From: Prorocentrum cordatum
Taxonomy: Eukaryota
Length of the DNA stretch: 55,176 nucleotides
NCBI GenBank assembly: GCA_963575745.1
Contig: CAUYUJ010000180.1
Span: 62,001 to 117,176, forward strand
Direction of reading: 5' to 3'
A program made the translations under genes and the position numbers. Positions 1 to 55,176 of the stretch are shown piece by piece (the first letter of the stretch is position 1; the number at the start of each line of letters is the position of its first letter). Below the pieces are notes generated by a model. It saw only the letters and a list, made by a program, of their open reading frames with translations. It was not told where the DNA came from and ran no database searches.

Positions 1-965
1 CCCGCGCGCGCCCACAGAGGCCCCAGCCCGCAGAGGCCCCGAGCGCGCCCACGGAGGCCCCCGCGCGCTGCCCACCGAGGCCTCCGACACAGCCCACTGA
101 GGCCCCAAACGCGCCCACAGAGGCCTTAGCCCGAAGAGGCCCCAAGCGCGCCCACAGAGGCCCCGAGCGCTGCCCACTGAGGCTCCCGACGCAGCCTACA
201 GAGGCCCCAGCCCACAGAGGCCCCGAGCGCGCCCACAGAGCTCCCAGCGCGCTGCCCACTGAGGCCCCCCAATTCAGCCCACAGGGGCCCCAAGCGCGCC
301 CACAGAGACCCCAGCCCGCAGAGGCCCCGAGCGCGCTCACCCCTGCGCGCTGCCCATTGAGGCCCCCGACGCAGCCCACTGAGGCCCCAAACGCGCCCAC
401 AGAGTCCCCAGCCCGCAGAGGCCCCAAGCGCGCCCACAGAGGCTCCCCCGCGCTGTCCACTGAGGCTCCCGACGCAGCCCACAGAGGCCCCAGCCCACAG
501 AGGCCCCAAGCGCGCCCACAGAGGCCCCTCGACGCAGCCCACAGAGGCCCCAAGGGGCCTACAGAGGCCCCAGCCCGCAGAGGCCTCGAGCGCGCCCACA
601 GAGGCACCCGCGCGCTGCCCACTGAGGCCCCCGACGCAGCCCGCAGAGGCCCCAAACGCGCCCACAGAGGCCCCAGCCCGCAGAGGCCCCAAGCGCGCCC
701 ACAGAGGCCCCGGCGCGCTGTCCACTGATGTCCCCGATGCAGCCTACAGAGGTCCCAAGCGCGCCCGCAGAGGCCCCAGCGCGCTGCCCACTGAAGCCCC
801 CCGACACAGCCTACAGAGGCACCACGGGCGCCCACATAGTCCCCACTCGGCAGAGGCCCCAAGCGCGCCCGCAGAGGCCCCAGCGCGCTGCCCATTGAGG
901 CGCCCCCGACACAGCCCACAGAGGCCCCGAGCGCGCCCACAGAGGCCCCAGCCCGCAGAGGTCCC
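1..965. repeat. GC-rich degenerate satellite (core CCCACAGAGGCCCC with AGC/AAGCGCGC/GACGCAG spacers)
   Basis: Dozens of imperfect copies of cccacagaggcccc/cccgcagaggcccc; ORFs here are repetitive translations. Confidence 0.9.
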
Positions 966-1109
966 AGGAAAGGTGCTCTCGCATAAGACTTCTTCGCAAT
1001 TCAATCAAGTTCGCGGATGCCCAGCCGCGACGACGAGGCTCCCGCTCGATATTTCCTAGTGATCTGGGAGGCCCTGGCCAGAAAGGTTCCCGAACTCAGG
1101 AATAGCGCT

Positions 1110-1400
1110 CTCGTTGTGGACATCCTCGCAACTCATTCAAACTAGTGGGGACGCAGCCGCGATGACAAGGGCTACCGCTCGATGCTTCCTCGCGATTTGC
1201 TCCGAGAGGCCCTCTCGCGTGGTCCATCCTTTTCTTCCCCCGTCCGTCCTCCCTTCCCCTGTTTTAGGGGTTGCGCTAAATGTGCGCGGCAGGTTAGGAA
1301 GATATGCCCCCGAGGGGGTACGGTCGAAAACCAAGAGGGCGGGTAACGAGGGCTTGGGATATACGTGATGCGTGGCACGCGACCAAATAAGAACAAACAG
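1110..1400 (+). repeat. Dispersed repeat family A, diverged partial copy
   Basis: gcaggttaggaagatatgcccccgagggggtacggtcgaa...gagggcttggga matches the 3' block of the copies at 2350-2870 and 3350-3995. Confidence 0.6.
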
Positions 1401-2349
1401 TCTTCATTTGATTGTTGAAGTTATTACTTCTAAAGAATAATTATTGTTGGGCCCCCTGGTGCACGCCCCCCTCGCCGCGCCTAGGCCGCAGCCACATTTT
1501 CATCACTTTCGTGAGGAAGTCTCAGGCAAAACGGGGGAGTCCGGATCCGGTTGTTTTGTTGACGCCCGCTTTCCTTGTCAAAAAAACAATATAAAATGAC
1601 ATGCCTTGTTCTAACATAACCAAACTTCAAGAATCCTTTGCAACAAATGACACGAAGTGCACACTCGCGCGCGCAAGATGAAATCCTTCCAAAACCTTAG
1701 TTTTCGTAGCGATTTTAACATAAAAACATGAAAAACCCAATGGTTTCCAAAAAAAAAGTTTCAAACATTCATCCCGCGCGCTCTTGCGGATTTCTTAGGA
1801 AACCCGATACTTTTTCAACATTTCTGTCAAACGGACTCTTGCGAGCAACTTTTTCACGTGCTTCGAACTTCTGCAACAACGGTTGCGCGCCTGCCAGGGC
1901 CATCATCCCTGTCAAATAATACCATATGGGACACATTCGTTTTTTCTTCGCGCGCGCACGCCGAAATCTTCAATTGCAGGGGGAAAAGTCGTATACTAAG
2001 CTAGCTTACAGAAAATGTTACCACAACAAGTCATTGTACCCATGCGCCAGTGTAGTAGCCAAGGTCGTCCGCAGGCCACGAAGTGAGGTGTCCGAACGTC
2101 ATAGGGCGGGAAGCTGGGTGTGGGTGGTGGCGAAGAGTCGTTTGGAAATGTGGTAGAGCTTGAACCGGCCCCCCCACAAAGTGGGGGTATTGCCCGCCTC
2201 CTATGAAAACCCTGGCACTGGTGAGAACGGAGTGTCCCCACGTGCTAGTAATTGTTGTTGTTGTTGTTGCTCAGTTTTCATTTCTAAAGGTTGATTCTTG
2301 TCGATCCCCCTTCTCCGGGTAATCCTTGAATTTTCTATCAGACTGCTTC

Positions 2350-2870
2350 TCTCGGGGCTCGCATTTTTTTTCCTACAAGGGAAAGTGAGGTGTCACCAAA
2401 ATGTGCCCCTGGCCCCCAGTTTACAACAACAACGGCTCCCGCCTGATACGTCCTCACAACTTATTTCAAAATCGCGCTTTCGTGGGACGTCCTCACAATT
2501 TACACAGCAGTCGCGCTCTCGCGTGGGGTTTCATCGCAATTTATTCAGACGTCGCGCCCGCGACACTCATGAATCACGCTATCGCTGTGGATTTCTTCAC
2601 GATTTGTTTGGGAGTCGCGCCATCGATCGAGACGTCCTCGGGATTCATGCAGGACGCACGCTTCAGCAATCCGCCTGCCCCTTGTTCCTTCCTTCCATCC
2701 GTCCTCTTTTTTCTTGCCTTAGGGGCTGCACGAATTACACGTTGCAGGTAAGAAAGATATACCCCTACTGGGGGTACGATCGAAGACGAATATGGCTGGG
2801 ATCGAGGGCTTGGGATGTTCGTGTTAAATGGCACGTGAGCAGTTAAGAGCGAACGATCTTAAACGTGATT
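2350..2870 (+). repeat. Dispersed repeat family A, copy followed by (AGT)n
   Basis: Colinear with 3350-3995: cggggctcgca; tttacaacaac..cgg.tcccgcctgatac; tcgagacgtcctcg; ggtaagaaagatatacccct..gggggtacgatcgaagacgaa. Confidence 0.8.
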
Positions 2871-2871
2871 G

Positions 2872-2893
2872 CAGCAGTAGTAGCAGCAGCAGT

Positions 2894-2989
<96 letters not shown>

Positions 2990-3000
2990 ATGGCAGTAGC

Positions 3001-3066
<66 letters not shown>

Positions 3067-3087
3067 TGTAGTAGTAGTAGTAGTAGT

Positions 3088-3177
<90 letters not shown>

Positions 3178-3188
3178 TAGTAGTAGTG

Positions 3189-3225
<37 letters not shown>

Positions 3226-3270
3226 GAGTAGTAGTAGCAGTAGTAGCTGTTGTTGTTGTTGCTGCTGTAG
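2872..3270. repeat. (AGT)n microsatellite
   Basis: About 400 bp of near-pure agt triplets. Confidence 0.97.
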
Positions 3271-3349
3271 AACTTTCATGATTGAGGAATAAGTACTGTT
3301 GATCCTCCCCTCCAGGGCACATGGTGTTTTTTCAATTGAAGTGCCCTTC

Positions 3350-3995
3350 CCGGGGCTCGCACCTTGTTTTTTTATAGGGGGAAGTCTTGGGCCTTAGCAT
3401 TGGATTGCTGGTCCCCGATTTACAACAACAGCGGTTCCCGCCTGATACCTCGCAATTTATTCCCAAATCGCGCTCTCGCGCGGGACTTCCTCATAGTAAA
3501 TACAGGAATCGCTCTCTGGCGTGGGACTTCCTCACAGTTTACTCAGACGCCGCGCCCTCGACACTCAGGAATCACGCTCTCGCTGTGGATTCCATTGCGA
3601 TTCAGTGGGGAGTCGCGCTGTCGCTCGAGACGTCCTCGCGATTCATGCGGTAATCACGCTTCCGCAACCCGCCTGCTCGGTCTGGCCGTTGGGGCCAGCC
3701 TTCCAGACCCGACCGTTAGGGCCTCCCCGCCCGATCTGCCCGTCTGGTTATGCCAGGTGTTTTCTGCTCCTAGCCCCCCTCCTGGTATTCTCTCTCATGT
3801 TCTATCCTCCTCCCTCCTCCTCCCTTGTTTGCATACGTCCTCTCTTTCCCTGCCTTGGGGGCTGCACGCACGAAATACACGCTGCGGGTAAGAAAGATAT
3901 ACCCCTGATAGGGGGTACGATCGAAGACGAAGAGGACGAGTATCGACGGTTTTGGATATATGTGTTGAATGACATGCGAGCAGATAAGAGCGAAG
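3350..3995 (+). repeat. Dispersed repeat family A, copy followed by (TTG)n
   Basis: See 2350-2870; ends ...gagcagataagagcgaa then (gtt)n to about 4050. Confidence 0.8.
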
Positions 3996-4050
<55 letters not shown>

Positions 4051-4088
4051 CGCTGTTGAGTCTTAAGTCCTTAGCAGTTTTATCGTTG

Positions 4089-4565
4089 GACACCCTACAT
4101 CCGCCATGGCGCTCTCGCCTCGGCGCCGGCTGCGTTTCCTTCGAAAATTCGGCTCACGCTCAGGCGTTTCGGGGGGACCGCCGAAGCGCCCCCCATCAAC
4201 AACAATGCTCCCGCTCGATACTTCCTTTTTTTCTACTCGGGACCAGGGCTCTTGCTCGCCATCGAAAGCGGGCTTTCCAACGAAACCGGCGATCCCGCTC
4301 GATTCTTCTTCGCCTTTTACTCAGGACTGGCGATACTGCCTTGTCGCCGCAGACGGCCCCCCATGCAAACAACGACGCTAACGTTCGATACTGCTTCCGC
4401 ATTATTCCAGACTCCCCGAGGCCCTGGAGCTTCCCTGTCTCTGCTGAACCTTTATTCTGAAAAATTGTCATTGTTTGACACCCTGTATCCGCCATGGCGC
4501 TCTCGCCTGGGCGCCCGCTGCATTTCCTTTGGAAATTAGGCTCGCGCTGAGGCGTTTCGGGGTTG
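4089..4565 (+). repeat. ~85-bp direct repeat pair (about 4089-4177 and 4477-4563)
   Basis: gacaccct..atccgccatggcgctctcgcct.ggcgcc.gctgc.tttcctt.g.aaatt.ggctc.cgct.aggcgtttcgggg occurs twice. Confidence 0.8.
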
Positions 4566-5671
4566 TGCCGAAACGACCCATGTGAGTTTATATGCAGCTG
4601 CACGTAACTTATCCGCCTTTGGTCATCAGGTCGATGGGTGGTGTTTCACTGTGGCCCCCATCAGGTGACTGTGCAACCCTGGACATGTGGCCCAAGAGAT
4701 CGTAACCGCCGACAGGCGGTGCGACATAGCTTTGTAGTTCAGCGTCGACCTTTTGCTGTAAAACACAGCTCCGTACTCATGGCCATCGTTCCGTTAAATT
4801 AGCAGGAGGAGGAAGAGAAGGAGGAGGGAGGAGGCGGAGGAGGAAGAGTGTGAGAGGACGGGTGCAAGGAAGATGATCAATTATCAGGATCGGCGACACC
4901 CCAACATACTAATACTATGTATGCGTCGCCCCCCCCCCCCCCCCCCAGGGGCGACGCGCGCACCGAGAAATCTTACAGTATATGCGTCGTGGCAAGCGCT
5001 TTCTGGCCGTACCGCTCGGGAAACGATCTATTACAATATTGTTATATTATATGTTCGGGTCGGATGCACGCCTGCGAGGAGGACACATCGTACTAGTATT
5101 TCCCTGTGCGTCCCATCACGAGGATGGGGATGGCAGTGACGACGAGGGGAATACATCAAAACGGGTAGGGAGGATCTGGAGGAGGGGCAGAGGACAGGGC
5201 AGGGACCCAGCCCCCCGACGTGGGCCCCCAGATGTCTCGACTTTTCCCGGGACCGGCGTTTCGCCTCGAGTCGTGTCCAGGAGGTCTTGGGGCCCGGCAA
5301 GGGCAAGGGACCCCCCGGAGGGTAAAAAATGCTCGAATTTGTTGCAGTGCTTTTCGAACGACGCGGGGCAGGGGGCTTGGGGAGGAAGGAGGGGGAGTCG
5401 CGCGTGGCCTTGCGCACTTTTCTGCTTGTATATATTTGCTCTTCCAACTCCTGTTGTGCATGCGCTGCTCGTGTAATCACTGTGCGCTCACGCGCGGGCG
5501 TCCCTTTTTTTCAGCACGAGCGTGCAGACGCGGCGATCGCTTCGATCAGCGCTAGTGGAACGTAAAGACTGAGAAAGAAAGAAACTGCACAAGCATAACG
5601 GATCTCCGACAGTTTATGTTTATGCAGTTTTTCTTTTTTCCAGGTGTAACGTAAAGAGTAGGTTGTGGCAG

Positions 5672-5732
5672 GCAACACGGAGGTGTCGGCGAAGATGGTG
5701 CAGGTGCAGGAATTGATGGACGTGCTCTACAA
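5672..5732 (+). CDS. Isolated internal exon of a probable host gene (GNTEVSAKMVQVQELMDVLYK)
   Basis: ggcag|gc acceptor, aa|gc GC donor, GC3-rich codons; phase-compatible with exon 40154-40220. Confidence 0.6.
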
Positions 5733-5784
5733 GCGCCCGCCGCCTGGCCCCCGCTGCTCGGGTTTTCCCCTTTCGCTGCCGCTC

Positions 5785-5876
5785 GCCGCCGTTGTCGCCG
5801 TCGCCGTCGCCGTCGTTGTCGCCGTCGTCGCCGTCGTTACCGCCGTCGCCGTCGTCGTCGTCGTCGCCGTCGCCGT

Positions 5877-5914
<38 letters not shown>

Positions 5915-5918
5915 CCGT

Positions 5919-5975
<57 letters not shown>

Positions 5976-5977
5976 CT
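5785..5977. repeat. (GTC/GCC)n microsatellite
   Basis: gtcgccgtc... then pure (gtc)n. Confidence 0.95.
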
Positions 5978-6964
5978 CTATTCCTGCCGTCCTCCCAGAA
6001 AGCTCCTCATCCTCCTCCCTTGCCTCCCTCCCTTCCTCCCTCTTCTTCTCGTCCCATCCTGTGCGTGTGACGAGCCCTGCCGCGCGGGGTATGCCTGATG
6101 CTGCTGAGGAGGAGGATGAGGAGGAGGAGCAGGAGGAGGATAATCTTCTGGGTGACGATCGGACGAGGAGGTGGAGGAGGAGGAGAAAGATGATGATGAG
6201 GAGGAGGAATATGAGAAAGAGGATGTGGGTGATGAGGGGATCGGTGTGCCTGCTCGATTTTGGGACGGCCTCTTGCCGAACAAGGATATCAGGGCACGTA
6301 AATCGAGCGGGCTAATGGATGCATGCATCGGGCGCGCGAAGGCGATTTCGCCAAGCCCCTCAACGTGAGATCCCTATGGTCTTCGAACGGGCAGTATATA
6401 GCGGTGTGCTGTTGATACATGGGCAACGACTGCTTCGGCTGTAGACGCGATGGGCAGAATACATACGTAACAATGTCGTTGGGCATCACAGGATCGTCAT
6501 GAAAAAATGCCCTCACAGTATGATGAGACTATGGGGTCATTGTGCCTGCTGGGAAGTATCACAGCATCAATGCTATCACGTCTGAGGGGCAGGGAACTGC
6601 TTGCAACTGGATTACGACGAGCTGCGCGACACCAGTTGATGAGCAGACGGTGATTGGAACAACGGGACCACCGCCGTGGATGCGCGACTACGGATGCATG
6701 GCTTTATTTGGGGACGGACGGCACGGTCTGGAACGACGGTGCGCATGAGATGCGGTATGTCTAGTAGACCTCGTCTTATAGCCGCAGGCGGCCGTCCCGA
6801 TTTATGGGATGTCGTTGCGGGATGCAAAACGGCACGGTGCGGCGTTGTATGCTCCGGCTCGGAGGAGGGGGAGGTGCGGGGGAGGACGACAGTGAGGAGG
6901 AGGTGAGCCCGATGCTGTTGCTCCCGCTCCTCCTGCACCAGGCCCTAGTCAGGAGGGAAGCAAC

Positions 6965-7340
6965 ATGCACAGACACATATACAGACACAGACACAGACAC
7001 AGGCACAGAACACACACACATAAACGCACACACACATATACACAACACACAACACACAGCACACAACACACAACACATATCATCCACATATAATATACAG
7101 CACACAACACACAACACACAACATACAACACACAGCACACACACACACACCTATTACAATACACAGCACACAACACACAACACACAACACTCACACACCA
7201 CACAACACACAACACACCACACACAACACACAACACACACATACAACACACATAACACACAAGGCACGCAGCACACACAACACACACAACACACAACACA
7301 CAATATGCAATACACACACCCGCACAACACACAACACACA
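6965..7340. repeat. (CA)/(CACACAA)n low-complexity tract
   Basis: Direct reading. Confidence 0.9.
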
Positions 7341-8569
7341 TTAGCGTCGATTGCAAGGAACATCTGGGAACATATGGGAAGTGGAGGGGAGGACGATATT
7401 CCAGAACATATAGGGTAACTGGCGGGCCTTCATCATTGGCGTGTAATCGTCCTGCTTGCCACAGGCCTCGATCGCCACCTTTCCCCTTCGCGCAGATCGC
7501 GGGCAAGACCAGACGAAAGCTTTCGTCTTCCAGCCAGCCGACAATGTGAAGGCTAAGGCCAGGGACATCATGAAGACAAGAGCAGGCTCAGGATGGCTAC
7601 AACATCACCGGCTCGATCCTTGCCATCATTTTCCAGATATCAAATTATTGACGCACAGCTCTGTGACGTTTTTGGCCAGGATATCCTCGAATGCTTCTCT
7701 CAGAAGTTCGCGTTGAATCCAGAGAACGTTGATAGCCTCCTCAGTCACCCGTACTTGCCCGCCTTCGTGCTGATGATGGCCAAGGGCCAAGGGCGAAGGG
7801 CGAGGATCATGAGACATAGGCCCTCTCTGTTATCAGGCGCAGAGCTGTTCAGAAATTGCAGCAGCAGCAGCTTAGCTGCATCATTTGTGTGTTCAGCCGA
7901 GTTGTGTGCAATCGGTGACGATGATTCGACCTGTTGAATTTCTGATGCTTTTGGTCTGCCATCCAGCTGCCTCCGGCAAATCCGCCACCGTGCCAAGCAC
8001 CCCGGGGAGTTGGGGGGTTGCAGGTGACAGTCTGTGTCCCGCGGAGGGGGGGTCCCTTGAAGACTACGGAAACCCTGCCAGACAGCATTTGGCATTCTTC
8101 CACGACTCAACGCGCTGCATGCACGGTGGCGGATTGTATGCAGTAGTTGTCTCGTGGCGGACATCGCTTGCTATGAGGGGATCCAGCAGCGTCAATCAAA
8201 CACCGCCTTCCTCCTCCCCCTCGTCCTCCCTCGATGTTCACAGGATAGGGCATTCGACGGTTAAGACCTCCCCCCGCCCGATCTTGCTTGTCCAGCTCGA
8301 GCGCGGTGGAAATAGTATGCAAAGTACACGAACACTGGCTGAGGGGAAAACAGGAGTGGGCGATTGGTTGAACGGCCCCGATGAACCAGTTATCGGCCTC
8401 CACCCATGAAGCCCTACAAGAAACCAAAACAAAAAAACAATCAATTCATGAAATCCCAAAGCCTTCAAAGTCCTTCGGAGGAAAGAAAACATGAATACAT
8501 GAATTGCGCATACAGTAACACATGCTATTAATATACATATTTATACAAGTTTAGAGAAGCGAAAAAGGC

Positions 8570-8741
8570 TGGCCTTGAGAACTGGTTTTTGCGATTCCGA
8601 TGTGTTTCTATGGCGACTGGTGCATGTGGACCGTCGTGCGAAATACCTCTAGCGCTGCCCTAGCGAACCGCCGTGCAATCTACTCAAAGCGGGCTTTCCA
8701 AGCGCAGGCCTAGGGAAAACAAAAACCCGTTCTCAAGGCCA
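8570..8741. mobile_element. MITE-like element with 22-bp terminal inverted repeats
   Basis: tggccttgagaactggtttttg (8570-8591) vs caaaaacccgttctcaaggcca (8720-8741), 1 mismatch. Confidence 0.5.
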
Positions 8742-8849
8742 AGACTTGTCTTCGCAGGTGGCCGGCGCGCGCGCCGACCGGACCTTTCGGACGTCGCTAA
8801 TGCGACCGTATTAAAGGGAAATGCGTAAATACGCAGAAAGAGCTTACAC

Positions 8850-9160
8850 CTATATGTACATATATATATACACACATATATTTGCACATGTTCAACTGTA
8901 TATATACAAGTGTATACATATGTATATATTGGGCATGTGTGTACATACGTATATATATACATGCATATACACATACACACGCATAACGTGTGTACAACTG
9001 GCATTACTGACACACATATGCATGTATACGCGTTGTACGCACACGCTCCCATACAATATGTACACGCCCGCATAAATACACGTATGTATAATCATGCGTA
9101 TTATATATAGTCATACATGCATAATCATAGCAACACAGGCCACATGTGTATATATAGACG
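8850..9160. repeat. (TA/CA) low-complexity tract
   Basis: tatatacacacatat-type sequence. Confidence 0.85.
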
Positions 9161-10397
9161 GTTATTTATCAAACCAAACCGACTTGCACCCGCGTCTGTA
9201 TCCGAGCGTAGCGTTGGTCTGAATATCAGAGCGTAGCGTAGCGTAGCGTATATCAGCAATGATGATGTTAGCTCCTAGCGTACAGTTGGTTTGGTTTCAC
9301 GACGTGTCATGACTTTCCCTTTGTGCGTTTGAGTTTTTCGGTTCGGGTTCGTGTCGAGGTTCGCTGAAAGTTGCCTCCAGGGCGAGGTCTTCTCTCCCCA
9401 GCGTCGTCTTGTGATCCCCCCAGGGGCAAGGTCTTCTCCCTCTCTCAAGGGCGTGCCAGTGACTCGAGGGACTGTAATTTCAAGGCCATTCTGTCTCTCG
9501 TCTGACTGCTCTCCCCTCGTCTGCCTGCTCTCCCCTCGCTGCCTGCTCTCCCCTCGTCTGCCCGCTCTCCCCTCGCGGAGCGCGGGGCCATTTTGGCCCT
9601 GGGGCGCGCGCGCCCCGCGCGGCCCCGCGCGGCGTGAGGGCATGGCGGCATGGCCGACGAAGGCGGGGCAGGGGGGCCACGGCTGGCGGAGGAGCGAGGG
9701 GGCGTTGTGGAAGCCCCATTCCCTCATCCTCATCAGTTTCTTCTTCTTTTTCTTCTCCTCCTCCGCTTTCACCGCGTCGTCCTCCATGACCTCATGCTGC
9801 TGCTGCCGCCTTTTTTCGGGCTCCTCGGGCGCGCGTGGGGCCCGCTGGAAAACGATGTGCCAGCGAAAACTTCGGAGGAGGGGGGGAAGGGGGGGAGCAG
9901 GGGGCGAAGATAGCAGGGGTGGGCAGGGCAGGCTTCGCCGACGCCCTCGGCCTGGAGGCCGACCCCGGCGGCGCCGTCGGCGCCGTGGACCCCGCGCGCG
10001 GTGCCGAGGGCGCGGGGGCAGGGCGACGCCGACAGCGACGGCGACGACGCCGACTCTGACGGCTGTGGCCACCAGCGCGGCGACGGCGGCAGCGGAAATG
10101 GCGACATGCGACATGATACAGTCGGGGCCCTGAAGAAGGAACAGTTTTCGTTGGGGAGGGGCTCCACGCCCCTTAAGCGTTTCACAGTTTGCCTCGCGTT
10201 GTCCTTATGTTTTCGATTCCCCATCGACGGGGAATCGTCGATTCCCCGTCGATGGGGAACCGACGCTCGATCGCTTACTTAAGGTTCCTTGGGTCAACGC
10301 CCCGACTGCAATGAGTTGATGAGTGGGTGGGGCAGGGGGGAAGGATGCGACGATGGAGGAATGATGCGATGATGGAGGGAGGATGCGATGATGGAGG

Positions 10398-19881
<9,484 letters not shown>

Positions 19882-21020
19882 TTTAGTTTTTGTTGCTGTT
19901 TTGTAATGGGACAGGGTTGCTTGACGACGCATCCATCCAGGTCCATCCACCCGTGTGCTCGTGTAACATGACGTATTGTGACATGCCATGCCGCGTGCAT
20001 GCGCGCGTGCCACGCACCCGCTGTTGTGGTGAGAGGTCAAGCAACTCGCGATCCCCAGCCCGCCTCCATTGTTCTCCTGCCGCCAGCCGGTGCCTTGTGG
20101 AGAGCCATTGCCGTGCTTACTTTTACTTCATTGTTCGACGTCAGAGGTGATGTCAGAAAATGAAGGCATTCGAAAGCGCTGCGCGCAAGTCCGCCCCCTC
20201 TCGTTATCAGACTATCCCGTTCGCATTGTCTCATCCCGCATTCTCATTATGGTTTGCGTTTGGGCCTGGTCGAATGTACGCCCGTCTCAGCGTTAAGTAT
20301 CATATACAGTATGCGCAACATATGTGATACATCTGAAGTCGCGCACGCAGCTCGTAGTATGATGTAGCCTGCATATGATACCTAGCGCGCATTATTTTGT
20401 CATGTGCGTTACGCTCTGCTTGCATGGCGCTCGCAGTGGCATATTCCCTGGAGTGAACTTGACGATCCAGCACTTAACGTATTCGACGTGTCGCGTCGCG
20501 ACTCGGCCTCGACCCCGTCGGCGTTTTAAGTTCCAGGTGTTTGCCCTCGGTTCTACGAACACATGGGATGCACGACTCGTTGTTTTCGAGCAGTCGGGGC
20601 GCAAGTTTTGGGCTGTGAGAGCCCACTGTTTGGGGTCTACGCGGTTGCGTCGTCTGAGTTTCAGGCCGCCCAGCATTGACGTTGATTCTCGCATGGTCTC
20701 CCCTTCTCTTGTGACCCGCCGGCGGTTCAGGTTCATTTTGAGGCAGGCCGTTGGGGGGCTTCCACAGGCCAGTTGCCGTCCCCCTCGCGATTGCCTCGGC
20801 CAAGCTGGCGATCGCCGCCGTACCATGGATCGGGGGGGGGGAGGGGTTGCGGCTTGAGGTTGGAAGCAGTTTGATTGTTGCAGTTGCGCGCCCCGCTCAT
20901 GTTCGCACCCACCTCCTCATTGCTTCTGGCCCTCCTCCCCGTGCCATCTTAGATCACCATCGTCTTCAGCTTGGGCAGCGGCGGCGACGGCAGAGCAGGG
21001 GGCGGAGGAGGGGGGGGGCG

Positions 21021-21162
21021 AAAAAACGCGATTGGACAAAATCAGCGATTCGCGAACGTCGTCGCCTGGGGCGCGGGCGCGGTGCCTCCCTGGGGAAACC
21101 CGCGCCGCGCGCTCCATTTCTTGAATATCGCGAATCCTTGATTTTGTCCAACCACGTCTTTT
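21021..21162. mobile_element. MITE-like ~35-bp imperfect inverted repeat upstream of the methyltransferase gene
   Basis: aaaaaacgcgattggacaaaatcagcgattcgcga (21021-21055) vs tcgcgaatccttgattttgtccaaccacgtctttt (21128-21162). Confidence 0.5.
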
Positions 21163-21461
21163 AATTATTTGTCCGCCCCTTGCGGTCTCCAGCGCTTAAC
21201 CGAAGCGCCTCCCGAGGCGAGAGGGCCCGATGGGGGGGGGGGGGGGGGGGGCGCTCCCTCATCCGCCCCCGCCCCCCCCCCCCCCTCCCCGTTCTCAACT
21301 GCGCGCGCGGTGCGAAGCAGGCGACGCCCGTCCCCATGTCTTTCTTTAGCTCCGATGGCGGTACCTTCGCGTCGTCCACTTGGCACGCTCATCTAGCCAT
21401 CGCCGGCGCCACTTGTTTCCCCAGCGGGGCGCGACAGCGGGACCCCCCCTTTCACGCCATC

Positions 21462-24400
21462 ATGCCGCTAATGCTGTATGCACCCCCTTCTCAGTTGTCA
21501 TCCGACTTCCGTCTCAGCGACCAGCTTTCCCCATTGCAGCTCGTGGTTGCCATAGCTTGCTTTCTCACAGGGGAGGCTTCCCAGAGCATAGACTTCCTGG
21601 AGTCGCTCTGCGGCGGCGTGGGGAACGTCGAGGATTCGCAGATGGGCGGCGAACTGATGGAGTTCACGATGCAGGAGTCTCCTGGGAGACGGGCGGGGGT
21701 GATCGAGGGTCTGTGATATCTCTGGGATCGTTGTTTTTACGTCGGGTGGTGTTCGGCTGTTTTTTTTTTCATGTTTTTATTTTGTTGTTTTCATGTGGCC
21801 CTAGGCCCCCGGCACATCCCCGGCATATCCCCAGGGTGGGTTTGAGAGGATGTATCGATTGAGGGCCCTCTACACAGAAAGGGCCCCGGCATATTCCCGG
21901 CATATCTCACCTGGCCACATAAAATCATGAAAAACAGACATAAAATAACTGAGGCCGCAGACGCTGTTATCGTAAACATCGGGCGGCCAATCCAGTTCGC
22001 AAGGCGCGGCAGGCCCCCCGCTCCAGGGTGGCTGGTGCTCCCTCTTTCCAGCCTGTGCCGGACGCCAGGGCGACGGGGCTGGTGGTGGAGGGCGTCGAGC
22101 CTCGCTCCCTTCCCTCACCGGCCCCGTCGCCCTCCCCCCCTGCTCATTTGCCTCCTCATCCCCTTCATCTTCCTCCTCCTCCTCATCCCTCTGCTATTCC
22201 TCCTTCGTCGTCCTCCCCGTCCTCCTCTTCCTCCTTCTCTCCGTCCGTCTTCCCCCCCCTCATCCCCCTCCTGCTCCTAATCCTCCCCACCCTTCCCTCG
22301 AGGGGGCTTCTGCGCCCGAGATCAGGACCTTGCTGATCGCGCGGTGGAAGAGCACCCGCGAGGCGGCCATGCGCGTCGCATCTTGCGTGCTGCGAAGAGC
22401 GACGTCTCTGAGAAGTCCCCGGCCTGCGAGCACACCCAGCCTGACCACAACTCCAAGGAGTGGGGTTGGGTTTTGTCAGACGTGCCGACTGCTGATTTCT
22501 GGTTTCATTGTTCGATCCCCGAACCCACATTATTCCCTACCTAGGCTTTGCCTAGAATGGGTTCTTACCCTGCATGTTAAAAGGGGCCAGGCAGTGGGGC
22601 TCGCCCTGGGCGGTTCCCCCGGCATCCGCCCCGCGGTTCCCCCTGTCCCTTGGGAGCTTTAGCTTTAGCTTTAGCTTCAGCTTAGCTTTAGCTTAGCTTG
22701 AGCTTAGCTTGAGCTTAGCTGTAGCTTAGATTTAGCTTAGATTTATTAGCTTAGGTTTAGCTTACCTTCAGCTTAGCTTCATCTGTACCTTAGCTTTAAT
22801 TTCGACTTTGCTTAGCATTAGCGTAGCTTTAGCTTCGCTTTAGCTTAGTTTGAGCCTAGCTTCAGCTTAGCTTTAGCTTAGCTTTAGCTTAAGTGTAGCG
22901 TAGCTTTAGCTTAGTTATAGCTTAACTGTAGCTTAGATTTAGCATAGTTGCTGCTCAGCTTTAGCTTAGCTTTATCTTAGCTTTAGTTTAGCTTTAGCTT
23001 AGATTTAGCCCAGCGTTAGCTTAGCTTTAACTTAGCTTCAGCTTAGCTTTAGCTTAGCTGTACCTTATATTTGGCTTAGCTGTAGCTTAACTTTAGCTTA
23101 GCTTTACCGCAGCTGTAGCTTAGTTTTAGCCTAGCTGTAGCTTAGCTTGAGCCTAGCTTTGGCTTGGTTGTAGCTTAGCTTTAGCCCAGTTTCCAACTAA
23201 CTTTAGCTTAGCTTCAGCTTAGCGTCAGCTTATCTTCAGCTTAGCTACAGCTTAGTTAGCTTTCTCTTAACTTTAGCTTAGCGTTAGCTGATCTTCAGCT
23301 TAGCTCCAGCTTAGCTTTAGCTTAGCTTTAGCTTATATTTAGCTTAGCTTGAGCTCAGCTTGAGCTCAGCTTGAGCTTAGCATTAGCTTAGCTTTAGCTT
23401 AGCTTAAGCTTAGCATTAGCTTAGCTTTAGCTTAGCTTTAGCTTAGCTTTAGCTTAGCTTCAGCTTAGCTTCAGCTTAGTTTAAGCTTAGCTTTAGCTTA
23501 GCTACTACTTCTGTTTTCCTAGGGGCTCCAACTCCTAGGTAGGGTCGCACTGGGAGAATGTTTTTAAACACCTGGAGCTTTTCGGTGTCTGGAGGAGAAC
23601 CAACCGACGTTGCCAGGGTCTTACTAACCGCCCATGAGGAGGCGAGCATGGTTTACAGGGCGATCAGGTTGATGCACGCGCAGGTTCCCAAGCAGCTACT
23701 GCTCACTTGGTTGACCAACGTCCGCTCGTGCATCGACGGTATCTCGGAGGAGGTCGACGACGGGCTCAGGGCAGTTTTCACGGGCAGCGGTTGTTCAGGA
23801 ACTGACATATGGGTGCATGTCGTGGATATGGTCACCAGGTTCTGGGCAAAGGAGTCTGCGAGCAATCCTTTAGTTCTTAGCGACGTTCCAGTCACCCCAG
23901 TCCTTCGCCCCGCCCTCAGCCTGGGTCCAGGACGATTGGGGGGGGCAAGGGGGGGGCGGTGCCTGGCGTGTCCGCTGCCGCAGGAGTATGGCACCCCTGC
24001 GATCAGGGCCTCGCATTCTGTGGCCGCCGAGTCGGACAAGGGTAAACAGAAGTTCTTGCAAACGCAATTCGACATTCCTGTACTCGTCGAGGATATAAAA
24101 GACCTCAGTGCCCCGCGGGCGTGGAATGTCATCAAGGGGTCCCCCTCCATGATCCCGTGGACCAAGATCTTTACTGCTGGGTTCTCGTGCAAGGACTTGT
24201 CTGGCCAAAACAGCAACCGCAAGGCCACGAAACGCAATCTCCAAGCGGGCGAAGGCCCCCGCTGGCATTGCTATCATGGGATATGCTGCATTAGGGCATG
24301 CGCCTTGATTCACTTTGGCCCCGTCCCCCAGACAACTAACGCGCGCCCCAGAGGCGCTCCATGTTCCATGTAGGATTGCTCCCAGGGCCGCCCTCCCCCC

Positions 24401-26143
24401 CAGGGTCTCGGCGCATGGCTTCTGCCCGTGCGTCGCCTTGCTTTGCTACCCCGCCAGGCAGCACCGGGGAGACCTTCGAGGGGGCCAAGCAGCGGATCTT
24501 GAAGACCCGCCCGCACATGTCTTGCCTCGAGAACGTCGTGGCCGTCACCAACCAGGGCCCTTTGGACGATGACGCCGTTCCGTCGCAATCCGACTCCGAG
24601 TTCGTGAAGAAGGTGTTTGAAGATCACGGGTTCATGTGCATTGATTTGGTAGTGAACGCCAGGGAGTACGGAAGCGCCTCAGAGCGGAAGAGATGGTTCT
24701 GCCTCGTTCTCGACGTGCCCGCGCGCCACAAGGAGGAGGTCGAGGCGGCTTTCTTGAACATCATCAACGCCATGAAGATCGGCGAGGGCAGGGTCGAGGA
24801 CTTCTTGCTGGATAATAAGACACTGGCGTCATTCTTGTCGGCGGGGGACAGTGCCGACAGTGCTGACCTGCCGGGCGGCCCGAGGGCCAAGGTGTCGAAG
24901 GGCGATCCGACTTGGAAGGACACCCGCGAGGAGGCCTTCAGCAAGTACGGGCAGCGTTGGCCTCCGGAGCTCAATGATGATCATTTGACCTTCCGCTACA
25001 GGCGGGAATCAGAGGTCGTATACTTCGCCGACGCCATGTTCCCATGTTCGACCCCGGGCCGCTGGGAATTTTTCGATACCAACCACACGCTCGAGCGGAC
25101 GTTCCAGTACCCGCCGCAGCAGGGCGCAGAGTTGCGCAACCCCTGGAAACCATTCGTGCCGACCTTCACGGCCCAGTCCTGCATCGTCGGCCGTTTGGTG
25201 GACCAGGGCGGCGGCGTCAGGATCAAGCGCATCCACGGTCCGCGGGCATAACAGGACACGGTTGCATGATGCGTGTTGTTGGTGCGTCCCCGGGTGATTA
25301 TGGTGCCTCCCACTCGCTATTAATAGAGCATGCCGCATGCTCTACTCTTATCGCGCATGCTGCATGCGCGATAAGAGTAGAGCGCAACCGCGTCCTTCCT
25401 CCTCGCCTCTCCCCCCGTCCCCAGCCTCTTCCCCCTCCTCCTTCTCCGTCGTTCCCCCCCTCCTCCTCGTCGTCGTGGCCCCCCCCCCCCCCCCCCCCCC
25501 CCCCCACCCCGCATGGGGAGGGGGGGGAGGGGGCGCAGGGGGGGGATGGTGAAGGAGGAGGAGGAGGAGGAAGTGGAGGAGGTGGAGGAGGACGAGGAGG
25601 AGAGAGCCCCGCTTTGTTGCGCTCCCTGGGCCTTGTCGGACTTCCCTGAAGGCCCTGGGGCGAGTCCAAATCGGACCCCAATCGACCTTGAGATGGCCCA
25701 AGAGGGCCCCAGGTGCTTTTCAAGTGGGCCCCTGGAGGGTCCCAGGAGGACCACAGAGCGAGATGCGTCCGCATCTCGCTTCGTGGCCCTCTCCGGGCCC
25801 CTCTTGGGCTCCTCGGGCGGCCTTGGGGAGAGTCCAAATGAGACGAGGGCCCGACGAGGGTGCTGCGCCTGTAGGCTTGGAGGCGATGCAGCTCATCGGG
25901 TGGGATTTGTCCTTCTACAAGACGCCCCCCTTCGCAGCCGACGAAGCGGTCACCCCTGACATGCTGTGCGACTTAGCGGGGAACGCTTGGAGCGGCTTCA
26001 GCTTCGCGGCGATCTGCATCGCGGCAATGGGCGCCGCCCCGTGGGAACACTACAAGAAGAAGCCCCCGGCCATTCAGCGCAGCGACAGCGTTGAGTTCAA
26101 CGGGAGCGAGTCCGTTGAGCGGCTGAGCACTGACAGCGACTAG
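21462..26143 (+). CDS. C5 cytosine DNA methyltransferase, DNMT5-like catalytic domain without SNF2, ~633 aa, 6 exons
   Basis: Exons 21462-21674, 22326-22459, 23617-23851, 23984-24254, 24458-25237, 25875-26143 join in frame. Motif I GSGCSGTD, II AAESDKGKQKFL, IV FTAGFSCKDLS (SC rather than PC, as in DNMT5), GSTGETF, VI LENV, VIII YGSASERKRW, IX GLEAMQLIG, X DLAGNAWS. Alternative ATG at 21336; the first two exons are less certain. Confidence 0.88.
22534..23555. mobile_element. Non-autonomous element B copy 2, in methyltransferase intron 2
   Basis: Same head/satellite/tail as copy 1; perfect 11-bp inverted repeat ccctacctagg (22535-22545) / cctaggtaggg (23534-23544). Confidence 0.75.
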
Positions 26144-26863
26144 GGTGGCCGATGACGTGGCCACCAGAGGCAGCCATTACAATAGTTGCCCCCCCTTCGC
26201 GCGCACCGTCGCCCGAACCTCAGGCCTCGGAGCCCTGGGAGCTCAGGAGCCTCAGTAGCCAGTTGCCCAGAAGCCCCAGCCGCCCAGAAGCCCCTGTAGC
26301 CAGTAACGTTAACGGTAACGGCTCGACAGTTCAGAATTTCCCTGATCCATGCCGATATTCGATAAGGGGGCGGGGGGCTGGGGCGCCGCCGAAACTGTCG
26401 GTTCACGGGCGGTTCGGCCTCTTTTTTTTGAGGGCGGGCGCGAAGACGCCTGGTTAGCAGCGAGCCAGTGACGTCGTTCTTTGACATGCGAGCATCGGGG
26501 CGCCAAAAACAACACGCCTCGCTCGCCGTCCCGAGCCGCTCGCCTGGCAGATGGGCCCCACCCTAAAGTCGGGGGCGTCGGTTGTCGGGGGGAGTGGGGA
26601 AACCGCCGCAGCCGCTTACCTCAGGGATTGGCTGGCGGCCTGCAGTTGGCCTTCCTGCCCTTGCGGGTCGAAGTTGGGGGGGGGGTCCACGTGGCAAGTC
26701 TTGGCCTTGGCTTGCCTTGAGGGGGGGGGGCCCTCGCATCTTCGCATCGGCGATGCATCGCTGCGCTAGTCGCTTGGCGCTCGTCTCTCGGTGCCCCCCT
26801 TCTCGGGCGCCCTGGGCCTGCGTTTCCTACGGGCCCCCCCCATGACCGCGCAGCTCTCCCGGG

Positions 26864-29800
26864 ATGGACACCTGGGGGTTGGGCGCCACTGGCGCGGTCG
26901 GCATCGCGGAGGACATGCCGCCCCCTCTTGCCCCTCACGCCGAGCAGCGGGCGCGCCCGAAGAGGGCCAAGACGAGGGCCGGGAGCCAGGCCTCGGGAGA
27001 GTTGGAACCGACAGATCGATAGAGGATCCCAACAACGGGTTTCGCGGTGGCTTGCAGGTTGTAGATGATTCGATCTGCGTATTCTTAGTGATTGTTTGGA
27101 TGGGCGTTGGGTCCGAGCCCGAGGGCCCCGATGGGGCTTTCATGTTCATCTCCAGGGACTCGTCGGTGCGTTGCGCATCTCGGTCTGGGTATGGCAGTTG
27201 AGCATGTCATCCTGGATTCCTAACCTTTGATATCGGATGTCACCCTGGATGTCCTCCCCACTTCCACGCCCCGAGGTTAAGGCCGCCTTCCTCCTCCTCC
27301 CCCTCCTCCTCCGCCTCCTGCTCCTCTCCCTCCTCCTCCTGCCTCTTTTCCCTTCGCCCTCCTTGCCCCCCCGCTTCCACTTCGCCTCCTCTCCTCTCCT
27401 CTCCTCTCCTCTCCTCTCCTCTCCTCTCCTCTCCTCTCCTCTCCTCTCCCCTCCCTCGCCCCGACCCCCGCCATCCCCCCCTCCCTCTGCCCCCCTCTCC
27501 TCCTCCCCCGAGCCCCGGGCTGACGGCGAGTCCGCGACCTCGGCCGCGAAGCCCCGGGCCAAGTTCACGTGCAAGCAGAAGTGCGCGGCCAAGACCAACG
27601 GCAAGCAGTGCACGACGTGCAACGCGTTCGACCACGACGCGGACCCCGTGACCCCGAGCGTCAACCGCGTGTGGGCGTCCTACAAGAAGATCACGCCCCC
27701 CGGCGGTGCGTCCGACGAGATCTATGAGGTGCAGCTGGAGACGGAAGGGTCGACCTGTTGGTACTGCTTCAGGCCCCTGCAGCCCGAAGCCCACAGGCCG
27801 CGCGCACGCTGCAAGCCCCTCCTTTGACGGCGAGGTGCCGATTGGCATTTCCGAAGCGCAGGCGTCGGCATCTCGCCGCGCGGATGGCGGCGCGCAGCGT
27901 GCTCGTTGGCCGGGAAGGGCAGGGTGAAGAGGAGGAGCGGAGAGGAGGAGGAAGAAGGGGGAGGAGGAGGAGGAGGAGGAGGAGGAGGAGGAGGAGGAGG
28001 AGGAGGAGGAGGAGGAGGAGGAAGGGAGGGGGGGGAGGGGGATGGGGGAGAATGAGGAGGGAGGGAGAGGAGGAGGAGGAGGAGGAGGAGGAAGAGCCTC
28101 GCTTGAGCAACGGCCCCAACCCCAGGGTATGGAACGTGCACTATTCCCATGAAACGCTCTCGAAGTTCAAGGCTTCCCTCGGTGAGAAGCATGCCGTCTT
28201 CGAGCAATTCAACAGGCTGGTCGCTTGGCTGATATCGCACCTCATCAGCATATTGAAGGACGGCGCGGCCCGCGACAGCGTGTACATCACCACTTGGCCC
28301 AGCCCAGCTTCCATCTCCCAGATGGACATCCAGCAGACCAAGTGGATCAGGCCGCAGGACGAGTACATGGCGCTCGAGGCCTACACCAGGCTGAAGGGGG
28401 ACCCCGAGCATAACGGTTTGGGCCACAGGAAGGAGAAAGGCCCAGACGGGGTGGATTTGGTGAACATGGGCAACAACGGCATCTGGAAGAAGGAGGTATC
28501 GACGATATTCAGAGCAGAGAAAAAGAGGATCGCGACGTGAATTGCCATCGGCCCATCCGACCGAGCTTCCAGGGGTGCTTCGGTTCAAAACCGACCCAGG
28601 TGTGTTTGGCCTTATGTGGCTAGTGGGTTCTTCGCGCTTTTCCTGGTCTTGTTTGAGTTTTCAATGGGCCGCGTGTCGGTATTCCTGTCGCAATCCTCCC
28701 AGGACGATCGACGACGGCACGGATGTGACTACCCGGCAGTTCGTGGGCACGAGGTTCAACCAGGTAGTCCAGGGCATGGGCATGGGCGCGGTCGCGGGCC
28801 ACGCCGTGGGCTCCCAGAGCGCTGGTGGCCCATCCTCATCTGGTTCGGGGGGCGTGGCGCCACTGCCTCCGACGACTCCTCCGAGGCCGCGGGCCGCGCC
28901 GCCCGTGGTCTCTCCGGCGGCGGCGGCGTTGGCCGCGTCGGGCGCTGGCGACGCCCCTGCGCCAGCTAGCGGCAGCGCTCCCCCGCCCGCCGCAGACGGT
29001 GGCGACCTAGCCGCGGCGGCGCCCAAGGCGAAGGGGAAGGCGGCTCGCGCCAAGAAGAGGGCGTCCTCGGCGGGCGCGGCGAGCGAGCCCGCCCAGCCTG
29101 CGGGCAAGAAGAGAGGCGGGGGCGGAGGCGGCAGGGGGAGGCCAACTCGGGACTCTCTATCCTTGCTGCAGACTGCCATGCGCGACCTCAAGGACTGCCA
29201 GAATAATTCGGCGAAGTATTTCGGGAGTGAGTGGAAGAACGTGAAGCGCAACTGGGAGAACTACCTGAGGGACTTGTCCGACCTCATCGAGACGGAGGAG
29301 GACGCTGCCTCTGTCAAGGACCTGCAGCTTCTCGAGAAGCAGGTGCAGGCTGCCAAGACGGTGCTCTCCAAGATCGCGTCGGCAGGGATGTCTAGCAAGA
29401 ACACCTTGGACACGTTCGAGTGCCAGCTTGGCTTCTTGCAGAAGGACTCGGTGAGAGCCTCGCGGTCCGCTGATCTCCGCGATGCCACTGGGGCGCCAGG
29501 CGGACTTGGCCCCGGCGGCAATTCGACGTTGACATTGCCGCCAGGTGCCAAGCCAGCTCGGCCCTGCAGCGACATCCTTGAGATCAGTGGGCTGTTGTTG
29601 GGCTCTTTCCCGCAGGAGCCGCAGGCGGCGTCGCCGTTCCCCTCCTTCCTCATGCGCATATTGCACCAGCAGTGCAGCGCTGACGCTTGGCCCGCGGAGA
29701 GTTTCTGGAACAAGTTGCGCCCGGCGGTTCTCGAGGCTTTCGTGTCTGAGGATAAGATGGGAGGATTCGTCATGGACGTTGTGGGCGACAAAACGATGAT

Positions 29801-32800
29801 GATCTGTCAGAACGCCGAGAACGTCGAGGTCGCCAAGCAAGACCTGGCTAGCATGTGTCAGGTGTTCGAGGAGCGCTTCGTGAGCCAGGGCTCCCCAGCG
29901 GGCCGCGGGCCTTAACCGCGCAGAGACCGTTGCCGCAAACGGTGCCCCTCCTCTCCTCTTCTTTCCTCCTTTCCTCTCCTCTCCTCTCCTCTCCTTCTCG
30001 TCTTTCCTCTCCTCTCCTCTCCTCTCCTCTCCTCTCCTCTCCTCTCCTCTCCTCTCCTCTCCTCTCCTTTCCTCTCCTCCCTTCTCTTCTCCTCTTCTTT
30101 CTCTTTCCTCTCCTCCCGCGCCTCATGTCCTCCTCCTGCCCTCCCCCCTCCCCCCGCCCCCCACTGGGAAGGAGGGCGAGGAGGGCGGGGGGGGGAGGGG
30201 GGGAGGAGGGGCAGGAGGAGGAGGAGGAGGATGAGGAGGAGGAGGAGGAGGAGGGGGGAGGGCGAGGAGGAGGGCGAAGCAGGGGGGTCGGAGGAGGAGG
30301 AGGAGGAGGAGCCCCCCCTCTGGGCCCCGGGGCCAGGCCCCATCTCCCCCCTCCTGGATCGCGTCTGGGGGTGGGGGAATTGCGTGCGAGCAGCGCGCAA
30401 TCGGATACCTAGTTTGGCTGTTGTGTGAGGGGCAGGGGGATCGAGCGTGATATCGAGGTCAGCTTTTTCGCCACCAGGAGGGCATGTCGGTTGTTCACGC
30501 GGAGCTGAAGGAGCTCAAGGTTGTTCTGGGGCACGGCGATGGCGATCCAACCGTTCTGGAGAACACGCTTCGCGGCTGGCCAACCACCAAGATGTCGTCG
30601 GCCCTCGGCGCTTATCCACTGGGCCGGGAGGTATTCAAGCAGGCGAAGGGGTCAGTCCAGAAATTGAAGGACAGGGTGACGAACACGAAGGACATGAAGG
30701 CAAAGATGGAGATTCCTTTGGATCAGTTGAGCATTGACGACATCAAAGACGTGAACAGCATGCTTCAGCAGCGGGAGCTCCTCATCAACCCAGACGATAT
30801 TGTCGAGAAGGAATGGGGCGTGGGAGTCGCCCGCAAGTACCTTGACCAGTTCTACTCGATCTATTTGACGGGTACCACGTCGATGGATCAGGCTCCAGCT
30901 CTTCGCGCCAGCCTGGAGGCGCTGGCCAGCTGCCAGGCTCTGCACAATCTTCATCCCGAGGTGGCCCAGCAGAGGTTCGGCGAGATGTACCACCGCGCCC
31001 ATGCTTGTTGCCAGTTCTTTGACAGGTATTCGGCCAGGGCCAGCCAGAAGGTTATTTCCCATGAGGACGCCATTGACGTCCTCTTCGGCTTGGAGAAGTG
31101 GAAGAACGACCAGGCCCTCCTGGATGTCATGTACTCTAGCTGTGGTGAACGAGGCGATCTGGAACAGACCGTGTCGCGCTCTTCGCTGGGCATGGCGCGG
31201 CCCCGATGCCGAAGCAATCGAGGATGCAGGATATCTTATATATCCTGCATCCTTGATTGCTTCGGCATCGGGGCGACGCCGTGACCAGCGAGATGCGGCA
31301 AGCTCTGGATAGCAGATCCCAGGTCGGAGCGCTCTGAGTCGTTGGTTTGATGTCGCCGCCGGGTCCGAGCTCAGCAAGCGCTGCAAAGCCGTTGCCAAGC
31401 AGAAGGTCGAGAACGTCGAAGAGTCCATCAAGGCTTTAATCGCCAACGTTTTTTCCAACAAGTGCGGCGTCGACTGCGACATGGACGTGGTGGCGAGCGC
31501 CAGGATCGAGGGCGACGTCGCCACCGCCGTTGGCATTGTCAATTCCTTGCCTGGTCACGCTGTCATGGGTGTCGAGATCCAGTTCGCTTCGCACTACTTG
31601 AAGATGATGCAGAGTTACTCCCGCCTGGTCACTTGCTGGAAAGCGGCCGTGGACGCGAAGGGCAGGCAGATCAGCAGCGAGATGGTGACGCTGGTCCAGT
31701 GCCTGCGCAACGACGCCAAAGTCTGCAAGGACTTCACCCGCAGCCAGTCCTTCGGCCCGAGCGCGCTGTTCCAGTACAGCGCTGACATTGCAGTGCGCCT
31801 GGCCAACAGCAGGATCAACATCGCTTGGGACCTTTCCGAGCTGCCTGCCACGTTCGCCGCCGCCGAGGCTTTGGCGGGCGAGATCGTGTCTGAGTGGGCC
31901 AAGAACGCCTCCGAGTTGGTCAACTTGGTAAGCGGCTGGATGATCACTGACTGGCAGGTCCACAAGAACTCCATCTTGGACGACGAGCACAAAGAGCTCG
32001 TTCAGAGGATGATGAACAACGAGAACTACGGGCGCTGCGGGAAGGGCGCCAGCCTCCTTTGCTCGTGGAAGACTTGGTTGAAGGAGATCAACAATGACGG
32101 CTGTGGCATCGTGATCGGCCCCACGGAGTTCGCCAAGATAGACTCGTGCATCACTTCGGCCACGGAGTATTGCGAGATGACCTTGTCGCTTCACAAGGTT
32201 CTCAACGTGGTGCCCATGACGCGCAACGTCAACTTGAGGAAGGCGGCGGCCAAGAAGTTCCTCGAGGACCTGGGGGTGCCGGGCGAGGGAGGGGGAGGAT
32301 GAGGGGGGGAAGGAGGGGGGGAGGGAGGGAGGAGGAGGAGGAGGAGGAGGAGAGGAGGAGGAGGAGGAAGAGGATGTCCTCAGGGAGTGGGAAGGGAGGG
32401 GGGACGAGGGAAGGCGATGGGGGGAGGGGGGGACAAGGTGGACAGGATAGAGGGTAGGTGAAGCAGTAGGTGGAGGAGGCACGAGGAGCAGGGGGGGAGG
32501 GGGGGGGGGAGGGGGATGGGGGATTGGCAAAGTGCACCCCCGATCTTCCGCCTCCTCCTCATCCTCCTCCTCCCCTCCCCTCCTCCTCCTCCCCTCCTCC
32601 TCCTCCTCCTCCTTCCTCCTCTCCCTCCTCCTCCTCCTCCTCCTCCCTCCGCCTCCTCCTCCTCCTCCTCCTCCTCCTCCTCCTCCTCTTCCCCCCCCAT
32701 CCTCCTCCCCCTCCTCTTCCTCCTCCTCTTTCTCCTCCTCCACCCCCTCTCCCACTGCTTCCCCCCTCCCCAACCAGGGGCCTCCTCCTTGGATCCTCCT

Positions 32801-33102
32801 TCTACTCCTCCTCCTTCTCCTCGACTTCCTCGTGGGTTTCCTTCCTTCAGTTCGCGTTTTGTTGACGCTTTGCCATCCGTCCTCCATCTGCTTCTCAGCG
32901 CTGCCCTCTCTCCCCCGCCCTCCGCCCGCCCGACGGCGCGCCGCAGGACGTCGCCAAGGGCTTCGACCCGGGGGAGAGCGTCCGCAAGCGGGCGGAGGAG
33001 ATCCACCGGACGGGCGGCGCGCCCGCCGACGCCGCCGCCGCCGCCCCGGCGGCGGGCGGTGCTGATGCCGATGCTGATGCTGCTCCTGCGGCAGAGGAGT
33101 GA
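26864..33102 (+). CDS. Large hypothetical protein (~1190 aa, 8 exons): N-terminal Cys-rich region, Ala/Pro-rich linker with GRGRP AT-hook-like motif, long helical-looking C-terminus
   Basis: Exons ~26864-26977, 27513-27772, 28126-28527, 28703-29444, 29616-~29888, ~30481-31153, 31323-32266, 32947-33102 join in frame with strongly GC3 codons. CTTC...CWYC motif; GDPEHNGLGH. First exon and the exon 5/6 junction are uncertain. Confidence 0.75.
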
Positions 33103-34889
33103 GGCGACCTGTCGCGCGATCGTGCGGTCGACGAGGGTCGACTCGCGCGGTCGCCTCATTCGGTGGAGGAGGAGGAGAAGGAGGAGGAGGAGACGGAGGA
33201 GGAGGAGGAGGAGAAGGAGGAGGAGGAGGACGGGAGGGGACGATCTGGAGGGAGTGGGAGGGATGAATCATCCCTCCCACTCCCTCCAAGCTCCCATATC
33301 ATCCCGGATGATATGGGAGCTTGGAGGAAGGAGTAGAGGAGCGAGCACGTCGGAGGGGCAGGAGAGGAAGGGGTAGGAGGAGGTGGTGGGAACGAGGCTG
33401 ACAGAGTGCTCCGCAGGTCGATCCATGCTCTGGCTGGATCCGCAATCGTGTTTTTGGGCCGATTGGCCCGCCTCGGGATGATGACGACTGGGTTTATATT
33501 GATTGCACTCGTGATGGGGGGCCCAGGTTTCTCCCTCGCTGCCTCGACGTGACAGTGAGTGGTATCGCCCGCGTTCCCCCGCCTCCGCGCCCTCCCCGTT
33601 CGCGGCCGCGGGTGTCCCGAGGATCCAGGATTCCCGAGGCGGGTCGATGGGCCAGCTTAGGTTTTTTTCGGCAGCAGGGGGGGGCACCTCTGCATCCCGA
33701 GCGGGAGGGTTGGCCAGGGGGGAAGGGAGGGGAGTGGGCGGGGTCGCAGTCTCACGTCGCGTCTTGGACGCCCGAGGCCATCAAGGTTGAATGCTTCCAG
33801 CTCGCGTCGAACGATCTGACGTTGCAGAAACGCGCGGTAGTTCGGGTTTAACGGCCCCCTTCCCAGGCCGATCTCCGCGGCGCCAGGAACCAGCGCCTGG
33901 GCAGGCGCGACGCGAGACCGCCGTAGCCAGAGGAGTAGGTAGGTGGCCCAGGGTGAATCGGGGCGAGTGCCCCCTCTCCTGCTTGCCGCGCGTCGCGCGG
34001 ATGATCTGAGATAAGATAAGATTGAAGAATGTGAAGTCGCGTGCGCATTCGTCGTGTGTGAGAAATGGCGGAGCGTGAATGGGGGGAGGGCATTAGCCTT
34101 GACCTCTCGGAGGGCAGTGTCCTTCGTGTATCCTTGGCGCCCCCCCTTGCTTGACCGCCCCACGTGTCTGTTGCCTCCCCCTCTGCTCTGCTGTCTCCTT
34201 CCGCCCCACCTCGCACTTCTTGTCCCCCTCCCTGCTCGCGCCACCACTTCTCAACCTCAGGCCGACTGCGGCGCGCTCAGTATTGCCATGGCCCCATCGC
34301 CAAACAAGAAGTCCCTCGAGTCACTAGGCTGCAGTGCGATCGACTCGGCCAACCCATGTCAGCCGAGTGCCAACGCAAGGGTCTTGGGATAGCGCATCCT
34401 TGCCCCCCCTCCCCCATCGGCTTCGTTCTCCAAGTCGGGGCGCTCTTTAACATATCCAAGGGCGTAACCATGAATACGATATACAACATCACGCATTGAC
34501 CGTACATATGGCACACGCATCACACGATTGTCAATGTTCTTGCGTAGCGTGCTATAGCTTTGGCATGGATATCACATCATGCATGCGGTGTACAGCATGT
34601 GTCATATGTATCGCTCAATCATCATGAACGGTATGTGGAATGTGGCGTTTAAAACACACCATAGTATGTACATTGATATTTTACTAATGCACGGCTCCGA
34701 ACGATGATGTGTAAGTTCGTACATTAGATACACCACGACACAGCTTTACATGATAAGCAGGTTTTCACGTGTTTTCTTTCCTTGGGCTGTGTGACGCTTT
34801 GGGGTTTTCATGTATTGTTTGCTTTTCTTTCTTGTGCATTTGACACGCTCCTGGGAACTGGTTCATCCGGGCCGGTCAAGCGATTGGAG

Positions 34890-35335
34890 AAGGCGAGGGA
34901 GATAATGGAGGAGGGGGGAGGAAGATGAGGAGAAGGAGGAGGAGGAGGAGGAAAAGAGGAGGAGGAGGAGGAGGAGGAGGAGGAGGAGGAGGAGGAGGAG
35001 GAGGAGGAGGAGAAGGGGCGGGGAGGAGAGAGCGCGAGAGGAGGAGGAAGGAAGGGAGGAGGGGCGAGCAATGGAGGGCAGCGAGGATGAAACATGGAAA
35101 GGGCAAAAAGGAATGAGGATGAGGAGGAGGAGGAGGGGAGGAGGGAGGAGGGAGAGTGGAGGAGTGAGGAGGAGAGGAGGCGGATGGTAGGAAGAGGATT
35201 CAAGGAGGAGGTGGAAGAGGGGGAGGAGGGCGAGCAATTGGACAACAGGCGAGGATGAACATGGAAAGGAGCGTGAGGAGGAGGAGGAGGAGGAGGAGGA
35301 GGAGGAGGAGGAGGAGGAGGAGGAGCAGGAGGACA
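34890..35335. repeat. (GGA)n purine-rich tract
   Basis: Direct reading; similar tracts at 36000-36570, 50160-50640, 51035-51295, 53460-53960. Confidence 0.9.
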
Positions 35336-37094
35336 ACATTGTAAAGGGGCAGGGGCGGGGGGAAAGGATGGAGGGGGACAGGAGAGCATGGTATCCTCAG
35401 ATTTGCGCCCGCAAGTTTCTGTTCCGTGCTCCTGTCACGGGTCTGGCTGCGAGCTTCCTCAGCAAGCTCGCAGCCTTTCCCGTGAGTGATGACTTTGTGT
35501 CGGGCGGGGAGGAGAAACGTAAGGATAACGACCTGCATGCCATGCTTATCCGATGGCCTGCACAGGCCCAAACCGTGCGGAGCACCGTCCGTCGGATTTT
35601 TGTTCCGTGGCGCCGGTGGTTGTTGTAGGCTGTCCAGATGGGTTCGAGTAGATTGGGTCGAAGGATCGCTCCGCATCGCCGATGCGGCTCGATGTGGAGT
35701 CATAATTTCTCCATGCCGATGCATCGCCGACGTCGCCGATGCATCGGTGATGCATCGGCGATGCCGCGCGATCCTTCGACCCCAGCTATTCGGACCCCCC
35801 ATCTATCAGGAGGGGAGACACACACAGACACATAATCGTCAATGCACATGGAAAACATAGGAAACGGTCGGAAGTGGATAGGGAGAGACGAAGTTCCAGA
35901 ACCTGCGGAGAAACAGGGGGGATATCCTGGGGTCCCTGCCTATCTATATTCGGGTGTCCCTGGGCCTCTTCAGTCTGGATCGAGGGCCAGTGTCGAAGAG
36001 AGGGAGAGGAGGAGGAGAAGGAGGAGGAGGAGGAGGATGTGGAGGAGCAGGAAAAGGAGGAGGAGGAGCAGGAGGAGGAGGAGGAGGAGCTGAGGGAGGA
36101 GGAGGAGGAGAAGGAGGGAGGAGGAGGAGAGGAAGAAAAGTCAGTAGTGGGAGGAAGGAGGAGGCGGAGGAGGAGGAGGAGGAGGAGGGCGGAGGAGGAG
36201 GAGGAGGAAGAGTAGAATTGGAGAACAGAGTGTGATGGATGAGCAGTATGAGGAGGGCGAGGCGGAGGGCGGAGGGCGAGGCGGAGCGGAGGCGGAGGCG
36301 AAGGAGTAGGAGGAGGAGGAGGAGGAGGAGAGGAGAGTAGGTAGGAGGAGGAGAGGAGGAGGGGGTGAGGAGGAGGATGGGGAGGAGGGGGGGAGGAGGA
36401 GGAAGAGGGAGGAGGAGGGGAGAGGAGGAGAGGAGAGGAGGAGAGAGAGGAGGAGAGAGGAGGAGGAGGATGAGGAGGAGAGAGGAGGAGGGGGAGGAGG
36501 AGGGAGGAGGAGGAGGAGGAGGAGGAGGAGGAGGAGGGAGTGATGAGGAGGTGAGAGGAGGAGGAGGATGATGAGGCATGGCGGATGGCGTGTCTGGTGG
36601 AATGATGTGAGGTCTGCTCTCCTTCTTCTTCTTCTTCTCTTTCTTCTTCGTCCTGTCTTCTTCTCGTCTACTTACGTTGCCTCTTACATGAGGAGAGGCC
36701 GACACGTCACGGGTCAAGGGGCTTCGGTGCCGCTCCTCGGGCGGAGGGGCGTGTCGGGGTGCGCCCTTCAGCAAGCGAGCGCGCCCGAGGGCCCTCGTCG
36801 AGCGACGAGAGCGCCCCCCCCCACTCCTGCGATGTCCATGTGGGACGCGCGCCGCCCCAAGCCCCCACGATGCCACTCCGACCCACACGCGGAGTGGAGG
36901 GGGGTCCGCCTGCTTCACCTCCGCCTCCCTCCTCCTCCCTTGCGCCTCCTCCTCCTCCTCCTCCTCCCTCCTCCTCCTCCTCCACACTCCGCCTCCTCCT
37001 CCTTCTCCTCCGTGCTACGCCTCCTCCTCCTCCTCCTCCTCCTCCACACTCCTTCTCCTCCACACTCCTCCTCCTCCTCCTCCTCCTCCGTTCC

Positions 37095-37876
37095 TTTCCC
37101 TTATGAATAATTTTTCTGTGTTGCACCCCGAGGCCAAATTTTAGGGCGGTCCGGGCGTTTCGCCTGAGACTGCCTCACCATTTATGATTCTGAAGCTTAG
37201 GAAGTGAACAGTTTCACGGATTGAGGGCGGTTCGTTTTCAAAATGTGGCTCTCGCTTTAGCGCCGCGCATATTCATTTGATAAATTGAAAACAGATTCAT
37301 GGATTGAGGGCGGGTCGTTTTCAAAATGTGGCTCTTGCATTAAAGCCGCGCAGATTCGTTTTCAAAATAAGCAAGAACTTCACGGGTTGAGGGCGGGTCG
37401 TTTTCAAAATGTGGCTCTCGCCTTAGCGCCGCACACATTCGTTGTAAACGCTGCAAGAGTTTCACGGATTGAGGGCGGGTGGTTTTCAAAAGGTGGCTCT
37501 CGCCTTAGCGCCGCGCGCATTCGTTGTAACAGTAAGCAAGAGTTTCGCGGATTCCCATGATCAACGTACCAGACATGGTGTTTTGGAAGGATTCAGGATT
37601 ATGCGGGTGTAATCATTATGTTGATTCGCGGTGTTGAAGTCCCAGACATAATTTTCTGGCACGGCTCTGGATCGTCAAGACACAGCAGTCAGGTTGATCC
37701 GTGGGGTTAATATCTGGAGAACAATGTTTAGGCATGCTTCAGGATTTTCAAACGGTTGTCTTCCAACGAGGCAGTTCCCTCAATGGAAATGAACCGTTGT
37801 AGGGGCCTGTGAAGAGGGGGCTTGGAGGGAGGGTTTATTCCAACATCTTTGATGACTCTTGGGTTTACACTGGTCC
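37095..37876 (-). mobile_element. Dispersed repeat family C (~0.75-1 kb, internal ~80-bp subrepeats), inverted copy
   Basis: Reverse complement begins ggaccagtgtaaacccaagagtcatcaaagatg, contains gcgcggcgctaaggcgagagccacattttgaaaacgacccgccctcaatccgtgaa subrepeats and agtctcaggcgaaacgccc, as in the 51-53 kb copies. Confidence 0.8.
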
Positions 37877-39169
37877 TCCTCTTCCTCCTCCTCCTCCTCC
37901 TCCTCCTTCGCCTCCTCCTCCTTCGCCTCCTCCTCCTCCTCCTCCTCCTCCTCCTCCCCCGCCTCCTCTTCCTCCTCCTCCTCGTACGCCTCCGCCTCCT
38001 CCTCCTTCTACCCGCGGGACACATACGGTCAACCCGCATGGTGAGGATGAGCCACCTCCCAAGGGTACCCCTTGCATTCTTGCCTCCTCGGTCATCTTCG
38101 GTCCATCCTCAGCCACGTTCTCAATGGCCAGTCCCGTTCGAAGAGCCTCGACACGGGCGTCCAAGGCCCTTGCATCCTTTCCGCGCGTCCTTGTATGGGT
38201 TGACTGGGCAGTCGACCCGCATAGTAAGGACGAGCCAGTCTCCAAGGCTGCCCTTGCGTCCTTCCCCTTCGGCCCATGCTTGGCCGCTTTCGCTGGCCGC
38301 GCCCCGTTCGCAAAGTGTCGACATGGCCCCCCAAGGCCCTTGATCCTCATCGTGCGCCCTTCTTGCATTGGTTGACTGTAGACGCAAGAGCGCTGGAGCG
38401 CTGATCTTCAGGAAGGTATGGGATGGCATGGGAAGTGGAGGGGAGCAAGGGCATACAGGACATGTGAGAACACATATATCATATATGGGAACTCCTGGAA
38501 CTTGTGTAGATTTGTTCTTCACGCTTCGTGTATACCCACCAGCCCATTAAGAACCGCCGCCGATGAGAGCTGATCTTCGTGAGGCCTTCTTGGGGTCTTG
38601 GGGCCATCTGGAAGGCTAAGGAGGGGTCCATTATCCCGACCGCCCCCAAGAGTCCTTGGAACCGTCGCTTGGGGTTCTCTTGGGGCCGTCTGGGGAGCCC
38701 CTTGGTCCCCTCTTTGGGCTCTCTTGGGCCATCTTGGGGCCATCTTGAGGCCACAGAAACCCGTCGGACGCGAACATGCGGGAAGGCAAAGCACTGTTTT
38801 TTTTTTTTTGTCCGAATGTTTTTTTTCAAGGATTTTGGGCTCCTGGGGGATTCTCGGGTGGCTCCGAGAGCACTTGGAGCCAGCTTGGGGCCTCTTGGAG
38901 GTATGTCAGAAGCTATCTTAGACAATCGTCGGCTGTGTTTGGCCATCTTGGAGGCCATCTTGGAGCATCGGAGACCCTATTAGAGCCATCTTGGGCGAAA
39001 AAGGACACCCTGACACCTCCGTCCCCTCCCGTCCAGACCCCTGGGAGGGGGTGGATGGAGAAGCAGTGGAAAGCTCCTCCATGAAGGGGAAAACGGGCGG
39101 GTGGAAAAAGAGGAACGGAATAGCTCGTGAAACCACCTGCGCCCAGAGGGCTAGTGGGATGTGCGTCTC

Positions 39170-39990
39170 CCTATGCTGATTGTTGTAATCTTTGTTGTTA
39201 TTTCTGGTATTTCTAATTCTTGGTATTGCTAGTGTTATCATTGTTCTCATTATTCGTAGTATTTTCATGCGTATTACGGTTGTTTTGTTTACACCATTAG
39301 TTTTGTTTGTTCTGGGCTTACTAGTCTGATTATCATTATTATAGCAGGTATTATTCGATTAGTTATGTACTAATGTATTTATGTTTCGATGCATCTGTCC
39401 TATTTATTTATGTATGTAGTATTCATTATTCGTAGGGCTTGCTGATTTATGTTATTGGTACTCTTATCATTGGTGCTGGCATCATTATTATCACGATTCG
39501 TAGGATTATTATGGTTATTCTGACGATGAGTCTGATGATTATTGACATTCGTAGGATGATTACGATGATTACGATTATTAGGATGATCATTTTTGTCATT
39601 CTTATTCATTAATATATATATATATTGTTATTGTTATTGTGATTTTTTTTTCTGATTACCATTCGTAGTATTATTTCCATTCATTGTATTGTCGTTTTGT
39701 TTTGCCATTCTTTATGCTATTGTTATGATTATTAGTATGATTACCATTATCAAGCTCAGGTTGTAGTAGTTTATTGATGTACTTTCCAATGCATTTATGT
39801 ATTGATGCATCTGTCTATATATTCACTCATTTATTAATCAACATGGGTAGGATTTGCCCATGTATTCAATTTTCTATTCTTACCATTTGCGTCAATGATG
39901 ATAATCACGACTGTTATGATCATGATGACTCTCGTTATTATCGTCGTTCTTTTAAACTACTTTTTAGTATTATTATAGTATACATATACA
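39170..39990. repeat. AT-rich degenerate (ATT/TGA) low-complexity region
   Basis: Direct reading. Confidence 0.8.
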
Positions 39991-40153
39991 TGTTATATAT
40001 GTACATGTGCCACATTTTTGAGGCCACGGCCTCAACGCCGTGCCCTGAGATGGCACGGCGTGTGGCCTCCCCGGAGCAGCGCGCACCGCTCCGGCGCGTT
40101 GGCTTCCCCTCGCCGCCTCGCTCCCCACTGGGGGGTTTCGTGGCCCCCCGCAG

Positions 40154-40220
40154 GTGCGAGGACGTGCGCGACCACATCAACGAGCTGTGCGAGCTGGCCA
40201 CGCGCGCGTCCGGCTTCATG
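40154..40220 (+). CDS. Isolated internal exon of probable host gene (CEDVRDHINELCELATRASGFM)
   Basis: ccccgcag|g acceptor, atg|gc GC donor (or 5 nt later), nearly all GC3 codons in an AT-rich context; phase 2 matches exon 5672-5732. Confidence 0.62.
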
Positions 40221-41521
40221 GCGGGGCGCCCGGCCAGAGCGGGACAGGGATGCGCACACATCTGTTTTTATATACACATATATATATACAGATATGTCCG
40301 CTTATCATTTATTCATGTTTTTGTGTATTTATTCATATGTGTATCTATCAATTTATTCAGTCATTCATCCATCCATTCATTCATTCAATCTGTATTCTAT
40401 ATTGTTCCAGTGCGTTTTGGAGCGCTCCGGAACGGCTGGCGCCCGATCTATCCTCCAGAGCCGCTGGACTGCCGATGTCCCCGATGTGTCCCTGTTCGAT
40501 GTTCTTCCCGTCCCGGTCTCGCCTTAGGAGGAGCACCGCAGAGGAGCGTTTTTGTTGGACGGTGGCTCCGTGAAAGGCGCACGGGGAGCATATGGAGTCC
40601 AGCCGATCGGCCGCACTTGAGACGACCAGCATCCTGAAAGGGTCTTGGTTGGATACGCGTACCACTACGAGCCCGATGCGACATCAGCCTTCGACATGTA
40701 GCTGCGAGGATGGGGTACGGCAGTTGACATGTTATGTTTTTTTTTTCACGTGATGTGTCATTCACCTATAGCAGCCTGATCAGGGGCGCTCCCTGGAAAC
40801 AAGATCTGCCCTCGAAAGAGTAACCTCTCTGTGAAGGCGATCTGCTTCCAGAGCGTTCTTACAGAGATGGTGGGAGTTCTCGGAAGTCGAGATGAGGCAT
40901 CGGTAGTTCTTGTGATCGCGTGGGGCGCTGGTGCCGGAAGGGTAAGCTGGTCGTGTGACAGAAAAGAGTCGCTCGTGCGGCGAGGGCGGGCTGTTCATGC
41001 GTCAGCTGCTCTTCTGATCGCTTGAGTCGTTCGTGTGGCATGGGTGCGGCGTTCTTTCCATATGAGCCTTCTGGCTTACGAGAATCATTCGGGGGCTGGT
41101 CGAGGTGTCTTGCGACGAGGAGGGTCGAGGATCAAAGTCAACGCACTAGTGTGTCTGGGTGTGAGTGAATCTGGGTATGAGTGTGTCTTAGTATCACTGA
41201 GTCCGAGTATGATTGAGTATGAGTGGGTCTGAGTGATAGCGCGCCCAGGTCGGGAGGGAGGGTGATGTCTGGATCCCAGGTCTCAATGTCGCCCCCAGGC
41301 CTTGCCTGAAGCCAGCTCTGGCTAGAATTTCGAGGCGAATCGTGGCGGCGAGGGCGCCTCAGGAGGCCACTCGAAGAAGTCGCCTAGAACACTTCGAGGG
41401 TCCGTCCACAGACTCGGGCCGCTCACGCCGTGCTTTCTCAACAACGTGGACCCCCTGGAGGTCCAGACAGGGCTCCAGGCGCAGGGCAGGCCTGGTGGAT
41501 TCAGAGGGGCTCTTTTTGATG

Positions 41522-41558
41522 AACCCTAAACCCCAAACCCTAAACCCTAAACCCTAAA
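41522..41558. repeat. Interstitial telomeric repeats (CCCTAAA)n
   Basis: aaccctaaaccccaaaccctaaaccctaaaccctaaa; further short arrays at ~42251-42290, 44508-44559 and 45368-45397. Confidence 0.9.
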
Positions 41559-42249
41559 AACTAAGAGCCTATAAATATTTAAATCCTGAAATGCCTTCCG
41601 CGTCCCTACAGTCCCCCCTTCGGCCGCCCCCCCCCCCATTTTGGCGCACCCCTCACGTAGATCCTTGCCCTCGGAGCGCCAGGAATGGCGTTCTGGGAGG
41701 ATCTGCAAATCCCAGGGTGCGCCCCTCACGCAGATCCTTGGCCTCGGAGCGCTTCGCGCGCGCGCGTCGCATCGCCCTTGCATCGGCCTTTGCGCGCCGC
41801 GGCGCAGTCCCGAGGATGCACAGGGGGATCCCTCTCTTCGGGGCGACGAGTCATCCCGCGCGCCTTGGGCAACCACTGCGTGCAACTTCGCCGCCGCTGG
41901 GCGGCGTCCCTGCGTCGCACAGGGACTCGCGTCAATAAACGTGGATCTTGCGTGCAACCTCTCCGCCGCTGGGCGGCGTCCCTGCGTCGCACAGGGACTC
42001 GCGTCAAAAAACGTGGTTCTTCAAATCGCGTCGTCACGCGCGCGGGCCGCATCGCCGTTGCAGCCGCGTCCCAGGTGTCTTTGCGCGGCCGCGTCGTCGT
42101 CGTTTTGAAAACAATATCAACGTCGTCGTCATCGGTGTCGTCCTCGTCGTCGTTTTGCGAGTCGCGTGTTGATACCGCATCGAGATCAATATGTCTTGGG
42201 TCATGGGTGGGTGGGACACGGTCAAGTGGGCTGCAAGTTTGGGCTAGTG

Positions 42250-44507
42250 GACCCTAAATCTCTAATCTCTATTATTATTAAACCCTAAATCCTTCAAAAC
42301 CGGTCGCTATGCAAACCCGCCTCCATCCTATGCAAAAAACACAATTTCCTGATCATGCGCTCTGAAAACGATGTTTTTTACAATGGATCGTGACCGGGTC
42401 TATCCGCGGGCCGGGCTGATCCCTGTCAAAAAACACTATATCCTGATCATGCGCATCGAATTTATCAGTCCTATGTTTTTTTCATACGTTTCGTGCCCAA
42501 CCGTGGTCGCGGGCGTGGATGCGTACCGGAGCTTATCCCTGTCAAAAAACACCATATCCTCGCAACTGCGTTCTTCTGATTCCCACTTTACCGATGAAAA
42601 AAACACAATATCCTTATCATCGCGCGCTTCTCAGGGTTACTTTCTTCTGAACAAAAACAATACATTCATTCAACTGCTCACTTCCGTTGTACACTTTCCA
42701 TTTTCGGTAATTACGTGCCATCCATGCTATGCGGCGGTCTCTTGTGTCTCACTCGGTTTCTATGTCCAGGAATGTTGTGCTATGTCATGCTTGGGGTTTG
42801 TTTCACGCCACGGAGTTATTCCTTTCAGGGCAACGTTGCGTGCTATGTTTCGTGGGTTCCCTATGTTGTCTCTGGCCTATTGGGTCACGGTGTAGGAGCA
42901 CTTTCCCAATATCTTTGGGTGCTTTTGTGATGCTTTGCTGCGCCGTTCCGTAGGCGTGATTTTAGCTCATTCAAGGTCTATTTCTATGTTATTTTCTGTG
43001 CAACCTAGTGGCTATGCTGTTTTCTGGGCGTCCATGAAAGGTATTGCTTGTCGGGGCTCGCATTCCGCATGCTCTTCTTTGCTTGTGGTTATTTGGGGTT
43101 CTTGCCCAGTGATTGGGTTCATTGGTCCACTATGGTTGGTGTATGGCGGGAATGCAGTCGGTAAGTCTGTGCAACACATCGGGCTGTATTGTTAACTGGG
43201 TGTATGCGTAAGTTGTTCGTAGCCAAGGCGTAGTCTTACGAGGGGGGTTCCAACATTAGTCCGGTCCATGCGGGTTTTAAACAAAATCGGAAGTCCATAA
43301 CTGCTCACACGGGACTGTATTTTAACTAGGGCGTTCGTACGCCGACACAGTTATCCGTCACAAACTACACGAATGTTGCAAGAACTGCCGACACGGGTGT
43401 TTGCAAACGGACACGGGTTGTACAAATGTCTGCTCTGCATTGCATAGTTTCATTTAACTGTGAAGCGTGTTTCTAGAACCACTTGGAACGCTGGTAACAG
43501 CCTGCACGGGTTTCAAGGGTTGCCGACGTACGTTGCCAGAACTTGGGCCACGATGATTTCCGAAACGGTTCTGAACTAGTTCGTATGATTGTTTATTGTA
43601 GCGAGTACCATTGTTTGTGTATAACTGCACAGACTTCCTTGAGTTGAGTTCCAAAGCCCGGACGGTACCCAGTAGCATCGTTACCACTAAGCTGGAATTC
43701 GAAGTTGGACCACCTATGTATACGTAAAAACTGGTCTTCTTGTTTCAGGTGTTCGCCGTTTGTGTGAGGTTTTCATACGCCGATGCGGCTATCGAAGACG
43801 GGCACGGAAGTCCAAATAAAAGGACCCGTCTTCTCCCAACCAAAATATGGCTGTACGTAACTGCCCTTCGGGCTTTCATAGCGGAGTTTGCGGTACCATG
43901 TGTGGGGGTCTATAACAAGTCACTCACAATTCAAGCCTTGCACCAAAGGCACAGCCACCACAGGTATAGCGAACCATGTAAATATGAGTCACGTGTCCGT
44001 GTATACGAACTCGCCCAGAAGAGCTACTTATGCAGTTTGCATAGGTTGCTATGGGCACCCCTATGCTATGCTACGCTATGCTACACGGGCAGCCTATTCC
44101 CTGCTGTGCCATGATATTCTAATCCATGCTATGCCGTTCTATGCTACACCATAGGTTCCCGACTTTGTGGTGAACCGATGCTGGGCCATGCTGTGCTATG
44201 CTTCGCTTTGCTATGCTCTGCTATGCTACACTATAGGTTTCCCACTTTGTGGGGAACCTATGCTTTGCCATGCTCTGCTATGTTGTGCTATGCTATGCAA
44301 TGCCATGCTACACTATATGTGTTTTGGGGGAACCTATGCTTTGCCATGCTTTGCTAAGCAATGCTATATCATGCTATGCTATGCTACAGCCACGCTATGA
44401 CAAGATAGAAGATATGATCTTTATGGGGGGGTGGAGATGCGGGGGGGAATGATGGCGACCGCAGGTGGGTTCCGTTGAAGGTTGTAATCGTGGCCAAGCC
44501 TGTTAGA
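42250..44507. mobile_element. Telomere-repeat-delimited unit D, long copy
   Basis: Begins accctaaatctctaatc..attattaaaccctaaa..accgg.cgc.atg..tatgcaaaaaa..tgatcatgcg and ends (ctatg)n..atgatctttatg.gggggtggagatgcggggggga.tgat..ccgcaggtg..ctgttagaccctaaa, as does 44508-45367. Confidence 0.65.
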
Positions 44508-45367
44508 CCCTAAACCCTAAACCCTAAATCTCTAATCCTTATAATTATTAAACCCTAAAGCCCGCTAGACCGGCCGCCATGTAAGCCCCCCTTTCTCTTA
44601 TGCAAAAAATACTATTTCTTGATCATGCGATCAGAAAACCATTTTTTTACAATACAAAGTGCCCGGCCGTGGTCGCAACCGGGGCCTTTCCATTGCAAGA
44701 AATATTATATCCTGATCATGCGATCAGAGAATTTTTTTTTACAATACAAAGTGCCCGGCCCTGGTTCGCGAACCGGTATGTAAACCGGAATTTTATATTG
44801 CAAAAAATATTATAAACTTAACCTTCTGCTTTTCAACATGCTCCATCCTATGCAATAAATACTTTATCCAGATCATTCTTTGTTTCTGATGTGCACTTTC
44901 CATTGTAAAAAAACAATATACACTCAACATTTTGATTTTGTACGATGTGTCCATGTCAATAATCCGTTGCAAAAAATACGACAGAGTGCACATGCGCGCG
45001 GCAGCCGCGCGCGCCTCGCAGCGCCTATCTGTTTAGCTATGCTATGCTATGCTGTGCTACAGCCACGCTGTAACAAAAGGTTCTCCAAATTTTTGGGACC
45101 TTGCCTCTTTGCTACCTCTGCTTCGCTACGCTATGCTACGCTACAGCCACGCTATAACATCAGGTTCCTCAAATTTTGGTGACCTCGCCTGTTTGCTAAG
45201 CGCTTGCTGTGCTATGCTATGCTGTGCTATGCTATGCTATGCTACAACCACGGTATACCATGAGAGGAGAGATGATCTTTATGTGGGGGTGGAGATGCGG
45301 GGGGGATTGATAGCCACCGCAGGTGAGTGCCTATGCAGGAAGGTATTCCTGGCCTTGCCCTGTTAGA
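44508..45367. mobile_element. Telomere-repeat-delimited unit D, short copy in tandem
   Basis: Shares both ends with 42250-44507 but lacks about 1.4 kb of interior. Confidence 0.65.
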
Positions 45368-45949
45368 CCCTAAACCCTAAACCCTAAACCCTGAACCTGG
45401 CTGCTCCAACTCCCTCCAACTCCGGTGGGTGAACTAGACGTGTGCACCAGGTTTTTGTAGCGGGCTTGCTCTCTCTCTCTCTCTCTCTCCGGTGGGTGGA
45501 CTAAAAGTGTCCACACGTGTCTCGCCAAGGCCTTGAGTTCTCAAAGCACGTCGGACCAAGATGTATACCCCCCTTCCCTCAACTTAAGAAGTGACGGGTT
45601 TGGGCGGTAGGCCAAAGGCCAGGGACATGATGTAGACACTTCAACTTTGGCTTTGGGGGGGCGGGGTGCGAAGCAAGGGCATTTCGCAGTTGTGATTGCT
45701 ATCGTGTTGCATCGCCTTGCCACCATGGGTGTGGATATTTATCGTCCGGACACCGTCTCTCTCTTTCCCCATTTCTATGTTGTCAAAGGGTTCTTGAGGA
45801 GCCGAAGCAAACATCATGATCCCCAAGGATTCCCATGTATTCTTGGGGATCCTGAAGGATGCCTCATACTACCTAAGGACCTCAATGGATTCTTTCAACC
45901 ACAGTCTTAATTGATGATGATTTTAGGCAGGATTCTTTTGTGATGAATC

Positions 45950-46960
45950 CTGTATTATGTAAGGATCATGTTAGTAATAGTTCGCTAGGTAATGTTTTTT
46001 TGGTAAGGGCTCTTCTTTAAGGGTTCATTTCGTACGGCATCCTTGGTAATGATTCTCCAGTAAAGTCTCCTTTAGTAAGGGTTCCTTCGTCAGGATTCCT
46101 TTCGCAAGGGTTCCTCTGGCAGGACTCTTTCGTAAGAGTTTCCAGGTAATGGATCTTTCGTAAGGACCCCAGAAGTAAGGGTTACTCGAGGATCCTATTA
46201 GTCAGGATTCCTGAATGAGGGTTCTTTAGTACGGACTCCTTTAGTAATGGTTCTTTAGTAATATCCTTTTTGTAAGGATACCCTTAATAAGGATTCCGTA
46301 TCAATGATTCATGTGGGTAGGATTTCGCAGCAAGGATGCAACGAGTAAGGAAATTGCTGATTCACGGGGAAGGATTCCTTCCAGAAAGTTACCATGACAA
46401 TTCACTCTTTCGCAACGGTTCCAGATTAATGAGTTTTCAATGTGGGAGCTTCAGCACGGACCCCTTTAATCCACAATTTTTGTTCTTTCAGTAAGGATTC
46501 AGCAGTCTGGTTGCCTTTGGTACGGATTCCTTGGTGCGGGCGCCTTGGGTAAAACTGGTTACTATAGTAAGGGTTCTGTAGGATGGGATTTCTTAGTAAG
46601 GTTCCTGGCGCTAGGATTCCTCAGCAAGGGTTTTGAAGGATCTCTTGAAAAAGGGTTCTTTGGTCATGATTTCTGACGTAGTCCTCCGTAGTAATCACTT
46701 CAGTAAAGCATGTTTCTCGGGCTGATCTTTAATTGAGGGCTCCTAGAGTGAGGATTCTAAGCGTCCCATGCGTAAGGATTCAAATTACAAGGATTCTTTG
46801 GTGCGTCCTTGTTGCAATTATTCCTTATTCAGGTTCCTCTTCGTGCGCGTTACCAGTAATGATTCCCTTGAGTACGGGTTTCTGAGCATCGATTCCTTTA
46901 GCAACGATCCTCAGTAGGTGCCTGCTGTGAGGATTCATTAGTGGGGATGTCTTCCCCAAC
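45950..46960. repeat. Highly degenerate AGTAAGGATTCCTT-type satellite
   Basis: Recurrent gtaagg(a/g)ttc(c/t)tt words. Confidence 0.7.
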
Positions 46961-47784
46961 GTCTCATGGGCGACACCGCTGTGATGCGGAACCCACAAGG
47001 GTAGCAGACGCTTGGGAATGCCCCCCCCAGCCAAAAAATAGCCCGGCGAGTGGCCCAACCAAATGCAGCTGAGAGCGTCGCGAGGGAGACAAAACGAAGG
47101 AGGGGGGGCACGCAAACTCCGAATAGCGTGCGGTCTAGCCTCTGCTCTCATAGGCAGCGCGCCGCAGGAAGCACGAAGCGCGGGGCAGTGCGGGCAGGGG
47201 GGGGGGGGAATGGGGCCTGGCATTCGGGAGCGCGCAGGGCACGCACGAATCAACTGACAGGGGGCGAGGGGAATCTGGGCAGCAGGACGAGTGGTACCAG
47301 GATTGGTCGGACGGGCGCATGCGAACTCATCGCGGAGGCATTCGGTGGAGTTCGCTATGGGGCCGCGAAGCTTGTGAGGAATGTGCCCGGACAGGTCGAT
47401 ATGCGGAGGGCAGAGGGGAGATGATGGGAGAAAGGAGGGGGAGGAGGAGAGGAGGAATGATATAGGAGACGCGGGGGCTGGCTTTTCAGAACGAGGAGCC
47501 AACACCACATGATGGTTGGGATCAACAAGCAATGGTTAGCCAGCGTGAATCCCAAGCAGTGTGTTTACGGTAATATGTATCGTGTAATTATTGCGGTGTA
47601 ATCGATGTGGTGGTATATTCCCCACCTAGCGAATTCAGATGGTTAGGTGAGCTTTGTCGTTGATTTTCGCGGCCCGCCCGGGTGCTCGGGTGCTTGGGTG
47701 CCCGGGTGCCCGGGTGCTTAGGTGCCCGGGTGTCCAGGTGCTCAGGTGCCCGTGTGCCCGAGTGCCCCGGTGCTTTGTAGCTTT

Positions 47785-48506
47785 ATAGTCCTATAGTCCT
47801 ATAGCCCTATAGCCCCATAGCCCTCTAGGCCTATACCCCTATAGCCTTATATCCCTGTAGCCCATAGCCCAATAGCCCTATAGCCCAATAGCCCTATAGC
47901 CGTATCGCCTGATAGCCTTGTAGCCCTATAGCCCTATAGCCCTATAGCCCTATAGCACTACAGCCCAATAGCCCTATAGCCTATAGCCCTATAGACCTAT
48001 AGCTCCACAATCCTATAGCCCTATAGCCCTATAGCCCTATATCACCATAGCCTTATAGCCCTACAGCCCTATAGCCCTATAATCCTGTAGCCCTATAGCC
48101 CTGTAACCCTATAGCCCTATAGCCCAATCGCCCTATCGCCCTATAGTCCTATAGTCCTATAGCCCTCTCGCCCTCTAGCCCTATAGCCCTGTAACCTTGT
48201 AGCCTTATAGCCTTATAGCCCTATAGCCCTGTTGCCCTATAGATACATATGCCTATAGCCCTTTAGCCCTATAGCCCTATAGCCCCATAGCCCTATGTTG
48301 CCGTAGCCCTATAACCCTACATATCTACAGCCCTGAGGCCCAATAGCTCTATAGCCCCATAGCCCCAGAGCCCCATAGCCCCATAGCCCTACAGCCCTAC
48401 AGCCCTATAGCCCTATGGCCGTATAGCTCTATACCCCTATAGCCCTATAGACCTATAGCCCTATGGCCCTACCGCCTTATAGCCCCATAGCCATATAACC
48501 CTAAAC
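47785..48506. repeat. (CCCTATAG)n 8-bp satellite, preceded by (GGGTGCCC/T)n at 47680-47772
   Basis: gccctatagccctatag... Confidence 0.92.
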
Positions 48507-48554
48507 ATATTCGGATCGTTGTTTTTTTCTCCAGTGTCGTATATATACAGATAT

Positions 48555-49052
48555 CGTGTGCATTAGGTGGTGCAATATATGTTGTGCAGTTAATGTGGTT
48601 CAATCTGCGTGGATCAATGTATGTTGTGAACGCTATGGGGTGCAGTGTAAGTGGTACTATCTGTGTGATGCAGTATACTTTGTACAACTGTACCACTTAT
48701 GTCGTGCAATATATGTGCTGCAACCAATGTGGTGCAATATATGGTGTGCGCTCTATGTGGTACAACATGTGATGTGCAGTTCAGTTGGTGCAATGTGTGC
48801 GGTTCAATCTATGTCGTGCACGCCTTGTGGTGCAGCCTAAGTCGTGCAATTCATGTGGTGCAACCTATGTTGTGCACTCTACGTGGTGAAATGTGTGTGT
48901 GGTGCAATCTACGTGGTGCAGTATGGGTTGTGCACTGTAGTTGGTGCATCCTAGGTTCTGCAACCTCTGTGGTGCAATCTATGCGGTGCATTCTATGTTG
49001 TGCAAGCTGTGTGGTGCAATCTGCGTGGTGCAGAATCTATGTTGTGCAATCT
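48555..49052. repeat. Degenerate GTGGTGCAATCTAT minisatellite
   Basis: Recurrent gtggtgcaa(t/c)ctat. Confidence 0.8.
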
Positions 49053-49054
49053 AA

Positions 49055-49260
49055 GGCGGCGACGAGGCGGCGACGGGGCGGCGACGGCGGCCACATAGCC
49101 GCCAGACCGAAGACACGGCCCAGATGACGGGCGGCGACGAGGCGGCGACGGGGCGGCGACGGCGGCCACGTAGCCGCCAGACCGAAGACACGGCCCCGAC
49201 GACGGGCGACGACGGGCGGCGACGGCTGCCACGCAGCCGCCAGCCCGAAGACACGGGCCA
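49055..49260. repeat. Three ~65-75-bp GC-rich tandem repeats
   Basis: ggcggcgacg...ccac.tagccgccagaccgaagacacgg three times. Confidence 0.85.
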
Positions 49261-49953
49261 GTTCCTGGGAATAGGATTGAGAGCCCCTAATCAAAAAGCG
49301 CTGTCGGCAGGAACTTTGGGAACACCTCCAGGACAACCAAACACAACGTAAAGCCCAAAGATTCAACAGAGACTGCGGGGTCGCCCATTTGGACGTTCGG
49401 GTTGTGTTTTTTTTGGAGGGTTTTCAATCAAGTGTTCCCGCAGTTTCTGCCACCATAGTTTTTTCGTTTCCTGAGCGCGTTCCCCCAAATTTGCCACCCG
49501 TATGTATTCCGCCTTACAGTGGGGTCGCCCATCGGACGTCGGTGTTGCCATTTTTTGGGGGGGTTCCTGAAGGTGTTCCTGCAGCTTCTGCTACCATCGC
49601 TTCGTTCCCAAAGTCCTGGCACTCCGCTTAGGAAGAAGCGACCGAAGAGGCGAAGGAGGAGACGAGGGAAGAGGACAAGGAGGAGAAGGAGGATGATGAG
49701 GAGGAGGAGACGAAGTAAGAGGAGGAGGAGCAGGAGGAGGAGGAGGAGGAAGAGGAGGAGGAGGGGATGAATGAATGAAAAAGGAGGAGAAGGACGACAA
49801 AGATGAAGGACGACGACGAACAGCGAAGAAGGCAGGAGTCGAAAAGAAAGACCGCTGACATCCACCAGGCCTGCTTAGCGCCTGAAGCCCTATATGTAGA
49901 CCCCTTCCCCAGGACCGGTTTTTCATCCTGATCTGTTTGACGGCCCCGGGGTC

Positions 49954-50104
49954 TGAAAACGGCACCAAGGGCTGACAGCCTCATGCCCGAGGTTCTCGAG
50001 CCGCGGGAGGCGTGTGTGGGCGGAGGTTGAAAACGGCACCAAGGGCTGACAGCCTCATGCCCGAGGTTCTCGAGCCGCGGGAGGCGTGTGTGGGCGGAGG
50101 TTGA
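49954..50104. repeat. Perfect 74-bp tandem duplication
   Basis: tgaaaacggcaccaagggctgacagcctcatgcccgaggttctcgagccgcgggaggcgtgtgtgggcggaggt twice. Confidence 0.9.
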
Positions 50105-50433
50105 TCCTTCGATGGCGAGGCACTTCTCTGTTTGGGATGCCTTCTCGACCCGATGGAGAGGAGGAAGATGGGGAGGGAGGAGGAAGGTGAGGAGTTGGAG
50201 GAGAAGGGGGAGGAAGAGGAGGAGGAGGAGGAGGAGGAGGAGGAGGAGGAGGAGGCGGAGGAGGGGGAGGAGGAGAAAGCAGGAGCAGGAGAGGAGCAGG
50301 AGGAGGAGGAGGAGGAGGAGGAGAGGAGGAAGGAGGAGGAGGAGGAGTAGAGAAGGAGTAGGAGGAGGAGGAGGAGGAGGAGGAGGAGGAGGAGGAGGAT
50401 CGATGACGATGGTGATGATGATGAGGAGGATGG

Positions 50434-50469
<36 letters not shown>

Positions 50470-50659
50470 GGAGGAGGAGGAGGAAGCGAGGAGGAGGAGG
50501 AGGAGGAGGAGGAGAGGCGGGGAGGCTTGGTAGGAGGAGGAGGAGGAGGAGGGAGGAGGGAGGAGGGGAGGAGGGAGGGAGGAGGGAGGAGGGAGGAGGA
50601 CCAGGAGCAGGAGCAGGAGGAGGACGATGACTAGGAGGAGGATGAAGACAGGTGGAGCA

Positions 50660-50689
50660 TCATGATGATGCTGATGATGATGCTGATAG

Positions 50690-50766
<77 letters not shown>

Positions 50767-51035
50767 CTGCTGCTGATGATGATGATGATGATGATGATGA
50801 CGATGACGATGACTAGGCGATGCTGATGAGGATGATGATGATGATGATGGTGATGACAACGATGATGATGCTGATGATGATGCTGCTGCTGATGTTGATG
50901 ATGATGGTGATTGTGATGCTGCTGCTGCTGATGCTGCTGATTATGCTGCTGATGATGATGCTGCCGCTGATGATTCTGATGCTTGTGATGATGGTGGTGG
51001 TGGTGGTGGCGATGCTGCTGCTGCTGATGATGATG
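50660..51035. repeat. (GAT/GCT)n microsatellite
   Basis: Direct reading. Confidence 0.95.
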
Positions 51036-51293
51036 AGGAGGAGGAGGAGGAGGAAGAGGAGGAGGAGGAGGACGAGGAGCAGGAGGAGGAGCAGAAGAAG
51101 GAGGATGAGCAGCAGGAACTGGATTATAGACGCTGTGATCTTCCGATCAAGATCCGTGCAATGTAACAGGGAGGATGGGCATGAGCAGGAGGAGGAGGAG
51201 GAGGTGAAGGAGGAGGAAGAGGAGGAGGAGAGCGGGGGAGGGGAGGAGGGAGGCGAAGGAGGAGGAGGAGGAGGAGGAGGAGCAGGAGGAGGA

Positions 51294-52027
51294 GGACCAG
51301 TGTAAACTCAAGACCCATCAACGATACTGCAATGAACCCTCCAAGCTTTCTTCATATGCCCCTGCAAGGGTTCATTCTCACTGAGGGAAGAGCCCCGTTG
51401 GAAGACAGCCGCTTGAGAATCGGGAGCTGTGTCAGACCACCATTCCTGAGACTTCAGCGTCGCGAATCACCGTTACTGCTACGTCTTGACGATCTTGAAT
51501 CGTGCCAAACTGTTCCTGGGACTTTAACACCGCGAATCAACGTGACTGCTACGTCTGGACGATCTTGAACCGTGCCAAACTATTCCTGGGACTTTCACAC
51601 CACGAATCACCGTGACTGTCGCGCCCTGGCATTCCGATATAGTGTGAAAGCATCGTTTCTGGTACGCCAGCCACAATAATCTTCGAAGCTGGTGCAGACT
51701 TTTGATATGAATGTGCGCGGCGCTGAGGCGAGAGCCACATTTTGAAAAGGAGCCGCCCTCCATCCGTGAAGCTGTTACAAGCTTTTGATCTGCATGTGCG
51801 TGGCGCTGCCCTCCATCCATGAAGCTGGTGCAAACTTTGAAGACTAATGTGCGCGGCGCCCAGGCGAGAGCTACATTTTGAAAGCGACCCGCTATCCACC
51901 CGTGAAACTGTTGCACACCTCAAGCTTTAGGTTTTAAATGGCGAGGAAGTCTCAGGCGAAACGCCCCGCCCGCCCTTTCGACCGGCCTCGGGGTGCGACA
52001 GGGAGGAGTTATCTATCAGGAAAAGGT
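51294..52027 (+). mobile_element. Dispersed repeat family C copy
   Basis: ggaccagtgtaaactcaagacccatcaacgat ... gaggaagtctcaggcgaaacgccccgcccgccctttcgaccggcctcggggtgcgacagggaggagttatctatcaggaaaagg. Confidence 0.8.
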
Positions 52028-52226
52028 GTGGAGAAAGAGCAGGAGGAACAGCAGGATCAGGAGTATGAGTATGAGTATGAGTATGAGTACGAGTATGAGT
52101 ATGAGTATGAGTATGGGTATGAGTATGAGTATGAGTAATGAGCATGAGTATGAGTACGAGTATGAGTATTTTATGAGGATGAGGAGGAGGAGGAGGAAAA
52201 TGAGGAGGAGGAGGAGGAACGTAGAT

Positions 52227-52418
52227 GGACAGAAAAGTGGAACCATTGACTCCGCCCCCCCCCCAGATTCGAAATTGGTCCCAGCATTCGGAATCACAGG
52301 CGTGAGAGGACAAAAGAAGAAGTGGACCCCTCCGGGGCCTCCGCTAGGCCCGACCCAAGTTTGAATCTGGGGGGGACGAACATGGGGTCGAAAACGAAGG
52401 AGTTCTACTTTTTTGTCC
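52227..52418. mobile_element. MITE-like nested inverted repeats
   Basis: ggacagaaaagtggaac / gttctacttttttgtcc (15/17) plus inner cccccccagattcgaaattgg / ccaagtttgaatctggggggg. Confidence 0.5.
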
Positions 52419-52458
52419 CCTTACCGGACAAGGAGGAGGAGGAGAAGAAGGAGGAGGA

Positions 52459-53460
52459 GGACCAAGGTAAACCCAAGACTCATCAACGATGTTGAAATAC
52501 ACCTTCTCTCTCAGATCCCTCTTCATAGGCCCTTTTTAAAGGGGTTATTTTTACTGAGGGAATTGTCTCGTTGGGGGGCAACCGTGTGAATATCTAGAAG
52601 CGTGCCAATGCACCATTTTCATGACTTCAACGCCACGAGTTAACCTGACTGTTACCTCTTGGCGATCCTGAATCATGCCAGAACACCATTCCTGGGATTT
52701 CAACACCGCGAATAACCGTAACTGTTGCGCCCTGGCAATCTTGAGTTGTTCCGAGACGCCGTTTCTGGTACGTTAATCTTGAGAACCAGTGAAACGCTTT
52801 AAAACGATGGTGCGCGGCGCTAAGGCGAGAGCCACATTCTGAAAACGAACCGCCCTCAATCCGTGAAGCTCTTGCGAACTTTTAAGGCGAATGCGCGCGG
52901 CGCCAAGGCGATGGCCACATTTTGAGGACGAGCATCCCTCCATCCGTGAGGGTCTTGCAACCTGTTCAGACGAGTGCGCGCGGCGCTGAGGTTAGAGCCA
53001 CATTCTAAAAACGACCCGCCCCCCATCCGTGAAGCTGTTGCAAGCTTTGAGGACGAATGCGTGCGGCACGAAGGCGCGAGCCACATTTTGAAAACGAACT
53101 GACATCAATGCGTAAAGCTCTTGCAGTTTTGAAACGAATGTGCGCGGCGAGAGGACAAGAGCCACATCTGAAAACGACCCGCCCTCCATCCGAGTGTGCG
53201 CGGCGCCCAGGCGAGAGCCACATTTTGAAAACGACCCGCCCTCAATCCGTGAAGCTCTTGCAAATATTTGAAACGAATGTGCGCGGTGCTATTGCGAGAG
53301 CCACATTTTGGAAGCGACCCGCCCTCCATCTATGAAGGTGTTGTCATTTTGAAGCATCAGGGTCGTACGTGGTGAGGAAGTCTCAGGCGCAACACCCGGC
53401 CCGCCCTTTCGACCGGCCTCGGGGTGCGATAGGGAGGAGTTATTTATAAGGGAAAGGAAA
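52459..53460 (+). mobile_element. Dispersed repeat family C copy with expanded ~80-bp subrepeat array
   Basis: Same termini as 51294-52027; about 7 gcgcggc..ag.gccacattttgaaaacgacccgccctc units. Confidence 0.8.
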
Positions 53461-54834
53461 GGAGGAGGAGGAGGAGGAGGAGGAGGAGGAGGAGGAGGAG
53501 GAGGAGGAGGAGGAGGAGAGGAGGAGGAGGAGTGAGGAGGAGGAGGAGGAGGAGGAGGCGGAGGAGGAGGAGGAGAGGAGGAGGAGGAGGAGGAGGAGGG
53601 AGGAGGAGGAGGAGAGGAAGAGGACGGGAGAGGAGGAGGAGGATGAGGAGGAGCAGGAGGAGGAGGAGGAGGACGAAGGAGGTAGGAGGAAGGAGGAGGA
53701 GGAGGAGGAGGGCGGAGGGGGATGAAGGAGGAGGAAGGAGGAGACGGAGGAGGAGGAGGAGGAGGGAGGATAAAGAGGAGGAGGAGGAGGAGGAGGAGGA
53801 GGAGGAGGAGGAGGAGGAGGAGGAGGAGGGAGGAAGGAGAAAGAGGAGGAGGAGGAGGTGAAGGAGGAGTGAGGAGGAGGAGAGGAGGACGAGGGAGGAG
53901 GAGGGGAGGAGGAGGAGAGGAGGAGGAGGAGGGAGGAGGAGGAGGAGGAGGAGGAGTAGCAGGAGGCAGGACCCCTGGGCGGGCGGGCCGCGCGGCGCGG
54001 CGCTGTGGGGGGGACCCGGCAGGGCACCGGCTGGCAGGCCGAGGAGAAGGCGCCGCGGGCCGCGGCGCGCGCGCCCCGCGCGGGCCCTCGCGCGGGCGCC
54101 TGCCCGCCCCCCAGGGCCTTCGGTGTCCGCCGAAGAGCAGGGGGCGGCATACGGTCGGGGCGGCGAGGGGACAAAGCAGGTAGAATGCCCTCTTGTTCGA
54201 CCCTGTGCTGGAGGGATGCTCCGAAGGGCCTCGGCGACCCGTCCTCCGCCTCCTCCGCCTCCGCCTCCTCCTCCTCCTCCTCCGCCTCCGCCTCCTCCGC
54301 CTCCTCCTCCTCCTCCTCCTCCGCCTCCGCCTCCTTCTCCATCTCCTCCTCCTCCTCTTCCTCCTCCTCCTCCTTCTCCTCCTCCTCCTCCATTTCCTCC
54401 TCCTCCATCTTCTCCTCCCCCTCCCTCTCCTCCACCTCCTCCTCCTTTTCCTCGGGTCGCCTACGGCCCCGGGGGGAACCGCGCACCCTGTGCTCGTCCC
54501 CCCCCCTCCCCTCCCTCGGCTTGTCAATCTTAGGTACAGTGCCGAGTTCGAGGCTGGTGGTTGTCCCTGGGCCGAGCGTCTTTCCGTCGTTGCTGCCTCC
54601 TGGGGGCCGACGCCAGACCGCCCCGTGCTGCGAGGAGAAGCGTGGATGCTGCACTGCGCTCCGAGCAGTGCTTGCAGTCAAGGGCTCTTAGCTTTCTCTT
54701 CGTGGGCACTCGGCCCGTCGGCGTGCCCAGCGGCCCCCGGTCACGTCCGTTGCCGCCCCGCCTTCCCTGGCACGAGGCCCGTTCGCGGGCCTGGCGGCCC
54801 CGTGCTCCTCCGCCGCCACCCCGCATTTTCCTTC

Positions 54835-55176
54835 ATCGGATTGCACTGCACAGCAGTCGCATTGCACCGGGTTGCTCTGCACTGCTTTGCGTTGCTTGGC
54901 GCTGGTTTGCAGTTCTGTGCCCTGCTTTGCCTTGCTTTGCCTTGCTTTGCCTTGCTTTGCATTGCTGTTCACTGCGATGCACTGCTTTGCATTGCTTAAC
55001 GTTGCTTCGTGTTGCGTGGCATTGCCTTGCAGGGCTTTGCATGTGTCTGCATTGGTCTTCATGGGTACTCATGGCATTCCATGGCGTTCCATGGCTTTGC
55101 ATGGCTTTGCATGGTTTACACTGTGCATTCTTTTACATTGCTTTGCATCGCGTTGCATTGCTTTGCTTTGCTTTGC
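54835..55176. repeat. (TTGCN)n pentanucleotide satellite
   Basis: ttgctttgccttgcattgc... Confidence 0.85.

What the first reader, a model, noticed from the sequence alone, without database searches (positions are those of the whole stretch)
21462..26143. Stand-alone DNMT5-like methyltransferase lacking the SNF2 ATPase
Seen: C5-MTase motifs I, II, IV, VI, VIII, IX and X in canonical order, with DNMT5-style CSGT motif I, GxSC motif IV, GxTF and DLAGNA; the stop follows about 50 aa after motif X. Established: canonical DNMT5 is fused to RING and SNF2 domains and, in Cryptococcus, needs ATP for maintenance specificity. Inference: this SNF2-less, intact, catalytic-Cys-retaining enzyme may be an ATP-independent de novo methylase with a novel ~150-aa N-terminus.
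Basis: partly seen in the sequence, partly recalled or inferred. Interest (0 to 1): 0.7.

Follow-up and report, generated by a model that had tools for sequence, protein, structure and literature searches.

The report
Dinoflagellate DNMT5-type methyltransferase without SNF2

Summary
The motifs are real. Three + strand ORF pieces match a profile of 39 full-length relatives at E 2.6e-81, 2.5e-44 and 3.2e-21. They join into a four-exon, 537-aa gene at 23558-26143 that covers profile positions 18-504 of 520 without a break.

DNMT5 kinship is supported:
- The family profile hits Cryptococcus DNMT5 at 129.5 bits, against 57.6 for M.HhaI.
- A model of the nearest full-length relative matches DNMT5 best (Z 30.7).
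- The window protein carries all four DNMT5-type SAM-pocket substitutions.

Absence of SNF2 is supported:
- Relatives are 460-624 aa, and several end in the same ...SD tail as the window protein.
- No SNF2, helicase or RING match turned up in any window ORF scanned.

Not supported: the exon at 21462 and the '150-aa novel N-terminus'. Untested: ATP independence and de novo activity.

The kind is already published. SNF2-less DNMT5 paralogues of dinoflagellates are described in de Mendoza 2018, Hoguin 2023 (DNMT5c) and the 2025 MBE survey. Interest is low. The open question is how such an enzyme is activated.

The parts
23558..23851 (+). Exon 1: ATG, N-terminal helices conserved in the family, motif I (GSGCSGT at 23783-23803)
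   Evidence: Family profile positions 18-88 match here. Best of 1496 splice models. In-frame TAG at 23540-23542 upstream. The start codon itself is inferred, not shown.
23852..23983 (+). Intron 1, 132 nt, GA...AG, in frame and free of stops
   Evidence: The spliced model scores 540.6 bits against 521.5 with the intron retained. Relatives have no residues here. Boundaries aaag|GA..cag|g.
23984..24254 (+). Exon 2: motif II (AAESD) and motif IV with the catalytic Cys (GFSCKD, 24179-24196)
   Evidence: Family profile positions 85-177. Motif coordinates.
24255..24457 (+). Intron 2, 203 nt, GC...AG
   Evidence: Frame changes between the ORF pieces. Best splice model gaag|GC..ccag|g.
24458..25237 (+). 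Exon 3: motifs V, VI (ENV) and VIII (SERKRW), the target-recognition region (WPPE, NPWKP, TFTAQS) and the first half of motif IX
   Evidence: E 2.6e-81 to the family profile, positions 166-435. PF00145 hit at 20.4 bits. 271 database representatives at E<=0.001.
25238..25874 (+). Intron 3, 637 nt, GT...AG, holding poly-C and GGA/CCT low-complexity tracts
   Evidence: Best splice model cacg|GT..gtag|g. Tandem repeats at 25397-25602. The exon-3 frame is closed by TAA at 25249-25251.
25875..26143 (+). Exon 4: second half of motif IX, motif X (AGNAWS, 25976-25993), acidic Ser-rich tail ...STDSD and the stop
   Evidence: Family profile positions 435-504. The ...SD end recurs in relatives.
22659..23555 (.). 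11-bp satellite (TTAGCTTTAGC, about 77 copies) plus a conserved tail of about 40 nt that ends 2 nt before the ATG. This is flank or an upstream intron, not coding sequence.
   Evidence: TRF. A second copy of array plus tail lies at 17000-17867, and similarity stops at 17867 / 23555.
21462..21713 (+). It is not supported as part of this gene.
   Evidence: No hit to the family profile. No hit at E<=1 to any of the 162 stored relatives. No Pfam family. Its codon-position GC (0.63/0.43/0.74) looks coding, so it may belong to some gene.

Best explanation
The feature is an intact nuclear gene of a dinoflagellate-type genome. It has four exons at 23558-26143 on the + strand and encodes 537 aa. The product is a stand-alone C5-cytosine DNA methyltransferase whose catalytic and target-recognition domains are of the DNMT5 type. 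It belongs to a large family of proteins of about 460-620 aa that end shortly after motif X and never carry the RING-SNF2 module. The gene is therefore SNF2-less by descent, not by truncation or a missed exon.

Inferred mechanism, from the C5-MTase family: SAM is bound by motifs I, II, V and X. Cys167 (GFSC) attacks C6 of a flipped-out cytosine, assisted by Glu213 (ENV) and Arg264/Arg266. The DNMT5-like recognition domain between motifs VIII and IX reads the site, most likely CG, the context that is methylated genome-wide in Symbiodinium.

The protein keeps the four SAM-pocket substitutions that make Cryptococcus DNMT5 depend on its SNF2 motor. It must therefore be activated without a cis ATPase. 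Whether that happens autonomously or through a partner is not known.
For: Gene model:
- The three ORF pieces match the family profile collinearly.
- The best of 1496 splice models gives 537 aa and 540.6 bits with no stop or frameshift. All three introns have a G before the donor and AG|G at the acceptor.
- Coding-type GC at codon positions: 0.54/0.45/0.80.

Family:
- 271 representatives at E<=0.001. The 150 listed are all 624 aa or shorter.
- Named members come from Prorocentrum cordatum and Polarella glacialis.
- 44.7% identity over 485 residues to P0002, and sister to it in a quick tree (99 SH-aLRT).

DNMT5 type:
- Family profile against the PDB: CnDNMT5 E 9.5e-37 (129.5 bits), M.HhaI 6.1e-15 (57.6 bits), DNMT1 0.013.
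- AF2 model of P0002 (pLDDT 86.7): the top four Foldseek hits are all DNMT5 (E 2.9e-20 to 1.1e-18), with HhaI next at 7.4e-11.
- VIA-align: Z 30.7, 408 residues aligned, 3.2 A to 7r78 residues 318-755; HhaI gives Z 25.1 with 310 aligned.
- Signature residues Cys79, Ser115, Ser166-Cys167 and Thr194 correspond to the CnDNMT5 substitutions listed by Wang et al..

No SNF2:
- 0 SNF2, helicase or RING hits in 216 ORFs of at least 110 aa on both strands.
- 0 such hits in 129 + strand ORFs of 45-109 aa downstream.
- The ...SD tail recurs in 7 of 39 Met-starting relatives and in P0001 and P0002.
Against: - No expression or splice evidence could be obtained, so exon borders and the start codon rest on homology only.
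- The fold test used a relative that is 45% identical, not the window protein. A spliced sequence cannot be handed to the folding tool.
- No tree with DNMT5a/b/c, DNMT6 or DNMT4 references was built, because no reference sequences were reachable. DNMT5 placement therefore rests on families that have solved structures.
- Substrate, CG specificity and DNA rather than RNA as target are inferred.
- Within the family profile set, 7 of 39 members carry the canonical Pro-Cys, so the DNMT5-type pocket is not universal in the family.
Confidence: 0.85

Rival explanations
1. The gene is longer at its 5' end. Either the first reader's exon at 21462, or a long DNMT5c-style N-terminal region of about 1000 aa, is spliced onto exon 1 across the satellite.
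For: - In Hoguin 2023 Data 4, 13 of the 15 DNMT5c rows shown have PF00145 starting at residue 999 or later.
- ORF 21462-21713 has coding-like GC at codon positions.
- AG dinucleotides follow the TAG at 23540 and could serve as acceptors.
- P0002, the nearest full-length relative, is flagged partial.
Against: - No + strand ORF between 18000 and 23640 resembles any of the 162 stored relatives (best E 0.0069, which is noise). The ORF holding 21462 gets no hit at E<=1.
- Met-starting relatives place the motif-I Cys at residues 22-223, mostly 35-113. The window model places it at 79.
- All 150 listed relatives are 624 aa or shorter.
Confidence: 0.15
2. It is an unexpressed or decaying paralogue (pseudogene) in a family diversified in copy number.
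For: - Dinoflagellate DNMTs are multi-copy (passage).
- The only public protein found for this locus is a 126-aa fragment that starts inside intron 2 (P0003).
Against: - The match to the family profile is full length, with no stop or frameshift.
- All catalytic residues and the 9 invariant columns of the 39-member alignment are kept.
- GC3 is 0.80.
Confidence: 0.07
3. It methylates RNA rather than DNA, as DNMT2 does and as proposed for DNMT6. The Ser-Cys dipeptide also occurs in S. pombe Dnmt2.
For: - Wang et al. note the same Pro-to-Ser change in S. pombe DNMT2.
- Stand-alone architecture is typical of DNMT2 and DNMT6 (passage).
Against: - The family profile hits DNMT2 (6fdf) only at E 0.67, against 9.5e-37 for DNMT5.
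- About 100 more residues, including the recognition domain, superpose on DNMT5 than on any other MTase.
Confidence: 0.06
4. It is a DNMT carried by a retrotransposon (SymbioLINE-Dnmt or SymbioDIRS-Dnmt3) or by an integrated virus.
For: - Such elements are numerous in Symbiodinium.
- Repeated satellite blocks flank the region.
Against: - The gene has three introns, whereas the retrotransposon DNMTs are intronless.
- No reverse transcriptase, integrase or recombinase Pfam hit in any of the 345 ORFs scanned.
- P0002 found no relative in viral contigs, though that scan detects close relatives only.
Confidence: 0.03

Closest known systems
SNF2-less Dnmt5 paralogues of dinoflagellates (de Mendoza et al. 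2018, PMC5890265; 'DNMT5c' of Hoguin et al. 2023, PMC9998398; 2025 MBE survey, PMC12344493)
   Same: Intron-containing host gene. DNMT5-type methyltransferase domain with no RING, SNF2 or other known domain. Dinoflagellate relatives (Prorocentrum, Polarella). Ser in place of the motif IV Pro.
   Different: Hoguin et al. describe DNMT5c as having a domain-free N-terminus of about 1000 aa, and 13 of the 15 Data 4 rows shown have the MTase from residue 999 onward. This gene and its relatives are about 460-620 aa with motif I near residue 80. Only the Sorites and Prorocentrum minimum rows look like that. I could not test whether the two sets are one clade.
Cryptococcus neoformans DNMT5 (PDB 7r76, 7r77, 7r78, 7t02)
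   Same: Best sequence-profile and fold match. The catalytic and recognition domains superpose over 408 residues. It shares the Cys (motif I), non-aromatic (motif II), Ser-Cys (motif IV) and Thr (motif V) substitutions in the SAM pocket.
   Different: CnDNMT5 is 2348 aa, with two RING fingers and an SNF2 ATPase that must remodel the MTase. It is a strictly ATP-dependent maintenance enzyme. None of that module is present here, and the sequence of the recognition domain (profile positions 323-432) does not align to Cn residues 563-669.
Bacterial C5 methyltransferases (M.HhaI, M.MpeI, Dcm)
   Same: Same core fold and the same order of ten motifs.
   Different: The match is much weaker (57.6 bits, Z 25.1 with 310 residues aligned). 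They have the canonical Phe in motif I and Pro-Cys in motif IV, and no introns. No close relative was found in 185,579 prokaryote genomes, though that scan detects close relatives only.
SymbioLINE-Dnmt and SymbioDIRS-Dnmt3 retrotransposon methyltransferases
   Same: Dinoflagellate C5-MTases without chromatin-reader domains.
   Different: Those are intronless, sit next to or inside reverse-transcriptase ORFs, and belong to Dnmt3 or an orphan lineage. This gene has three introns and no transposon genes nearby.

Membership tests
C5 cytosine methyltransferase (Pfam PF00145) | Motifs I, IV (catalytic Cys), VI (ENV), VIII (RxR), IX and X (GNA) in canonical order | tested here: met
   All are present and collinear in the spliced model. 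PF00145 is found in 30 of 39 relatives. On the window's exon 3 alone it scores 20.4 bits, just under the cut-off of 22.
DNMT5 | Methyltransferase domain closer to DNMT5 than to other DNMT or bacterial families | tested here: met
   Family profile against the PDB: DNMT5 129.5 bits, M.HhaI 57.6, DNMT1 16.9, DNMT2 11.3, and no DNMT3 hit at E<=1. DNMT4 and DNMT6 have no solved structure, so they were not compared.
DNMT5 | DNMT5-type fold, including the recognition domain | tested here: met
   Tested on the relative P0002, not on the window protein. The top four Foldseek hits are DNMT5. VIA-align gives Z 30.7 with 408 residues aligned, against 25.1 with 310 for HhaI.
DNMT5 | SAM-pocket substitutions relative to M.HhaI (F18 to Cys, W41 to non-aromatic, P80 to Ser, L100 to Thr), as listed by Wang et al. 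| tested here: met
   The window protein has C79, S115, S166 and T194. The list comes from the preprint passage.
DNMT5 | C-terminal RING finger(s) and SNF2 ATPase in the same polypeptide | tested here: not met
   The stop comes 55 residues after motif X. No PF00176, PF00271, PF04851 or RING hit in any of the 345 ORFs scanned. Relatives end at the same point.
DNMT5 | ATP-dependent, hemimethylated-CG-specific maintenance activity | not testable with these tools
   This needs biochemistry.
DNMT5 | Placement inside the DNMT5 clade in a tree with DNMT1 to DNMT6 and bacterial references | not tested
   No DNMT5a/b/c, DNMT4 or DNMT6 reference sequences were reachable. The word-index searches for longer proteins returned nothing.
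DNMT5c (Hoguin et al. 2023) | Dinoflagellate-specific and lacking the SNF2 ATPase | tested here: met
   Named relatives are from Prorocentrum cordatum and Polarella glacialis. No SNF2 was found.
DNMT5c (Hoguin et al. 2023) | Long N-terminal region of about 1000 aa without annotated domains | tested here: inconclusive
   The homology-supported model has 78 residues before the motif I Cys, and relatives are 624 aa or shorter. The 5' end is unverified, and 2 of the 15 DNMT5c rows shown are also short.
Retrotransposon DNMTs (SymbioLINE-Dnmt, SymbioDIRS-Dnmt3) | Intronless ORF adjacent to or fused with reverse transcriptase | tested here: not met
   The gene has three introns, and no reverse transcriptase, RNase H or recombinase hit was found.

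The most novel reading that the evidence does not exclude
The short (about 540 aa) dinoflagellate DNMT5-type enzymes keep all four SAM-pocket substitutions that close the catalytic pocket of Cryptococcus DNMT5 until its SNF2 motor opens it. Yet they have no motor. They may therefore be a naturally uncoupled DNMT5: active on their own, without ATP proofreading, and so able to methylate unmethylated CG de novo. That would help explain the near-complete CG methylation of dinoflagellate genomes. The alternative is that they are opened in trans by a separately encoded partner, which would be a split DNMT5 system. The conserved acidic ...SDSD C-terminal tail could be the handle for such a partner.
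Probability: 0.3. Interest if true: 0.55.

Novelty: already known. Interest (0 to 1): 0.2.

Why it matters
DNMT5 is the textbook case of a methyltransferase whose specificity is enforced by a fused SNF2 ATPase. Lineages that dropped the motor but kept the 'regulatable' pocket are a natural experiment on that coupling, and dinoflagellates methylate almost every CG.

The loss itself has been in print since 2018, so this locus adds only three things:
- a clean four-exon gene model where the only public protein found for the locus is a fragment;
- the observation that its family is of the short type rather than the long-N-terminus DNMT5c type;
- the explicit statement that all four pocket substitutions persist.

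It is useful as a construct for the activity assay, not as a discovery.

Tried and rejected
- RNA evidence: the look-up of sequencing runs listed no RNA holder for 23530-26200. Junctions and the 5' end remain unverified.
- Whole genome: none is held for this window. Copy number and a separately encoded DNMT5-type SNF2 could not be searched.
- Fused or longer relatives: the search for homologous proteins with exon 3 ('longer', 455-2000 aa) and with the 39-member alignment ('longer', 1093-3120 aa) returned nothing. The tool itself calls this weak evidence. The 'near' search gave only 4 hits.
- The search for related loci: alignments A1 and A3 were too diverse to seed a scan. Single-protein scans of viral, prokaryote-genome and metagenome contigs found no relative. 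These scans detect close relatives only.
- Earlier findings of this scan: none for this genome or sequence. The word search returned only unrelated SNF2-methyltransferase notes from other genomes.
- A careful maximum-likelihood tree did not finish in 300 s, so only the quick tree is reported.
- The Supplementary Figures PDF of Hoguin et al. (file 11) could not be read. Supplements of de Mendoza 2018, which list the Symbiodinium Dnmt5 genes, were not opened, so this exact gene may already be catalogued there.
- Rejected reading: that in-frame intron 1 is coding. The spliced model scores 19 bits higher, and relatives have no insert there.
Full report
**What is in the sequence.**
The window is eukaryotic DNA of 46-66% GC. 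It has many low-complexity tracts and no whole genome on hold.
- GSGCSGT (motif I), AAESD (II) and GFSCKD (IV) in ORF 23543-24370.
- STGETF (V), LENV (VI), SERKRW (VIII) and a long recognition region in ORF 24340-25248.
- The second half of motif IX and DLAGNAWS (X) in ORF 25553-26140, followed by a stop at 26141-26143.

Pfam alone is weak on a single exon (PF00145 at 20.4 bits, cut-off 22). A search of 1.84 billion representatives with exon 3 nevertheless found 271 relatives at E<=0.001 and 10 at E<=1e-30.

**Gene model.**
I built a profile (520 positions) from 39 full-length relatives (alignment A1). It matches the three ORF pieces collinearly:
- positions 18-88 and 85-177, E 2.5e-44;
- positions 166-435, E 2.6e-81;
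- positions 435-504, E 3.2e-21.

I enumerated GT/GC/GA donors and AG acceptors around the three gaps. This gave 1496 open models, and the best scores 540.6 bits.
- Exons: 23558-23851, 23984-24254, 24458-25237 and 25875-26143, giving 537 aa.
- Introns: 132 nt (GA..AG), 203 nt (GC..AG) and 637 nt (GT..AG). Each has a G before the donor and a G after the acceptor.

From memory, with no call behind it, mixed GT/GC/GA donors and AG|G acceptors are the habit of Symbiodiniaceae genes. Intron 1 is in frame and free of stops, but retaining it lowers the score to 521.5 bits, and relatives have nothing there. The spliced protein aligns to the profile end to end with no stop or frameshift. The coding sequence has GC1/2/3 of 0.54/0.45/0.80. 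No RNA run could be listed, so the junctions and the start codon rest on homology alone.

**The 5' end.**
I find no support for this.
- ORF 21165-21713 has no hit to the family profile, no Pfam family and no hit at E<=1 to any of the 162 stored relatives.
- The best hit of any + strand ORF between 18000 and 23640 is E 0.0069, which is noise in so small a database.
- 22659-23503 is an 11-bp satellite. The array and a conserved tail of about 40 nt recur at 17000-17867. Similarity stops at 23555, 2 nt before the ATG at 23558.
- An in-frame TAG lies at 23540-23542.
- From ATG 23558 the motif-I Cys is residue 79. In Met-starting relatives it lies at 22-223, mostly 35-113.

An upstream coding exon cannot be excluded, since 21462-21713 has coding-like GC at codon positions. 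The '150-aa novel N-terminus' is nonetheless unsupported.

**Is it DNMT5-like?**
Yes, on three tests.
1. The family profile searched against all PDB sequences puts Cryptococcus neoformans DNMT5 first at E 9.5e-37 (129.5 bits). M.HhaI follows at 6.1e-15 (57.6 bits), DNMT1 at 0.013, DIM2 at 0.36 and DNMT2 at 0.67. No DNMT3 chain appears at E<=1.
2. I predicted an AlphaFold2 model of P0002, the nearest full-length relative, which is 44.7% identical to the window protein over 485 residues. Its mean pLDDT is 86.7 and pTM 0.83. Its four best Foldseek hits are the four DNMT5 entries (E 2.9e-20 to 1.1e-18), and HhaI comes next at 7.4e-11. VIA-align gives Z 30.7, rmsd 3.2 A and 408 aligned residues to 7r78 residues 318-755. 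HhaI gives Z 25.1 with 310 aligned. The extra 100 or so residues include the recognition domain.
3. Wang et al. (bioRxiv 10.1101/2021.10.01.462825, passages read) list four SAM-pocket substitutions that set DNMT5 apart from M.HhaI and close its pocket: F18 to Cys, W41 to Ile, P80 to Ser and L100 to Thr. The window protein has Cys79, Ser115, Ser166 (before the catalytic Cys167) and Thr194.

In A1 these states occur in 30, 39 (no aromatic residue), 25 and 24 of 39 sequences. Seven members have the canonical Pro-Cys and form one group in a quick tree. I could not build a tree with DNMT5a/b/c, DNMT4 or DNMT6, because no reference sequences were reachable. Membership therefore rests on the families that have solved structures.

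**Is SNF2 really absent?**
Yes.
- The 150 listed relatives are all 624 aa or shorter.
- The Atlas shows clusters of 109, 64 and 78 members of about 520-550 aa carrying PF00145 only.
- The window protein ends ...STDSD. P0001 and P0002 and 7 of 39 Met-starting relatives also end in an acidic Ser-rich ...SD, so the stop is ancestral.
- Pfam finds no SNF2_N, Helicase_C, ResIII or RING in 216 ORFs of at least 110 aa on both strands, nor in 129 + strand ORFs of 45-109 aa over the 29 kb downstream.
- The large downstream ORF 28542-29912 has no recognisable family.

There is no reverse transcriptase or recombinase either, and the gene has introns. It is therefore not one of the retrotransposon DNMTs.

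**What is known.**
- De Mendoza et al. 2018 (PMC5890265, passages) report that Symbiodinium has several exon-rich paralogues of Dnmt5. [quoted passage not shown] The repertoire is shared across dinoflagellates, and these genes probably lay down the pervasive CG methylation.
- Hoguin et al. 2023 (PMC9998398, passages; Supplementary Data 4 rows) name a dinoflagellate-specific DNMT5c that lacks the SNF2 ATPase.

One difference is worth recording. DNMT5c is described with a domain-free N-terminus of about 1000 aa, and 13 of the 15 rows shown place PF00145 at residue 999 or later. This family is of the short type, like the Sorites and Prorocentrum minimum rows. I did not open the supplements of de Mendoza 2018, so this very gene may be listed there.

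**Mechanism and what stays open.**
- Shown: an intact C5-MTase catalytic set and a DNMT5-type pocket. A DNMT5-type recognition fold is shown for the relative P0002 only.
- Inferred: SAM-dependent methylation of flipped-out cytosine in DNA, probably at CG.
- Not known: whether it prefers hemimethylated DNA, and how a pocket that needs SNF2 remodelling in Cryptococcus opens here. It could also be opened by a partner in trans. I put about 0.3 on the autonomous, de novo-capable reading.

**Verdict.**
The DNMT5-like, SNF2-less interpretation is right, but the kind is already known. Interest is low (0.2).

Noticed in passing
window 17000-17867 and 22659-23555: Two arrays of the same 11-bp satellite (TTAGCTTTAGC). 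Each ends in a conserved tail of about 40 nt (TTTCCTAGGGGCTCYAACTCCTAGGTMGGGTCGCAMTGGGA, 83% identical over 69 nt). The second copy stops 2 nt before the DNMT start codon. This could be a dispersed element or a recurrent intergenic spacer.
   Followed up: partly
window 52554-52772 (-): An isolated 33-residue stretch resembling motif IX of the same family (E 2.2e-4 to the family profile, positions 422-453). No other motif lies nearby, so it is either a chance match or a relic fragment of a second copy.
   Followed up: partly
window 24361-24738 (+): The only public protein found for this locus (P0003, 126 aa, EukProt-derived) starts at an ATG inside intron 2 and stops within exon 3. The public gene model found here is therefore a fragment.
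   Followed up: partly
relatives P0058, P0079, P0081, P0098, P0103, P0118, P0120: Seven of the 39 stand-alone relatives carry the canonical Pro-Cys in motif IV instead of the DNMT5-type Ser-Cys, and they form one group in the quick tree (SH-aLRT 89). The 'regulatable' pocket is thus not fixed in this family.
   Followed up: partly
clusters of P0002 and P0010: Short EukProt peptides labelled Pyramimonas sp. CCMP1952 fall in the same 90%-identity clusters as Prorocentrum cordatum proteins. This suggests dinoflagellate sequence in that green-alga data set.
   Followed up: no
window 25397-25602, 27289-27509, 27929-28096, 29948-30311: Long CCT/GGA, CTCCT and poly-C tracts recur in intron 3 and in the downstream 4 kb. 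They give spurious long ORFs on both strands.
   Followed up: no
window 18853-19881 (+) and 28542-29915 (+): Large ORFs flank the DNMT gene on the same strand. They have coding-like GC3 (0.64 and 0.78) but no Pfam family. The downstream ORF also has no usable Atlas match (the upstream ORF was not sent to the Atlas).
   Followed up: partly
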